From Candidatus Aminicenantes bacterium (GTDB lineage Bacteria; Acidobacteriota; Aminicenantia; Aminicenantales; JAFGBC01): 64,000 nt of DNA. The translations under genes and the position numbers were made by a program. The stretch spans positions 3,520,001 through 3,584,000 of the forward strand of contig OY969696.1 of NCBI GenBank assembly GCA_963702005.1. Reading direction: 5' to 3'. Numbering within the stretch: position 1 is the stretch's first letter; each line of letters starts with the position of its first letter. A model generated the notes under the pieces. It saw only the letters and a program-made list of their open reading frames with translations. It made no database searches and was not told where the DNA came from. Positions 1-64,000 of this stretch are shown here, piece after piece.

Positions 1-1577
1 ATGACGGCCACGAAGTTGAGGAGGGCTCGCGTCAAGGACGGCGCGGGCCCGAAGGCGTACCAAACGACGAAGGTCACGACGGCGATCGAAATCACGACCG
101 GAACGAAATAGCTCGCGATGACATCGGCCAGTCGCTGGATGGGCGCCTTGGACCCCTGGGCTTCCTGGACGAGCCGGATGATCTGGGCCAGAACCGTATC
201 CTTCCCGATCTTGGTCGCCTCGAACTTGAAGCTCCCCGTTTTATTGATGGTCGCGCCGATGACCTCGTCGCCCAGCTTTTTCTCGGCCGGGATGCTCTCC
301 CCGCTGATCATGGATTCGTCGACCGCGGAGCGGCCCTCCCGGACGACCCCGTCCACGGGGATCCGTTCGCCCGGCCGGACGACGACCAGGTCGCCGGCAA
401 CGACCTCGGCGATCGGGATGTCCCGCTCGACGCCCTCCCGGATGACGCGGGCCGTCTTGGGCTGAAGGCCGGCGAGTTTCCTGACGGCTTCGGACGTGCG
501 GGCCTTGGCCCGGGCCTCGAGCCAGCGGCCGAACAGGATGAGGACGATGATGACGGCAGCCGTGTCGAAGTAGACGTCGGGCGCGACGCCGGCCGCGCGG
601 AAAAAGGACGGGAAGAGGGTCGCGGCGGCGCTGTAGAGGTAGGCCGCCAGGGTCCCGACCGAGATGAGGGTGTTCATGTCGGCCGTTCGGTGGCGGAGGG
701 ACTTCCAGGCTCCGCGGTGGAATTGCCAGCCGATCAGGAATTCGACGGGCGTCGTCAGAATCCAGAGGACGAAAGCGTTGGCGAGGAAAGGCGGAATCCA
801 GGGAAATACATGATGCATGTTTCCGAAGAAGATGGGGACGGCAAGGACGGCGCCCGCGACGAGCTTTCTGGTCAGGACTTTATATTCTTTTTCCCTGACC
901 AGGCGCTCGACGTCCTCCGCTTCGGCCGCCTCCCCCGTGTCAAGGACCTTATAGCCCGCGGACTCGACGGCGGCCTTGAGGTCGGCGGCGGTCAGGCGGG
1001 ACGGCAGGTATTCGACCCTCGCTTTCCCGGTAGCCAGGTTGACCGAAGCCTTGAGGACTCCGTCTCTGGCCCGAAGGGCCTTCTCGACCCGGGCGACGCA
1101 GGAGGCGCATTCCATTCCGGCGACGGACAGGTCGATCTTGGCCGTGGCCACATCATAGCCCTTGTCGCGGACGGCACCGATGAGGTCGTTGAGCTTGACG
1201 AGCCGGGGATTGAAAAGAACGGTCGCCCGATTCGAGGCCGCGTTGACGCTGGCCTTATCGACTCCCTCGAGGCGGCTCAATCCCTCTTCGATATTGATCG
1301 CGCAGCTGGCGCAGTGCATCCCGACGACGGGGAGGTCGATTCGCTCGCTCCCGGCGGCTTTCTCCGGTTCCTTGGCCGTCGGCGGCTCGGTCACAGGGAT
1401 TAAGGGGCCGGGCATTCCTCCGGGCGCGTATCCCGACGCCAGATATTTATCCGGATCTTTCTCAAAGGCCGATTTGCAGCCCTGGGAACAGAAATAATAG
1501 GTCCGTCCTTTATAAACCGACGAACCGGCGGCTTTTCGTTCATCGATTTCCATTCCGCAGACCGGATCGCGCGCCAT
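1..1577 (-). CDS. copA: Cu(I)-type P1B ATPase with N-terminal YHS and two HMA domains (runs off the window start)
   Basis: Manual translation from ATG 1577: [34 protein letters not shown] (YHS), then MHCASC and [33 protein letters not shown]; GAGGAG SD upstream. Absent from the ORF track because it is truncated. Confidence 0.93.
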
Positions 1578-1729
1578 GGCGAACTCCTCTCAGCTTCCCT
1601 CAGAACAAACGTCGGCCCCCCCCCACGGACACCGTCTTGCGTGAATCGGTTCCTCGAAACGAAGGCTCCGATCCGGGCTCGGTCGCCCCTGTGCCGGAAC
1701 CGTCCGCTGTGAAACCGCGCAGGCGGATG

Positions 1730-1948
1730 TCACTCGGCCTTGGGTGCCGCCTTTTTCAAAGTCGAAATTTTAAGGGGGATATAGAGCGGACAGAAGCCGA
1801 TCGCCGCCGTGAGGACGAAGATGACCGCAAACACTCCGATAATTATGGCCAGGGTTCCCTCGACCATGTGGGAATAGATCATGCCAGCCGCGGCGATAGC
1901 CAGAATGAGACGGATGATTCGGTCCAACGCTCCCATGTTCTTTTTCAT
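1730..1948 (-). CDS. DUF2892/YgaP-like small membrane protein
   Basis: MKKNMGALDRIIR...GFCPLY signature, two TM helices, AAGGAGGT SD. Confidence 0.88.
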   Translation of the reverse strand: MKKNMGALDRIIRLILAIAAAGMIYSHMVEGTLAIIIGVFAVIFVLTAAIGFCPLYIPLKISTLKKAAPKAE

Positions 1949-2170
1949 GTCTCGACACCTCCTTTAGGATTGGATTTTAGTATATCGGAATAGCCATATT
2001 CCGGCAACCCGCCTCGGGCCGGCGCATTTGGCGTCTCCGATTTCTCCCACGACATCGGATTCAATAATGAGTTTGATCTGACCTTGGGGGCCGAGAGCCT
2101 CCCTTTCGCGATAGTCCGTGGAGAGATCAAGCGGCCATTCTCATGCTATAATTGAGGGGCGGGCGGCTCG

Positions 2171-3778
2171 ATGAAACACTCCAGGAGAGTCCGGCGAAGC
2201 GGATCCTTGCTTGACCTGAGCTTGGGGACCGCCCTGTCGCTCGGCATCTCCTTGGCGCTCCCGGCGCTCGCCTCCCAAGATCAACTCCATCACGAAACTA
2301 TCGTCACGGCGGTTGAGGTGCCGGTGCGGGTCCTGCGAAGCGGCGAAGCCGTAAAGGGCCTGACCAGGGACGATTTCGAAGTCTACGAGAACGGCGTCAA
2401 GCAGCAGATCTCCGGGTTTGAAATCATCTCGCGGAAGATCGCCGGGACGGCGAAAGAGGCTGCGCTCCCGACGGCCTCTTTGCCACCCAAACCACGCCTG
2501 TTCGTCCTGATTTTCGATATCTTCGACTACAACGACGCCATCGGAGAAGCCATCGATTATTTCTTCCAGACCGTCTTCCAGCCCACGGACCAGATCCTGG
2601 TGATGACCGAAAACCGCTTCCTGATTGTCGAAATGGGCAAGAATCCCGATGATCTCAAGGCCGAGATCAAAGAAACGCTCAAGCAATACAAGAAGGTCTC
2701 CATCAATAACCTTCAGAAGGCCTACATGGACGTGGACGAGGAATGCCAGCGATTGCTGGATGAGATCTCGGACCCAGCAACTGGTTATCAGGGAACTGGG
2801 GGGGGTGGAGACTGGTATCAGTCGATCAGCCGCTTCTACGAACATTATTCGAGAATCTGGACCACTTACCGGGATCGATTCCTCGTGCCCGATTTGGCCA
2901 TGTTCCAGGCGCTTCTCAAGAGGATCAAACCGGTCCAAGCCGATAAATGGGCCATCTGTTTCCAGCAGCGGGAGCTTTTTCCCGAACTCAAGAGCCAGGG
3001 GCGGCTGGAGCGGCGAATCAACGAGATGCTCGATTTCAATATCGATCCGGTGGGGCAGGCCTTGGCCGAACTCGTGAGGAGGCAGCAACGAAGGCTCCAC
3101 GAATTATTAGCGGTCTCGAAAACATTCCCCGCCGAGCAGTTGAAGAACCTCTTTCTCGAGGCCGGGGTCACCTTTCATCTCATCCTGATGAAAGTCACCA
3201 AGATCACCCAATCGCAGGATCTGGACTTACAAGAGGTCGCCGAGGACTATGAGGATTGTTTCAGAAACATCAGCCGCTCGACGGGAGGGTATTTGACGTT
3301 TTCCAACAAGGTGCTGGATGCGCTCAAAAACGCGGCCGAGACGGAGGACTATCACTATCTCCTGGCCTATCAATCCCGGGCGCCGCTCGACGAGCGCGGA
3401 AAGAACATCGAAGTCAAGGTCCGGCCGGCCGGAGTCCAGGTCTACAGCCTCAAGCATTTTCAGAAATTGGGAGAACGCGCCATAACGATCGCCGCGGTTC
3501 AAACGGAGAGGATGACGCTCAAATTCGAGCTCAAGGACTACACGATCATGGCGACCGACAAAGGATCGCAGGGGATCGCCGAGGTCAAGGTCACGCTGTA
3601 CGACGACCGGTCGGAGCAGGCGTTCTCGGAGGCCAAGGTCTTGAATCTGCGAGAGGAAAAGACGTCCATCGTCCTCCGGCTGGATCAGCTCAGGCCAGGG
3701 ACCTATTTCCTGATCATCGAAGCCTGGGACCGGATCACGAACGAAAAAGACGTTCAGTCCCGGATCGTCGAATTTTAA
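2171..3778 (+). CDS. Secreted VWFA-related (acidobacterial-type) protein with C-terminal Ig-like domain
   Basis: Signal peptide; VEVPVRV...VKGLTRDDFEVYENG motif; TGG and YLLAY motifs. Confidence 0.7.
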   Translation: MKHSRRVRRSGSLLDLSLGTALSLGISLALPALASQDQLHHETIVTAVEVPVRVLRSGEAVKGLTRDDFEVYENGVKQQISGFEIISRKIAGTAKEAALPTASLPPKPRLFVLIFDIFDYNDAIGEAIDYFFQTVFQPTDQILVMTENRFLIVEMGKNPDDLKAEIKETLKQYKKVSINNLQKAYMDVDEECQRLLDEISDPATGYQGTGGGGDWYQSISRFYEHYSRIWTTYRDRFLVPDLAMFQALLKRIKPVQADKWAICFQQRELFPELKSQGRLERRINEMLDFNIDPVGQALAELVRRQQRRLHELLAVSKTFPAEQLKNLFLEAGVTFHLILMKVTKITQSQDLDLQEVAEDYEDCFRNISRSTGGYLTFSNKVLDALKNAAETEDYHYLLAYQSRAPLDERGKNIEVKVRPAGVQVYSLKHFQKLGERAITIAAVQTERMTLKFELKDYTIMATDKGSQGIAEVKVTLYDDRSEQAFSEAKVLNLREEKTSIVLRLDQLRPGTYFLIIEAWDRITNEKDVQSRIVEF

Positions 3779-3958
3779 ACGCGCCGGGGCTAAGCCGAAG
3801 GGTATGGACGGACATCCCCGCGGACCGGCTTTTGTCGGCCTACATACCGCAGATAGGATCTATCGCCACGCCGAATTCACTTGGCCTTGGGCGCGGCGTC
3901 CTTCGGCGTCGAGGTTTTTAGGAGGAGGCAGTTTGCGATTTCAGCTTGAAAGCGCAGA

Positions 3959-5218
3959 TTACCTAATATAGGGTTCCCCGGGCCGCAATCCGGATGAGGT
4001 CAGCGGCACGCCCCGGACCCGCTGGCCGTAGATATCGAGGGAATTCGGGTAACCTTCGAGATAGCTCCAGATCAACATGAATTCCTTCGGCAATGGGCTG
4101 TAGCCCAGAAAGACAGCGCTGCGATGGATCCTTCCATCCTGGGAACTGCCTGAAAAAGGAAAACCGATGTGCTGGAAACGACTGTCGATCCGCCGGAGTA
4201 ATAACCCTGTCCCTCCGCCTTTATAAACAAGATATCCGATAAGAAATGTCCCTGTGAGGGGGTTGGCCGCTGCGGAGAATGTATAATCCTCCAAATTTAG
4301 ATTTCCCAAAGAAACAACGCTGGTTTTGGGGGTTCCGTCCGGAGCTATGCCCCTGGCCTTCACTTCGCCCTTATTATTCCACAGAATCACGAATCGCGCT
4401 TTATTTTGGTCATAAAGCACAACCGGACTTGGGTGCACAGATGTTGTATCTTCGACTTTATAAACCGGACCCAGTGTTTTGAGATCAGCTGTTACAGTAC
4501 GGTAACTCACCAAACTCGGCTCCAGGCCAAGGAATCCCCAAGCCACCAGATACCGGTTGTTTTGAGGATCGTAAGCGATATCCGTGGCGCTCGTTGAGTT
4601 CGTTGCGGGTGAATTCAACCGCCGCTCCTTGCCTAAGATCTGTCCCTGGGCATCAAGCCGCTGCAAAAAAAGAACAGGCGGTTTTTGAGGATCCGGATAA
4701 TACGAATAGAATAGAACGTACTGATTGTCTTTACTGTTGTAAAGGAGATTCCGAAAATAAATGCCTTTGTTTAAAATCACCCAACTAGTGCCGATCTCCC
4801 GGCCGGTCGAGGATACAAACTGGCCGCGCACCTCAAAGGCAACAGGATTGTATTTCGGATTACCGAAAACCGAGGACCAGACGACGAGATACCGTTGATC
4901 GACGGAGTTGAAAACGACCCGAGAAACCCTGTCTTCACGCGGCTGCCCGGGAATGCTCCCGCCTTGGAAGCTCAGCAGCGGACCCTTTTTGCCGCCGTGC
5001 GGGCCGAAGAGCCGGCCGTAGACTCTATTGTTCGATTTGGTCCAGGGCAGGAAGTAGTTTCCTTCGACCGTATCCACGGCAAAGCTATAAATGAACTGAC
5101 CTTGCGGTTCAACAACAAAAGGAATCCGGATGCCGATGAGCTGCGTCATATCCAAGCCGGTGTCCGCAATTGAGAGGAAATTTAGGCTCAACGTCATGGC
5201 TATGATTAGGTAATTCAT
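3959..5218 (-). CDS. Secreted hypothetical protein, probable beta-propeller
   Basis: Repeated AYDPQNNRYLVAW, FNSVDQRYLVVW and DIYGQRV blade-like motifs; signal-like N-terminus; GGGAGAGG SD. Confidence 0.65.
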   Translation of the reverse strand: MNYLIIAMTLSLNFLSIADTGLDMTQLIGIRIPFVVEPQGQFIYSFAVDTVEGNYFLPWTKSNNRVYGRLFGPHGGKKGPLLSFQGGSIPGQPREDRVSRVVFNSVDQRYLVVWSSVFGNPKYNPVAFEVRGQFVSSTGREIGTSWVILNKGIYFRNLLYNSKDNQYVLFYSYYPDPQKPPVLFLQRLDAQGQILGKERRLNSPATNSTSATDIAYDPQNNRYLVAWGFLGLEPSLVSYRTVTADLKTLGPVYKVEDTTSVHPSPVVLYDQNKARFVILWNNKGEVKARGIAPDGTPKTSVVSLGNLNLEDYTFSAAANPLTGTFLIGYLVYKGGGTGLLLRRIDSRFQHIGFPFSGSSQDGRIHRSAVFLGYSPLPKEFMLIWSYLEGYPNSLDIYGQRVRGVPLTSSGLRPGEPYIR

Positions 5219-5237
5219 GGCCTCTCCCAAGAAAAAT

Positions 5238-6485
5238 CTAATTATTAAGAATAAGAAAAGCTATTCTAGGGGTCCACAAGGTGCTGTCTCCAACCGTGTT
5301 CCGAGTCACATTGAGATAAATGTTGGAACCCGTAGGATATTGAGTCGTTCCCAGATAGCCGATGTACTGATAACCGCAATCCGGAGGATTAGGGGGATTG
5401 CTACAGGAGGATGGCGGCTGCCTCACATAAACGTTGGACCACCCATTCTGATTAGTAATCGCCGGCTCGATCTGGGTTCCTTCGTTCCATTCGTTGAAAG
5501 AAATGACGTTGATGAAATGGGGTTGCGCCGACCTGGCATTAGTAAGCTCTTCATTAAAACTCCCGGTCCCATTGGGCGTGCGCACTCGGCAATAATCATT
5601 TTTTGAACGTCTCGCATTATATCCCGGAGCGACGCCTGCGGAATACATCCAGTTATCCTGCGTCGCCCAGGCATCGTTTGATCTGTCGTTATAATAAGCA
5701 GCCGAATGTAAAACTGTTGGAGAGTATGTATAGCTGCCGTCGAATCCGTTGTCCGTTACGCTCGAGAATGAAGTGGCACCATGCCCTAATACGATAAATG
5801 GCTCAGGCTGCCAGCTTCTTTTATCAGCACGAAAGATACAACCCCAATCCCCCCATATCCCTTCACCACATCCCCCTGGTTGAGTATCCGGGGCAAAAAG
5901 ATAAAAAACGGGTCTATAGGCATTAGAATTATCAACATAAGTATTATATTTGACCCTGTACTGCTTCCCCTGCGTCCTGGTAAGCAGTTCTCGAATGTCC
6001 GTTTGAACTTTACTATAACTCCGACCAGAATAGTTCCTAATGCCTAGAGCGATTCGGATCGACGAACCCGTATAAAGTTGGGTCGCGATCTGTTGGATGA
6101 GGTCGAGGTTCGGCTGCCCTACCTGTCCATATGAAAGGATGGCCGCTTTTACGCCCGCCGTCGAAATATTGCTTCGATGAGCGCTCAATACCGAATTATT
6201 AGCACTCGAATATCGGCCTTGGACCGGCCAATAAACAGCTGCAATATCGTTCGGCGTTGACGCAGAGTGAGAATGCGTGCCCGACGTGCTGCCACATTGG
6301 CTTCCGGGGCTAATTTGCGGTAGCCCTCTTCCGCCATCTTGGTAATCCCAATTGCCCGGGAACCATCCGTAATAGTGGATTAGAGTGTATGGGTTGGGAG
6401 CCGACGCATACAATAATGCCACCATTACGATCACAAGGACCGCCACAAACGCTAAGGCCAATCTAATTATAGTCTTATTGTTCAT
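5238..6485 (-). CDS. Glycoside hydrolase family 99-like (endo-alpha-mannosidase-type) secreted protein
   Basis: HYYGWF, YWPVQGRYSS, FDGSYTY, VAPGY and ISFNEWNEGTQIEPA (GH99 ExxE catalytic motif). Confidence 0.8.
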   Translation of the reverse strand: MNNKTIIRLALAFVAVLVIVMVALLYASAPNPYTLIHYYGWFPGNWDYQDGGRGLPQISPGSQCGSTSGTHSHSASTPNDIAAVYWPVQGRYSSANNSVLSAHRSNISTAGVKAAILSYGQVGQPNLDLIQQIATQLYTGSSIRIALGIRNYSGRSYSKVQTDIRELLTRTQGKQYRVKYNTYVDNSNAYRPVFYLFAPDTQPGGCGEGIWGDWGCIFRADKRSWQPEPFIVLGHGATSFSSVTDNGFDGSYTYSPTVLHSAAYYNDRSNDAWATQDNWMYSAGVAPGYNARRSKNDYCRVRTPNGTGSFNEELTNARSAQPHFINVISFNEWNEGTQIEPAITNQNGWSNVYVRQPPSSCSNPPNPPDCGYQYIGYLGTTQYPTGSNIYLNVTRNTVGDSTLWTPRIAFLILNN

Positions 6486-6496
6486 CGAGTTTACTC

Positions 6497-7837
6497 CTAT
6501 CTCACGACATCGATAGCCGCGGAGCAGGCGCTCGAGTTGCCGCTCGCATCGGTCGCCACATAAGTGACGACATAAGTCCTCTTCGCCTTCCCTTGAGAGA
6601 TCTCGGCCCGCAGCTTGAAATCGGTGTCGGCCGAGCGGTAGTCTTCTTCCTGAACATCTATAGGGATGTCGTCAATATCCATATTGCTTTGCGGCTGATC
6701 CGATCCGATAGAGGAAAGAAGAATGAGTGGAGCTACTCCAGAATTGTCCGTAGCGCTCAAGCTGGCATGAATGGGAACCATGCGGCGATCGGCAGGACCT
6801 ATTGTTTGTGGAGATATTTCAACCTTTAATACCGGCGGCTCGGTATCGCCGTCGCCGATATCGACTCGGGAGCTCGCATCGCTGTTGACGAACCTGCGAG
6901 TTCCGAAGACGTTATTGAGGGCCGATATGCGTCCTCCCTTGGAGTCGTTGTAAATGTCATAAACCTGATTTTCGCCGATCTCATTTTTCCCGCCGCTCCA
7001 GCCCCCGCCCCCCAGGTCGACCATCGTCCTGAGGTCTGGAGTCCCCTGATCGAACCACAGCCCCGTGACGAGGTTGTTCTCGATCTTATTCCCCTCTAGT
7101 ATGATCCTGGTGTCTTTGTCGTTCTTGTATCTGGTCCCGACATGAACTCCGTGCCGATTATTGACGACGGTACAACTAAACAGGTGGAGATCCGCCTCGG
7201 ACGTGAACACCCCGGTGAAATTATCGGTGATCTGCGAATTCGCGCAATAAACCGTTCCTGTCGTGAGGACGGCGCCGATCCCATAATGATTCCGGATAAG
7301 CGTTGTCCCATTGATCATCACAGAGGCATCGCAGACGGCCGTCTCTACCCCGACCGAGCAAGAGTCTATCGTGCAGAAATTCACCTCGACCGTCTTGGCG
7401 CCCTTCCGGATGGCAATGCCAATGGGCATCTCGACGTCCGCATTTCCCGCCTGAGACTTGTCCGGGATCAAAGTTACGTTGTCGACGGATCCCGACGCTT
7501 CAAAACGGATGATCGAAGCTTCCGACAGGCTCCCGATGATAACCGTTGTCCCGCTTGACGCACCGTGCAAATTGACCGGCCGTTTTATTCTAAGGTTTTC
7601 ATGATAGGATCCCGCCGCCACATGGATATGGGCATTCTTGGCGGCAACCGCTATGGCCTTAGAAATTGAATCGAAAGGATGCAATGATGAGCCGTCCTGT
7701 TTTCCTATTGAGCCGCTGCGGCTTACGTAGATCGTTGGCATCCCGGATCTGAGAAAGGCCCGCGTCAAGTCAGTTGACGTGAAAAAGACCAAAGCAAGAA
7801 CAAGAAAAAAGAAAAGAAGAATAAGACGCCTCATCAC
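6497..7837 (-). CDS. Secreted right-handed beta-helix protein (DUF1565-like) with C-terminal HYR/Ig-like domain
   Basis: IYVS...DGSSLHPFDSISKAI...IHVAAGSYHE, NxxGV repeats, YVATDASGNSS. Confidence 0.75.
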   Translation of the reverse strand: MMRRLILLFFFLVLALVFFTSTDLTRAFLRSGMPTIYVSRSGSIGKQDGSSLHPFDSISKAIAVAAKNAHIHVAAGSYHENLRIKRPVNLHGASSGTTVIIGSLSEASIIRFEASGSVDNVTLIPDKSQAGNADVEMPIGIAIRKGAKTVEVNFCTIDSCSVGVETAVCDASVMINGTTLIRNHYGIGAVLTTGTVYCANSQITDNFTGVFTSEADLHLFSCTVVNNRHGVHVGTRYKNDKDTRIILEGNKIENNLVTGLWFDQGTPDLRTMVDLGGGGWSGGKNEIGENQVYDIYNDSKGGRISALNNVFGTRRFVNSDASSRVDIGDGDTEPPVLKVEISPQTIGPADRRMVPIHASLSATDNSGVAPLILLSSIGSDQPQSNMDIDDIPIDVQEEDYRSADTDFKLRAEISQGKAKRTYVVTYVATDASGNSSACSAAIDVVR

Positions 7838-7900
7838 CTAACCCCCTTTCAGAAGTAAAAAAAATTCTCTAAAACCTTACCCCTCTTTCTCGTCAATTAC

Positions 7901-7930
7901 ACAATATAAACACAAACGAACCCTTGTCAA
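7901..7930 (-). promoter_or_regulatory. Putative sigma70 promoter for the 7837-3959 operon
   Basis: TTGACA at 7930-7925, then TATATT or TATTGT at 16-18 nt spacing. Confidence 0.5.
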
Positions 7931-7978
7931 GTGATAAAAATAAGGTGGATTCACGATGCCGATGCCGAGCCGTGGGAT

Positions 7979-9293
7979 TCAATGCCGGAGGAGCAGAATC
8001 TCGAAATCCGGCCCGTGTTCCCTGGCGAAATGGACGGCGTTGTAATACCATTGGCCCGGCCCCCGCTCGGCGGCGTCTGCGCGGGCCCCGCGTTCAAGGA
8101 GCAGCCTGGCCGCCTCGAATTGATTCGCTTCGGCGGCGGCGATGATCGGGGTGAGCCCGTCTCGGCAGTGCGTATCCAGGGCGGCCCTGCATCGATTAAA
8201 ACCCCCATCATCTCCAGGTCGCCGGCGAACGAGGCCTTGATCGGCGGCCCACCGCATGGCCGTGATGTCATGCGAGCCCGATCTTTCGATATCCCCGGCA
8301 GGCGCTGGGCAGACACTCGTCATCGATCACAGCGCCCTTGTCCAGAAGCAGACGGACGATGCCGGGATGGAGCCCCAAACAGGCCATGTCGAGCGGCGTC
8401 CGATTCAGTCGATCGGCGGCGTTGACGTCCGCGCCGTGATCCAGCAGGAGTCCGACCGCCTCCTCCGAACCGCTCAGGCAGGCTCCAAGGAGCGCCCTTC
8501 GCCCCTGCGGATCCATCGCGTTGACATTTATCCGGCGGGCTAGCATGAGCCTCACTTGGGCCGCGTCCCCCTGGGAGGCGAAGCGGACCAGCCTTCGGGT
8601 GTCGAGGTTGGCCAGCGTCAACGACCGGAGCACGATCAGTATGATCACCAGCGCCGAGACGGAAAGCGCGGACACGCGCAGGAACGGGCTCAGGCTCGAG
8701 CCGGCCGCGACGTGCCGGACGGGCGCCCGTTCGATCCAGTCTCCCGGCGCGGCCCGATTGACGGCTCGGGAGACCCAAGCGACGATGACCAGAAAGACGA
8801 CGACTTGGACGAGGCTCAGAGAAAAAACCCAGTCGATCGACCGGGGATCCCAAGGAAAATAAGGCCGGTAGAGGTCCGGAATCCAGTGAAGGAGGAACAG
8901 GCCGGCATTCATGGCCAGGCTGAGGAGCAGGCCGCCGAGGATGGCCTCCTTCCCCAGCACCCGCTTCCGGCGTCGACCGATATAAGGAGCGTTGTAGGCC
9001 GTGAGGGCCGCGGCGGCCGCCCCGGGAAGGCTGCCGAGCCAGAGAAAGACGATTTCGATAAGGTCGCCGATGCCTTCCGGCCCCCTGGGTCTTATATGGA
9101 ACTTCTCCTGGAAACCGGCGACCCAGGGGGTGAAGATCTGTCCGAGGTTCGCGGGAAGTTCGCCTTTGCCGATGTCCCTGGCAATGTCGAACAGCCGCAG
9201 GACCATCGGCGCCAGGATGATGATCAGCGCGATCAGGACGAAATTCCCCCAATCGCGCTTGGCTTTTAGGAAGGCCTCGCTCGTTTCCTCCAT
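7979..9293 (-). pseudogene. Membrane-anchored ankyrin-repeat protein, frameshifted at the 3' end
   Basis: TM helices then ankyrin repeats (LLLDHGADVNAAD..RTPLDMA); stop at 8268; ankyrin motifs continue in two other frames (KASFAGDLEMMGVLIDAG; DGLTPIIAAAEANQFEAARLLLERGA). Confidence 0.75.
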
Positions 9294-9324
9294 CTTGTCC
9301 TCACTATTTAATACGGATCGAGCG

Positions 9325-9490
9325 GCCGGCGCGTCGGCCTCCATCAGGAGCTCCTGAAAAGCGGCCTGAGGCGGCGCTCGGCCACAAAGGCGAGCTTCAG
9401 GTGGGCGATGAACTCCAAGTAGTCCATCACCTCCTGCCGGCCGCTGTCATCACCCTGCCGGTAGGTGATCTTGCCCTCGAGCAAGACCGG
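9325..9490 (-). mobile_element. Internally deleted IS91-like (rolling-circle) transposase remnant
   Basis: EGKITYRQG...EVMDYLEFIA joined directly to HLKLAFVAER, then PQAAFQELLMEA in a shifted frame; family assignment rests on recalled motif similarity. Confidence 0.6.
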
Positions 9491-9555
9491 TGTAAATTTG
9501 AAAAGAAGGACACACTGTCTTAGAGAAAAAGTATTAGCCAAAATAAATCCCGACC

Positions 9556-11118
9556 CTATTTTTCTTTACGATAATACTGGATACAGTCGCGCAACACGGA
9601 ATAGGCCTGCATGAGGTCTTCCTCGGCGATGACGAACATGAAGGTCGCCCGCGTGGAAATGAAGTCCATGATATTGATCTTCATATTGGAAAGTTGATTG
9701 ATAAAAAAGGCAAAAAGTCCGGGCACGTCTATGCCCGGCACGCCGTCCCACGCCCTGGGCTCCCGGATTCTAATCACGGCCACCTTCTCCCGAATTTCGA
9801 CGGCCTGGGTCATGATGCTCTGAAAAGAGGCTCGTGTTTCTCTATCAAGAATGAGGGTAATCTCCCCCCCAGCCTGGTTGACGAATAGCACTCGATCCGG
9901 GTCCAAGGGGATCTTTTGGGTGATATCATTGATCGCCGACAGGATCCTGTCGGTGCGGCTGAATGTCATGTGCAGGATATCGTCCCTCATTGACACTTGG
10001 CAATAAGCGATGATTTTCGCCAGGTTCTTTTCAACGTCCGCTTGGTCGAGGTCCAAGCGATTCCCTGTCGTCTCCCTTGTGTTCTTGGCCACGGGGGATC
10101 CCGGGCCCATGGGGGATTTTTGTCCTCCCTGAAGGATTTCCGCCAAAATAACATCAAGTTCGGAGCCGAGCTTCAGCGCGGACTCAAAACGCCGTTCCGG
10201 TTTCTTCTCCAGGCATCTCAGGATCAATTGGCTGACCGCTTCCGGAATCTGGGGATTGAAATCCCTGGGGTCCTTGGGCCTTTCGACCTTGTGCTTCAGG
10301 GCGATGGACAGCGCCGTATCCCCCTCAAACGGCACACGTCCGGCCAGCATTTCATAGAGGATCACTCCCAGCGAATAAATATCAGACCGCCGGTCCGCCT
10401 CCCTTGCCTCGGCTTGCTCGGGCGACATGTATTCGGCGGTGCCTATGATGACTCTCGTGCCGGTCATCCCCTTGGCCTGAACGGAGCGGGCGATTCCAAA
10501 ATCCATGATCCGGGCGTTTCCCTCCTTGTCAATCAGGATATTGCTCGGCTTCAAGTCCCGATGGACGACTCCCAGTCGATGGGCTTCCGCCAGTCCCTGG
10601 CAGATCTGTTTGGCTAGGGACAGGGCGGTTCCAACCTCCAACCGCTTGGACATTCGGATCAGGCTCTTCAGGTCCTCTCCAGGCACATATTCCATGGTGA
10701 TGAAGGCCGTTCCCTTGTCCTCGCCCAAATCGAACATTCTGCAAACGTTGGGGTGGGAGATCATCCGGGTCATCTTCAGCTCGTTGCGAAAACGCTCGAT
10801 TGTCTTCTTGTCCAGGGCGATATCGGGCCTGATGAGCTTGAGCGCGATTTCGGCGTTGACCTTTTTGTCTTCAACCCGATAGACTTTGCCCATTCCCCCT
10901 TGACCGAGCTCTTCGATCACCTCGTAGCGACCGGCGAACAAGGTCCCCCGTTTGAGTTCGCCGATGTTCGTTTCCAGGGTTTTAGTGAAAGTAGGTTGTC
11001 CGTCCAGAGCCGAGGGATTTCCCGGAGCGGAGGAGTCCAGCTTCGTTCCGCATTCCCCGCAGAATTTCAACGTCTCGGGATTCTCCAAATGACATTTCGG
11101 ACACTTGATAGCCACCAT
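9556..11118 (-). CDS. Hanks-type Ser/Thr kinase with N-terminal zinc ribbon and C-terminal ACT-like domains
   Basis: CPKC..CGEC; LGQGGMGKVY, ALK, HRDLKPSN, DFG, YMSPEQ; C-terminal PGLFAFFINQLSNMKINIMDFIST. Confidence 0.9.
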   Translation of the reverse strand: MVAIKCPKCHLENPETLKFCGECGTKLDSSAPGNPSALDGQPTFTKTLETNIGELKRGTLFAGRYEVIEELGQGGMGKVYRVEDKKVNAEIALKLIRPDIALDKKTIERFRNELKMTRMISHPNVCRMFDLGEDKGTAFITMEYVPGEDLKSLIRMSKRLEVGTALSLAKQICQGLAEAHRLGVVHRDLKPSNILIDKEGNARIMDFGIARSVQAKGMTGTRVIIGTAEYMSPEQAEAREADRRSDIYSLGVILYEMLAGRVPFEGDTALSIALKHKVERPKDPRDFNPQIPEAVSQLILRCLEKKPERRFESALKLGSELDVILAEILQGGQKSPMGPGSPVAKNTRETTGNRLDLDQADVEKNLAKIIAYCQVSMRDDILHMTFSRTDRILSAINDITQKIPLDPDRVLFVNQAGGEITLILDRETRASFQSIMTQAVEIREKVAVIRIREPRAWDGVPGIDVPGLFAFFINQLSNMKINIMDFISTRATFMFVIAEEDLMQAYSVLRDCIQYYRKEK

Positions 11119-11143
11119 TGGGCCTCTATATCTTTCAATTTAT

Positions 11144-11172
11144 AGAATAACAAGGAATCGTGTCCTAGTCAA
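11144..11172 (-). promoter_or_regulatory. Putative sigma70 promoter of the kinase gene
   Basis: TTGACT-17 nt-TATTCT. Confidence 0.5.
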
Positions 11173-11228
11173 AGAAAGACAAATCTCGCCATTTGCCGCG
11201 GCTAGATCCAGAGATCCAACAGCCTTGG

Positions 11229-11248
11229 ATTGTGACCAAATTGTGACC
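11229..11248. repeat. Tandem 9-bp direct repeat, candidate integrase arm-type sites
   Basis: ATTGTGACC at 11229-11237 and 11240-11248, about 120 nt from the half tRNA. Confidence 0.45.
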
Positions 11249-11367
11249 CTCTTGGGTATGCTTCGGCATATTTCCGCATACCTGCAGATACCTTCGTTAA
11301 ATTGTAAGTCTCTGATAAATCGAACTATTACTTTATTTTATGGAGGTTGAGAGAATCGTCGGTCTGC

Positions 11368-11406
11368 ATCCGGAGTCAGTCGCTCTATCCACTGAGCTGC
11401 AGGCGC
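11368..11406 (-). pseudogene. 5' half of tRNA-Arg(CCG), truncated after the anticodon loop
   Basis: GCGCCTG CA GCTC AGTGGATA GAGC G ACTGA CTCCGGA T gives acceptor strand, D-arm and CCG loop; no T-arm or 3' acceptor strand follows. Confidence 0.8.
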
Positions 11407-11410
11407 AGGG

Positions 11411-11474
11411 TCAGAAGCTCCTGAAAAGCGGCCTGAGGCGGCGGGGGACGCTCGGCCACAAAGGCGAGATTCAG
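11411..11474 (-). mobile_element. Second IS91-like transposase 3' remnant (repeat of 9344-9400)
   Basis: Encodes LNLAFVAERPPPPQAAFQELL; near-identical to 9344-9400 apart from a 7-nt indel and 2 substitutions. Confidence 0.6.
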
Positions 11475-11480
11475 ACGCGG

Positions 11481-13073
11481 CTACACCGCCTTGGCGAAGT
11501 TTGCGGTGACCGTCTTATTGCCGTTCATCGTGATCGTCTTGGGATTCGTGGCGCCGGATGCGTCGCCGCTCCAATGCCCGAATCTGTACCCCGGCTTGGC
11601 CTTGGCCGTGATGCTGACCGATGTCCCTTCATCATACGTATGGGTCCCCGGCACGGGATTGGTTGTCCCTCCGGGTCCAGCGGCGATTTTCAGCATATAC
11701 CTTCGAGGAGCACCGGCGTTTCCCGTGTTGACGTTGTTCCGCCTGAATTTCGGCCAGGGCGAATCCGCCAGGCCGCGGCTGCCGGTGTTCAGGGCGATGA
11801 GGCCGAGGATGCTATGGGTTGCCACGTACAACGTTCCGTCGCCCGCCAGGGCCGGCCCCTGGTCGTGGAGGGACCAGATGTCATTGTCCATCCACACCAC
11901 TTTGCCGCGCGGCGACATGGCGTAGAGCAATCCGACCTCGTTCCCGAAATAAAGGACCCCGTTCGAATCGATCGCGGGAGAATTGTAGATGTCGGGGGGA
12001 TTGATCTTGGCGGGCGGCAGGTCTTTCACATCGTCATACGTGTCGTACTTCCATTTGATTCGACCGCTGGGTGAAATCGCATAGAACCAGGCTGGGACGT
12101 TCAACGGATGGTGGGTGGTTCCGGCGTACAAGGTCCCGTCGGGCCCGATCGAAGGCGAGGCTTCGATCCACAGGCGGGTCACTACGGACCACTTGAGCGT
12201 CCCGTCCCTCGGATTAATCGCCAGGATCTTCGCCTCTTTGGATGCCCTTAGCTTATCGTCGGGATCTGCGGAATCCGCGTAACGGCCGACCGCCGAGTAG
12301 ATGGTGCCGTCCGCGCCGATGATCGGAGCCGCCGTGCCTCCAACGTCGTGAGTTCGCCACTTCAGGGTCCCGTTCGGGCGAAAGGCGAAGACGCCGCCTT
12401 CAACGGTTTCTTGTCCGTGTCCGCCGGCTTGCGTGTTCACATAGATCGTACCGTCCGCCCCGACGGTCGGGCCGCTATGGTGGCTTCCCGTCGTGACTAT
12501 CCCGGATTCCATATAGTTGTCCCTCAGCGGGAAATCGAAACGCCATTTCCTCGTTCCGTTCCTGTAAAAAGCATAAAGGCTGTAGAGTCCGCAGGCATAG
12601 ACGGTCCCGTTGGATGCAATCGCCGGCGTGAATCCGGTGTTGGGAACGGGTGCCTGCCAGCCAATGGCTTCGGACGTCCACCGGCGATGCCCGGAGGAAT
12701 CTAGTGAAATCAGCACCGCGTCCATGCGGTCGGGGTTGTTGGCGTTGCCGGCGATAAAGTACAGATTGTCTTGTCTGTCCAGTGCGACGCTTGAATGGAC
12801 GGCCCGGCCCAGTTTCCGTTTCCACTTGAGAGTGCCGTCGGATCGTATCGCATACATGACGTCGGAGGAAGGGCCGGCGAAGGTTAAGCCAGTACCGATG
12901 TAGATGGTGCCGTCTGAACCGACCGCGGGGGATTGAACCACTGTGACCTCCATCGGAAACGTCCAGAGGCGGTGGCTGGCGGTCGGCCGGGCGGACAGCA
13001 AATCACAAAGCAGAATGAGGATAACGGATGCAGGACGGCCCGGCGATTCGCGTTTTCGGAACCGATGAGGCAT
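11481..13073 (-). CDS. PQQ-like beta-propeller repeat protein with C-terminal InlB-B/bacterial-repeat domain
   Basis: Repeated SPAIGxDGTIY...DGTLKW motifs; SPWPKFRRN; PGYRFGHWSGDASG..VTANF; start uncertain. Confidence 0.8.
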   Translation of the reverse strand: MPHRFRKRESPGRPASVILILLCDLLSARPTASHRLWTFPMEVTVVQSPAVGSDGTIYIGTGLTFAGPSSDVMYAIRSDGTLKWKRKLGRAVHSSVALDRQDNLYFIAGNANNPDRMDAVLISLDSSGHRRWTSEAIGWQAPVPNTGFTPAIASNGTVYACGLYSLYAFYRNGTRKWRFDFPLRDNYMESGIVTTGSHHSGPTVGADGTIYVNTQAGGHGQETVEGGVFAFRPNGTLKWRTHDVGGTAAPIIGADGTIYSAVGRYADSADPDDKLRASKEAKILAINPRDGTLKWSVVTRLWIEASPSIGPDGTLYAGTTHHPLNVPAWFYAISPSGRIKWKYDTYDDVKDLPPAKINPPDIYNSPAIDSNGVLYFGNEVGLLYAMSPRGKVVWMDNDIWSLHDQGPALAGDGTLYVATHSILGLIALNTGSRGLADSPWPKFRRNNVNTGNAGAPRRYMLKIAAGPGGTTNPVPGTHTYDEGTSVSITAKAKPGYRFGHWSGDASGATNPKTITMNGNKTVTANFAKAV

Positions 13074-13326
13074 TGATGTATTTATTACTTTTATACCGGT
13101 TTTATAGCAGGTTGTCAACGGAAGATGGATTTCGGCAACCGAAAAATTCGGGGTCCTCAGGGCCGATTCGAACCGCGAATGCGATTGATCGTTGTTATCA
13201 AGTATATCGAGATCCCCCGCGCTCGACAGTTAATTTCCTCGAAAAAACGGGAGCTCGCGTCGGCGCGAGTTGCGCCCGCTCCCCTTTTTTGTTAAAATTG
13301 AATCCCAATCCCAAGAGGAGAATCAT

Positions 13327-14082
13327 ATGTCCGGACATTCCAAGTGGGCTTCTATCAAGCATAAAAAGGCGGCGGCCGACTCGAAACGGGGCAAGGTCTT
13401 CACCAAGATCATCCGCGAGATCGCGGTGGCGGCCAAGGTGGGCGGCGGAGACCCCGATAAAAACCCCCGGCTTCGCAAGGCCGTCAACGACGCCCGGGCC
13501 TGCAACATGCCCGCCGACAACATCAAGCGGGCGATCATGAAGGGGACGGGCCAGCTCGAGGGGACGAGCTACGAAGAGGTCATCTATGAGGGCTACGGGC
13601 CGGGCGGAGTCGCCATCTTCGTCACCACCCTGACCGACAACAAGAACCGGACCGTATCCGAGATCCGCCACATCTTCGCCAAGAACGGCGGCCAGATCGG
13701 GACCCAGGGCTGCGTCGCCTTCCGCTTCAAGCGCCAGGGCTACGTCGTCGTCGCCAAGGACAAGGCCGACGAGGACAAGCTCATGGAGATCGCCCTCAAC
13801 GCCGGCGCCGAGGACATCAGGGATGAAGGCGACACCTGGGAGATTATCATGACGCCCGATAAATACGAGACCGTCCTCGAGGCCGTCAAGACGGCCGGGA
13901 TCGAAATCGCGGACTCGAACGTCGGGCACCTCCCCCAGGACTACACCAAGCTCGAGGGAAAGCCCGCCCAGCAGGTCGTCAAACTCGTCGAGGAGCTCGA
14001 AGACCACGATGACGTCCAGACCGTCGCCGCCAATTTCGACATCGCCGAGGACGAGCTCGCCCGGATCGCGGCCGAAGCCTGA
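13327..14082 (+). CDS. yebC: YebC/PmpR family protein
   Basis: MSGHSKWASIKHKK, YEGYGPGG; GAGGAG SD; lies before ruvCAB. Confidence 0.96.
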   Translation: MSGHSKWASIKHKKAAADSKRGKVFTKIIREIAVAAKVGGGDPDKNPRLRKAVNDARACNMPADNIKRAIMKGTGQLEGTSYEEVIYEGYGPGGVAIFVTTLTDNKNRTVSEIRHIFAKNGGQIGTQGCVAFRFKRQGYVVVAKDKADEDKLMEIALNAGAEDIRDEGDTWEIIMTPDKYETVLEAVKTAGIEIADSNVGHLPQDYTKLEGKPAQQVVKLVEELEDHDDVQTVAANFDIAEDELARIAAEA

Positions 14083-14093
14083 GGCGCCGCCCG

Positions 14094-14597
14094 ATGAGGG
14101 TCCTCGGCATCGATCCCAGCAGCCAGGCCACCGGCTTCGGGATCATCGAGGACCAGGGCGCCCGCTTCGCCCCCCTCTGTTACGGGACGATCAAGCCGAC
14201 CCGGACTCTTCCCTTCCACCTCAAGCTCAATGAGATCCGCGCCGACCTCGAGCGGATCATCGCCGAATACGAGCCCGGCGAGGTCGCCCTCGAAAGCGCC
14301 TTCTACGCCCAGAACGTCAAGACGGCCCTGGCCCTCGGCCAGGTCCGGGGCGCCTGCCTGGTCGCCGTCGCCTCCCGCGCCTGCGGCCTGTTCGAGTACT
14401 CGGCCCTCGAGATCAAGAAGGCCGTCACCGGCTACGGCCAGGCCGACAAGGCCCAGGTCCTGAGCATGGTCAAGGCCCTTCTGGGGATCGACGACCCGGG
14501 CCTCGACGCCGACGCCGCCGACGCCCTGGCGGCCGCCATCTGCCATCTCAACTCCCGGAGCTTCCAGGCGCGTCTCAAGGAATCCGGAGTGAAGTAA
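14094..14597 (+). CDS. ruvC: Holliday junction resolvase
   Basis: VLGIDP, KKAVTGYGQADK, DAADALAAAICH. Confidence 0.96.
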   Translation: MRVLGIDPSSQATGFGIIEDQGARFAPLCYGTIKPTRTLPFHLKLNEIRADLERIIAEYEPGEVALESAFYAQNVKTALALGQVRGACLVAVASRACGLFEYSALEIKKAVTGYGQADKAQVLSMVKALLGIDDPGLDADAADALAAAICHLNSRSFQARLKESGVK

Positions 14598-14609
14598 AGG
14601 ACGCCCGCC

Positions 14610-15197
14610 ATGATCGCCCATCTCAAAGGAACCCTCGCTCAGAAGACAACCGGCCTGGTCGTCATCGACACGGGCGGCGTCGGCTACGCCGCGGCCATCC
14701 CGCTTTCGACCTTCATCCGGATCGGCGATGTCGGCCAGCCCGTCGAGCTCCACATCTACACCCATCTGACGGATAACGCCCTGTCCCTGTTCGGGTTCGC
14801 GACGCGCGAGGAGAAGGAGATTTTCCTCAAGCTCATCGCCGTTTCGGGGATCGGGCCCAAGCTGGCCATGAACATCCTGTCCGGCATCGAGCCGGCCGAC
14901 CTCGCGGCGGCCGTCCGGGACGGCGACGTCGTCCGCCTGACCATGATCCCGGGCATCGGGAAGAAAACCGCCCTCCGCATCGCCATGGAGCTCCAGGACA
15001 AGCTCGAGAAAAAGGAAAAGGTCCTCGCCGGCCAGGATTCCCGGGAGCGGGAGGATCTCGTCTCGGCCCTCCTTAACATGGGATTCCGGCGCAATGAGGT
15101 GGACCGCGTCGCGGACGACGTCCTCCGCTCGCTCACGGCCAAGGCGGGGTTCGAGAAGCTCCTCCGCGAAAGCCTCAAACGCCTGGCCAAGCTTTAA
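14610..15197 (+). CDS. ruvA: Holliday junction branch migration protein
   Basis: MIAHLKG, GGVGY, VSGIGPKLA, IPGIGKKTA. Confidence 0.96.
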   Translation: MIAHLKGTLAQKTTGLVVIDTGGVGYAAAIPLSTFIRIGDVGQPVELHIYTHLTDNALSLFGFATREEKEIFLKLIAVSGIGPKLAMNILSGIEPADLAAAVRDGDVVRLTMIPGIGKKTALRIAMELQDKLEKKEKVLAGQDSREREDLVSALLNMGFRRNEVDRVADDVLRSLTAKAGFEKLLRESLKRLAKL

Positions 15198-15273
15198 TCT
15201 CGGCCGACGCCGTGTCGGCTCTGGACTTTGGCATAGAAATGCAATAACCTGTGGAACTGAGGACTGACGCGTC

Positions 15274-16305
15274 ATGCCCGCCATCTTGACCCCTGTTCGG
15301 ACCAAGGAGGACATCCTCTTCGAGGACAGCCTCCGGCCCCGCAGCTTCGACGAGTTCGTCGGCCAGGACACGATCAAGGCCAACCTCAAGGTCTTCATCC
15401 AGGCCGCTCGCAAGCGCTCCGAGCACCTCGACCACGTCCTCCTTTACGGGCCGCCCGGCCTGGGCAAGACCAGCCTCGCCTACATCATCGCCAAGGAGCT
15501 GGGCGTCGGGATCAAGCCGACCGCCGGGCCGGTCATCGAGCGGACGGGCGACCTGTCGGCCATCCTCTCCAACCTCCAGGACAAGGAGGTCCTGTTCATC
15601 GACGAGATCCACCGCCTCCACCCCTCGGTCGAGGAGATCCTCTACTCGGCCATGGAGGACTACTGCCTGGACATCGTCATCGGCCAGGGGCCGAGCGCGC
15701 GTAGCCACAAGCTCCGGCTCAAGAAGTTCACCCTGATCGGGGCGACGACCCGCGCCGGCCGCATCACGGCCCCGCTCCGGGGCCGCTTCGGGATCATCCA
15801 CCGGCTCGACTACTACCGCGACGAGGACCTCAAGCAAGTCATCCGCCGCTCGGCCGAAATCCTCAAGATCAAAGTCGACGACGGAGGGGCCGCCGAGATC
15901 GCGCTCAGGTCGCGGGGGACGCCGCGCGTGGCCAACCGTTTGCTGCGGCGGGTCCGCGACTTCGCGGACGTCAAGGGCAAGGGTGCCATCGCGGCCAAGG
16001 ACGCCACCGAGGCCATGAATAAAATGGAAGTGGACTCGATCGGCCTCGACGACGTCGACCGCAAGATCCTGATCACGATCATCGAAAACTTCGGCGGCGG
16101 CCCGGTCGGGATCGCAACGATCGCCGCGGCCATCGACGAGGAGAAGGACACCATCGAATCCATCTACGAGCCCTTCCTGATGCGGATCGGGTACCTCGAC
16201 CGGAGCATCCGGGGACGGAAGGTCACGGACAAAGCCTACGGGCATCTCGGATACACCCTGCCGGGACGCGGCGTCTCTCCCCAGAAGAAACTGTTCAAGG
16301 ATTGA
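15274..16305 (+). CDS. ruvB: Holliday junction DNA helicase
   Basis: [35 protein letters not shown]. Confidence 0.97.
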
Positions 16306-17387
16306 TGCGGGTCTCGGATTTCGACTACGAGCTTCCGGCCGAGCTCATCGCCCAGCGGCCCCTCCCCCGCCGCGACGACTCGCGGATGATGGTCGTCGAC
16401 AGGAGGGCCGGTCGCATCGTCCACTCCGAGTTTAAACGCTTTCCCGAGCACCTGGCGGCGGGAGACCTCCTTGTCCTCAACGACACCAAGGTCATCCCGG
16501 CCAAGGCCTGGGGGACGGTCCGCGGGAATGACATCGAGTTCCTCTTTATCAAAGAGACGGCGCCGGCGAGTTGGGAGGTTCTCTGCAAACCGGCCAAACG
16601 GGTCGGAAGCGGCGACCGAGTCCGATTCGCGGACGGCTTCGAGGCCGAAGTCTCGGGACGAGGAGAATCGGGACGCCGGACGCTGCGCTTCTCGAGTCCG
16701 GGTGTTCTGTCCCGACTCAGGGAGATCGGATTCGCTCCGCTGCCGCCCTATATCAAGAGAAGGAAAAAGCGATTCGAGGAGCGTCCCGACGACCTCGAAC
16801 GCTACCAAACCGTGTTTGCGGCCAAGGAAGGGGCCATCGCGGCGCCCACGGCCGGACTCCATTTCACGCCCGAAGTCTTGGCCCGGATTGAAGACAGAGG
16901 TGTCGAGACCATCCGGATCACTCTCGAAGTCGGGCTGGCAACTTTCCAGCCCGTCCGGGTTGTTCGTGTCGAAGATCACAAGATGCTCGAGGAAGCCTAC
17001 GAAATCGAGGAGGCTGCGGCGGCCGCGATCAAATCGGCGAAGCGGGAGAAGCGGTCCGTCACGGCCGCGGGGACGACGGTCGTCCGCGCCCTGGAGAGCG
17101 CGGCTCTGGCCGCACGAAGCGAGGAAACCGCAGGCGGGCCGAACCCAGATCCCGGGGTTCGCCGCATCGTCCGTCCCGGACCCGCGACATCCTCCCTGTT
17201 CATAACCCCCGGCTTCGAATTCCGGATCGTCGACCGCCTCCTTACGAACTTCCATCTTCCCAAGTCCACGCTCCTCATGCTCGTCTCGGCCTTCGCCGGC
17301 CGCGAGCTTATACTGAAAGCTTATCGGGAAGCCGTCCGCGAGCGCTACCGCTTCTTCTCCTACGGCGACTGCATGCTGATCCGCTGA
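16305..17387 (+). CDS. queA: S-adenosylmethionine:tRNA ribosyltransferase-isomerase
   Basis: DFDYELP..LIAQ, PLPPYI, AAPTAGLHFT, TNFHLPKSTL, FFSYGD. Confidence 0.96.
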   Translation: MRVSDFDYELPAELIAQRPLPRRDDSRMMVVDRRAGRIVHSEFKRFPEHLAAGDLLVLNDTKVIPAKAWGTVRGNDIEFLFIKETAPASWEVLCKPAKRVGSGDRVRFADGFEAEVSGRGESGRRTLRFSSPGVLSRLREIGFAPLPPYIKRRKKRFEERPDDLERYQTVFAAKEGAIAAPTAGLHFTPEVLARIEDRGVETIRITLEVGLATFQPVRVVRVEDHKMLEEAYEIEEAAAAAIKSAKREKRSVTAAGTTVVRALESAALAARSEETAGGPNPDPGVRRIVRPGPATSSLFITPGFEFRIVDRLLTNFHLPKSTLLMLVSAFAGRELILKAYREAVRERYRFFSYGDCMLIR

Positions 17388-17470
17388 ATCTTTTTTATTT
17401 ACAATAAGTTATAGCTAGTCAAAGGGCGGCCGGCGCTTCCCTAAAAGGCGCTCTTGGACAAAAATTTTTA

Positions 17471-17499
17471 TTGACCGGCCGAAAAACAGTGAGTAAAAT
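17471..17499 (+). promoter_or_regulatory. Putative sigma70 promoter
   Basis: TTGACC-17 nt-TAAAAT upstream of the 17538 gene. Confidence 0.55.
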
Positions 17500-17537
17500 A
17501 CAGACATAATAACTGCCAGTGGTCAGGAGGCAATACC

Positions 17538-17867
17538 ATGGCCAAACGCGCTGGTAAGGGGAAAACCAAGGCTAAACCCAAGGCCAAAACCCCGAAAAAA
17601 GCCCCAAAAATCAAGAAAAAAAAGGTCCCCAGGAAGGTCGTCAAGGCCAAAGCCAAGGCCAAACCCAAGCTGAAAGCCAAGACGAAGCACAGGAAGAAAG
17701 TCGCGATCGTCAAGCCGGCCCTTCCCGTTCCAATTCTTCCGCCGCCGACTCCTCCTCCGCCCACGCCTCCCGTGCCGACTCCCCCCCCGGCTCCGGCACC
17801 GGAGGTCAAGGTCGGCGAGCCCGTTCCCCCGATTCCCGCAGGAACTAAAGAACCCGAAAAGGCTTAG
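17538..17867 (+). CDS. Lys/Ala-rich histone H1-like protein with Pro-rich tail
   Basis: KAKPKAK-type repeats then PPPTP repeats; AGGAGG SD and its own promoter. Confidence 0.65.
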   Translation: MAKRAGKGKTKAKPKAKTPKKAPKIKKKKVPRKVVKAKAKAKPKLKAKTKHRKKVAIVKPALPVPILPPPTPPPPTPPVPTPPPAPAPEVKVGEPVPPIPAGTKEPEKA

Positions 17868-17972
17868 CGGAGAGGTCCGCCCACCCGCATCGGTGCGAGA
17901 GATTGTAGAAGCCTACGCCCTGGGCGGGGATCTCGGGATTGAAGCCGGATAATCCCTATTCGAGGAGGGCCG

Positions 17973-19508
17973 ATGAAAAGAGCGAATCCATTCTTATACA
18001 GGGTTCTTTCCGGAACCGTCGCGGCCTTTATCTTCCTCGGCGCGGCGGCAGGAGCAACGGCGTCCTTCGCGGACCAAGCCGTGCCGCAGCCCCAAGCCAT
18101 CAAGGTCGGCCTGTTCGGGATCGGCCTCGACACCTACTGGGGGCAGTTCGCGGGGCTCAAGGATAGGCTGGAGGGCTATCAGAGACTCATTCAAGATAAG
18201 CTCGCCGCGGCCGGTGCCGAAGTCGTCTCGGCCGGTTTGGTCGATTCCGTCGACAAGGCGCGGGAGGCCGCCGCCCTGTTCAAGACGCGCGGCGTCCGGA
18301 TCCTTTTCCTCTACGTCTCGACCTATGCCCTGTCCTCGACGGTCCTTCCCGTCGTCCAGGAGACGGGCCTTCCGGTCGTCGTCCTCAACCTCCAGCCCGC
18401 TAATGCCATCGACTACGCCCGGTTCAATGCCCTGGGAGACCGAGGGAAGATGACGGGCGAATGGCTGGCCTTCTGCCAGGCCTGCTCGATCCCGGAGATC
18501 GCCTGCGTCTTCAATCGGGCCGCCGTCCCCTTCCGGCAGGTCACCGGAACCTTAGACGATCCCCAAGCCTGGACCGAGATCCGCGACTGGGTCGAAGCCG
18601 CTGGCACGGCCGAAGTCCTGGCCGGATTGCGGCTCGGGATCCTCGGCCACTACTACAACGGGATGCTCGACGTCTATACCGACCCGACCCAGGTATCCGC
18701 CTCGTTCGGCGCGACGATCGAGCACCTGGAAATCGGCGACCTGAAGGTCCGACGCGACAAGGCGACCAAGGCCGAGGTCGAGGCGAAGATCGGCGAGATC
18801 CGGACCGCCTTCGACGTCCTTCCCGAATGCGCCCCGGCCGAAGTCGAGCGGGCGGCCCGGACGGCCTGCGCCCTGGATCGCCTGGTTGCCGATAAGCGCC
18901 TCGGCGCCCTGGCCTACTATTACGAGGGAACGCCCGGGAGCGAAGAAGAGGACCTCGTGACCTCGGTCATCGCCGGCAACTCGCTCTTGACCGCCCGCCA
19001 CGTCCCCGTCGCGGGCGAGTGCGAGGTCAAGAACGCCGTGGCCATGAAGATCATGGACACTTTTGGCGCGGGCGGCTCCTTCAGCGAATTCTACGCCATG
19101 GACTTCGACCAGGACGTCATCCTGATGGGCCACGACGGGCCCGGCCACATCGCCATCGCCCAGGGCAAGCCCCTCCTCAAGCCCCTGGGCGTCTTCCACG
19201 GGAAGCCCGGGAAAGGGCTGTCGGTCGAGATGAAGGTCAAGACCGGGCCGGTCACGCTCCTGGCCGTGGTTCCCACCCGGGACGGCCGGTTCAAGCTCTT
19301 GGCGGCCGAGGGAGAGTCCGTCCCCGGCCCCATCCTCGAGATCGGCAACACCAACAGCCGTTATAAGTTCCCGCTCGGCGTCAAGGGCTTCATCGAGGCC
19401 TGGAGCCGTCAGGGACCGGCCCACCACTGCGCGATCGGGATCGGGCACATCGCGGCGAAGCTCGAGAAGCTGGCCTCGCTTCTAGGGCTGGAGTTCAGCC
19501 GGGTTTGA
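17973..19508 (+). CDS. L-fucose/L-arabinose isomerase family protein with signal-peptide-like N-terminus
   Basis: KVGLFGIGLDTYW, GECEVKN, SFSEFYAMD, GHDGPGH, GPAHHCA. Confidence 0.8.
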   Translation: MKRANPFLYRVLSGTVAAFIFLGAAAGATASFADQAVPQPQAIKVGLFGIGLDTYWGQFAGLKDRLEGYQRLIQDKLAAAGAEVVSAGLVDSVDKAREAAALFKTRGVRILFLYVSTYALSSTVLPVVQETGLPVVVLNLQPANAIDYARFNALGDRGKMTGEWLAFCQACSIPEIACVFNRAAVPFRQVTGTLDDPQAWTEIRDWVEAAGTAEVLAGLRLGILGHYYNGMLDVYTDPTQVSASFGATIEHLEIGDLKVRRDKATKAEVEAKIGEIRTAFDVLPECAPAEVERAARTACALDRLVADKRLGALAYYYEGTPGSEEEDLVTSVIAGNSLLTARHVPVAGECEVKNAVAMKIMDTFGAGGSFSEFYAMDFDQDVILMGHDGPGHIAIAQGKPLLKPLGVFHGKPGKGLSVEMKVKTGPVTLLAVVPTRDGRFKLLAAEGESVPGPILEIGNTNSRYKFPLGVKGFIEAWSRQGPAHHCAIGIGHIAAKLEKLASLLGLEFSRV

Positions 19509-19525
19509 GCGCCCGGCCGGGGCCG

Positions 19526-20122
19526 TCAAAGAAGCGCCAGGCCGAAGGGCATTGCGATCGCGAAGTCCGTCCTAGCCTTGAACTCCTCGATCCGCCGGAC
19601 GGATGTCTCACCCTGGACATGAACCCTGGCGTGGAGCTCATCGTAATCCCGGAATGCATGCAGGGCCGTGGCCGAGGCGAAGCGGCGCTGATGGAAGTGC
19701 TGGACGGCCTGCCAGGATGCGCGGACCTTGTCTTCCTCGGAGCAGAGGAAGCTCCAAAACGAGCTGGGCAGGTGGTCGATGACGACGACGTCCGGGGCCA
19801 GCGTCTTGGCCCGGGCCAGGGCGGCCGCGGGGTCCGTCATCTCGTGCAGCGCGAACCCGAAAAGGACGACGTCGCCCGTCCGCTCGAACCGCATGAAATC
19901 GCCCACGATCGTCTCGAACCTGTCCTCCAGCCCGAGAGCTTTAAGCCGCGCGGTCAAGGCGGAGATCGCCGCCGGATCGCTATCCACGGCCAGGACGCGT
20001 TCGGCCGCCCGTCCGTACTCGGCCATCTGGCCGCCTCCGGCGCCGACGTCGATGACGGTCTTTCCGGAGAAATCGTAGAACGTCAGCAGATTCCGGATGA
20101 TCAGGCCGAAGTCCGTGGCCAT
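19526..20122 (-). CDS. Class I SAM-dependent methyltransferase
   Basis: VIDVGAGGG motif I; ALHEM. Confidence 0.8.
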   Translation of the reverse strand: MATDFGLIIRNLLTFYDFSGKTVIDVGAGGGQMAEYGRAAERVLAVDSDPAAISALTARLKALGLEDRFETIVGDFMRFERTGDVVLFGFALHEMTDPAAALARAKTLAPDVVVIDHLPSSFWSFLCSEEDKVRASWQAVQHFHQRRFASATALHAFRDYDELHARVHVQGETSVRRIEEFKARTDFAIAMPFGLALL

Positions 20123-20138
20123 GGGCTGGGGCCGTCCG

Positions 20139-21506
20139 TCAAGCTGGAGCGATGATGCCCAGGGGAGGGTTGATCTTCCACTTGCCCCGCGTGAAGTCGG
20201 GGAAGTCCTGCGGCTTGCCGCGGCCGGCGACCGAGCGGCAGCTCAGCCCGACGACGGCGCTCCATGCCGCCGCGTCATAGACATCGAGGTCGAGCGGCTC
20301 TCCCTTGCGCAGGCATTCGACGAGCCGGTAGTCCTCGATATAGTCCATGCCGCCGTGGCCGCGCCCCTCGCCCTTGGCGGCGATCGCCTTCCAGAGGGGA
20401 TGCTCCCAGTCGGCGGCGAATTTCTCGAAATCGTCCCATTCGTGGGGTTTGTCCGCCTTCCCCTCGATATAGATCCGGTCCGGCCATTTCATGGCGATCC
20501 CCTTCGTCCCCTGGACCAGGTTGATCCGCGTATAGGGCCTCGGCAGGTTCGTGTCGTGGATGAGGATGACTGTCTTCCCCAGCTTCGTTTTGATCAGGCT
20601 GGTGTTGACGTCGCCCAGGACGAAACGCTCCCGGGCCTGGGGGGAATCGGCCCCGAAGGTCGCGACCGCGTACTCGTGGAGGCCGCGCATCGGGCTGCTC
20701 AGGCTCGTCAGGATATCGAACTGGTCGCCCCGGTTGATGTTCAGGCATTGGGCGACCGGACCCAGCCCATGCGTCGGATAGAGGTTCCCGTTGAGCTTCA
20801 TCGACCAGGCCCGGCGCCAGAGCCCCTCCCCTTCCTGGGAGAATTTGACCCCGCGCAGGTCGTGAAGATACCCGGCCTCGGCGTGGAGGACCTCGCCCAG
20901 GGCTCCGTTCCGGACCAGGTTCAGGGTCATGAGCTCGATTCGGTCGTAGCAGCAGTTCTCCATCATGAGACAGTGCCGGCCCGTCCTCTCGGCCGTCTCG
21001 ACGAGCTCCCAACAGTCGTCGACGGACATCGCGGCCGGGACTTCGGTCGCGGCGTGCTTGCCGTTCCTCATGGCCGCAAGCAGAACCGGGACGTGCCATT
21101 CCCAGGGCGTCGCTGTGAAGACGAGGTCGATGTCCTCGGTCTCGCACATCCGCTTGAAGTCCCAGGGCCCACCGGAATAGCCGGCCGGCTTGGGCTGGCC
21201 CGCCTCCTCGACCCATTTTTGGGCGCGGGCGACCTTGGCCTCGACGATGTCGCAGATGGCCTTGACCCGGACGCCGTCGATCGTCAGGAAGTTCTGGACA
21301 TGGACCGAGCCCATCCCGCCGACGCCGACAAACCCGACTCGGACCGGGTCGACCGGCGGGACCTTGAACCGGCTTCGCGACTCGCCGCCGGCCGTCGGCC
21401 CGGCCGTCCCGGCGAGTTTCAGCCCGGCCAGGGCCGTTCCGATCCCGGCCGCCGTCCCGATCTTGAGGAATTCCCTCCGGCCCGGATTCTTGGGATCATC
21501 ACTCAT
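20139..21506 (-). CDS. Tat-exported Gfo/Idh/MocA protein, GH109 (alpha-N-acetylgalactosaminidase-like)
   Basis: GRREFLK Tat motif; ATPWEWH, MMENCCY, GNLYPTHGLGP, GHGGMD. Confidence 0.88.
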   Translation of the reverse strand: MSDDPKNPGRREFLKIGTAAGIGTALAGLKLAGTAGPTAGGESRSRFKVPPVDPVRVGFVGVGGMGSVHVQNFLTIDGVRVKAICDIVEAKVARAQKWVEEAGQPKPAGYSGGPWDFKRMCETEDIDLVFTATPWEWHVPVLLAAMRNGKHAATEVPAAMSVDDCWELVETAERTGRHCLMMENCCYDRIELMTLNLVRNGALGEVLHAEAGYLHDLRGVKFSQEGEGLWRRAWSMKLNGNLYPTHGLGPVAQCLNINRGDQFDILTSLSSPMRGLHEYAVATFGADSPQARERFVLGDVNTSLIKTKLGKTVILIHDTNLPRPYTRINLVQGTKGIAMKWPDRIYIEGKADKPHEWDDFEKFAADWEHPLWKAIAAKGEGRGHGGMDYIEDYRLVECLRKGEPLDLDVYDAAAWSAVVGLSCRSVAGRGKPQDFPDFTRGKWKINPPLGIIAPA

Positions 21507-22134
21507 GGCTCCTCCTTCTCGGCTCGCCGACTCTGACGGCGATAGCGGTCGCGAACGAATAGGACACTCCGATCTGCAGGCTCGTCCCGCCCAGGTTGAC
21601 GATCTTGCCCAGTGGGGACGTGGCGTTCGTCGACAGGGTCATGTAGCGGACCCGCGCCAGCGCCGCGAACCTCGATGAGAATGGGACCTCGACGGTCAAC
21701 AGGGCCAGGGTGCCGACGCGCCGGGATGAGGAGCTCAGGTTTTCCAGGCCCGCCGCCTCCCATGTCTCCCGGTAGGAATTAAGGCTAAAGCCGAGTCCGG
21801 CCGCATAACGTATCCAACCCCGGTCGTATCCATAGCTGATCGTGACCGGGACGGTCCACATCCGGAAGCGGAGGGGAAGCGTCTCATCTCCGCTGCCGAG
21901 GGTTCGGCCGCTTTTATCGATGTATTCGATCCCGAGGCTGAAACCCAGGCCGGATGTCTTCGTCCAGCTTACGGCGAAGGCCAGCGGTATCGGCGCCCCA
22001 TAGATATCCCTGAATTCCTTCATGCTGGGGAGGAAGAGCCCCGAGGCCAAGGATACGCCGACGCGGTCCGCCCGCGCCGGAAGAGCGGGGATCAGAAGCA
22101 GGGCGAGACCGAGGGCTAGAAATGGGCTTCTCAC
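21499..22134 (-). CDS. Outer-membrane beta-barrel protein
   Basis: Signal peptide, alternating amphipathic strands, QIGVSYSF near the C-terminus. Confidence 0.65.
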   Translation of the reverse strand: MRSPFLALGLALLLIPALPARADRVGVSLASGLFLPSMKEFRDIYGAPIPLAFAVSWTKTSGLGFSLGIEYIDKSGRTLGSGDETLPLRFRMWTVPVTISYGYDRGWIRYAAGLGFSLNSYRETWEAAGLENLSSSSRRVGTLALLTVEVPFSSRFAALARVRYMTLSTNATSPLGKIVNLGGTSLQIGVSYSFATAIAVRVGEPRRRSHE

Positions 22135-23813
22135 GGCCGGCCTCCGTTGCGGATGAGTGCGAAGCGGGGGACGCCCGAACCGTTCCCGAGGCCGCTCTCG
22201 GGCTTGACCTCGAACTCGCGCGAAGGATTGCTCTCCCGTCCATCGGCCCCGACGGCCGTGACGACGTAGTAGTAATAGGCTTCCGTGCCCAGGTAGGCGT
22301 CCATATAGGTCGTGGCCGCGATCGGAGAGCCGGTGATCTTCACATAGTCCAGGTGAGAACGGCCGCTCCGATAGACGTTATAGCCCGCCGCGCCCGCCAC
22401 GGCGTTCCAGCTCAGGTTAACCTTCTTGGCCGCCTTGAACAGCGAATAGAAGACCACGGTCCGGCCGGCGAATCCGGCCGGCGTCGCCGGAACGCCGGCC
22501 CGGACCGGCTGGGCCAGCTCGGACAGGACCGCCAGAGCCGCCCGCGTCGTCTGGGTAAAGAAGTCGAAATCGAGCGTGTCAATCGTGTCCGTGACGCTGT
22601 GGTAGTAGGGATTGTCGCCGGCCTCGATCTCGAGGAGCGCCGGATAGCCCGCGTCCCAGAACGAGGCGTGATCCGAATAGACGAAGGAGGCGTTGACTGT
22701 CTTGCGCGGAACGAGAGTCGTGTAGGCCGACGTCGCCCGGACCGCTTTGTCGCCGAGCCAGGACGACGCCTCATTGACGATGATATCGACCAGCGTGTCG
22801 GGTTTCTTGACATAGGCGATCATGTCGAGGTTGACGACCCCGACGATCCGCTCGTTTCGGCCGCGGGCCCGGGCGGCGTAGGCTGCGCTTCCATAAAGGC
22901 CCCACTCCTCGGCCGAAAAGGCGATGAAGCGGACCGTGAAGTCCAGAGGGTGGCGGGCTAGAATGCGGGCGGCCTCGACGGCGGCGGCCGTGCCGCTGGC
23001 GTTGTCGTCGGCGCCGGGCGCCGAGGTCTCCGGCGAAGTCTGAGAGTAAGAGTCGTAGTGGCCGCCGATGATCAGGATATCGTCGGGGTAGCTGACGCCC
23101 CGGACCTCGGCTATGATGTTCCGGGACGAATAGCTGCTCTGGAAGTTGAAGGCTTGGTATTCCGTCGGAAGGCCGAAGCCGTGGAGCTTTCCATAAAGAT
23201 AGGTCCCGGCCGTTTCGCAGGCGGCCGTCGAGGCGTAGCGGGTCTTGAAATCCTGGAGGCTCTGAACCGCGGCCCGGAGGTTCTGGGGGGAGACCTCGTC
23301 AAGGATGCCCTCGATGACCGGATCCCGCTCGGCCGCCGGGACGAGTCCGGACGGGCCTACGGCAGGCGGCCTAAGATAGGGCAGGACGGACCAGCCCGGA
23401 AGCGATTTGCGGGAGAGTCCGCGGGGCAGGGCCGGGGCCGAAGGGCCCGTGACGGTCCAGAACAGGATGAGATCGCTTTCCAGGACGGCCACCCGCCCCC
23501 GCCGCTCGAGAAGGGCGCGCGCGGCCGGGCCGGGATCCCTGACGAGGAGATAGTCCTTATTCCCGATGTTCCAATCGAGGACGGCGAAGGAAATTCCCTG
23601 CCCGCGCAGGGCCCGGATTTCGTCCCCGGTCGCACGGGCCACGAAGCAGGTCCGGAGCTCCTGGGCGATGTCGAGCTGGAGACGTTCGATGAGCGCCCAA
23701 GCCGCCGGGCCGGTTTTGTCGATCTTGACCAGGTGCCGAGGCCGCGGGACCGAGACGAGAAGGATGACGGCGGACACCAGAAGCGCCGCCCCCCGGAACG
23801 TTGCGCTTTTCAT
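22131..23813 (-). CDS. Secreted M28 family metallopeptidase with C-terminal FN3 domain
   Basis: GGHYDS, PGADDNASG, AEEWGLYGS, NLDMI, SDHASF; LSWNAV..GYNVYRS. Confidence 0.9.
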   Translation of the reverse strand: MKSATFRGAALLVSAVILLVSVPRPRHLVKIDKTGPAAWALIERLQLDIAQELRTCFVARATGDEIRALRGQGISFAVLDWNIGNKDYLLVRDPGPAARALLERRGRVAVLESDLILFWTVTGPSAPALPRGLSRKSLPGWSVLPYLRPPAVGPSGLVPAAERDPVIEGILDEVSPQNLRAAVQSLQDFKTRYASTAACETAGTYLYGKLHGFGLPTEYQAFNFQSSYSSRNIIAEVRGVSYPDDILIIGGHYDSYSQTSPETSAPGADDNASGTAAAVEAARILARHPLDFTVRFIAFSAEEWGLYGSAAYAARARGRNERIVGVVNLDMIAYVKKPDTLVDIIVNEASSWLGDKAVRATSAYTTLVPRKTVNASFVYSDHASFWDAGYPALLEIEAGDNPYYHSVTDTIDTLDFDFFTQTTRAALAVLSELAQPVRAGVPATPAGFAGRTVVFYSLFKAAKKVNLSWNAVAGAAGYNVYRSGRSHLDYVKITGSPIAATTYMDAYLGTEAYYYYVVTAVGADGRESNPSREFEVKPESGLGNGSGVPRFALIRNGGRP

Positions 23814-23942
23814 ACCGGTTATTTAATCAGAACTCCCGGGACGATTCAAGCCGGAGTCCCGCGAAGAGGATTGACGGGCCTTCTTCTCGGACGTATGATT
23901 CCGGACGGAGCGGCTTCCTTAACAAACATGTCGGAATCCCCG

Positions 23943-24902
23943 ATGAGAAAAAGGCCGGCCGTCACCTTCCTTATGAGAAGGGCCGGACGGATTGTCTCCG
24001 GCATCCTCGTTGTCCTGTCGGCCGGGGTCGGATGGTGCGGACAGGCCGTGCGCCCCGTTCCCGATTTTTCCCATGTCTTCGTGATCGCCGCTGAAAACAA
24101 GGAATTCGAGGAGGTTATCGGGAATACGATCATGCCCAACTTCAACGGCTGGGCCAAACAGTACGCCCTGCTGACTCGCTACTTCGCCGTCACCCACCCC
24201 AGCCTGCCGAATTACCTCGCCCTGGTCAGCGGCGATTTCTTCGGCATCCAAAGCGATTGCACGGATTGTTATATCCAGGCCCAATGCCTTCCCGACCTGC
24301 TGGAGGCCGGCGGCCGTTCCTGGAAAACCTACCAGGAAGGGCTCCCCAAACCGGGCTTCACGGGACCGCGCTCGGGCCGGTATGCCCAAAAACACAATCC
24401 CTTCGTCTATTTCGACGCCGTCCGGCTCGATTCGGACCGTTGCCGGCGCAGTGTCGTGCCGCTGGACCGGCTGGCCGCCGACCTGGCTCAGGGCCGGCTT
24501 CCCGATTATTCTTTCATCATGCCCGACCTGTGCAACTCCGCCCACGACTGCGGGCTTGAGGTTACGGACGCCTGGCTGGGGCGCGTCGTGAATTCCATCC
24601 TAAATTCGCCGGGCTTTGACCGGACCAGTCTGATCGTGCTGACGTTCGACGAAGGGACGACCGACCGGAGCTGCTGCGGCTCCCCTCCCCTGGCTTCGGG
24701 CGGAAGGATCGCAACCGTCCTCATCTCGCCCCTAGTCAAACCGGGCTTCCAAGACGAGACGCCCTATTCGCACTATTCCCTCCTCAAGACGATCGCGGCG
24801 GCCTGGGGTCTGAAGGAATTAGGACATACGGCTGATCCCTCCGTCAACCTGATTTCGCTTCCTTTTCAAGCCCTCGCATCGAGCCCTCAGCGGGGAAAGT
24901 AG
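23943..24902 (+). CDS. Secreted phosphoesterase (acid phosphatase/phospholipase C family)
   Basis: HVFVIAAEN, HPSLPNYLAL, KHNPF, LTFDEG, YSHYSLLKTI; the upstream part of the track ORF is antisense shadow. Confidence 0.85.
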   Translation: MRKRPAVTFLMRRAGRIVSGILVVLSAGVGWCGQAVRPVPDFSHVFVIAAENKEFEEVIGNTIMPNFNGWAKQYALLTRYFAVTHPSLPNYLALVSGDFFGIQSDCTDCYIQAQCLPDLLEAGGRSWKTYQEGLPKPGFTGPRSGRYAQKHNPFVYFDAVRLDSDRCRRSVVPLDRLAADLAQGRLPDYSFIMPDLCNSAHDCGLEVTDAWLGRVVNSILNSPGFDRTSLIVLTFDEGTTDRSCCGSPPLASGGRIATVLISPLVKPGFQDETPYSHYSLLKTIAAAWGLKELGHTADPSVNLISLPFQALASSPQRGK

Positions 24903-24939
24903 ACAAACGTCCTCCTCTTTCCCGGAGGCGGGGGGAGAG

Positions 24940-24972
24940 GGGGGCGCCCCCGCTCATAGCGGGAGCGCCCCC
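24940..24972. terminator. GC-rich hairpin between convergent genes
   Basis: GGGGCGCCCCCGCT-CAT-AGCGGGAGCGCCCC; no clear U-tract. Confidence 0.45.
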
Positions 24973-25042
24973 CAAGAGGCTCCGCACGAACCTGTCGTGC
25001 CACCCCGAGACGGCGCAGGCTCGGGCGGCCCGGGTTTGGGGA

Positions 25043-28000
25043 TCAGAAGGTAAAGCGCGCCGATAGCTTGAAGGTTCTGAGGCCGGATACGCTGGTTATC
25101 TTTTTGTAATAATAGTCAGTCTCGGCATATCCGAGGGAGGTATCCTGGGGATGCGCGGCATCCGGATACCAGACGCCCCACGGATTCAAGCCGGTGCGGA
25201 CGTACTTGTTGCCGAGCAGGTTGAAGACATCGGCGAAGACGGAGAAGGCCCCGAACTTGAACTTGAACTCCTTCTCAAACCGCAAGTCGGCGTTGTCCCA
25301 GGAGGCCTGGCGGTGCGCGCCGTTGGGATCCAGCATGACGCCGATCCAGTTCCACCAGGATACGCAATTGTGCTCGGAGAGCCACGCGTCCGGAACGTAG
25401 ATGGTGACGTCGAAGGCCTTATCCCAGAAATTGCCGCCGTAATTCAACGGGCCGCCCTCAAGGTGGCGGTAAATGAAGGAGCCGACGAACCCGAGGGGCA
25501 TCTTGAACGAACCGTAGAGCTTGATGGCCAGTGGAACGTCATTGATGTCGGCGCCCCAGCCGTTGATGGCGTAGTTCGGATCGTAGGGGGTGATGCTCTT
25601 CGAATTCGCGTAGGTGATGGAGCCGCCCAGAGCCCAACCATTGGCGTAGCGTTTGTCGAAGGTCAGCTCGAGGCCGTTGTAGCGGCGCTTGGAATAGGGG
25701 TTACTGGCTTGCCGATAGACCATGTTATTCCACATGGGACCATCCTTGGGCAGGTAGATGGTGACCGTCTTTTCCGGCCAGCCGCCTTTCGCGGGCACGG
25801 TGGTAGTGAAAGGCACCCAGAAGCCGGCGGGAGCGTCCTGCAATGAGCCATAGTACGTTTTGGTTAGCGGGTTGTAATACGTATCCCAATGGTCCCTGCG
25901 GCCCAGCTTGTTGACATACTGCAGCTTGACCGAGAAGTTCGTGGCCAGCTCGTGGGAGAGGGAGACGATGAGCTCATTGTTCCACGGGGCCTTCAGTTGG
26001 TATTGCTCGCCCTTGCCGGCGACATTCCAGCGCAGGGCCTCTACATCGTTGCGGACGAATTGCCACGTGTTTTGCGGGGCATAGGTGTCGATGCCCGGGT
26101 CGTCGCAGACGCCGTTGCCATTATTGTCCCACCAGTAGAAGCCGTAGTTCCCCTGGATGTTGGCCTGCGCATAGCAGAACCACATGACCGGCATGGCTTC
26201 GTAGTAGCGGCCCCAGGAGGCCTTGATCGCGGTTTTACCGTTGCCGAAGAGGTCATAGCTGACGCCGATGCGCGGGGAGAGGGTCTGGTTTTGAAAAGTT
26301 TTGGCGATGGGGTCCACCGTGAGCGCCGCGTAGGGATTCCAGCCGATGGTCCCGGCTACGACTTCGCCCACCTTGTAGGCCAGGCCGTTGGAGTCGGTGC
26401 CGGTGGACTTGCCGCCTCCGAAGCCGCCCCAGTAATAGTCATAACGGAGACCGAAGTTGATGGTCAGGCGGTTTTTAATGGTGAAGGAGTCTTGCAGGTA
26501 GGCGCCCAAGCGGTTGCCGGGCAGGTCCTTGGTGGAGTCGCCCTCTTTGGGGCCCTCGACGCCCAGGTAGATGCTGCCGTCACCGAAGGTGTCGCGGGGC
26601 CTGCCCTGGGCGGCATTAGTATAGGGATTGCCCTTGTAGTAGTGCATGGTCAGCGGGTTGCCGCGCGCGACGGTGAGGCGGTCGAATGAGTAGATGTATT
26701 CGACGCCAGCGCCGATTTCGTGGTTGCCGCCCAGCACGTCGTCCATGAAGTGGGTCAGGCGGGCGCTTACGGTTTCGGTCCGGCGGATCGTGTATTGCTC
26801 TTCGGCATCGTGGTTGCCCCAGACGTAGCCGGTGTAATCGTCAACTTTGGCGATATTGGCCCGCGCTTCCGGCTGGGAGGTGAGCGCCCAGTCGAGGTTG
26901 TTGTAGCCGCCGCGGAAGGCGACGATGGTGTTAGGACCGAACATCCAGTTCAGTTCGGCGGTCACCGCCTCTCTCTTCGAGTTGGAATCGACGGTGGAAT
27001 CCCAGACTTGATAATAGCTCGGAGAATAGAGGTTATGGGTGAAGTTGCCGTTGAACATTACGAAGAGGCGCATGTCCTTGCTGAGCTGGGTGGTCAGTTT
27101 GAGGAAGGGGGACCAGGTCTTGGTGGGATTGGTGAAGACACCGTAAGTTTTGCTTTCCAGGGTGACCGGGACGTTGTTCAGCGTATACTCGTTCTGGAGA
27201 TAGTCTATCGTACCGAAGAACCAGAGCTTGTCCTTGAAGATCGGGCCGCCGAGAGAGGCCGAAGCATCCGTGTCGTACTTGGCAAAGGCCGGCTTGGATC
27301 TCCCCATGGAAGTAAGCTCTTCGTCGGTGAAGAGCATCTGGTTGAGGCCCTTGGCGGTGTAATAGGTCTGGGCTTGGCCGTGAAAGGAGTTGCCGCCCGA
27401 TTTGGTGACGACGGAAATGAACGAGCCGCCCGAGGCGCCGACCTGGGCCGGCAGACCGCCGGTGGCGATCTCGATCTCCTCCACGCTATCATACTGCGGG
27501 GCGATCTGCATGCCGCCGGTGGTGGGGCTCTCGCCGTTGACGCCGTCGATCTCGTAGGCGGTGGAGCCGGAGTTGGCGCCGTGGATGCTGCCGGAGTAGG
27601 CGGCAATGGTACCCGCGCTGCCGGCGGTGATGTTGAAGAGACCGTTGATGTTGCGGTTGAGGGGCAAGTTCTGCAGCAATTCAGTGGTTATGACGTTGGT
27701 TATCTTGTTCGACTCCACGTCAACCACCGGGGCTGCCGCAATCACCGTTACTTCTTCGGCCAAGGTGCTGGTCTCAGTTTGCAGGTTAACGGTGTAAATC
27801 TGGCCGACCTGGACGACAATTCCGGGCTCCTTGACGGTTTTAAAGCCTTGAAGGCTTGCCGTGAGCGTGTATGTTCCCGGAGGCAAATTGACAAGCCTGT
27901 AGGCGCCATTGACATCCGAGATGGACGCGACCGAGCCCATCAGGGCCGGACTTTCGGCAGTTATGGTCATGCCGGGGATTGGAGCACCAGTGTTGTCGAT

Positions 28001-28105
28001 GACGACACCCTTGATGACGCCGGTCTGCCGGGCGACCTGGGCTCCAAGAAACGGCACGAGTACGAGGCCGGCCAAGACAAAAATCAGGAACCGATGCGTT
28101 TTCAA
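25043..28105 (-). CDS. TonB-dependent receptor, Oar-like, with N-terminal carboxypeptidase-regulatory-like domain
   Basis: TTG start with AGGAGG SD; LPPGTYTLTASLQGF, VVTKSGGNSFHG, GGPIFKDKLWFF, terminal ARFTF. Confidence 0.92.
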   Translation of the reverse strand: MKTHRFLIFVLAGLVLVPFLGAQVARQTGVIKGVVIDNTGAPIPGMTITAESPALMGSVASISDVNGAYRLVNLPPGTYTLTASLQGFKTVKEPGIVVQVGQIYTVNLQTETSTLAEEVTVIAAAPVVDVESNKITNVITTELLQNLPLNRNINGLFNITAGSAGTIAAYSGSIHGANSGSTAYEIDGVNGESPTTGGMQIAPQYDSVEEIEIATGGLPAQVGASGGSFISVVTKSGGNSFHGQAQTYYTAKGLNQMLFTDEELTSMGRSKPAFAKYDTDASASLGGPIFKDKLWFFGTIDYLQNEYTLNNVPVTLESKTYGVFTNPTKTWSPFLKLTTQLSKDMRLFVMFNGNFTHNLYSPSYYQVWDSTVDSNSKREAVTAELNWMFGPNTIVAFRGGYNNLDWALTSQPEARANIAKVDDYTGYVWGNHDAEEQYTIRRTETVSARLTHFMDDVLGGNHEIGAGVEYIYSFDRLTVARGNPLTMHYYKGNPYTNAAQGRPRDTFGDGSIYLGVEGPKEGDSTKDLPGNRLGAYLQDSFTIKNRLTINFGLRYDYYWGGFGGGKSTGTDSNGLAYKVGEVVAGTIGWNPYAALTVDPIAKTFQNQTLSPRIGVSYDLFGNGKTAIKASWGRYYEAMPVMWFCYAQANIQGNYGFYWWDNNGNGVCDDPGIDTYAPQNTWQFVRNDVEALRWNVAGKGEQYQLKAPWNNELIVSLSHELATNFSVKLQYVNKLGRRDHWDTYYNPLTKTYYGSLQDAPAGFWVPFTTTVPAKGGWPEKTVTIYLPKDGPMWNNMVYRQASNPYSKRRYNGLELTFDKRYANGWALGGSITYANSKSITPYDPNYAINGWGADINDVPLAIKLYGSFKMPLGFVGSFIYRHLEGGPLNYGGNFWDKAFDVTIYVPDAWLSEHNCVSWWNWIGVMLDPNGAHRQASWDNADLRFEKEFKFKFGAFSVFADVFNLLGNKYVRTGLNPWGVWYPDAAHPQDTSLGYAETDYYYKKITSVSGLRTFKLSARFTF

Positions 28106-28347
28106 TGTTTCCTCCTTTTCATGCCGATATTTGGCTCCTTTCCTTTGCCGTCAGCCGAAGCGACAGGATTCAAGCTTTTCCATTCTCACCTCCTTGAAGG
28201 GTTTTTCCTGGCGGTGGATGAAGAGTTTCCGCCCGGCGGAGATTCGGAACGGCCGGGGATTTGTTGTTGTAAGCGTGGAAAGGGTCTGCTATAATCTTAA
28301 AGACGAGAATTTTATTGATTTCTCGTGCATTAAACATGGTTGATGCC

Positions 28348-28361
28348 GTGCGTTAACGTAC
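28348..28361. promoter_or_regulatory. Candidate LacI-family operator 1
   Basis: Near-palindrome GTGCGTTAACGTAC downstream of a minus-strand TTGACA (28396-28391). Confidence 0.6.
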
Positions 28362-28501
28362 ACATAAAATATCAGATTTTATGGCGCTGTTGTCAAGTAT
28401 TATTTTTTCTTCCGGACCCAGAAATAATCTTATATAACCTATAAAATCTATATTATTACGAGTCAGAGCTCGCCGGGATGAGCTGAAAAGCGGCGAGGCT
28501 A

Positions 28502-28551
28502 TTGACACAAAACCCCATTTTTTTTAAATTAGAATAAGAATCGTTAACGCA
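28502..28551 (+). promoter_or_regulatory. lacI-family promoter with candidate operator 2
   Basis: TTGACA-17 nt-TAAATT followed by CGTTAACGCA (28542-28551). Confidence 0.6.
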
Positions 28552-28566
28552 AACAAGGAGAGCCCC

Positions 28567-29601
28567 ATTTCCACCATAAAAGAAATCGCCAAGAGGGCCC
28601 GGGTTTCGATCGGGACCGTGGACCGGGTCCTTCACAGCCGGGGACGCGTCTCGAAGGAAACGGAGGAGAGGGTCCGCCGGATCATCGAAGAGATCGACTA
28701 CCGGCCGAACGTTTTCGCCAAGCATCTCCGCCTCTCCAAGGTATTCACGTTCGGCATCCTGATGCCGAAGCCTTCCCAGGACAGCCACTACTGGATGCTT
28801 CCCATCCAGGGCATCAGCCGGGCCCAACGTGAGCTGGCCACCCAAAAAGTCCGCGTCCGCTATTTTTTTTATGACAAGTTCCTGGCCGGCTCCTTCAATA
28901 AAATAAGCGCGGAGCTTCTGCAAACACCCTTGGACGGAATCCTGATGGCGCCCGTCCTGTCCAAAACGTTCGAATCTTTCATTAAAGATATTCCGGACGA
29001 CCTTCCCTTCGTCTTTTTCGATTCTTTCATCTCCAACGCCCGGCCTCTTGCCTATATCGGCCAAGATTCATTTCAGAGCGGCGTCCTGTCCGCCCGCTTA
29101 ATGCAAATGCTGATCCCCGCCAAGGGGGGCATCGCGGCCTTCCGCGTCCTTCCCGAAGACTATCATATCGACGAGCGGCTCAACGGGTTCGTGTCCTATT
29201 GCCGCCAGCAGAGCGGCATGGAGATCCATGTCTTCGAGATCGACGGCAACCGGAGCGGCGAGACCCGGCGCCGGACCTTCGACAAGGCCTTCGACGAAAT
29301 CCCCGACCTGCGGGGCGTCTTCGTCACCAACGCCACGACCAATCAGGTCGCCGCCTATATCAAATCGCGCGGCCTGCAGGGAAAGGTCCACATCATCGGC
29401 TATGACCTGATCGAGGAGAACGTGCGCCTGATGCGGGAGGGCGTGATCGATTTTCTCATCAGCCAGCAGTCGGAGCGGCAAGGCTATGAGGGCATTTACG
29501 CCCTCTACAGACACGTCGTGCTCAAGATGCCCGTTGAAAGCAAGATCATGATGCAGCTCGACATCGTGACGCGGGAAAACGTGGATTACTACAAATCATG
29601 A
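28567..29601 (+). CDS. LacI-family transcriptional regulator (probable ATT start)
   Basis: In-frame (I)STIKEIAKRARVSIGTVDRVLHSRGRVS HTH; sugar-binding domain with IGQD and IGYD. Confidence 0.9.
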   Translation: MSTIKEIAKRARVSIGTVDRVLHSRGRVSKETEERVRRIIEEIDYRPNVFAKHLRLSKVFTFGILMPKPSQDSHYWMLPIQGISRAQRELATQKVRVRYFFYDKFLAGSFNKISAELLQTPLDGILMAPVLSKTFESFIKDIPDDLPFVFFDSFISNARPLAYIGQDSFQSGVLSARLMQMLIPAKGGIAAFRVLPEDYHIDERLNGFVSYCRQQSGMEIHVFEIDGNRSGETRRRTFDKAFDEIPDLRGVFVTNATTNQVAAYIKSRGLQGKVHIIGYDLIEENVRLMREGVIDFLISQQSERQGYEGIYALYRHVVLKMPVESKIMMQLDIVTRENVDYYKS

Positions 29602-31664
29602 GTCGGCGGAATCTTCGGCCCGCTTTATTCGCCTTGATCGCCTGCCTGAGCGCGGGCTCCCTCTCTCCGGCCGCGAAGACTCCCCTTCCCGAGCGCTACC
29701 GGAAATGGCTCGAGGAAGAGGTCGTCTACATCATCACCCCCCGGGAGCGGGATGTTTTCGGGAAGCTCCAGACCGACCGGGAGCGCGACATCTTCATCGA
29801 GGCCTTCTGGAAACACCGGGACTCGAAGCCGGATACGCCGGAGAACGAGTTCAAGACCGAGCACTACCGGCGGATCGCCTATGCCAACCATCGCTTCGGC
29901 CGGACGGCCCCCAAGCCGGGCTGGAAGACGGACCGGGGCCGCATCTATATCATCCTCGGCGATCCCAACGACATCCAACGTTACGAGGGCAAACAGGAGG
30001 TTGTTCCCTCCGAGGTCTGGTTCTACCAGGACAAGGCCGAGCTGGGCCTGCCTCCCGGTTTTAACCTGGTCTTTTTCCAGGAAGGAGGGATGGGCGATTT
30101 CCGTCTCTACAGCCCGGTCCGGGACGGACCTCAGGCTTTGCTCACGGATTATCGGGGCGCCGTAAACGACTACCAAAAGGCCTATGAGACCCTCAGGGAC
30201 TATGAGCCCAACCTGGCCGCCGTCTCGCTCTCCCTGATCCCCGGCGAGGCGAACGCCCTGGCCGACCGTCCCTCGCTAGCCTCCGATATTTTCGTCCAGA
30301 GGATTGAAACCGCGGCCCAGACCCAAGTCAAGGACGACTATGCCCGGAAATTCCTCGAATACAAGGATATCGTGGATGTGGAATACAGCGCCAACTACCT
30401 GGATAGCGACGCCCTGGTCGCGGTGGCCAGGGATGAGGCCGGCGTCTCTATCGTTCACTATGCCGTGGAGCCGAAGCGGCTTTCGGTCAGCGGCGGCGGC
30501 GGAGCCTATACGACAACCCTCGGCGTCAACGGCATCGTGACCGATCCGGCCGGCTCCGTCATTTATCAATTCGAGAAGGCCTTTGCCGTTAAGATAGAGG
30601 AAGGCCGGATGGAGGAGCTAAGCCGTCAACCCTTCGACCTTCATGACCTTTTCCCCCTCATTCCCGGAACCTATAAAATGTCCGTCCTGGTCAAAAACGA
30701 AGCATCGAAAGAGTTCACCTCCTTTGAGCAGGCCCTGCTGATTCCCGGTGGCGGCCCGGGCCCGCAGCTCAGCCGACCCCTCCTCGGCTACAAATGGTCG
30801 CGGTCCTCCCCGGAAGGGCAAAACCTCAGGCCTTTTCAGTTCGGCCCCTACCGGGTCTATGCCCAGCCGGGCCGGATTTTCACCCGGGCGGACACGCTGG
30901 TCGTCGCCTTCCAAGTCTCCGGCCTGACCGAGGACGAGCGCAGGACCGGCCTTCTCCGCATCCAGATCCTGAAGGACGGTGAAGCCCTCGCCGATAGGTC
31001 GAAGAGGCTGGACGCCTGCGCCGACCTGCCGAACGTCCTGGAAGAATTTGCCCTGAAGGACCTCCTCCCCGCCCACTACGGACTCAAGATCTCCCTTCTC
31101 ATCGGCGAGCGGGAGATCCTGTCCGCGCAAGATGAATTCAACCTGACGCATCAGGAGGCCGTTCCCAGGCCCTGGATCTATTCCAAGCTCATGCCCGGGG
31201 CCGGGGAAGCGGCCTATGAGCAAATCCTGGGCGCCGAGCTCTTCAACGCGGGCCGGGTCGTCGAGGCTAAGATCAGGCTGGAAAAGGCCTACCGGAAAAA
31301 CCCCGAATCTCCGGAATCCGCCCTCCTCCTGGCGAGGGCCTGGATGGCCATGGGAGAGGTCGAGGATACGATCTCCGTATTGAAGCCTTTTCTGGATCCT
31401 TCCCGGCCTCCCAACTACGATATCTTCGTCCTGGCCGGGCGCGCCCTCCAGAGCAAGGCCGACTGGGCCGGCGCCCTCGAGCTCACCAACAGGACCATAT
31501 CTCATTTCGGCGCCAACGCCGTCCTTCTCAACGCCGTCGGCGACTGCAGCTTCGGCTTGGGCAAGATCAAAGAGGCCTTGGCCGCCTGGGAAAAATCCCT
31601 CGAGTTCAACCCGGATCAGCCCGAGATCAGGAAGAAGGTCGCCGGACTGAAGGGCGGGCGATGA
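29598..31664 (+). CDS. GWxTD domain protein with C-terminal TPRs
   Basis: WLEEEVVYII, FWKHRD, GWKTDRGRIYIILG. Confidence 0.9.
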   Translation: MSRRNLRPALFALIACLSAGSLSPAAKTPLPERYRKWLEEEVVYIITPRERDVFGKLQTDRERDIFIEAFWKHRDSKPDTPENEFKTEHYRRIAYANHRFGRTAPKPGWKTDRGRIYIILGDPNDIQRYEGKQEVVPSEVWFYQDKAELGLPPGFNLVFFQEGGMGDFRLYSPVRDGPQALLTDYRGAVNDYQKAYETLRDYEPNLAAVSLSLIPGEANALADRPSLASDIFVQRIETAAQTQVKDDYARKFLEYKDIVDVEYSANYLDSDALVAVARDEAGVSIVHYAVEPKRLSVSGGGGAYTTTLGVNGIVTDPAGSVIYQFEKAFAVKIEEGRMEELSRQPFDLHDLFPLIPGTYKMSVLVKNEASKEFTSFEQALLIPGGGPGPQLSRPLLGYKWSRSSPEGQNLRPFQFGPYRVYAQPGRIFTRADTLVVAFQVSGLTEDERRTGLLRIQILKDGEALADRSKRLDACADLPNVLEEFALKDLLPAHYGLKISLLIGEREILSAQDEFNLTHQEAVPRPWIYSKLMPGAGEAAYEQILGAELFNAGRVVEAKIRLEKAYRKNPESPESALLLARAWMAMGEVEDTISVLKPFLDPSRPPNYDIFVLAGRALQSKADWAGALELTNRTISHFGANAVLLNAVGDCSFGLGKIKEALAAWEKSLEFNPDQPEIRKKVAGLKGGR

Positions 31665-31715
31665 CGGAATGGCCCGCATCCTTAAGGAAGGCGGCGCCCA
31701 AAAAGCGAGGCTTTC

Positions 31716-32708
31716 ATGAAGAACAGGACAAGGAAAAGGTTTGCCGGGGGGATCGGCTGCGCCGTCCTTCTCCTCTGGTGTTCGGCGGAACTCCTGTCCG
31801 GCCAGGAAAACCTGGGGCGCGGCCGGGTCAGCGGCACGGTCGTCGATGAAGCGGGCGCTCCGATCGCGAATGCTCAGGTCCTCGCCGAAAGCCTTCAATC
31901 CGCGACGGCTAAGCTCACCGGGACGACCGACAAGAAAGGACATTTCGCCATAGCCGGATTCGGCACCGGGCCCTGGAAGATTACGGCGTCCAAGGCCGAG
32001 TACGACTCCGCCTTTATCGAGATGGATGTCCGGCAGCTCAGGACAAACCCGCCCGTCAGCTTGACCTTGAAAAAGATCTCCGCCATCGCGGCTCCGATCA
32101 ACGACGACGCATCCAAAAAAGATTACGACCAAGCCAATCAACTCCTTGCCGCCGGGAAATTCGCCGGTGCGGCCGTCCTGTATGAAGACATCCTGGCCAA
32201 ACATCCCGAGCTCTATCAGCTTCAGCTTGATGCCGGCCTCTGCTATCTCAAGCTGGAGGATTGGGAGAAGGCCAAGTCCCGATTCCAAGCGGTCCTCGAT
32301 CGGGTCTCCCGGGCCGACGGGGCCTACGAGAATGACGCCGCCGCCGGCAAGGCCTTCGTCGGCCTGGGCGAGGTCGTGGCCCGCTCCGGAGACCTCGCCT
32401 CGGCCAAGGACTATTTCGACCGGGCCCTGAGGCTCGCCCCCGAAGACGAGATTGCGGCCTACAACGTCGCGGAGATCCTTTTTTCGGCCCAGAAAGTCGA
32501 TGAAGCGATCGGCTATTACGAAACGGCCCTGCGCATCAAGAAGGATTGGTCCAAACCCGTCTTCAAGCTCGGCCTGGCCCACCTCAACAAAGGCGACTAC
32601 GACAAGGCCCTCGATTACCTGACCCGGTTCGTCGAGATGGACCCGGAGAATCCCAACGTCCCTCAAGCCCAAAACATGATCATCGCCATCAAGGCGATCA
32701 AGAGATAG
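31716..32708 (+). CDS. Secreted carboxypeptidase-regulatory-like domain plus TPR protein
   Basis: GRVSGTVVDEAGAPI, TTDKKGHF; multiple TPR motifs. Confidence 0.82.
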   Translation: MKNRTRKRFAGGIGCAVLLLWCSAELLSGQENLGRGRVSGTVVDEAGAPIANAQVLAESLQSATAKLTGTTDKKGHFAIAGFGTGPWKITASKAEYDSAFIEMDVRQLRTNPPVSLTLKKISAIAAPINDDASKKDYDQANQLLAAGKFAGAAVLYEDILAKHPELYQLQLDAGLCYLKLEDWEKAKSRFQAVLDRVSRADGAYENDAAAGKAFVGLGEVVARSGDLASAKDYFDRALRLAPEDEIAAYNVAEILFSAQKVDEAIGYYETALRIKKDWSKPVFKLGLAHLNKGDYDKALDYLTRFVEMDPENPNVPQAQNMIIAIKAIKR

Positions 32709-32720
32709 CGCGTCCGCCCC

Positions 32721-34778
32721 TTATTTCAGCATTTTGATGAAGACGCCGCCCACGACGGAGCGCGCCTGAAATCCGACCTTCCGGCCATCCCGGGTCCAGT
32801 ACCAGTCCGTCATCGGGACCCGGTCGGGCGTCTCGTTGAGGAAGTCGAAAACGGGGTCGCTGAAGGCCTCGAAATCCTCGGGGCGGCCCGTGAGCGAGGC
32901 CGTCCACAGGATCCAATCCAACTTCGTGTACTCCTTGCGGTTGTCGAGCGGCAGGCCGTATTTCAGCTGGACCTTCCGGTAGTAGGCCGTTTCCTTCTCG
33001 GCGACCGAGGGCGGGAACAGGCCATAGCCCAAGATCCTGTTCCAGACCAGGTTGTACTTCTGGCTCCAGGTGCCGGGCTTGTCGAAGGCCAGCCGGTAGT
33101 GATCACCGTCGTCTGCGAGCTTGAGCCACTCCCCCGCGAATTTCGCGGCCGTCGCGGCATAGGATTTAGCCTCGGCCTTCTTCCCCAGCTTCTCGCACAA
33201 ATCGGCGTAAGCCCGGAGGCCGATGATGGCCTTCAAGGACAGGTTGGCGTTATGGGCGAGATGGCCGGCGAAGTCGTCCGTGCAAAGCTGGTTCTCGGGG
33301 TCGAGGCCTTTCGCCCCGAGGTACTCCGCCCAGCGGCGGAAAAGGGCTTCGTAGGGCCGGACGAACTCGACGCTGTTTTCGGCCCGGGCCAGGGCGGCGG
33401 CCAGGATGAGCATGTTTCCGCTCTCCTCGACCGGCATCTGGTCCTCCTCGGTCAGGGCGCCTCCGCCGTAGACCTGGCCGTTGGCCTGGGGATAGGTCCC
33501 CAGGTCATGGGGCGCGAACGGGAACGGCCACATTCCGCTCTTGGCGTAGTCCAGGACGGGCCGGAGCATGGCCCTCATCAAGGGCGGGCTGAGGTGGAGA
33601 TAAAGGGGCGCCGAGGGATAGATGACGTCGACCGTCGAAATGCACCCGTTGCTGAAGTTCTCCTTGGGGAAAAAGAGCGGGGTCCCGTCGATATCGGCGG
33701 CCAGCTTGTGGGCGGCGATGGACTGCCGGAAGGCCAGGGTCCCGATCCAGGCGTATTTCTCCCCACCCGCCTTGGTCAGGGACGCCAGGAGCTGATCGTC
33801 GAATTCGCGGCAGGCCGCCGTCAGGGGACCGTAATCGAGCGCCGCCTGGGCCAGGAGCTGGGGAACCTCCCAGCCGTCGCGCCGCCAGTAGGGCCTGAGT
33901 TTGCGGTTGAAGTACTCGATCGAAAAACGGTCGTCGTAAGCGATCATCCAATATCGGGAGACGGGATCGGCTCCAACCTCGTCGAGGTTGAAGGCGACGG
34001 CGGCCACCGGATAACCTTCAGCCACGGCGCGGGGCATGTCCATCTCATCGAACGTCCCCAGCCCGCCGGATTTCCAGAAGGACTCCCGGCAGACGTCGTG
34101 CGAGGCGAGGCGGCTGAGGCCTTTCGGTTCCGTCGGAACGGCGAGATAGAAATATCCCCAGTCGATCCTCAGGTCGTCTCCCCTCTTTTCCAGCACGGGC
34201 TGGTCCTTGGATCCGAAGGAGAGCACGTCGAGGCCGGGGACTTCCAGCCGCCCCCAGACGACCTTCTGGTCGGGGGTGTTGACGGCGATTTCGCTGCAGG
34301 CGTCGAAGTAAAGCTGGACCTTGTGACGGGCGCCGTCCGTCGTCCGGACTTGGGCCGTGATATAGGTCAGGGGCCTGGACAGGATGTCAAGGCGGGCGGG
34401 GAGCAGCGGACAGAGGAAGATCAGCGTCAATTCGACGCCGCCGTCGGCAAAGGTATAAACCGTCCGGGTCGGGAACACCTCAAGGCGCGTTTGGGTCATG
34501 GCCTTCGATCCCCACGGTTCGAGCCCCATGACTCGGTAGGCCTGTCCATCGATCCGGACAAGGGCGGCCATGGCCTGAGCCTGTCCCGTCCAGTGGGCCG
34601 GCCATTTGTCGCTGAGCTTGTCGCCCGGCGACCAAATGCTGAAATAGGGATCGTGCGTGACGAGCGGGACGGACGGCGGCCTGGGGGCCGGACGTTCGCC
34701 GGCGCCCGCCAGGACAGCCGGGCCCAAACCGAATGCGATGACCAGGATGATGACGCGAGCGAGCCGTTGTCTTGACAT
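32721..34778 (-). CDS. GtaA/glutaminase-like DUF5127-DUF4965 protein (probable (alpha/alpha)6 hydrolase)
   Basis: PSVPLVTHDPYFSIWS, KENFSNG, APHDLGTYP, MPVEESGNM, QLCTDDFAG, FQARSVVGG. Confidence 0.85.
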   Translation of the reverse strand: MSRQRLARVIILVIAFGLGPAVLAGAGERPAPRPPSVPLVTHDPYFSIWSPGDKLSDKWPAHWTGQAQAMAALVRIDGQAYRVMGLEPWGSKAMTQTRLEVFPTRTVYTFADGGVELTLIFLCPLLPARLDILSRPLTYITAQVRTTDGARHKVQLYFDACSEIAVNTPDQKVVWGRLEVPGLDVLSFGSKDQPVLEKRGDDLRIDWGYFYLAVPTEPKGLSRLASHDVCRESFWKSGGLGTFDEMDMPRAVAEGYPVAAVAFNLDEVGADPVSRYWMIAYDDRFSIEYFNRKLRPYWRRDGWEVPQLLAQAALDYGPLTAACREFDDQLLASLTKAGGEKYAWIGTLAFRQSIAAHKLAADIDGTPLFFPKENFSNGCISTVDVIYPSAPLYLHLSPPLMRAMLRPVLDYAKSGMWPFPFAPHDLGTYPQANGQVYGGGALTEEDQMPVEESGNMLILAAALARAENSVEFVRPYEALFRRWAEYLGAKGLDPENQLCTDDFAGHLAHNANLSLKAIIGLRAYADLCEKLGKKAEAKSYAATAAKFAGEWLKLADDGDHYRLAFDKPGTWSQKYNLVWNRILGYGLFPPSVAEKETAYYRKVQLKYGLPLDNRKEYTKLDWILWTASLTGRPEDFEAFSDPVFDFLNETPDRVPMTDWYWTRDGRKVGFQARSVVGGVFIKMLK

Positions 34779-34844
34779 GGGAGACTCCTTCCGCGGTAAT
34801 AATATCAATTTCTTCCCCGCATCCTCAATAATTCGCGCACCGGG

Positions 34845-35045
34845 TCAGCGGCCTACGTTTTCGCAAGGGATCTCGACCGGCGTCCGGCCCCGGCCGTCGA
34901 GCCGGAGCTTCTGGAACTCGTTCTCGAAGAACTCCTGCTTGAAGCTCACGAGCGTGATCAGGCGGCATATGCCGTCTTGGCCCTTGACGGCCACGGCGGC
35001 CCGGATGGCACGAAACAGGACGGCGCCCAACGACGATAAGATCAT
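34845..35045 (-). pseudogene. Short ORF with coding-like codon bias, probable C-terminal gene remnant
   Basis: Strong GC3 bias (GCCGTCAAGGGC...TTCAAGCAGGAG); no recognisable complete domain. Confidence 0.35.
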
Positions 35046-35048
35046 GAT

Positions 35049-37622
35049 TCAATTCCCCCGGCAGAGCGGAAGGCGGCCGGGCCCGCCCAGGACGACGGTC
35101 GCGGCCCCCCGGATCAGCCATTCCCCGGTCGAAGGCCGATAGACGGCGATCCGGACCTTGCCGGGACCGTCATAGTGGCCCGGGACGGGGACATCTCCGA
35201 ACAAGCCGAAAACATATTGATTCCCGCCCAGGATGAACCAGCGACCCTTGGAAGGCCGGAACACGGCCGGCTCGGCCTTGCCGTCCCCGTTGTAGTCCGC
35301 CGGAATCGGGATGTCCTCGAATTCGCCCAGCGTATAGATCGCGCCGCTCCTGAGCAGCCACTGGCCGGTCGTCGGCCGGAAGACGGCGACATCGGTTTTC
35401 TTATCGCCGTCGTAATCGGCCGGGACGGGAACATCGCCCGCAGCGCCGAACCGGAAACTGCCCTGGCCCCGCAGGAACCACTCCCCCGTTTTGGGCCTGA
35501 AGAAGGCGACCTCGGACCGGCCGTCGCCGTTGTAATCGCCGGGAACGGGAATATCCAGAATCCCTCCGTAGCCCTTGATCGTCGCCCCGCCCTTGATAAG
35601 CCACATCCCCTCGAGGGGGCGGAAGATGGCCGCCTCGGCTTTTCTGTCCCCATCGTAGTCGCCCGCGGCCGGAACGTCGCCGCTCGTTCCGAACGCAAAC
35701 GACGTCCCTCCCTGGAAAAACCACTCGCCGCTCGGATAGCGATAAACGGCGATGTCGCTTTTGCCGTCGCCGTCGAAGTCGGCCGAGGCCGTGACGAGAG
35801 ACCGCTGGGGACCGTAAAGCCAGGTCTCGGTTGCCAGGAGGTCGCCGCTCCCCCCGGCCATGGTGATCTTGCCCTTGGATTCGTTGAAGACCATGGCCTG
35901 GCCGTAGCGAGGGGCCGGACAGGGCCCATCGACCCTAGCCCAAACTCCGCCGCTATATTCCCACGGGTCGTTGAGCCAGTCGTACCGGCCGGTCGTGGCG
36001 TTGTAGCGCTCGCCGCCGAAGAGGACGAGTTTGCGGCGGATGGAATCGTAGGCCAGGCCGAAGCCCGTCCGCGGTCCCGGGCCCGTCTCCGAGATCAGGG
36101 TCCAGGAAGAGCCGTTCCATTCCCAGAGGTCGCCGTATTCGGTTTTCCAATCGACCGAGCTTTGTCCGCCGAAGAGATAGACGACGCCCCGGTCCCCGTC
36201 ATAGGCCATGGCGTGGCCGTGGCGAATGGATGGCCCCGAGGACGATTTGAGCGTCCAGACCGTCCCGTTCCAGGCCCAAGTGCCGGGGTCGTCGCCGCCG
36301 GTCGTTCCCGGCACGCCGCCGAAGAGGACGACCTCCGCGCGCTTGGCGTCATAGGCCATGGCGCTTCCATAGCGGGCCGTCGGCCCGCTCGTCGCGACTC
36401 GGGTCCAGGCCGAGGTTGTCCAGTCCCAGGTCCAGGTGTCGTTAAAATAGCTGACTCCAGAGCCATAGTAGACCCCGCCGAATAGGACGGGGACTCCGCG
36501 GGCCGCGTCAAAGGCCATGCCGACGCCGCCCCGGTAGCCGAGAGGATTTTTGCTGAGCTCATACCAGCCCCAACCGTCCCAGGCCCAGGTTCCGTTCCTG
36601 AACATGAGGATCTTTCCGATCTTGGCGTCGTAGACCATGGCGTCGGGCTTGGCCGGGAACTGCCAATCGGGTTTCTTCTGGATGCGTTTCGTCCCCTCGA
36701 GCAGCCAGGTCGAGCCGGCCGAGCCGAAAAAGACGATCTGGTTGCGGGCCGCGTCATAGGCCGCTTTCCATGCGGAGGGGAAATCCTTGGGAGGAGCGAA
36801 GGCCGAGATCTTCTTCCAGGCGGCGCCGTCCCAAGTCCAGACCTGGAAGATTCTTTTCCAATCGGCCGTGTAGGTGTAGAAGGACACGACGGACTTGCGG
36901 CGCGCCGTGTCGTAGACCATGACCGGGTCATAGACGGCCGTCGGTCCCGTCGCCGTGATTTTCCTCCATTTCACGCCATCGTATTCCCAGGTGTCGTTGA
37001 AATTGGAGTCTCCGGCATCGCCCCCGAACAAGACCAGCCTGCCGCGGCTTTCATCGTAGCTCAGGCAATGATAACGCCGTCCTTGCGGTTTCGTGCCCGA
37101 GACCTTGACTTCCTTCCAGGAGCTGCCGTTCCACTCCCAAAAGTCCGCATAGTAAGGTTTGGCGTTCCCGAAATTGACCCCGCCGAAAAGGAGCGCGACG
37201 CCCCGGCTCGAGTCGAAGGCCATGGCCGCCCCCCAGCGGGCCGGAGGCCCCTGGACTTGTTTCTGCTCCCACTTGACGCCGTCCCAGGTCCAGGTATCGT
37301 TGACGATCCGGATGACCTGGTTCTGTTCCGTCCAGCCTCCGAAGAGGATCGTGACCTTCCGGGTCGAGTCATAGGCGAGCGCCGTGTTCTCCCGGGGCGA
37401 CGGACCTCCCATCGAAGCCAGGACCCAGCCCGTACCGTTCCACTCCCAGGTCTCGCGTCCCCCGCCGATCCCGCCGAACATGACGGCGACGCCGCGCGCC
37501 GAGTCGTAGGCCATGGCGTGATAGACGCGGCCTTCGGGAAGGATGTCCGCCCGCGTCCACTGGGCGACGGCCGCGGAACTCAACAGGACGAGCGCTAACC
37601 CGATGCCGATCGCTAATTTCAT
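35049..37622 (-). CDS. Secreted Kelch-like repeat plus FG-GAP/VCBS repeat protein
   Basis: Many AYDSxRxxxVLFGG...DTWEWNG repeats; C-terminal PADYDGDxKxDxAVFRP repeats. Confidence 0.85.
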   Translation of the reverse strand: MKLAIGIGLALVLLSSAAVAQWTRADILPEGRVYHAMAYDSARGVAVMFGGIGGGRETWEWNGTGWVLASMGGPSPRENTALAYDSTRKVTILFGGWTEQNQVIRIVNDTWTWDGVKWEQKQVQGPPARWGAAMAFDSSRGVALLFGGVNFGNAKPYYADFWEWNGSSWKEVKVSGTKPQGRRYHCLSYDESRGRLVLFGGDAGDSNFNDTWEYDGVKWRKITATGPTAVYDPVMVYDTARRKSVVSFYTYTADWKRIFQVWTWDGAAWKKISAFAPPKDFPSAWKAAYDAARNQIVFFGSAGSTWLLEGTKRIQKKPDWQFPAKPDAMVYDAKIGKILMFRNGTWAWDGWGWYELSKNPLGYRGGVGMAFDAARGVPVLFGGVYYGSGVSYFNDTWTWDWTTSAWTRVATSGPTARYGSAMAYDAKRAEVVLFGGVPGTTGGDDPGTWAWNGTVWTLKSSSGPSIRHGHAMAYDGDRGVVYLFGGQSSVDWKTEYGDLWEWNGSSWTLISETGPGPRTGFGLAYDSIRRKLVLFGGERYNATTGRYDWLNDPWEYSGGVWARVDGPCPAPRYGQAMVFNESKGKITMAGGSGDLLATETWLYGPQRSLVTASADFDGDGKSDIAVYRYPSGEWFFQGGTSFAFGTSGDVPAAGDYDGDRKAEAAIFRPLEGMWLIKGGATIKGYGGILDIPVPGDYNGDGRSEVAFFRPKTGEWFLRGQGSFRFGAAGDVPVPADYDGDKKTDVAVFRPTTGQWLLRSGAIYTLGEFEDIPIPADYNGDGKAEPAVFRPSKGRWFILGGNQYVFGLFGDVPVPGHYDGPGKVRIAVYRPSTGEWLIRGAATVVLGGPGRLPLCRGN

Positions 37623-37718
37623 GGATTTCTCCCGATTCTTAGAATCATTGTAATCGGTCTCGGGACGAATTGAAAGCGCGGCCCGGGACTCGAACCGGGA
37701 ACGGGGGGACAAACGGGC

Positions 37719-39131
37719 TTAGATGCGGGACTGATACTTCAATTCTTGAAAGGTGATTCGGAACTCGGTCCCGCCCTCCCTGTGGAGCTCGATCGTGCCG
37801 TCGAGCTGTTCGACCAGAAGCTGGATGATTTGCATCCCCAAGCTTTCCGCGGACTTGATGTCCAACCCGGCCGGCAAGCCGACGCCGTCGTCCCTGACGG
37901 TCAGTCGGTAGCGTCCTTCTTTCAAGTCGCGGAACTCGACGGCCAACCTGCCCTTCCGGCCCTTGGGGAATCCGTGTTTGACGCTGTTGGAGACGAGCTC
38001 GTTCAAGATCAGGCCGCAGGGGACGGCCGTGTTGACGTCCAGGAAGGCTTCATCCAGGTCCAGGCTGATGCCGACCAAGTCGGGATCGATGCCCAGGGAT
38101 TGAATCAAATGGACGACCATCTGGCGGATATAGTCGCCGAAATCGATCCGGTTCAGGTCCGGGGACTGGTAGAGCTTTTCGTGAACGATGGCCATGGACC
38201 GGATCCGGTTATGGCTCTCCTTGAGGGCCTCGGCCACGGCCGGGTCGGCGACGGCGCGGGCCTGGAGGCTCAAGAGGCTGGCCATGACCTGCATGTTGTT
38301 CTTGACGCGGTGGTAGACCTCGCGCAGCAGGACCTCTTTTTCCCGCAGGGACTCCCGGCGCTGTTCCTCGGCCGCCTTGCGTTTGGTGATGTCGGACAGG
38401 ATGTGGACGGCGCCGCTTATCCCGCCGTCCGCGTCCAGGATGGGATCGACGCCGGCCAAGAACCAGCGGTCTCCGATCAGGAACTCCGCCTCCTCGTGGG
38501 CTTTGGAGACGAGCATTTTCGGGAAAGGACAATCCATGAAGAAGTCCGTCCCGCCGTGAACGATCTCGTAACACTTCCGGCCGATAATGTCCTTGACGGG
38601 ACGAGCCAATAAGGACGCTATGGCTTCGTTGCACTGAAGGATTCGGGCCTCGGGATCCAGGAGGCAAATCCCGTCCGTGATCGCGTTGAAAGTCGTGACC
38701 CACTTGGCCGCGCTTTCCCGAAGAGCCTCCTCAGCCTCCCGCTTTTCCCCCCGGATCCGGGCGTCGTCGAGCTCACGGCGGACGGAAGGGACGAGTCGGC
38801 CCAGCTTGTCCTTCATGATGTAATCTTGGGCCCCGAGCTTCATGGCCTCGATGGCGATGTCCTCCCCGATCGTCCCGGACACGATGATGAACGGGACATC
38901 CAGACCCATTTCCTTGAAAAGCTTCAATGCGGCCGGTCCTCTGAGGTGGGGAAGGGCGTAGTCCGCCAGGATGAGGTCCCAGATTCCGTGCTGGAGGGCT
39001 TTCCTCATCCCGGCTTCGGTCTCGACGCGCTCGAAGCGGGGCTCGAACCCTCCCTCCGTCAGGTTACGGATGATGAGAAGCGCGTCGTCCTCGGAATCTT
39101 CGACGATCAGGACGCGCAGGACCTGGCTCAT
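37719..39131 (-). CDS. Receiver-PAS-HisKA_2 hybrid histidine kinase
   Basis: VLIVEDSEDD; EVYHRVKNNMQ; NELVSNSVKH; DDGVG. Confidence 0.92.
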   Translation of the reverse strand: MSQVLRVLIVEDSEDDALLIIRNLTEGGFEPRFERVETEAGMRKALQHGIWDLILADYALPHLRGPAALKLFKEMGLDVPFIIVSGTIGEDIAIEAMKLGAQDYIMKDKLGRLVPSVRRELDDARIRGEKREAEEALRESAAKWVTTFNAITDGICLLDPEARILQCNEAIASLLARPVKDIIGRKCYEIVHGGTDFFMDCPFPKMLVSKAHEEAEFLIGDRWFLAGVDPILDADGGISGAVHILSDITKRKAAEEQRRESLREKEVLLREVYHRVKNNMQVMASLLSLQARAVADPAVAEALKESHNRIRSMAIVHEKLYQSPDLNRIDFGDYIRQMVVHLIQSLGIDPDLVGISLDLDEAFLDVNTAVPCGLILNELVSNSVKHGFPKGRKGRLAVEFRDLKEGRYRLTVRDDGVGLPAGLDIKSAESLGMQIIQLLVEQLDGTIELHREGGTEFRITFQELKYQSRI

Positions 39132-39144
39132 CGCCGTGCTCCTT

Positions 39145-39591
39145 TCAATCGGAATCCGCGGGCAGCGGCACGTTCAAGATCAGCCAATAGAGCCCGAGCT
39201 GCCTGATCGCGTCGCTGAATTCCTTGAAGTCGACGGGTTTCCGGATATAGCTGTTGGCCCCGTTCCGGTAGCCGTTGAGCAGGTCCGCTTCCTGGGTGGA
39301 CGAGGTCAGGATCACGACGGGAAGGAAGGCCGTCCGGGGATCCCGGCGGAGCAGCCTCAGGACCTCCAGTCCGTCGAGCTTGGGAAGCTTCAGGTCCAGG
39401 AGGACGACAACCGGTTTATCGCTCAGGTTCCTGCCGGCATGGGTGCCGGTCCCGAAAAGATAGTCGAGCGCTTCGACGCCGTCCCCGGCCACAACGACCC
39501 TGTTGCTGATACGGTTGTCCTGGAGCGCCCGCAGCGTCAGCTGGACGTCGTCGGGATCGTCCTCGACCAACAGAATGTGCTTATCGGCCAT
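39145..39591 (-). CDS. Single-domain response regulator (Rcp1-like)
   Basis: ILLVEDD, LLDLKLPKLDG, GANSYIRKP; true start MADKH at 39591. Confidence 0.92.
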   Translation of the reverse strand: MADKHILLVEDDPDDVQLTLRALQDNRISNRVVVAGDGVEALDYLFGTGTHAGRNLSDKPVVVLLDLKLPKLDGLEVLRLLRRDPRTAFLPVVILTSSTQEADLLNGYRNGANSYIRKPVDFKEFSDAIRQLGLYWLILNVPLPADSD

Positions 39592-41785
39592 CGCTCCCTC
39601 CTTCCCCGTCATCGAGCATGAAGTAGAACGTCGCTCCCCGTTCGGGGGCGCTCTCCGCCCAGACCCGGCCGCCGTGGCGCCGGACGATCCTCTGGACGGT
39701 GGCCAAGCCGACCCCCAGCCCCGGAAAATCCTCCTTGCGGTGGAGGCGTTGAAAGGCGCCGAAGAGCTTGTCGGCGTAGGCCATGTCGAACCCGACCCCG
39801 TCGTCCTTGACGAAAAATACATCCCGGCCGTTCTCGACGAGACGGCCCAACTCGATCCGCGCCCGGGGTTTCTTGCCCGTGAACTTCCAGGCGTTGGCGA
39901 GGAGGTTCTCGAGGACAACCTTTATGAGGGCCGGATCGGCCCGGGCGAGAAGCCCGTCGCGGATCACAATCTCAGCGTCCCGCTCCGGCGCGGACTGTCG
40001 GAGGGAAGCCGCCACCTCGCGGGCCAGCCCGCTCAGGTCGACCTCCTGCCGTTGGAGCGGGGATTTGGAAAGGCGGGCGAGCTTCAGCAGATCGTCGATC
40101 AGAAGTCCCATGCGCTGAGTGGCGGCCCGGATCCGGGCGAGATAATCCCGCCCCTTGTCCCCGACCGCCTCCCGGCAATCGTCGACCAGGACCTGGCTGA
40201 AGCCGTCGATGATCCGCAGCGGTGCGCGCAGGTCGTGGGAGACGGAGTAGCTGAACGACTCCAACTCCTTGTTGGCGGCATCGAGCTGCACCGTCCGCTC
40301 GGCGACCCTCCGTTCGAGGTTCTCGTTGAGAAGACGAATCTCTTCCTCGGCCCGCCGCTGCTCGGTGATGTCCCACGCGGAGGACAGGGCACCCGTGACC
40401 CGGCCGTCGGCGTCCTTGAGAGTCCGGCACCACCAGGCCAGCAAGCGAGCTTGGCCGTCCTTCCGCCTCTGCCAGCTTTCGAGGTAGATGACGTCCTCGG
40501 CGCCTTCGAAGAAGGGCTGGACGATCCGGTAGGTCGGCTGCTCGCCCACGAAGTAGAAGGCCGCCTCCTTCCCGACGGCGTCGTCCCCGAAGAAGTCGGT
40601 TCCGGCCTTATTCGCCCAACGGTAGACCTTGTCGTTGTCGACTTCCATGATGATGTCCGGGACCGCGGTCAGGATCGCCTCTTGGCGCAGGCTCAGCGAA
40701 CGGAGTTCCTCTTCCGCCAAGAGACGCCGGCGGAGAATGCCGATCTGTTCTCTCCTGATAATGTAGCCGAGTCCGCTGCCCGCCATGAGGATCAGGCCTA
40801 AAAGACTCGCCGCTAAATAGCGGGATTCCCGGACGAAGGGAGCGAACACCTCTTTGCGATCGACCTTGGCGACTAAAAACCACTCGGAGCCGATCACGGG
40901 CCGGAGGACCGACAAGACGGGAACGCCGCGATAGTCGACGCCCTGGAAGACCCCTTGTTTTCCCTGAACGGCGCGGGCGGCTGGGAGGCCTTCCGTGGAC
41001 AGCGGCAGCCGGAACTCGAGGGTCGTGCCCTTCCGATGGCGGAGCTGGCTGAGAAAAAGGACGTCTTTACCGTCGCGCCTGACGAGGAGCGCCTCGGCGC
41101 TCGAGCTCGGGGTCGGCCAGGATTGTATCAAAGGATATAAATATCGGGCCGGGTCCCGTCTAATAAGGATGATGCCGAGCGGACCGGACTTCCCTCCGTC
41201 CGTTTCAGGGATTGGGACGAACATGTCCACGCGGATGTCCCCCGACCGGCGCCCTCGATAAAGATCGGAGAGGGCGACCACGCCGTGAAGCGCGATCTCG
41301 AGCGCCCGGCGATAAACGGGATCATTCTCTTCGGACCAGGACATGTCCTCCGTCCCCATGATCCAATTCCCTTCCCCGTCAAGAAGAAAAACCTGGCTGT
41401 GGTCATTGTTGGCCCGGAGGGACTCGAACCAAGCCCTCAGGGCGGCCCGGGCGTTCGCGGATTCGCGTTCCGATGTCGATAACGCGTTTCGAACGGACGG
41501 CGTTAAAAAAAGATTGTCGCGGAGGGCCTGGCCGTCTCGAAGCCGCTCCGATCGCCACTCCGTGATCTCGCGGCTCTTGAGGTCGGCGACGGCCGAAAGC
41601 TGAGCATAGGCGGATTTCTGGAAAGCGCGCTTCTGGGCCGCGAAATAGAAATATCCCGCCCCTCCGATCCCGGCCGACATCGCCAGGAAAATAACAAGAA
41701 ATTTCGCCCACTGAAAAAAAACCCCTTCCGACTTCGCCTCGACGCTGGAAGAAATCGGCCCCGGATCCAACCTGCCTTTCTTCAA
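39581..41785 (-). CDS. Membrane sensor histidine kinase (Cache-like, PAS, HisKA, HATPase)
   Basis: Two TM helices; FSYSVSHDLRAPLR; NLLANAWKF; DDGVGF; GLGVGLA. Confidence 0.92.
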   Translation of the reverse strand: MKKGRLDPGPISSSVEAKSEGVFFQWAKFLVIFLAMSAGIGGAGYFYFAAQKRAFQKSAYAQLSAVADLKSREITEWRSERLRDGQALRDNLFLTPSVRNALSTSERESANARAALRAWFESLRANNDHSQVFLLDGEGNWIMGTEDMSWSEENDPVYRRALEIALHGVVALSDLYRGRRSGDIRVDMFVPIPETDGGKSGPLGIILIRRDPARYLYPLIQSWPTPSSSAEALLVRRDGKDVLFLSQLRHRKGTTLEFRLPLSTEGLPAARAVQGKQGVFQGVDYRGVPVLSVLRPVIGSEWFLVAKVDRKEVFAPFVRESRYLAASLLGLILMAGSGLGYIIRREQIGILRRRLLAEEELRSLSLRQEAILTAVPDIIMEVDNDKVYRWANKAGTDFFGDDAVGKEAAFYFVGEQPTYRIVQPFFEGAEDVIYLESWQRRKDGQARLLAWWCRTLKDADGRVTGALSSAWDITEQRRAEEEIRLLNENLERRVAERTVQLDAANKELESFSYSVSHDLRAPLRIIDGFSQVLVDDCREAVGDKGRDYLARIRAATQRMGLLIDDLLKLARLSKSPLQRQEVDLSGLAREVAASLRQSAPERDAEIVIRDGLLARADPALIKVVLENLLANAWKFTGKKPRARIELGRLVENGRDVFFVKDDGVGFDMAYADKLFGAFQRLHRKEDFPGLGVGLATVQRIVRRHGGRVWAESAPERGATFYFMLDDGEGGSDGR

Positions 41786-41915
41786 GGTCTTTCCCCCGAC
41801 CTATAAATATTATAGGTTTTATAGCCGATAATAGAATACAAAAATTTGGAGCCGCTGTCAATTTCCGCCCCGGCAGGGGGAGAGCATCTCCAAATCTGTG
41901 AAGCCTGGAAGAGGA

Positions 41916-43487
41916 CTAGGACAGGAGCTTTCTCTTCTTCGCCCAACGCTCGCGGAGCCGGATCGAATCCACGCCCAGGCAGTTCCCTTTCGAGAACGGG
42001 TTTCGGCCTACGCACTCGAAGCGGAGGGTATGGGTCCCGGCCGGAAGCTTGAAGCTTCCCAGATAGTACTCCCCAACCTCCAGGTTCGGCGCATAGAGGT
42101 CGAAGTCCTCGAGGCGCTGCCCCGCTGCGGCGCCCTCCGGGGCGCGGACGTTCTTCCCGTCCAGGAAGATCCTCCAGATGCCGTAGTCGTCCGCCCGGGT
42201 GAGGTCCAACACCAAGCCCCGGTACTCCTCCCGTTCGACCTTGAAGTCGAGCTCGATGACGGGCATATCCGCCGCCGGCATAAAAAGGACCTGGCCTTCC
42301 CCCGTCCAGTCATAGCCTTTCTGGAGCTCGAGGACGCCGGCCGAGTGCCGGGCCGTCCCCAGGAGGTCCTTCCCCTCGAGGACGATATCCAGGTTGGGAA
42401 AGCGGCGCTGGGCCAAGGGGGGAATCGGGCTGAACCGTTTGGGCTGGCCGGCCTGGTACCAGAAAGCCACGGTCGCGATGTCGTCCTCGCGCTCGACGTG
42501 GCCCTCGATCTTGCCGCTCTCGGTCTCGTCGGCCGAGATCCAGCCCTTGTGCTCGATCTCGAAGCGCAGGGATTTCTCGAACCGGACCGGGTCGGGGATG
42601 TGCCAGCGGTAGAGCGAATAGCGGACGCCCAGGTCGTCGGCTCCCATGCTCATGTAGGTGCACCCGAAATAGGGATAGAGGGCCTCGTTGAGCCCCCAGG
42701 CCATCAGAAAATAATCCTCGGTGCCGGTGCCCTGGACGGAGGGCTTGGCGTCGCCGTCAACGTAGAACTTGGCGTCCCCCTCTCCGAACCAGAGCGGACT
42801 CCGGGCGCGGGCGGACATGACCGTCCCCACGTACTGGCCGCGGCCTTCCGCGTCGAGGACGAGATAGTCGCCGCCCGTCTTTTCGGGCAACTCCTGACGG
42901 TATTGGGCGCAGAAGTAGGCCGTATCCGCGGGGAGGGCGGCCTCCTCGGCGTAATCGATATGATAATAGAAGGAGCGAACGTTCTTGGCGCCTTCGTTCG
43001 TGATGGTGATCTTGGCTCTCTTATGGAACGGCATCGGCCAGAAGCAATTGTAGCCGTCGCCGCTCTCGACCATGACCGGGAGCGAGTTCAACTCGCGGCG
43101 AAGTCCGAACCCGGCGCCGAAGAAATCGCCCAGGGGCGCCTCGACCGCGGGTTCCTTCCCATCGTCCCAGTACATGCGGAGGACGATCTCGTCCGGAGCC
43201 GCCGACCCGTTCGCCTCGAGCCAGTTCGGCCGCGCCTCGCTGAAGGTGAGCCAGATATGGCGGATGACGCCCGGCCCTTTGAGGTCGGCCAGGACCCTGG
43301 TCTCGCCCGGAACGACGTATTTGATCCGGTCGGCGTTGCTGTTCGGGTTGGGATCGGCCGAGGTCACGGCCCGCGACCGGCCTGGTTTCAGGGTCATCAG
43401 ACCCGTAAGGTCCTGCGCGGACGCAGAACCAACCCCTAGAAGAATAAGGGACATCATCCCATAACGCAATACTCGTAAGCGTCTCAT
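41916..43487 (-). CDS. DUF2961/GH172 glycoside hydrolase with C-terminal beta-sandwich
   Basis: GPGVIRHIW, PLGDFFG, NCFWPMPF, WFGEGD, GTGTEDYF, YRWHIPDP. Confidence 0.88.
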   Translation of the reverse strand: MRRLRVLRYGMMSLILLGVGSASAQDLTGLMTLKPGRSRAVTSADPNPNSNADRIKYVVPGETRVLADLKGPGVIRHIWLTFSEARPNWLEANGSAAPDEIVLRMYWDDGKEPAVEAPLGDFFGAGFGLRRELNSLPVMVESGDGYNCFWPMPFHKRAKITITNEGAKNVRSFYYHIDYAEEAALPADTAYFCAQYRQELPEKTGGDYLVLDAEGRGQYVGTVMSARARSPLWFGEGDAKFYVDGDAKPSVQGTGTEDYFLMAWGLNEALYPYFGCTYMSMGADDLGVRYSLYRWHIPDPVRFEKSLRFEIEHKGWISADETESGKIEGHVEREDDIATVAFWYQAGQPKRFSPIPPLAQRRFPNLDIVLEGKDLLGTARHSAGVLELQKGYDWTGEGQVLFMPAADMPVIELDFKVEREEYRGLVLDLTRADDYGIWRIFLDGKNVRAPEGAAAGQRLEDFDLYAPNLEVGEYYLGSFKLPAGTHTLRFECVGRNPFSKGNCLGVDSIRLRERWAKKRKLLS

Positions 43488-43616
43488 AACTCCTCCCCAT
43501 CGAAAGCGATTCCAGGCCAAATTATCCCAAGGTGTTCGCTAAGTCAACTCGGAGGGAAAGCCATCGAAAAAAAAGACGCGGGTATTTATTTCGGGAAGTC
43601 GAACTCCTCCGGAAAT

Positions 43617-43669
43617 AATTCAGGGGACACACGACTTAATTCCAAATTAAGTCGTGTGTCCCCTGAATT
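43617..43669. repeat. Perfect 25-bp inverted repeat (REP/MITE-like)
   Basis: AATTCAGGGGACACACGACTTAATT-CCA-AATTAAGTCGTGTGTCCCCTGAATT. Confidence 0.9.
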
Positions 43670-43675
43670 CTTATC

Positions 43676-43704
43676 TTGACAAGCGGAGGCGGCTTTCCTA
43701 TAAT
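43676..43704 (+). promoter_or_regulatory. Consensus sigma70 promoter
   Basis: TTGACA-17 nt-TATAAT, exact consensus. Confidence 0.9.
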
Positions 43705-43711
43705 GCCCCGC

Positions 43712-43810
43712 ATGAAGTCGTTGCGCTTGGAAGAAAACACGGGAGCGCCCGCTCTCGCCCTGCTCCAGGCGTCCTTCTCTTTCTGGTGGGCGGACCCCTC
43801 CGCCCTGTAA
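43712..43810 (+). CDS. Putative Trp leader peptide (32 aa)
   Basis: MKSLRLEENTGAPALALLQASFSFWWADPSAL*; TGG-TGG at 43784-43789; lies between the promoter and trpB2. Confidence 0.75.
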   Translation: MKSLRLEENTGAPALALLQASFSFWWADPSAL

Positions 43811-43888
43811 CATCACCCCTCTACTATCTTTTTTACCAGGTCATTCCTCCCGCGAGGACCATTCCCGGAAAGAAAAGGAGTTACAACG

Positions 43889-45181
43889 ATGACACGTTTC
43901 GCGACACGCAAACCCGAATATCTTCCCAAGGCCTACTACAACCTCAAGGCCGACCTCGAGGAGCTGCCCAAACCTCCCCTCCACCCGGGGACGGGGCAAC
44001 CGCTCGACCCCAAAGACCTCGAGGTCATCTTCCCCAAGGGCTTCATCGCCCAAGAGATCTCGGTCGAGCGCGAGATTCCCATCCCCGGCGAAGTCCGCGA
44101 GGCCTACGCTCAGTTCAGGCCGACGCCACTCGTCTTTGCCTCCGGCCTCAAGAAATACCTCGAGACGCCGGCCGATATCTTTTACAAATACGAAGGCGTC
44201 AGCCCGACCGGCAGCCATAAGTCCAACACGGCCCTCGCCCAGGCCTATCTGGCCTCCCGGGAAGGCGTCCGGACCCTGACGACCGAGACCGGCGCCGGGC
44301 AGTGGGGCTCGGCCCTCGCCCACGCCGGCGCCCTATTCGACATCGAGGTCAAGGTGTTCATGGTCCGGGCCAGCTACCGCCAGAAGCCGGGCCGCATAAC
44401 CCTGATGAAGCTCTTCGGCGCCACCGTCGAGGAAAGCCCGAGCCCGTTCACGGATTCAGGACGGGCCTTCTACGAGAAAGATCCCGACCACCCCGGAAGC
44501 TTGGGCATCGCCATATCCGAGGCCGTCGAGCTCGCCCTCAAGAACCAGGGCACGACCAAGTACTCGCTGGGCTCGGTCCTGGACACCGTCCTCATGCACC
44601 AGACCGTCATCGGTCAGGAGGCCGTCCTGCAGATGGACGAGCTCGGCGCGCGGCCCGATCTGGTCGTCGGATGCGTCGGCGGCGGGTCGAATTTTTCGGG
44701 ACTCGCCTTCCCCTACGTCCGGAAGAGGATCAAGGACAAGGCGGACATCCGTTTCCTGGCCGTCGAGCCCGACGCCTGCCCGTCGCTGACCAAGGGTGAA
44801 CTCCGCTACGACCACGGCGACGCCTCGGGGCTGACGCCCCTCCTCTACATGTACACGCTGGGCATGGGTTTCGTGCCGCCGCCCATTCACGCCGGAGGCC
44901 TCCGCTATCACGGCATGGCGCCGCTCGTCAGCCACCTCGTCGACAAAGGCATCGTCGAGGCCCGGGCGGTCTCTCAGCCCGAAGTCTTCGAGGCGGCCCG
45001 GGTCTTCCTCCGGACCGAGGGCATCCTCCCCGCGCCCGAATCCGCCCACGCCGTGGCCGCCGTCATTGAGGAGGCGCTGGCCGCCCGTAAAAACGGCCGG
45101 AAAAGGACGATCCTCTTCAACTTGTCGGGGCACGGCTTCCTCGATATGAGCGCATACGAGACCAACGGAAAATCCCGCTGA
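43889..45181 (+). CDS. trpB2: Tryptophan synthase beta chain, stand-alone TrpB2 type
   Basis: GSHKSNTA, ETGAGQWG, HPGSLGIAISEA, GGGSNF, HAGGLRYHG, NLSGHG; no adjacent trpA. Confidence 0.92.
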   Translation: MTRFATRKPEYLPKAYYNLKADLEELPKPPLHPGTGQPLDPKDLEVIFPKGFIAQEISVEREIPIPGEVREAYAQFRPTPLVFASGLKKYLETPADIFYKYEGVSPTGSHKSNTALAQAYLASREGVRTLTTETGAGQWGSALAHAGALFDIEVKVFMVRASYRQKPGRITLMKLFGATVEESPSPFTDSGRAFYEKDPDHPGSLGIAISEAVELALKNQGTTKYSLGSVLDTVLMHQTVIGQEAVLQMDELGARPDLVVGCVGGGSNFSGLAFPYVRKRIKDKADIRFLAVEPDACPSLTKGELRYDHGDASGLTPLLYMYTLGMGFVPPPIHAGGLRYHGMAPLVSHLVDKGIVEARAVSQPEVFEAARVFLRTEGILPAPESAHAVAAVIEEALAARKNGRKRTILFNLSGHGFLDMSAYETNGKSR

Positions 45182-45221
45182 GAGGGAGGGATGATGTCCG
45201 GCGGCTTAGCGACGGTATTCG

Positions 45222-47705
45222 TTATTCCGATTTCTCTTCCCGGGCTGAGACCGTCCCGTCCCGAGCTTCGATCCGATAAAGCTTGCCACCGAAGGGGATG
45301 CGCCGCATGACGATCGTCGCCTTGAGACCCGTGCCTTGCGCGGGCTCCGGTTTCAAATCGCCCCTTACATCGGCAAGAGCTTCGACGCCTATGAGGCACA
45401 GCAGGGTCCCCCAGGTGTAATGCGGTGCGGCGCCGACGCCCCCGTCCGTGCTGCGGTAGTTCTCGCCGCTCTGGCGCTTGTCTCGCCAGTTGCGCATGAA
45501 AAGCTCGACCGAACGGCGCGCGAATTCCGCCCTACGCTCCGGGGCAGCATAGCGCCGGACGCCCTGCCAGACCAGGTAGTTGGCGGGGGGCCAGACATAG
45601 CCCCGCCAGTAATGCTGTGTCGGCCAGACGGGATCGTCGAAAGCCACCGTGGGCACGAGCCAGGGAAGCCAGAACTTGTCCTCACGGTAGAGCCAGGCCA
45701 GGACTCGCTCCGCGCGCTTGGCGTCGGGCGCGCCGCAGATGAGCGGGTAGAAGTTCATGGGCGTCAGCCTGGTCAGCCAATCGCTTCCTGGAATGCCGGG
45801 AGACAGCGGACTGACGGTCAGGCGGAGCGATGCCGGTTCCTTGTCCCGAAAATATTCGACGACTACGGGGCGAGTTTCCCCGGCCTCAAGACGGACATCG
45901 CCGGAAGCGGGCTCTCCCATCCCGCCCTTCCAGGTGTCGACCAAGAGTTCGCCGCCGACAAAGAGGCGCGCGCCGTCGACGGCGTCGATAATAAAGCGAT
46001 AAAGGCCGGACGCGGGCGGCGTGAAGGTCCCGGTCCAGCGGGCCGCCCAGCGGCCGGCGGGGATGCCTCCGGCCGGGCTGGATTCGCCCCAGTTGAAATC
46101 GAGCCGGACGTCATTCCTGCCGGCCGCTTCTCCACTCAATATCCAGTCGCGAAAAAATTCAGCCTTGAACCCGCCCTTAAACGCCAACTGCGGCAGGAGG
46201 GCCGGACCCGCGGCCAGCGGTACGTCCCAAAGACGGCTGCAGTAGATCCCCAGTTCGTCATTCCAGAGTCGCTTGTTGATCCGCTCGTTCATGGCGTCGC
46301 GCTCGGCCCGGAATCGGGCGGCGTCTCCGGTTTTACCCAGAGCATCGGCGATCAGGGCCAGGTTCTCGGCATCCATGGACCACAAAGCATTGAGATCCAC
46401 GGCGTCTGCGTTCATGGCCGAGCCCGCCATGGCCGTCCCTTCAAAATGGACGTTGTCGTCCCAGCCCGTCTCGAACTGGGCGCCCTGCCACCATCCCTGC
46501 TCCGATCCCCACTCGAGAAGGCCGTTGCGGTTTCCGTCGCGCGCGGCCGGCCACCAGTCGTGCCAGCGGACGAGCTTCGGGTAGACCCCGGCTAGGAAGG
46601 CCTTGTCCGGCCAGCGCTGGTGCATTTTCCAGACGCAGAGGGACCCGACCGGAGGCATGGACCGATGCAAAGTCACGTAGGTGTTGTTCTCGGCGCCCCA
46701 GTGGGAAAAGCTGGGGATGAAGCCGGCCGGCGTCTGAAAGGAGAGCACGGCCCGGACGGTGTCGCGGCCACCCCCGGGATCATCGAAGCCGGCCAGCAGG
46801 CCGTGAAAGAAATAATCCCAGAGAAAATAAGGATAGAGGTCGGCGTTTCCCTCGAAATCGCTCTGGTGGGACAGCCACCAGCCGCGTCCGCAGGCGTGGG
46901 CGATCCGGCCGTTGTCGCTCCCGTAAAGCCGGGCGTTGTTCAGGACATCGCCCATCGCGCCCAGAAAATCGCCCCAGTCGCCTTCGGCCGCGGGGCGGCG
47001 CGCCGTATAGCGCTCGGCGGCGGCCCGGAGGCTTTTCTCGATTCCCTCTAAAGGCGGAGCTGCGCCGACGCCGGCGGCAAACCGGACGGGCTTCCGCGGC
47101 TCAAGGGCGAGGACGACCTCGGCCTCGGGCGTCCAGTTCGCCCGGACCTGGGCGGGAGGCGGGCTCGTCCGGAAAACGAACGGGATATAGGCGCCGCGCG
47201 GCGCGATCCCGTATCCTTCGATGCCGTCGGGGGCGGCCTTGTAAATCGTGTGGAATTGAAGCCATGTCTTGGGCAGGCGTAGAGACAGGGAAGTCGGGCG
47301 GTCGGTTTCGATTATACCTATGACGCCCGCCGCGCCGGATCGCCCCCAGCTGAAGCGGACCGTCGCGTCCGCCTGCCGGAATTCGGCCCGGACATACGAG
47401 AAGTCGGGCGCGGCCGTTCCCGGCGCCATGAGCGCGGCGTCCCTGGCGGCGTATCTCGATTTCAGGCCGGGGTCGTCCCAAACCGGGTCGATAAGGAAGG
47501 CCGTTTCATCGTCGACGATGATGGCGATTCCGTAGGGGGCTTCGACGAAATAGTTGCCGATCTTTACCGATGCTGCCCCGATTTCCTTCACGGCCATATG
47601 ACTTCGGGCGTTTCTGCCGCCCTCTCCCCGCCGGCTGATTCCGGCCAGAAGGAACGGCAGAAGGACCATCAACCCACCGATCAGGATTCTGCGCTTGTTT
47701 ATCAT
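45222..47705 (-). CDS. GH63/MGH1-like glycoside hydrolase with inserted PA14 domain
   Basis: FLWDYFF, ETGWDDN, VDLNAL, YWRGYVWPP, GENY; PA14-like LDFNWG..WAARWTG..DGARLFV; start uncertain. Confidence 0.8.
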   Translation of the reverse strand: MINKRRILIGGLMVLLPFLLAGISRRGEGGRNARSHMAVKEIGAASVKIGNYFVEAPYGIAIIVDDETAFLIDPVWDDPGLKSRYAARDAALMAPGTAAPDFSYVRAEFRQADATVRFSWGRSGAAGVIGIIETDRPTSLSLRLPKTWLQFHTIYKAAPDGIEGYGIAPRGAYIPFVFRTSPPPAQVRANWTPEAEVVLALEPRKPVRFAAGVGAAPPLEGIEKSLRAAAERYTARRPAAEGDWGDFLGAMGDVLNNARLYGSDNGRIAHACGRGWWLSHQSDFEGNADLYPYFLWDYFFHGLLAGFDDPGGGRDTVRAVLSFQTPAGFIPSFSHWGAENNTYVTLHRSMPPVGSLCVWKMHQRWPDKAFLAGVYPKLVRWHDWWPAARDGNRNGLLEWGSEQGWWQGAQFETGWDDNVHFEGTAMAGSAMNADAVDLNALWSMDAENLALIADALGKTGDAARFRAERDAMNERINKRLWNDELGIYCSRLWDVPLAAGPALLPQLAFKGGFKAEFFRDWILSGEAAGRNDVRLDFNWGESSPAGGIPAGRWAARWTGTFTPPASGLYRFIIDAVDGARLFVGGELLVDTWKGGMGEPASGDVRLEAGETRPVVVEYFRDKEPASLRLTVSPLSPGIPGSDWLTRLTPMNFYPLICGAPDAKRAERVLAWLYREDKFWLPWLVPTVAFDDPVWPTQHYWRGYVWPPANYLVWQGVRRYAAPERRAEFARRSVELFMRNWRDKRQSGENYRSTDGGVGAAPHYTWGTLLCLIGVEALADVRGDLKPEPAQGTGLKATIVMRRIPFGGKLYRIEARDGTVSAREEKSE

Positions 47706-47818
47706 GGCCTTTAACCTCATGGGCATTCTATCCGAATTCAGGCCTCCCAACCAAGGCCGGACTTTCGTCCAGAACCTTCGCGGGGCGGATTTCGTATAGC
47801 TCTATGGAGGTACCCACC

Positions 47819-48532
47819 ATGACACGGAATACCCGATTAGCGGCGCTCGCTGTTTTGACGATAGTGGCTGCCGTCGCGGCCTGCGAACACGTCTCCGATA
47901 CGCGGACGGAACGCAAGGCCGTGGACTTGGGCGGAGCGACCTCCGCCGAAGTCCGGATCAAGATGGGGGCGGGCGAGCTCCAACTGGAGGGCGGCGCCCC
48001 CGGCCTCATGGACGCTTCCTTCACGACCAACGTCCGGCGTTGGGAGCCCCGGATCGAATACGACGTCTTCGGGGGCAAAGGCCGGCTCTCGGTCGCGCAG
48101 AGGAGGGGGGGCGGCGTGTTCCTGGGCCGCTCCAAGAACGAATGGGACATCCGCCTGGGCGGCGCCGTTCCGATCGACCTCGAAGTCGGCCTCGGCGCGG
48201 GCGAGAGCAAGCTCGACCTGCGCGGTCTCGACCTCCGCTCCCTCGAGATCAACATGGGCGTCGGCGAGATGAAGCTCGACCTCAGCGGCGTCCTCAAGCA
48301 GAGCCTCCGGGCCACGATCGACGGCGGCGTCGGCCACGGGACGATCGTCCTCCCCCGCGATGTCGGCGTCAAGGTCGAAGTCGACGGCGGGCTGGGCTCG
48401 ATCGACGCCCACGGCCTGACCAAGGTCGGCCGCGGCCATGTCTATACCAACGACGCTTACGGACGGTCGCAGATCACGCTCGAGCTCAAGATCGACGCCG
48501 GGATCGGCAGCATCGACCTTAGGGTGCTCTGA
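47819..48532 (+). CDS. Toast-rack/DUF2154-like putative lipoprotein
   Basis: VAAC lipobox-like; MGAGEL, LGAGES, MGVGEM, GGVG and GIGSI repeats. Confidence 0.75.
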   Translation: MTRNTRLAALAVLTIVAAVAACEHVSDTRTERKAVDLGGATSAEVRIKMGAGELQLEGGAPGLMDASFTTNVRRWEPRIEYDVFGGKGRLSVAQRRGGGVFLGRSKNEWDIRLGGAVPIDLEVGLGAGESKLDLRGLDLRSLEINMGVGEMKLDLSGVLKQSLRATIDGGVGHGTIVLPRDVGVKVEVDGGLGSIDAHGLTKVGRGHVYTNDAYGRSQITLELKIDAGIGSIDLRVL

Positions 48533-48601
48533 GGGACCGGAGATCCCTTCGGCGTTTTCACGGCCTTGTCTTGGCCGGCGCGGATGTGATATAAACGAGC
48601 C

Positions 48602-48943
48602 ATGAAGCCCGACCAGGCCCGCCGCGAGAAACTGGCCGACATCCTCCACCCGACGACGGAAGCCCAGTCGTTCCGGATCACGATCGTCTTTGGGTACAAG
48701 ATGACTTCCGACTACGAGAAAGCGGTCGCCCTCGCCAAGACCAACCCGACCTACACGGAGGAGGGCGAGGGAGAATGGATCCGCCGCTCGGCGACCTTTA
48801 CGCCCGAGAGCGTCGACGACCTGTTCGACCTCTTCAACCTGGTCCACGACTGGGACACGACCGAGGTCCTGGTCAATCACAAGAAAATCCCCTACGGCCA
48901 TCAGCTCTGGCTCCCCTTGATGTGGTTCTACCGCATCAAGTAA
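48602..48943 (+). CDS. Hypothetical protein
   Basis: Strong GC3 codon bias; ends YGHQLWLPLMWF. Confidence 0.65.
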   Translation: MKPDQARREKLADILHPTTEAQSFRITIVFGYKMTSDYEKAVALAKTNPTYTEEGEGEWIRRSATFTPESVDDLFDLFNLVHDWDTTEVLVNHKKIPYGHQLWLPLMWFYRIK

Positions 48944-49046
48944 TCTCGACCGCCGTGTTTTCCCACCCGCATTTGACCCGCTGTCCGATCTGTGGTATTA
49001 GTCTCAATTCTCCCCTTGGAGACGATCTCTCCGGAGGGAGCGAGGC

Positions 49047-49718
49047 ATGATCGAGAGACGTAAGCTTTTGTCCGCGGTCGTCGTCGTCTCCTTGGCCGTC
49101 TGCCTGGATGTCCTCGCGCCCCCGAGGCTGGAAGCCGACGGGAAGTCCAAACAGGGATTCTTCCTGAGCGCCCTGGGAGTCCAGACGAGCCTGGGGGGCG
49201 ACCTGGACGGAAAGACGTCCATCTCGGACGGTCAAGAGACGTTTCTCGTCCCGAAGATCAACCGGGCCGCCGGCTACGGCCTGAGCCTGGGCCACCGCGC
49301 CGAGACCTTCTCCCAGGAGATCAGCTATTATCAAGTCGAGCATACCCTGGTCTGGAAAGATCTCGGCTCCAAGGCGACCTCTCACTGGCTGGAATACGTC
49401 CCGAAGTTCTACTTGACCACGCGGAGCGCCCTCCAGCCCTTCACCTCGTTGGCCGTAAGCTATATGTGGCTGACCGCCGAGAACTGCTCGTCGCTGGGAG
49501 GGAAAACCGGGAACGCCACCTATTACGGCTTGGGCCTCAACCTCTCGGGCGGGCTCTCGCTTTACCTCCATCCCCAGCTCGCCCTCCAGGGCTCCGGAGG
49601 CTACAGGATTCTCATGGTGGGCCGCGTCAAGGGCGTGAGCGGAAAGGCCCAGACGATCGAGAAGACGATCTGGGCCGACGGCCCCTCTTTCTCCGGCTGT
49701 CTAACGTTTACTTTTTAA
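49047..49718 (+). CDS. Outer-membrane beta-barrel protein
   Basis: Signal peptide, amphipathic strands, terminal LTFTF. Confidence 0.7.
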   Translation: MIERRKLLSAVVVVSLAVCLDVLAPPRLEADGKSKQGFFLSALGVQTSLGGDLDGKTSISDGQETFLVPKINRAAGYGLSLGHRAETFSQEISYYQVEHTLVWKDLGSKATSHWLEYVPKFYLTTRSALQPFTSLAVSYMWLTAENCSSLGGKTGNATYYGLGLNLSGGLSLYLHPQLALQGSGGYRILMVGRVKGVSGKAQTIEKTIWADGPSFSGCLTFTF

Positions 49719-51097
49719 ATCTCTTCGAGACGGGCGGTGAAGTGGCGGAGGAAGGGGGATTGGCGGATAATGCGCAAGCCGCGGATCTTGGCCTTGACCT
49801 TGGCGACCCGAGTGAACGCGTCCGCGACGGCGTTGAGGTGGGACACGGTATAGACGCGGCGCGGGACGGCCAGCCGGACCATTTCGAGCTCAGGGTAGAC
49901 CTCACGCCCCGTCCGCGGATCTTTTCTTCCGAACATGACGCCCCCGATCTCGACGGCCCTGATGCCGGCCTCCCGATACAGGGCGAGGGTCAGGGCCCAC
50001 CCCGGATAGCGGTGCCTGGGGATGTGAGGCAGGAAGCGGTCGGCTAAAACATAGACGGCGTGGCCGCCCACGGGCTTGACGATGGGAACGCCCCGCTCTT
50101 CGAGGAGCTTTCCCAGGTAGGCGACGTGGCCGGTCCGGTATTCGAGGTAATCCTCGTCGAGGACCTCTTCCAGGCCTTGGGCCATGGCTTCCAAGTCGCG
50201 GCCGGCCAGCCCGCCGTAGGTCGGAAAACCCTCGCTGATGATGAGGGCGTTCTTGAGCCGCTCGGCCAGCCCGTCGTCGTTGAGGGTCAGGAACCCGCCG
50301 ATGTTGACGAGGGCATCCTTCTTGGCGCTCATGGTCGCCCCGTCGGCGTGCGAGAACATCTCGCGGGCGATCGCCAGGATGGACTTCCGCCCGTAGCCCT
50401 TCTCGCGCCGCTTGATGAAGTAGGCGTTCTCGGCGAAGCGGCAGGCGTCGAAGAAGAAGGGGATCCGGTGCCGCCGCAGGAGGCGGCCGACCTCGCGGAT
50501 ATTGGCCATGGACACGGGCTGCCCGCCCCCGCTGTTGTTGGTGATCGTCATCATGGACAGCGGGATCCGCTTGGCGCCCTTTCTCCCGATAAAGGCCGCA
50601 AGCTTGGCCGTGTCCAGGTTGCCTTTGAAGGGCGCGTCGAGGTCGGGATCGCCGGCCTCCGCGACGACAAGATCGACGGCCTCGCCGCCGCGGACCTCGA
50701 CGTTGGCCCGGGTCGTGTCGAAATGGATATTGTTGGGGACGGCGTCTCCTTTTTTCAGGAGCGTTTCGAACAGGATCCGTTCGGCGGCCCGGCCCTGGTG
50801 GGTGGGGATGACGTGCTTGAACCCGAAGATCCGCTTGACGGCGGCCTCAAACCGGAAGAAGCTGCGGGCCCCGGCGTAAGACTCATCGCCGACCATGAGC
50901 GCGGACCACTGGCGGTCGCTCATGGCCGAGGTCCCCGAGTCGGTCAGGAGGTCGATGAAGACCTTATCGGCCGGGATGGCAAAGACGTTGAGGCCGGCCG
51001 CCCTCAAAGCTTTTTCGCGCTCGGCGCGCGGGGTCCGGCGGATGGGCTCGACGGTCTTGATCTTAAACGGCTCGACGGGCATCCGCTGCTCCGGCAT
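49715..51097 (-). CDS. tnaA: Tryptophanase (beta-eliminating lyase; tyrosine phenol-lyase not excluded)
   Basis: EPFKIKTVE, IDLLTDSGT, HQGRAAE, MSAKKD PLP site, EGFPTYGGL, LRHFTAR. Confidence 0.85.
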   Translation of the reverse strand: MPEQRMPVEPFKIKTVEPIRRTPRAEREKALRAAGLNVFAIPADKVFIDLLTDSGTSAMSDRQWSALMVGDESYAGARSFFRFEAAVKRIFGFKHVIPTHQGRAAERILFETLLKKGDAVPNNIHFDTTRANVEVRGGEAVDLVVAEAGDPDLDAPFKGNLDTAKLAAFIGRKGAKRIPLSMMTITNNSGGGQPVSMANIREVGRLLRRHRIPFFFDACRFAENAYFIKRREKGYGRKSILAIAREMFSHADGATMSAKKDALVNIGGFLTLNDDGLAERLKNALIISEGFPTYGGLAGRDLEAMAQGLEEVLDEDYLEYRTGHVAYLGKLLEERGVPIVKPVGGHAVYVLADRFLPHIPRHRYPGWALTLALYREAGIRAVEIGGVMFGRKDPRTGREVYPELEMVRLAVPRRVYTVSHLNAVADAFTRVAKVKAKIRGLRIIRQSPFLRHFTARLEEI

Positions 51098-51139
51098 GAT
51101 CTCCTCCTGCGCTCGCGCGATTCCGCGCTCGATCCTCGT

Positions 51140-52042
51140 TTAGAACGACACCAGGCGCTTGAATTCTTTAAAGCGCTCCTCGATCTCACACCGGGTCAGG
51201 GTTTTGAAGCGCTCGATCCCGAAGTCCTCGATGGCGAACGAGGCGATGACGCTCCCGAACACGGCCGCCCGGCGGATCTCGGCCGGACCGCGCCGGCCGG
51301 CCTTGTCCAGCGCGCCCAGAAAGCCCCCCGCGAAGCTATCGCCCGCCCCGGTCGGGTCGACGACGTCCTCGCAGGGGTGGGCCAGAACCCCGAACAGGAA
51401 GTCTTTGCTGAAGACGAGCGCGCCGTGCTCGCCCTTCTTGACGATGATAATGCGCGGCCCGCGCCCGAGGAGGCGGCGGCCCGCCTTGATCAGATTGGCC
51501 TCCTCGGCCAGCAGCTTGGCCTCCTCGTCGTTGGCGAAGAGGACGTCGACGCCGCCGAGCGTGCGAAAAAGCGCCTCGGGCTTGGTCTCGATCCAGAACC
51601 GGATCGTGTCCAGGGCGACCAGGGCCGGGCGTTCGCGGAGCTGGGCGAGGACGGGCCCGGCCAGGTCGGGGTCGATGTTGGCCAGGAAGACGATGTCGGC
51701 TTTCCGGTAGGAGGGCGGAAGCTCGGGCTTGAAGTCCCGGAAAACGTTGAGGTCGGTCCTGATCGTCGTCCGCTGGTTGGGATCGCTGCCGTAGCGGCCT
51801 TCCCAATGGAAGGTTTTGCCGGGCTTGATCTGGAGGCCGCGGAGGTCGATCTTCCGCGACTCGAGAAGCTCGATCGTCTTGCGGGGAAAGTCCTTGCCGA
51901 CGACGCCGACGACCTTGGGCCGGGTGAAGAAGCTCGCGGCCAGCGCGCAGTAGGTCCCGGAGCCGCCGACGATCCGCTCGCGCCGCTCGAAGGGCGTCTC
52001 GATCGTGTCGAAGGCCAGCGATCCAATGATGACGAGACTCAT
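51140..52042 (-). CDS. PfkB family carbohydrate/nucleoside kinase
   Basis: GGSGTY, KKGEHG, DPTGAGDSFAGG. Confidence 0.9.
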   Translation of the reverse strand: MSLVIIGSLAFDTIETPFERRERIVGGSGTYCALAASFFTRPKVVGVVGKDFPRKTIELLESRKIDLRGLQIKPGKTFHWEGRYGSDPNQRTTIRTDLNVFRDFKPELPPSYRKADIVFLANIDPDLAGPVLAQLRERPALVALDTIRFWIETKPEALFRTLGGVDVLFANDEEAKLLAEEANLIKAGRRLLGRGPRIIIVKKGEHGALVFSKDFLFGVLAHPCEDVVDPTGAGDSFAGGFLGALDKAGRRGPAEIRRAAVFGSVIASFAIEDFGIERFKTLTRCEIEERFKEFKRLVSF

Positions 52043-52053
52043 GGCGTCTCCGG

Positions 52054-52992
52054 TCAGCGCGCCAGGTATTTCCCGATCAGGGGCTTGAGGGCGGCCTTGG
52101 TCTTCCGCGGGATGAGGTCGGGCCGGGTCACGATCGTGTTTTTGAGCGCCGTCGCGCAGCCGCAGGCCGCTCCCCGCGCTTGGGGCAGGGCGGCCAGGGC
52201 TTTCTTGATGACGGCCTTGGCGTTTCCGATGTTGAGCTTAAGGTTATCCAGGATCATCTCGACCGTGACCGGCTCCTCCTCCTCGTGCCAGACGTCGTAG
52301 TCGGTAACGAGGTTCATGGTCGTGTAGCAGATCTCGGCCTCCCGGGACAGGCGGGCTTCGGTCGCGCCCGTCATCCCGATGACGGACCCTCCCCAGAGGC
52401 GATAGGCCTTGGATTCGGCTTTGGTCGAGAAGGCCGGACCCTCGATGCAGATATAGGTCCCGCCCAGGTGGGAGCGGAGGCCGAGGCCGCGGGCGGCTTC
52501 GTAGAGGGAGCGGGAAAGGTCGGCGCAAACGGGCTCGGCGAAGGAGATGTGGGCCGCGATTCCGTTTCCAAAGAATGTATTGGGCCGCCGCGTCCGGTCG
52601 AAGAATTGGCCGGCGAAGACGATATCCCGGGGCTCGATGTCCTCATTGAGGGACCCGACAGAGTTGACCGAGATGATGCGTCCGACGCCGAGAAGCTTGA
52701 ACCCGAAGATGTTGGCGCGGTAGTTGACCTCGGCCGGAAGGAAGCGATGGCCCCGGCCGTGGCGGCTCAGGAAGGCGACCCGCTTTCCCTCGAGCCTACC
52801 GATGATATAGGCGTCGGAAGGCCTCCCGAAGGGGGTCGAAAGCCTGACCTCCCGGATGTCCCGGATGCCCTCGATCTCGTAGAGGCCGGTCCCGCCCAGG
52901 ATGCCGATATCGGCACGGGGCGGAGGGGAGGGGCGGATGGCCGCCTTCCGGGAAGCGGTTTTATTATGAACTCTTGCCTTCGACTTGGCCAT
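52054..52992 (-). CDS. mtnP: S-methyl-5'-thioadenosine phosphorylase
   Basis: GILGGTG, RHGRGH, EGPAFSTKAES, IGMT, VTDYDVW. Confidence 0.92.
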   Translation of the reverse strand: MAKSKARVHNKTASRKAAIRPSPPPRADIGILGGTGLYEIEGIRDIREVRLSTPFGRPSDAYIIGRLEGKRVAFLSRHGRGHRFLPAEVNYRANIFGFKLLGVGRIISVNSVGSLNEDIEPRDIVFAGQFFDRTRRPNTFFGNGIAAHISFAEPVCADLSRSLYEAARGLGLRSHLGGTYICIEGPAFSTKAESKAYRLWGGSVIGMTGATEARLSREAEICYTTMNLVTDYDVWHEEEEPVTVEMILDNLKLNIGNAKAVIKKALAALPQARGAACGCATALKNTIVTRPDLIPRKTKAALKPLIGKYLAR

Positions 52993-53093
52993 GACGTTCC
53001 TCCTTGGACGAACCTAATCTATATAATGCCCGGGGAGGCCAAGTCAACCCCTCGACACTCATGGAAGCCCTGAGTGCTGCAAGGCTGCTGCCT

Positions 53094-53195
53094 GTCCCCG
53101 AAGCGGGGAATTCGCTACCGAAGCTCCGCACTTTGACTTCAGCAGCTCTGCGCTTCGCCAACGTCGGAGCGCCTGTCCCGCGAAGGGGATTGAAA
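53094..53195. repeat. Degenerate palindromic MITE-like unit, copy A
   Basis: Shares a 24-nt block (GTCCCCGAAGCGGGGAATTCGCTA) and a 16-nt block (TCCCGCGAAGGGGATT) with 57345-57472. Confidence 0.7.
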
Positions 53196-53276
53196 ATAAT
53201 TTTTTGGACAGCTCCATTGGGCGGATTTGTTTTTCTCGGCCGGACGCGTTATGCTGGAAAGACTCGGAAGCGATCC

Positions 53277-54011
53277 ATGGACCGAAGTCTCCTCGAAGCC
53301 GCGGCCGATCTTCTCCGGAAGGCCAAGACCGTGGCCGTTTTGACCGGGGCGGGGATCTCGGCCGAATCGGGCGTGCCTACCTTTCGGGGGAAGGACGGCC
53401 TCTGGAAGCGGTTCCGGGCCGAGGACCTGGCCACCCCGGAGGCCTTCGCACGCGATCCAAAGCTTGTCTGGGAGTGGTATCGCTGGCGCCGCGGCTTGAT
53501 GCGAGACGTCGCTCCCAACCCGGGCCACTCGACCCTTGCCCGTTGGGAGACCCGTTTCGACCGGCTCGACATCATCACCCAAAACATTGACGGACTCCAC
53601 GCCAAGGCCGGCTCAAAAAACATCATTGAACTCCATGGAAATATCTGGAAAACCCGCTGCACACAAGAAGGGACGGTGTTCGAGCCCGGAGCGGCGCAGG
53701 CGGAGGAATCCCTTCCCCGCTGCCCGAATTGCGGCGCCCTTCTCCGGCCTCATGTCGTCTGGTTTGGAGAGATGCTGGACCGGAAGGTTCTGGAGAAGGC
53801 CTTCACCCTGAGCGCCGCCTGCCGGGTCATGCTCGTCGTAGGAACATCAGCCTATGTTCAGCCCGCGGCCTCCCTTCCCCTGACCGCGGTTCAGGCCGGG
53901 GCAGGCCTGATCGAGATTAATCCCGAGCCGACGCCCTTGACCGAGATGTCCCACCTATTCCTGCGCGGGAAGTCCGGCGAGATCTTGCCCGCGCTCGAAG
54001 CCGCGATCTGA
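53277..54011 (+). CDS. cobB: NAD-dependent protein deacylase (class III sirtuin)
   Basis: GAGISAESG, WYRWRR, TQNIDGLH, HG, VVWFGE. Confidence 0.93.
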   Translation: MDRSLLEAAADLLRKAKTVAVLTGAGISAESGVPTFRGKDGLWKRFRAEDLATPEAFARDPKLVWEWYRWRRGLMRDVAPNPGHSTLARWETRFDRLDIITQNIDGLHAKAGSKNIIELHGNIWKTRCTQEGTVFEPGAAQAEESLPRCPNCGALLRPHVVWFGEMLDRKVLEKAFTLSAACRVMLVVGTSAYVQPAASLPLTAVQAGAGLIEINPEPTPLTEMSHLFLRGKSGEILPALEAAI

Positions 54012-54013
54012 GA

Positions 54014-54113
54014 TCAGCCCTTCCAGAGGCCGAGCTGGACAAGGAAGAAGGCTTTAGAGTGGTCGCGGATCCCGGATTTGAAGCCTCCGTTCTCGGAGCT
54101 GCGGCGGCCGGGG
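54014..54113 (-). pseudogene. Internally deleted relic paralog of the SnoaL-like gene
   Basis: 54014-54040 matches 56353-56379 at 26/27 nt; about 54048-54113 resembles about 56594-56659. Confidence 0.75.
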
Positions 54114-54150
54114 CCGTCAGTTTTGGAGGTCCGCAACGCCGAGGGATTCG

Positions 54151-56265
54151 TCAACGCGTGAATTTTAGGACCACGGCGTCGCCGTAGAGGCGCTTCTTGG
54201 GCTGGAGGGCGTTTTTGACCGGGAAGTTCGAGCTCCAGCTTTCACCGGTCACATAGATGCCTCCCTTTCCGTCCGCGGCGATTCCGTAGAAACGGTCTAG
54301 TTCGGACCCGCCGAGACACCTGGACCCGACCAGGCTCCTCCCGTCGGGCTTAAAAACCGCCATGATTCCCTGTAATCCGGGATAGGCGGCGGGCGTTTCG
54401 AGGCCCGACACGGGAAACAGCCCGCCGTCGGAGTAGCCGGCGACACTAGCGTAGCCGAGTGGATCTACGGCAACGCCCAGCAGCCTGTCCATGTTCTTGC
54501 CGCCGATATAGGTCGAATAGACCGGGCTTTGGCCGTCGGCGGCCAGCTTGGTCAGAAACCCGTCCTCGTCCCCCCGATTCGTTTTCTGATAGGGCGTCTT
54601 GACGGGAAAATCAGCGCTCGCCGTCTCACCGGCGATATAGATCGTATCGTCCGGTCCGAGGGCGATGGATGATCCGAAATCGAGGCCCGCGCCGCCCAAG
54701 AACGAGCAGAAGTCAAACGCCTGTCCCGAGGGCGAGAGCTTGAGGAAAAAGGCATCTGAGGTTCCGCCTCCAAAGGTCTTCTGAAAAGCCTTGTGGACCG
54801 GGAATCCCTTCCCAGGGGTCTGGCCCGTCAGATAGATCTCTCCCCTCGCATTCAGGACGACGCCATTGACGTTGTCTATTCCGCCTCCGCCCAAATAGGA
54901 GGAAAAAATGAAGTCGCCGCCCTTGGGAACGATCTTCGAAACGAATCCGTCGTAGATCCCGCCGCGGAACGTCGACTGAATGGCGTTCTTAACCGGAAAC
55001 CCCTTGCCGCAGCTGCCGACGACGACGGCGTTTCCATCCCCGTCGGCGGCGATTCCGTAGCCGAAATCCTGGTCGGGCCCTCCGAGGAAGGTCGAATAGA
55101 CGAGGCCCTTCCCATCCTTGGTCAACCTCAGGGCGAAGGCGTCGGAGCGTTCGTTCAGGATCTCGTCCTGGATCGGATTCTTGAGGGGAAAATTGGGGCT
55201 CTCGGTCTCCCCGGCCAGGTAAATCGAGCCGTCCTTGCCCAAGGCGATCGCTCTGCCGGCGTCGATTCGGGATCCGCCGATATAAGTGGAAAAAACCAGG
55301 CTTTTTCCGCCCGGGGCGAACTTGGTCAGGAAGATATCCCATAAACCGCCGCCGTTGCCGGTCTGGCGGGCGCTTTTAACCGGAAAATCGGTGCTGTCGG
55401 TCATGCCCGTGACATAGAGAGCCCCTTGGGCATCCACGGCTAAAGCCCTGCCCCAATCCTTGCCGCTCCCTCCCAGGAATGTCGAAAAAGCAAGGACTAG
55501 AGGATCAATGAAGAGGTCGCGGCCGGGGTCATAGACGCCGATTCGGAACCCGTATTCGCCGGGACCGGCTTCGACAAACGCGGCTTCAACGTGGACTTTG
55601 CGGCCGTCCACGACCTGGAAGCTGTCGGGCCGGCGGTGGACGATTGTTCCGCAGCCTGTCTCGACGACAAGGTTTCCGTCGGCATCGATCCGCGTCTTCT
55701 CGAAGTCCCGGTAGGCGAAGCGAATATCCCCGATCCTCCCGCCGGGATGGACGACCCAGTCGTACTCGATCTCCCTCTCGATGCCGTAAACTTTGAGGTC
55801 GATTCGATCATAGAGCCCCTCGTAAACAACCGCCCGGGATGTCGGCAGGTCGACCTTCCAACGGGCCGGATCGTCCCCGATAAGATAGTTGACCCTGAAA
55901 TCGGACGGATCAACGGCCTTGACGGCGGGCGCCGGATTCGCATTCAAGAACGCAAGCATGGAAACGGCGCTCCGCACGTCATGGATATCGGCTCCGCGGC
56001 CGGCCCAAGATTCGAACACCAACCCCGATCCGGTCAGCCACAGCCTATAGGACGAGGCGTCGGCATAGAAGAGGGCTTGGCCGTCGACTTGGCCCTGATT
56101 CTGAATGAAGTAGAGCGGGACGTCCCCAAAATCCGGCTGCCGAGCGGGGTTCGGCGGCAGAGGGCCATTCGAAGCCGGTCGCCAAGGCCCCGGCCTTTGT
56201 TCGGCCGAACCGGCCATTAGCAGGAAAAGAGCCAGGATCGGAAGAAGCCGCACCTTCTTTTTCAT
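54151..56265 (-). CDS. Secreted SBBP-repeat (beta-propeller) protein
   Basis: FIQNQGQ, VNYLIG, IDPLV; repeated STFLGGSxxD and YVTGxTxSxDFP. Confidence 0.88.
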   Translation of the reverse strand: MKKKVRLLPILALFLLMAGSAEQRPGPWRPASNGPLPPNPARQPDFGDVPLYFIQNQGQVDGQALFYADASSYRLWLTGSGLVFESWAGRGADIHDVRSAVSMLAFLNANPAPAVKAVDPSDFRVNYLIGDDPARWKVDLPTSRAVVYEGLYDRIDLKVYGIEREIEYDWVVHPGGRIGDIRFAYRDFEKTRIDADGNLVVETGCGTIVHRRPDSFQVVDGRKVHVEAAFVEAGPGEYGFRIGVYDPGRDLFIDPLVLAFSTFLGGSGKDWGRALAVDAQGALYVTGMTDSTDFPVKSARQTGNGGGLWDIFLTKFAPGGKSLVFSTYIGGSRIDAGRAIALGKDGSIYLAGETESPNFPLKNPIQDEILNERSDAFALRLTKDGKGLVYSTFLGGPDQDFGYGIAADGDGNAVVVGSCGKGFPVKNAIQSTFRGGIYDGFVSKIVPKGGDFIFSSYLGGGGIDNVNGVVLNARGEIYLTGQTPGKGFPVHKAFQKTFGGGTSDAFFLKLSPSGQAFDFCSFLGGAGLDFGSSIALGPDDTIYIAGETASADFPVKTPYQKTNRGDEDGFLTKLAADGQSPVYSTYIGGKNMDRLLGVAVDPLGYASVAGYSDGGLFPVSGLETPAAYPGLQGIMAVFKPDGRSLVGSRCLGGSELDRFYGIAADGKGGIYVTGESWSSNFPVKNALQPKKRLYGDAVVLKFTR

Positions 56266-56352
56266 GAACCCCTCCACGACGAGCACTTCCTGGCGCTTTG
56301 GACGGACGCCGATCCCCGCCGGCCCGAGGTCGAGGACGCCCGGAGGCCCCGG

Positions 56353-56769
56353 TCAACCCTTCCAGAGGCCGAGCTGGACGAACAGGTCCATGCCGTCCCA
56401 TTCGCCCCAGCGCTCGACGACCTTGTCGTTCTCGATTCTGAGGATCTCGATGCCGCGAAAGGCGATCCGCCGTCCCGAGGGGGAAACGCCCAGATATTCG
56501 CCGACATGGGTACCGGTCGCCGCCCAGAGAATGGTGACCTTGCCGGCCGCCTCGTCGATGGCTAGCTCCTCGGTCGCCGCATAAAAATCGGGGAACGCTT
56601 TGTAATGGCTCCTGACCCCTGACTTGAACCCCTCGTTGTCGGCGTTCCGGCTGCCGGGGCTGTGATCGATGAAGCCTGGGGCATGGAGATTGTCGACGGC
56701 CTCGGCGTTCCCGTTTTGCCAGAGCTCGACCATCCAGCGCAGCGCGATCGCCCTCAGCTCTTTTCTCAT
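56353..56769 (-). CDS. SnoaL-like ester cyclase family protein
   Basis: AFPDF, GTHVGEYLGVSPSGR, KVVERW. Confidence 0.88.
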   Translation of the reverse strand: MRKELRAIALRWMVELWQNGNAEAVDNLHAPGFIDHSPGSRNADNEGFKSGVRSHYKAFPDFYAATEELAIDEAAGKVTILWAATGTHVGEYLGVSPSGRRIAFRGIEILRIENDKVVERWGEWDGMDLFVQLGLWKG

Positions 56770-57290
56770 CTCAATAACGTCCTGACCGCCGAAGGGATGC
56801 GTCGTCGAAGCCCGGGGAAGACCTCCACCAGCCGCATGATATCAGCCAGATCTTTCTGTCTCTTGCTTTTGCGGCGCGTCTCGTCCAGGAAGGCCCAGAC
56901 CTTGCCCTTCAAAACATCCTCAACGGCCGCGACTTTCATCCGATATCCGAGCACATTTTTAAGCTCGGCGCGAGGAATAAAATCTTGGTAGCGGGCGTCG
57001 GTTTGAAGCTGGATGCGAAGATCGGATCCGGCCTTTGCTAAATTCAGACTGTGCTCGAACGGCTCGACCTTGAAACCCCTTTTTAGGGCGGTACTCCGCA
57101 CTCTATTAAGGTAATCCGCGGCGACGACGACATCGAGGTCGAGGCTGACCACGGGTTCGACGTAGGCGTTGACGGCCAACCCACCGATGACGCAATAATC
57201 CGATTTCATCGCCCTGAGGAAAGCCAGGAATTCCTTCAGGATATCGACCCTGCCGTTGACGACAGCGTTGAAGAAGTTTTTGCCGGTCAT
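56766..57290 (-). CDS. Nucleotidyltransferase-fold protein
   Basis: VIGGLAVNAY...SLDLD; KRQKDLADI. Confidence 0.75.
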   Translation of the reverse strand: MTGKNFFNAVVNGRVDILKEFLAFLRAMKSDYCVIGGLAVNAYVEPVVSLDLDVVVAADYLNRVRSTALKRGFKVEPFEHSLNLAKAGSDLRIQLQTDARYQDFIPRAELKNVLGYRMKVAAVEDVLKGKVWAFLDETRRKSKRQKDLADIMRLVEVFPGLRRRIPSAVRTLLR

Positions 57291-57344
57291 TTCCCAGCGC
57301 CTCTAATCGTTCCTACTGTATTATACAATATTTTTCCTGCTTCA

Positions 57345-57472
57345 CTGAAGCTCCACGGACTTACGTCCGTGGGATCTACACTTTGCAGGCGTTGGAGCGC
57401 CGGTCCCCGAAGCGGGGAATTCGCTATTCCTCCACGGACTAACGTCCGTGGAATCCCGCGAAGGGGATTAAA
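57345..57472. repeat. Palindromic MITE-like unit, copy B
   Basis: Two CCACGGAC-N4-GTCCGTGG hairpins plus blocks shared with 53094-53195. Confidence 0.7.
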
Positions 57473-57542
57473 AAGGAGCTGCTTTTTCATTTCGTTTTTT
57501 TCTGGCAACTCATTATATTTTTTCCATCTGTTAAGTAAAGAT

Positions 57543-58123
57543 CCCCGCGGCAAGCCGCGGGGCATTAGGAGCGCAGCTTCAAGGCCAGCTGCGCAGGCCC
57601 TTGCTCCAGTTCTCGGTGACTGACGATGTACTTCGCGATCACATCCCTCGTCATCCGGTCTCCGACCGTCCTTGCGAAATATCCGTCCTCCCACACTTCC
57701 CCGCCCCACAGCTTCTTTTTCAAGCCCGCAAACTCGCGAAACAACCCCCTCCCACTCATGCTCTTTATGATCCTGACGACCTCCCCGATCGATCGCGATG
57801 GCGGAAATGATACTAGCAAATGAATATGATCTTCGGTAATTTCCATCTCGATGATTTCAATATCGTACGATTCGCAAATCTCTCCCACGATCTGTTTCGC
57901 TCGTTCCCGGACTTCCACCCGCTCGAATATCTTCTTCCGGTACTTCGGACACCAGACCAGATGGTAGGACGTGTCGTAGACCGAATGACTCGTCCGTTTC
58001 AGCGTCACCCATATACTTTACCACACTCCCGAGCAAGGGCCTTTGTGGATAAGGGGGACTTTCCGGTCCCCCTTATCACCCCCTCGGCAAGGCATACATT
58101 CCACCCCGTGGCAAGCCACGGGG
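57543..58123 (-). mobile_element. IS200-type insertion sequence (tnpA only)
   Basis: Matching subterminal hairpins CCCCGYGGCAAGCCRCGGGG at 57543-57562 and 58104-58123 flank tnpA. Confidence 0.88.
57565..58008 (-). CDS. tnpA: IS200/IS605 Y1 transposase
   Basis: YHLVWCPKYR, DHIH (HUH), LWGGEVWEDGYF, catalytic KYI. Confidence 0.95.
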   Translation of the reverse strand: MTLKRTSHSVYDTSYHLVWCPKYRKKIFERVEVRERAKQIVGEICESYDIEIIEMEITEDHIHLLVSFPPSRSIGEVVRIIKSMSGRGLFREFAGLKKKLWGGEVWEDGYFARTVGDRMTRDVIAKYIVSHRELEQGPAQLALKLRS

Positions 58124-58187
58124 CAGCCTGTAAAGCTTTCGTGCTCAAAAATGGATAAGCTTCGCCTTTTTATGATATTCTTAGCCC

Positions 58188-59387
58188 ATGCGTTACGTCT
58201 ATTTCCAGGCGACGGCCGGCCTGAGCGGCGACATGATCCTCGCCTCGCTCCTCGACCTGGGCGTCCCGCCCGCGCTGTTCAAACGGCGGATGGCCGCCCT
58301 TAAGCTCCCGGTCCGGATCGAGGCCAAGGATGTCCGGCGCGGCGCCCTGCGCGGCCTCAAGGTCGACGTCGAAGTCCGTCGCCGCGCCCACGGGAGGACC
58401 TGGGATGACGTCGCCTCTTTTATCCGCAAGATCCCTTTTTCCGCCGCGATCAGGGATAACGCCCTGTCCATCTTCAAGCGCTTGTTCGAAGCCGAGGCCA
58501 AGGTCCACGGCGGGCCTTTCCGGAAGATCCACCTTCATGAGGCCGGGGCCGACGACGCCCTGATCGATATCATCGGGACCTGCGTCCTCCTCGAAGAACT
58601 TGATATCCGCGCGATCTATTGCTCGCCCTTGAACGTGGGCAGCGGCTGGGTCAAGACCTCGCACGGCGTCCTTCCCGTCCCCCCGCCCGCGGTCGCCGAG
58701 CTTCTCAAGAACGCGCCCGTCTACTCCGCCCACGCCGCCGAGGAGCTTGTGACGCCGACCGGCGCCGCGATCGTCTCCACCCTGGCCCGGGCCTACCTCC
58801 CCTTCCCCGAGCTTGTCTATGACAGGATCGGGTACGGCGCGGGCGGCCGCGACCTCCGTGAGCTTCCCAACATCCTGCGCGCCTACGCCGGCGACCTCGC
58901 CCGGTTTCAGCCCCGCAAGCAGATTTACCTCGTCGAGGCGACCGTGGACGACGCGACCCCCCAGCTTCTCGCCCACTTCCTGGACGAAGCCCTCCGCCTG
59001 GGCGCCCTCGACGCGACCCTCTCCCCCGTCGTCATGAAGAAGAACCGGCTGGGGACAAAATTGACGCTCCTCGCCCCCCTTGATAAAATAGACTGCCTGA
59101 TCGACGCCGTCTTCAGAGAAACGACGACGATCGGCGTCCGGTACTTTCCGGTCGAACGGAGGGTTCTGGAGCGGGAGTTCCACCAAGTCCGGGTGAGCGG
59201 CGGGGAGATCGGAATCAAGGTCTCCCGACTTGAGGGGAAACCCGTCAACGTCCAGCCCGAGTATGCCGACTGCGTCAAGGCCGCCAAGGCGAGCGGCCTC
59301 CCGCTCAAGGACGTCATCCGAGCCGCCCTCGGCGCCTACGAACAAGCTCAAGGGAAAAAGCAGGCCGACAAGGACAAACGATCGTGA
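58188..59387 (+). CDS. larC: Nickel-pincer cofactor biosynthesis protein LarC
   Basis: [47 protein letters not shown]. Confidence 0.92.
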
Positions 59388-59995
59388 AACCGAAAAAGAC
59401 CCCGAAGAAAACGATGGACCTCGGGCGGATCGAGCGCGGGGTCCGTCTCATCCTCGAGGGCGTCGGCGAGGACGCCGAGCGGCTCGGCATCAAGGCCACT
59501 CCCCAGCGCGTCGCCCAGATGTTCGAGGAGATCCTGGGCGGGACCAACGAGGACCCGGCCGCCGAACTCTCCGTCATCGAAAGCGAGCGGCACGACGAAA
59601 TGGTCCTGATCCGGAATATACCCCTCTACTCGATGTGCGAGCACCACCTCCTCCCCTTCGCCGGGGTCGCCCACGTCGCCTACATCCCCCAGGGCGGCCG
59701 GATCGTCGGCCTGAGCAAGATCGCCCGGGTCATCGACGTTTTCTCGCGCCGCCTCCAGGTCCAGGAGAGGCTGACTAAACAGATCGCCGACCTCCTCGAC
59801 GAACGGCTCCATCCCCTGGGCGTCATGGTCGTCATCGAGGCCGAGCATATGTGCATGTCGATGAGGGGAGCCAAGAAGCCGAGGTCGATCACGGTCACCT
59901 CGGCCGTCCGGGGCTCGTTCCGGACCAAACCGGCCACCCGGGCCGAGGCGATGATGCTGATCCGCGGAGGGCTGACCGGTGGCAAAGAACTCTGA
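59384..59995 (+). CDS. folE: GTP cyclohydrolase I
   Basis: [38 protein letters not shown]. Confidence 0.96.
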
Positions 59996-61949
59996 GAGCG
60001 CCGGGACGTTCTACGTCTCGACGCCGATCTACTACGTCAACGACGTCCCCCATATCGGTCACGCCTACACGACGATCATCGCCGACGCCCTGGCCCGCTT
60101 CCAGAAGCTCCGGGGCCGGGAGGTCTTCTTCCTGACCGGGACGGACGAGCACGGACAGAAGATCGAGAAGGCCGCGGCCGAGAAAGGGCTGACCCCGATC
60201 GAGCTCGCCGACAAGGTCGTGGGCCGGATCCTGGACCTCTGGAAGACGCTGAACATCGACTACGATTTTTTCATTAGGACGACCATGGACTTTCACGAAC
60301 GGGGCGTCCAGCAGCTCTTCCAGAGGCTCCTCGACAAAGGCGACATCTATAAGGGAACCTATAAAGGCTGGTACTGCGTCGCTGAAGAGAACTTCCTGGC
60401 CGACGACGTCCCGCTCGAGCCGGACGGGACCAAGATCTGCCCCGATTGCGGCCGCAAGGCCGGCGTCGTATCCGAGGAATCCTATTTTTTCAGGCTGTCG
60501 GCCTACCGGCAACCGCTCCTCGACACCTACGCCGCGAACCCGGCCTTCGTCCGGCCGCCCAGCCGGATGAACGAGGTCGCGAGCTTCGTCCGCCAGGGGC
60601 TCAAAGACCTTAGCATCACGCGGACGACCGTCAAGTGGGGCATCCCGGTCCCGGGCGACCCCAAGCACACGATCTACGTCTGGTTCGACGCGCTCAATAA
60701 CTACCTGACCGGCGTCGGCTACGGCTGGAAGCCCGAGCTCTGCGATAAGTTCTGGCCCGCCGACCTCCACCTCATCGGCAAGGACATCCTCCGCTTCCAC
60801 GCCATCTTCTGGCCGGCCTTCCTGATGGCAGGCGGCTTTCCCCTCCCCAAATGCGTCTTCGGCCACGGCTGGTGGCTCAAGGACGAGGCCAAAATGTCCA
60901 AGAGCAAGGGGAACGTCCTCGACCCCTACCAAATCCTGAGCGTGTTCGGTCCCGACGCCCTCCGCTATTTTCTGCTTCGCGAAGTCCCGATCGGGCTCGA
61001 CGGCAATTTCTCCCACGAGGGCTTCGTCAACCGCGTCAATTCCGACCTGGCCAACGACCTCGGGAACCTCGTCCAGCGGACCCTGACCATGATCCGGAAT
61101 TACTTCGGGGGAAAAATCGGGGAATGCGGGAGCGAGGCCGAAGAGGACGCCAAGCTCAGGGTCGAGTTCGGGGCGCTCAAGCCGCGCGTCTTAGAGCTCT
61201 ACGACGAATACGCGATCAATAAAGCGCTCGAGGAGATATGGGCGTACCTCAACGCGGTCAACAAGTACCTGGCCGATCGCGAGCCCTGGAAGATCGCCAA
61301 GGACCCGGCCCAAAAGCCCCGGCTGGCGCGGGTTTTATACCAGGCGACCGCCGCCGTCCGCGCCATTTCCTACCTGCTTTATCCGGTGATGCCCAAGACG
61401 GCGGAGAAGGTCTGGGATTTTTTGGGCGAGAAGAAGCCTCCGTCATCCGTTTGTTTCGGGGATCTCGCCTTCGAGGACTGGAAGGCCGAGCAGGAGATCA
61501 AGGAGCCGCAGCCTCTCTTCCCCCGGGTCGCTCTCAAGGACTTCCTGGGCGAGGAGCAGGCCCGGACGGAGAATGCTCCGGCACCGCCCCAAGCGGCGCC
61601 GGCTAAAAAGGAGACAACCATGGACCAGATCGGCTACGAAGAGTTCCAGAAGATGGACTTCAAGGTCGGCAAGATCGTCAAGGCCGAGCGGGTGGCGGGC
61701 GCCAACAAGCTCCTCAAGCTCGAGGTCGACCTGGGAACCGAGAAGCGGCAGATGGTGGCGGGGGTGGCCGAAACCTACGCCCCCGAGGACCTCCTCGGCA
61801 AGAGCCTCATCGTCATCGCCAACCTGAAGCCGGCCGTCATCCGCGGCGTCGAGTCCCAGGCCATGCTGCTCGCGGCCGTGTCGCCCGACGGCAAGGCCGT
61901 CATCCCCTTCTTCGACCGCGAGGTCGCCCCCGGCACCAAGGTCAAATAA
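59979..61949 (+). CDS. metG: Methionine-tRNA ligase with C-terminal OB-fold tRNA-binding domain
   Basis: [30 protein letters not shown]. Confidence 0.97.
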
Positions 61950-62891
61950 CTATATTGTTCCTTTTAAGATTCGGGCCAGGAAGGCGAAGCAGGCCTGGGT
62001 GACCGGGTCGCCCGCCTTTCCGAACTCCAGGTTGATCTGAGCGTGGGTCTTGTTCGGAGCCGGGACGAGCTGCGTCATGATGTGCGCCTTGCCCAGGGCG
62101 TGAAAGTAAGCCTCGGATTGCTCCTTCCTCTGAGTGTCTTCCACCCCCCCGATGCCCCCGCTGTAGGCCACGATCTGAGGAGGAATGCCGCGGCCGGACT
62201 TGACATAGGCGATGGGCGAGGCGGAGGCCCAGCCGGCGGGATCGTCTCCGAACGTATAGGTATAGACTTCGGGCAGCTGGCCCCCGTATCCCTGGGCCAG
62301 GCGGGGAAGGTCATAGGCCTGGGTGTCGAGGTCGATGACGCCCAAAATATTCTTCAGGCTGAGTTTTTCGGCTTTGAGATAGGTCGAGTCGGTGGCGACG
62401 ATCGCCACGAGATGGCAGCCCGCCGAGTGCCCCATCAGGAAGATCTTCCGGGGATCCGCGAAATAGACCGAGCCATGGCTGTAGATCCAAGCGACGGCCT
62501 TGGCGATGTCATAGGCATGGGTGGGAAATTTGATTTTCGACGTCGTCAGCCTGTAATTGACCGAAACAAAAATGTAGCCCTTCGAGGTGAAGGCCGTCGG
62601 CTTGAGGTTGACCTGGCTTTTGTCGCCCATGGACCAGGCCCCGCCATGGATGTAGATCATAACGGGAAGCAAGTTCCTCGGGTTGGCGTCGTCGGGGGCG
62701 TAGATGTCCAGGCTGGTCAGGTTCAGCTTGACGCCGGGGATGTGCACGTAGGGAATATTCTTGGTGACTATCATGCCGAAAGCCGCTCCGGGCGCGCTTA
62801 AATAGGCAAACAAGGCCAGGGCGACGAGCGCCCCTGCCCTTAACAAAGCCCGTTTTGAATTCCGCCGTCTGAAAAGCCTCTCGAGGTTCAT
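61950..62891 (-). CDS. Secreted alpha/beta hydrolase (HSL-type esterase)
   Basis: IHGGAW, VNYRL, GHSAG. Confidence 0.88.
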   Translation of the reverse strand: MNLERLFRRRNSKRALLRAGALVALALFAYLSAPGAAFGMIVTKNIPYVHIPGVKLNLTSLDIYAPDDANPRNLLPVMIYIHGGAWSMGDKSQVNLKPTAFTSKGYIFVSVNYRLTTSKIKFPTHAYDIAKAVAWIYSHGSVYFADPRKIFLMGHSAGCHLVAIVATDSTYLKAEKLSLKNILGVIDLDTQAYDLPRLAQGYGGQLPEVYTYTFGDDPAGWASASPIAYVKSGRGIPPQIVAYSGGIGGVEDTQRKEQSEAYFHALGKAHIMTQLVPAPNKTHAQINLEFGKAGDPVTQACFAFLARILKGTI

Positions 62892-63017
62892 GCGTTGCCT
62901 CCTTGACCGCCTGTCTGGGCCGGCCCGGCCGCTTACCCGCGACCGGCCTCCTAAATATTAGACAACGGGAATGCCCCGGACTTTGCGGATTTTCGCCGCT
63001 TCCCGATGAGCCGGAAC

Positions 63018-63662
63018 TTAGATATATTCTTCGAGGACGGAACGGGAGATCTGGCCGTCCCGCAGAATGCGGGGTTTCTCCCCGGTCAGGTCCAGTACGG
63101 TCGTCGCGAGCAGTCCCGGCGTCCGCCCGCCGTCCACGATCAGGTCTACGAGGCCGGCGAAGGCCCGCTTGACGTCCCTGGGGTCATAAAGTTCCTTTTC
63201 ACCGGAAATATTGGCGCTCGTCGCCGTGATCGGGGCCCCGAGGGCCTTGACGACCGCCCGAATCCAATCGACCTTGGGATAACGGATGCCGATGGTCCGG
63301 TCCGGACCGAGGATGTCGTCCGGGATGCCGGGAACGGCCCGAAGAATCAGGGTCAACGGCCCCGGCCAGAACCGGGATGCGATCGCTTTAAAAGCCGGGG
63401 GAGGCGGCTCGACAATGCGCCCGAACATGGCCAGGTCCGAGACTATGACCGAGACGGGTTTCCCGGGGTCGCGGCCCTTGAGCCGGAAGACGGCCTCGAC
63501 CGCGTCCTTGATGAGGGCGTGGGCGCCCAGCCCGTAAAAGGTCTCGGTCGGAAAGGCCATCAGGCCCCCTTTGCTGAGGACACCGACGATTTTCCCGACC
63601 TTGTCCGTCTCGACACGGTCGGGATCGACCTTGAGGATCGAGGTCTGCTTGTTCCTTTGCAT
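63018..63662 (-). CDS. tsaC: L-threonylcarbamoyladenylate synthase
   Basis: FPTETFYGL, LKGR, WPGPLT, TSANISG. Confidence 0.94.
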   Translation of the reverse strand: MQRNKQTSILKVDPDRVETDKVGKIVGVLSKGGLMAFPTETFYGLGAHALIKDAVEAVFRLKGRDPGKPVSVIVSDLAMFGRIVEPPPPAFKAIASRFWPGPLTLILRAVPGIPDDILGPDRTIGIRYPKVDWIRAVVKALGAPITATSANISGEKELYDPRDVKRAFAGLVDLIVDGGRTPGLLATTVLDLTGEKPRILRDGQISRSVLEEYI

Positions 63663-63740
63663 GGGTCCTGAGCCGGCGCTATCGGCCGGTATCTACAGGC
63701 ATATTAAGGGGTGGGGGATGTAAAAGTCAACCCATCGACA

Positions 63741-63917
63741 CTTCTATGATGGCGAAACGCAAGCCCCGAGAGTCTTTTTTCTTATCTTCGTTCCTTATGG
63801 CTGCCTCGGTTTCTTGAACCACCCTTCTATCCGCGCCTCTAAGCGCACTGTAATATCCGGTCTCGGCTCCTAAACCTCATGGAGAACGCGACTCTCGCGA
63901 GTCCGTTAAGTGTCGTC
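63741..63917 (-). ncRNA. Non-coding right end of the IS110-family element, candidate bridge/seek RNA
   Basis: Enclosing GGCTGCCT/AGGCAGCC stem, GACTC-GCGA-GAGTC hairpin, short matches to the presumed element junction; end position is inferred. Confidence 0.5.
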
Positions 63918-64000
63918 CTAGGCAGCCGATCGATTCATGTCCGGGAGATACGTTCTTTTCTCGGTCAAGATGCGATAGATAATGGTCAGGAGCCGCCGCG
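63918..64000 (-). CDS. C-terminus of an IS110-family transposase (rest lies outside the window)
   Basis: Manual translation (A)RRLLTIIYRILTEKRTYLPDMNRSAA*, resembling the ARKL..I.Y..L C-terminal helix of IS110 enzymes. Confidence 0.7.
   Translation of the reverse strand, partial: RRLLTIIYRILTEKRTYLPDMNRSAA

Follow-up and report, generated by a model that had tools for sequence, protein, structure and literature searches.

A short open reading frame carrying two tandem tryptophan codons lies upstream of a stand-alone trpB2 gene of Candidatus Aminicenantes bacterium (assembly GCA_963702005.1, contig OY969696.1), in the 64,000-nucleotide stretch of DNA that was analysed (positions 3,520,001 to 3,584,000), termed here the window. 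Judged by its conservation among relatives, this upstream open reading frame (uORF) is real. Most likely it lets stalled ribosomes raise trpB2 expression when tryptophan is low. The form of regulation preferred here, a ribosome-mediated tryptophan attenuator with a translational output that is dedicated to the stand-alone trpB2, could well be the right one and is put forward tentatively.

The trpB2 gene (43889..45181, + strand) is monocistronic and encodes a TrpB-like PLP enzyme of 430 amino acids. Profile scores are 646.3 bits for NF009057 (cut-off 366) and 600.8 for TIGR01415 (cut-off 518.85), and the canonical trpB profile TIGR00263 scores 159.4, under its cut-off of 392.45. By these scores, the gene downstream of the uORF is of the TrpB2 type. 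It stands alone, with a divergent DUF2961 gene on one side and a convergent glycoside hydrolase gene on the other, and no further trp genes were found in the 64-kb window. TrpB2 enzymes are widespread and are thought to salvage indole. To our knowledge, the regulation of stand-alone trpB2 copies is essentially undescribed, and the literature searched yielded no published trpB2 leader peptide.

At the promoter level, the leader begins with a sigma-70-type promoter (43676..43704, + strand) that consists of TTGACA at 43676-43681, a 17-nt spacer and TATAAT at 43699-43704. An earlier note on this DNA had described an exact promoter of this kind, followed after 7 nt by an ATG with no Shine-Dalgarno (SD) sequence, and both can be read directly in the sequence: the seven bases GCCCCGC separate the −10 box from the ATG at 43712, and no SD-like purine run precedes that ATG. 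This is the sole 12/12 promoter match in 42800-45600 and the sole perfect match in the window; with one mismatch permitted, the 64 kb contain two matches where 0.02 are expected. Relatives with enough upstream sequence have a TTGACA or TTGACC −35 box, a 16-18-nt spacer and a −10 box, as read by eye. The contig of one relative (L009) stops short of the −35 box. The start codon lies 7-10 nt past the −10 box in 11 of the 12 leaders compared, also by eye, the exception being L006. The ATG placed 7 nt after the −10 box and the lack of an SD sequence argue that the transcript is probably leaderless, with its 5′ end on the AUG at 43712 or only a few bases away.

The uORF itself occupies 43712..43810 (+ strand) and has 32 codons and a TAA stop codon. 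Its 32-residue product is MKSLRLEENTGAPALALLQASFSFWWADPSAL; the FSFWW string attributed to it earlier is present, and the peptide ends in FSFWWADPSAL. The tandem TGG TGG codons (43784..43789, + strand) are the proposed stall site. The comparison set consists of 12 leaders of the Aminicenantes type plus one from a Thermotogae MAG (L017); an Aminicenantes MAG without upstream sequence (L012) was left out. In all 12 Aminicenantes-type leaders the uORF is present with 26-34 codons and the two Trp codons are invariant, and four of the 12 peptides have a third W two residues upstream of WW. Tryptophan makes up 28 of the 362 residues of the leader peptides.

When trpB2 upstream regions are aligned, as the earlier note had proposed, the WW uORF is kept in 11 of the 11 closest loci that have upstream sequence, which are Aminicenantes-type MAGs with TrpB2 proteins 66-93% identical. 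A scan of 76 loci for WW uORFs gave 13 on the + strand and two in the minus-strand control. From the promoter-proximal start to WW, the W frame is open in 12/12 leaders and the other frames in 2/12 and 5/12; past the start of WW, the W frame closes within 4-8 codons, and the other frames continue for 9-493. The window contains the motif TGGTGGGCGG-N(3-10)-CCGCC a single time, against 0 expected, and 11 of 80 loci have it. The neighbours of trpB2 vary among relatives, and homologues of the two genes that flank it in the window occur in 0/80 loci. Thus, the leader travels with trpB2. Relatives retain the uORF and its Trp codons in leaders that otherwise diverge. That a translated, probably leaderless Trp-Trp leader peptide senses charged tRNA-Trp on behalf of trpB2 is therefore strongly supported by sequence comparison, through the 11/11 loci and the 12/12 frame test. 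A uORF-trpB2 fusion by frameshift or read-through was dropped: the two frames agree in the window (177 nt apart), and do not in L001 (221 nt) or in some other leaders.

Immediately at the Trp codons, the leader shows further conservation at the nucleotide level. A GC hairpin begins within the second Trp codon (43788..43805, + strand; arms GGGCGGA 43788-43794 and TCCGCCC 43799-43805), and in the family the arms GGGCGG and CCGCC(C) are invariant around a variable 6-nt loop. Across the family the core TGGTGG-GCGG-N6-CCGCC does not vary; downstream of it come the stop codon, about 24 nt from the Trp codons, then a G-poor C/U tract and, at a fixed distance, a T-run. Six hairpin pairs in 12 leaders give 72 of 72 cells paired (71 G-C or C-G, one G-U), with no two-sided, compensatory change found in these pairs among the 12. 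Of the 1:2, 2:3 and 3:4 hairpin set of attenuators, only a 1:2-like hairpin is conserved in the 12 leaders, and it never varies. In the window, the stop codon and tract lie at 43808..43841 (+ strand), where a TTNTTT motif is contained in TTTTTT at 43829-43834, at +45 counted from the first W codon. A small spacer hairpin, TCCTC-CCGC-GAGGA, follows at 43845..43858 (+ strand), and L002 has a hairpin of other sequence, CCCCG-GCAA-CGGGG, in the same place.

The ribosome-binding site (RBS) region of trpB2 (43865..43891, + strand) contains the purine tract CCGGAAAGAAAAGGA, the SD sequence AAGGAG at 43875-43880 and the ATG at 43889. The segment 43772..43786 (+ strand), which specifies the codons S-F-S-F-W and is termed the anti-SD segment, pairs with 43865-43879. 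The 14 of 15 pairs claimed previously were recovered, as 13 Watson-Crick pairs and one G-U, with one C-A mismatch. In the window, then, sensed codons or codons right beside them are predicted to pair with the SD region of the downstream gene. The helix belongs to the MFE fold of 43712-43900 and also to the centroid fold; the energy is −67.7 kcal/mol (z = −3.9), and none of 200 shuffled sequences is as stable. In the MFE fold, a 5′-proximal GTCGTTG (43717..43723, + strand) also pairs with CAACGAT (43884-43890), which overlaps the trpB2 ATG. Of 3000 random 149-nt segments of the window, 44 reach the anti-SD duplex energy of −20.6 kcal/mol, as do 58 of 3000 leader shuffles; the pairing taken alone is therefore only moderately unusual (p about 0.015-0.02). 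Among the window, L001 and L002, changes in the anti-SD helix are one-sided only, and the sole two-sided change is in the 5′-end stem, which L002 keeps with a change on both sides (U-A to C-G) and L001 does not keep (alignment read by eye). A purine-rich decoy in the 5′ half of the window uORF was also considered and dropped, as it is absent from L001 and L002.

From these features we infer a transcription start at or near the leader AUG, ribosome stalling, starvation as the ON direction and a translational output. The strong promoter would start the mRNA at or near the AUG of the 32-codon leader ORF, and the leader would be translated while the remaining mRNA is still being synthesised. With charged tRNA-Trp plentiful, the ribosome would pass the two UGG codons, melt the GC hairpin, terminate six codons later and leave. 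Segment 43772-43786 could then pair with the trpB2 purine tract and SD sequence, and the mRNA 5′ end with the trpB2 AUG region, so that trpB2 would be poorly translated. With tRNA-Trp scarce, the ribosome would wait on UGG-UGG. The anti-SD segment sits under the footprint of a ribosome at this position, which would reach from about −15 to about +12 nt relative to the A-site codon and would cover both the anti-SD segment and the hairpin 5′ arm. The RBS would be left with the weaker U-rich tract as its only partner, and a 30S subunit could start on trpB2. RNA polymerase may pause at the T-run, which lies at a fixed +42 to +51 from the first UGG; transcription of the RBS would then wait until the ribosome has moved past the Trp codons or failed to do so.

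How far the RBS pairing extends beyond the window was addressed with the 12 leaders. The anti-SD helix core appears in the MFE fold of the window, L001 and L002 only. When the uORF is masked to WW+15, the modelled cost of opening the RBS changes from 10.9 to 7.9 kcal/mol in the window, from 15.7 to 8.8 in L001 and from 15.3 to 10.8 in L002, falls of 3.0, 6.9 and 4.5 kcal/mol. With the WW zone masked, the RBS becomes easier to open by more than 1 kcal/mol in five of the 12 models, that of the window included, and closes in two. Mean equilibrium opening costs are 9.2 kcal/mol for the free leader, 8.7 with one stalled ribosome, 8.1 with queued ribosomes and 9.4 with a ribosome at the stop codon (Wilcoxon p = 0.38 and 0.73), and no family-wide effect emerged from equilibrium masking with one stalled ribosome, with queued ribosomes, with a ribosome at the stop codon or with sliding 30-nt masks. 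A forced duplex between the WW zone and the RBS lies 0.3 to 28.8 kcal/mol above the MFE across leaders.

The position of the pairing gives a similarly mixed picture. In 10 of 12 leaders, the footprint of a ribosome at WW covers the segment most complementary to the RBS (P = 2e-5 under a null of uniform positions, P = 0.0076 against shuffled RBSs); with a whole-leader duplex search the enrichment drops to 7/12 (P = 0.29 against shuffled RBSs). Shuffled RBSs choose the WW zone in 46% of cases on average, and much of the positional signal is therefore composition. In only four leaders, those of the window, L002, L005 and L010, is the cognate duplex stronger than 95% or more of the shuffled-RBS controls. 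Permutation tests detected no covariation of the WW zone with its cognate RBS (p = 0.09 with all 12 leaders, 0.19 with one leader per lineage), nor did cognate duplexes stand out from non-cognate ones for the zone 5′ of WW (0.22), the tract (0.19), the hairpin (0.49) or the 5′ end (0.39). Among these five leader segments, all non-significant, there is no RBS-sequestering helix with family-wide co-evolution.

The idea that a ribosome stalled at WW masks the anti-SD segment and frees trpB2 is thus partly supported: for the window and its nearest relatives, where the helix is in the MFE fold and the opening cost falls by 3.0-6.9 kcal/mol, and not so far as a conserved mechanism. The compensatory changes looked for in the anti-SD pairing did not emerge across the family (p = 0.09, 0.19 and 0.22), and folding with the WW region blocked opens the RBS in 5/12 models, that of the window among them, closes it in 2/12 and has no family-wide effect. 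A different partner switch, in which the freed hairpin 3′ arm captures the G-rich spacer, has partners of −8 to −18 kcal/mol in nine of the 12 leaders. These are inconsistent across leaders, and the capture was rejected because it would release anti-SD-like segments, the wrong polarity.

The attenuator model leaves the invariant hairpin, the G-poor tract and the fixed T-run without a necessary role. As a module at fixed spacing, these conserved elements fit no textbook attenuator. In the tract, 27 of 408 bases are G (6.6%), as against 479 of 1856 (25.8%) in the remainder of the leaders (Fisher p = 2e-20). The best 78-nt C/G window begins at +10 to +19 from the first W codon in 9/12 leaders; these best windows have C/G ratios of 2.0-4.0 and 12-28 YC dinucleotides. 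Alignment from WW to the T-run is gap-free, and a TTNTTT motif starts at +42 to +45 in 7/12 leaders, against a background of 0.004-0.056 per 15-nt window.

The GGGCGGA/TCCGCCC hairpin, the C/U-rich spacer and the lack of a stem-plus-U-tract terminator, all reported in the earlier note, are confirmed in the sequence. On the + strand of the window, no such terminator was found between the uORF stop codon and the trpB2 ATG, and a canonical terminator is absent from 11 of the 12 Aminicenantes-type leaders, with a marginal match in L003. The same scan detects a terminator with a 12-bp stem in L017, the positive control, which has a WWW uORF and this classical terminator upstream of its trpB2. Pairing of WW/GGGCGG with the C-rich tract as a large-loop terminator was rejected as the main model: the complementarity exists, but the local GC hairpin competes, the loop would span some 30 nt, and the 5′ arm would be hidden by a ribosome at WW. 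A search of 43300-44100 against Rfam (E up to 10) gave no Trp leader, T-box or riboswitch. The Rfam output consists only of sub-threshold hairpin look-alikes of an upstream palindrome.

These properties raise the question of whether the same Trp-sensing uORF regulates transcription instead. The C-rich tract, which begins at the 3′ arm of the hairpin, would be a Rho loading site, or the T-run a pause or release site; the position of the ribosome on the uORF would decide whether polymerase reaches trpB2, and the RBS pairing would be secondary. We consider this possible but less probable than the translational attenuator. The depletion of G in the tract, the C/G windows that begin near the first W codon, the gap-free spacing to the T-run with its TTNTTT motif and the lack of an intrinsic terminator are all in keeping with it, and the tna operon uses a rut site that adjoins the leader stop codon. 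Rho has also been suggested for leader peptides that lack terminators, in the section of the work consulted (Seliverstov et al., PMC1262725). The difficulty lies in polarity and size. A ribosome at WW leaves the tract uncovered and frees the C-rich hairpin 3′ arm, and simple occlusion therefore predicts more Rho loading on starvation, the wrong direction for a tryptophan-making enzyme; the tract is also only about 34 nt long.

Perhaps the module acts through timing. The T-run could be a NusG-type (TTNTTT) pause, and the whole a terminator-less, pause-gated, leaderless translational Trp attenuator, a proposal that we regard as unlikely. A ribosome at the leader stop codon would just abut a polymerase paused at the T-run, by arithmetic on footprints that we take to place the ribosome front edge at about +37 and the polymerase rear edge likewise at about +37. 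The pause would delay synthesis of the trpB2 RBS until the pioneer ribosome clears the Trp codons or sticks on them, and would settle which of two pyrimidine segments captures the RBS. If true, this would be a conserved pause-gated Trp attenuator in an uncultured phylum, with a logic that has not been described for amino-acid attenuators.

The second pyrimidine segment also offers a different OFF structure. The post-stop pyrimidine tract is an alternative RBS partner in nearly every leader, and takes over when the anti-SD segment is masked. The conserved OFF state could be a hairpin between this tract (5′ arm) and the RBS purine tract (3′ arm), with WW and GGGCGG as a putative switch that can pair with either CCGCCC or the C-rich tract. 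The window spacer alone (43808-43895) folds into the tract-RBS hairpin (−18.2 kcal/mol, z = −2.1), masking the uORF pairs the tract with the RBS in most of the 12 models, and WW/GGGCGG is the top upstream partner of the tract in 10/12 leaders (both read by eye), ranking a close second in the window and second in L010. Set against this, a ribosome at WW would mask the proposed anti-sequestor, which predicts OFF on starvation. The pairing lacks cognate specificity (p = 0.19), complementarity of G-rich and C-rich segments is expected from composition alone, and the local 6-bp GC hairpin should win kinetically. We consider this OFF structure improbable.

It is still less probable that GGGCGG-N6-CCGCCC is a sequence-specific protein site, either a DNA operator or roadblock at +77 to +94 or an RNA site. 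Arms invariant in 12/12 leaders, a 6-nt spacer free to vary and no compensatory change are typical of palindromes recognised by proteins. However, the UGG codon accounts for two pairs out of six, the element lies in frame right next to WW in every case, and no candidate binding protein linked to the locus was found. The 12 sequences come from about nine lineages and give little power.

TnaC responds to free tryptophan through its nascent chain when the ribosome is at the stop codon, and the operon that it induces is catabolic (tryptophanase). A TnaC-like arrest peptide, with induction by tryptophan, would agree with the peptide tail W-W-A-x-x-x-A-x-stop, which is similar in 10/12 leaders, and with the C-rich tract after the stop codon. 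The tail is explained at the nucleotide level, as GCG and GCC are fixed as hairpin arms; tail residues coincide with these arms, and no conserved peptide determinants independent of RNA structure were found in the leaders. L010 ends in WWAA with its stop codon in the hairpin loop, L011 ends in WWAAPSA, and the spacing from W to stop is 7-8 residues as against 12 in TnaC. Induction by tryptophan makes little sense for an enzyme that forms it, and L017 shows the classical starvation-ON design, so that this explanation has very little probability. Least credible of all is a chance ORF with chance complementarity beside a strong promoter and no regulatory role: the duplex alone is reached by 1.5-1.9% of controls and open frames are common at 61% GC, but 11/11 conservation amid differing neighbours, frame-specific openness and the invariant core contradict it.

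The translational Trp attenuator thus remains the preferred reading. A conserved Trp-codon leader would tie TrpB2 expression to the charging of tRNA-Trp, which would support a role of the enzyme in tryptophan supply. Leaderless-sORF translational attenuation would extend beyond mycobacterial cysteine to another amino acid and to a distant, uncultured phylum, which suggests that the attenuator design is old or easily reinvented. The invariant module also offers a compact system in which to study the coordination of ribosome position, polymerase pausing and RBS folding.

Among known systems, the classical trpL (PMC4007540, as far as its account of trpL goes) similarly precedes a Trp-synthesis gene with a tandem-Trp leader peptide that borders a hairpin-forming segment on its 5′ side, and its starvation-ON logic would be expected for the trpB2 leader. 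Unlike trpL, the Aminicenantes-type leaders have no GC stem plus U-tract terminator (11/12), their T-run lies about 22 nt beyond the hairpin, the start is predicted to be leaderless rather than SD-led, the target is trpB2 and not trpE, and the window leader has no Rfam Trp-leader match. In Deinococcus deserti, much as is predicted for the trpB2 leader, transcription begins on the AUG of short amino-acid-rich leader peptides that precede amino-acid genes, or 1 nt ahead of it, the trpEGD leader having its start site at −1; these leaders are predicted to be transcription attenuators, and none is reported for trpB2 in the portion of that work drawn on here (PMC4007540). As with tnaC and Rho, a C-rich region comes straight after a Trp-related leader peptide, and an intrinsic terminator is absent. 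In contrast to tnaC, the tandem UGG codons and conservation at the RNA level in the trpB2 leader point to tRNA-Trp sensing.

In the actinobacterial LEU element, regulatory codons likewise pair with the SD sequence of the downstream biosynthetic gene, as a base stem, and Cys leader peptides also lack an obvious terminator, both according to the sections of PMC1262725 consulted (Seliverstov et al., 2005). Those leaders differ in amino acid and phylum, and the LEU element is a pseudoknot (PMC1262725). The 'trpB2A' attenuator of C. diphtheriae, as presented there, is classical and belongs to a second trpB copy within an operon (PMC1262725).

Of the known systems, the one nearest to this leader is the polycysteine leaderless sORF translational attenuator of mycobacteria. 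In M. smegmatis (Ms5788A), translational attenuation by such sORFs was shown by compensatory mutagenesis, according to the parts of the preprint consulted (Canestrari et al., bioRxiv 10.1101/834739). The earlier note knew of no such arrangement on a stand-alone TrpB2; this holds within the literature searched, but the mechanism class is already published for cysteine in that preprint (bioRxiv 10.1101/834739). As far as the preprint excerpt describes them, the mycobacterial Cys sORFs share with the trpB2 leader a (here probable) leaderless sORF placed first on the transcript, no need for a terminator, sensed codons or close neighbours that pair with the SD sequence of the next gene, and a paused ribosome proposed to free the RBS. 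The trpB2 leader differs in its use of Trp rather than Cys codons, its occurrence in Aminicenantes and not Actinobacteria and its single stand-alone target gene. The mycobacterial case is experimental, that of the trpB2 leader a prediction from sequence and models. The trpB2 leader also has the invariant GC hairpin, the G-poor tract and the fixed T-run, which set it apart from the mycobacterial model as outlined in that source.

The stand-alone trpB2 gene of the window (43889..45181, + strand) has a 430-aa product that matches two models of TrpB-like PLP enzymes (NF009057, 646 bits; TIGR01415, 601 bits) and scores below the cut-off of canonical TrpB. It has a divergent DUF2961 gene on one side and a convergent glycoside hydrolase gene on the other, and the 64-kb window contains no further trp genes. 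An IS200/IS605-family transposase gene is found at 57568-58008 (- strand; NF033573, 146 bits against a cut-off of 55).

Upstream of trpB2 is a leader reading frame (uORF) that runs from an ATG at 43712 to a TAA at 43808-43810 and encodes 32 residues with the C-terminal end FSFWWADPSAL. It is preceded by a -35 box TTGACA (43676-43681), a 17-nt spacer, a -10 box TATAAT (43699-43704) and then seven bases, with no Shine-Dalgarno-like run before the ATG. An earlier note had described this promoter and peptide, and both are read in the sequence as described. The promoter, a 12/12 consensus match, is the only match in 42800-45600 and the only perfect one in the whole window, where a scan allowing one mismatch gives two matches against 0.02 expected. 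The second, TTGACA-17-TATAAA, is at 13090-13118 (- strand), at the start of ORF 11484-13118.

A near-perfect inverted repeat (43614-43672) lies in the gap that separates the DUF2961 gene from the trpB2 leader and stops 4 nt short of the -35 box. Its 28-nt arms are 96% complementary and 3 nt apart, and include perfect 25-nt arms at 43617-43641 and 43645-43669. The repeat is present once in the window and is missing from all 80 relative loci described below; an Rfam search with it gave only sub-threshold plastid 3′UTR hairpin look-alikes. It could be an operator, insulator or terminator, or the relic of a mobile element.

One scan of species-representative genomes yielded 80 loci carrying trpB2, the closest being from Candidatus Aminicenantes MAGs, which places the window in that lineage; 76 were examined upstream, the other four having too little upstream sequence. 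A short + strand ORF with tandem Trp codons (WW) within 400 nt of trpB2 is found at 13 of the 76 (L001-L011, L017 and L049), and a minus-strand control gives two. Conservation of the WW uORF, a check proposed in the earlier note, is borne out: L001-L011 are all eleven of the closest loci having upstream sequence (TrpB2 identity 66-93%), and every one has the WW ORF. That of L049 is 89 aa long and starts 398 nt upstream of trpB2; we take it to be a piece of another gene. The window contains the motif TGGTGGGCGG-N(3-10)-CCGCC a single time (0 expected), and 11 of the 80 loci, exactly L001-L011, contain it too. No homologue of either window neighbour is found in any of the 80 loci; neighbours vary between loci and include no trp gene. 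Thus, the leader travels with trpB2.

In the 12 Aminicenantes-type leaders (the window and L001-L011), the uORF has 26-34 codons and WW is six codons before the stop in all except L010 (ending WWAA) and L011 (ending WWAAPSA). From the promoter-proximal start as far as WW, the W frame stays open in 12/12 leaders, compared with 2/12 and 5/12 for the other two frames, and it ends 4-8 codons past the start of WW; the other frames continue for 9-493 codons. Trp accounts for 28 of 362 uORF residues, with a third W in four peptides. By this pattern of codons the uORF is judged to be a genuine coding feature. A -35 box (TTGACA or TTGACC), a 16-18-nt spacer and a -10 box can be read by eye in each relative with enough sequence (the L009 contig stops before the -35 box), and an ATG or GTG follows the -10 box by 7-10 nt in 11/12 leaders; L006 has ∼20 nt plus AAAGG ahead of its uORF ATG. 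Accordingly, the leaderless design appears conserved at the sequence level, with the leaderless start itself a prediction. The discriminator between -10 box and start codon (43705-43711 in the window) is GC-rich in high-GC members (GCCCCGC, GCGCCGC, CCGCCGC, CCGCCCATC and similar). A GC-rich discriminator is a feature of stringently controlled promoters in model bacteria; here it may simply reflect genome composition.

Downstream of WW the leaders share a conserved core. All 12 align gap-free over a stretch that starts 30 nt before WW and extends 84 nt past it, with TGGTGGGCGG and CCGCC as invariant bases. The sole consensus structure is a hairpin of 6 bp, GGGCGG/CCGCC(C), whose 6-nt loop varies. 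It is paired in 72/72 cells and no pair shows two-sided changes; therefore the comparison leaves the stem neither proven nor refuted, and the lack of variation hints that more than a single constraint acts. In L010, a Saccharicenans MAG, the uORF stop TAG falls within the loop of this hairpin (∼2894-2914), which shows that it is the WW-to-hairpin register, and not the peptide tail, that is conserved. G makes up 6.6% (27/408) of the tract after the stop and 25.8% of the other leader sequence. In 8/12 leaders a run of five or more T starts +42 to +45 from the first W codon. The motif TTNTTT starts there in seven (window 43829-43834; same register in L001, L002, L005, L007, L009 and L011); its background frequency is 0.004-0.056 per 15-nt window. 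Canonical terminators are absent from the 12 leaders except for a marginal match in L003. In the window no stem-plus-U-tract terminator lies between uORF and trpB2, in agreement with the earlier note.

L017, a Thermotogae MAG (DPRG01000088.1), has a different leader on trpB2 (∼2780-2970). Its uORF has three Trp codons (WWW) and a normal SD, a hairpin begins within the last Trp codon, and a terminator with a 12-bp stem and U-tract is accompanied by a matching antiterminator. Here a stand-alone trpB2 has a textbook attenuator. In another phylum, then, the orthologous gene is controlled by classical starvation-ON attenuation, from which the same polarity is expected of the Aminicenantes leaders.

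The comparison of leaders supports the sensor well: a leaderless uORF in which the Trp-Trp codons lie directly against a strong hairpin. For the window, the simplest output with the expected polarity is the translational one first proposed, to which we give slightly less than an even chance. A ribosome waiting at UGG-UGG (43784..43789) would cover 43772-43786, and the strong helix that sequesters the trpB2 SD would be blocked from forming. As was claimed, 43772-43786 pairs with 43865-43879 (purine tract and SD) at 14/15 positions, one of them G-U, and this helix belongs to the MFE and centroid structures alike. The full-leader fold is -67.7 kcal/mol; shuffled leaders average -51.9 kcal/mol (z = -3.9; 0/200 equally stable). 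The fold also pairs 43717-43723 with 43884-43890, spanning the trpB2 ATG. The helix alone (-20.6 kcal/mol) is matched by 44/3000 random window segments and 58/3000 shuffled leaders, and is unusual but not extreme.

The free-energy cost of opening the RBS (-15 to +6 of trpB2) was modelled in 12 leaders, first with the RNA free of ribosomes and then with one ribosome placed on WW, with a queue of ribosomes reaching from the 5′ end to WW+15, or with one at the stop. Queued ribosomes lower it from 10.9 to 7.9 kcal/mol in the window, from 15.7 to 8.8 in L001 and from 15.3 to 10.8 in L002, and by >1 kcal/mol in L004 and L005; the RBSs of L010 and L011 close and five are nearly unchanged. Averaged over the 12 leaders, the cost is 9.2 kcal/mol for free RNA, 8.7 with one stalled ribosome, 8.1 with queued ribosomes and 9.4 with a ribosome at the stop, and the Wilcoxon tests are not significant. 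In the models, masking the anti-SD lets the U-rich tract pair with the RBS purine tract, and the spacer alone folds in this way (-18.2 kcal/mol, z = -2.1).

The best RBS complement lies under the footprint of the WW ribosome in 10/12 leaders (P = 2e-5, uniform-position null) and, with one leader per lineage by our own grouping, in 7/9 (P = 9e-4). Shuffled RBSs choose this zone 46% of the time on average, which reduces the significance to P = 0.0076, and a whole-leader duplex search shows no enrichment (7/12, P = 0.29). Only in the window, L002, L005 and L010 does the cognate duplex exceed 95% or more of shuffles, and RBS swaps between leaders reveal cognate preference in none of five leader segments. 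In the sequestering helix, the window, L001 and L002 display one-sided changes only, and a mismatch or bulge shifts position. A 5′-end stem has one two-sided change between the window and L002 and is lost in L001. Release of the RBS by a ribosome stalled at WW is plausible for the window, but is not demonstrably the conserved mechanism, and gives the invariant hairpin, G-poor tract and fixed T-run no necessary role.

Chief among the rivals is an output at the level of transcription, through Rho or pausing. In 9/12 leaders the best 78-nt C/G window (ratio 2.0-4.0) starts +10 to +19 from the first W codon, but simple occlusion of Rho predicts the wrong polarity. As to pausing, pro-pausing NusG, said to be widespread, is described as recognising TTNTTT in the non-template strand (PMC12288461). 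A timing role for the T-run is attractive but hypothetical: estimated from usual footprint sizes, a polymerase that pauses at its end would just come into contact with a ribosome at the stop codon of the leader.

The translational mechanism proposed for the window belongs to a known class. In Mycobacterium smegmatis, ribosomes pausing on Cys codons of polycysteine leaderless sORFs relieve SD sequestration, as established with mutants that disrupt the pairing and with compensatory ones (bioRxiv 10.1101/834739). For the actinobacterial LEU element, pairing between regulatory codons and an SD was predicted, and Cys leader peptides without a terminator were noted in that study (PMC1262725). Leaderless leader peptides of Deinococcus deserti, including one for trpEGD, are presumed transcription attenuators (PMC4007540). 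The sole match for a trpB2 attenuator in the literature searched is the classical one of the C. diphtheriae trpB2A operon. A Geobacter genome paper cites trpB2 only for where it sits in its operon and for a conserved nucleotide motif nearby, proposed there as the binding site of an unidentified regulator; it mentions no leader peptide. No paper on a leader peptide for stand-alone trpB2, or on such an element in Aminicenantes, was found in the mainly open-access literature searched. As far as that literature reaches, the remark of the earlier note that the arrangement is not known on a stand-alone TrpB2 holds. The trpB2 leader, as judged by its sequence, is real and conserved. It differs from the M. 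smegmatis sORFs in that Trp would be sensed in place of Cys, in another phylum and with another target gene, and in having an additional conserved module; these features are what is new.
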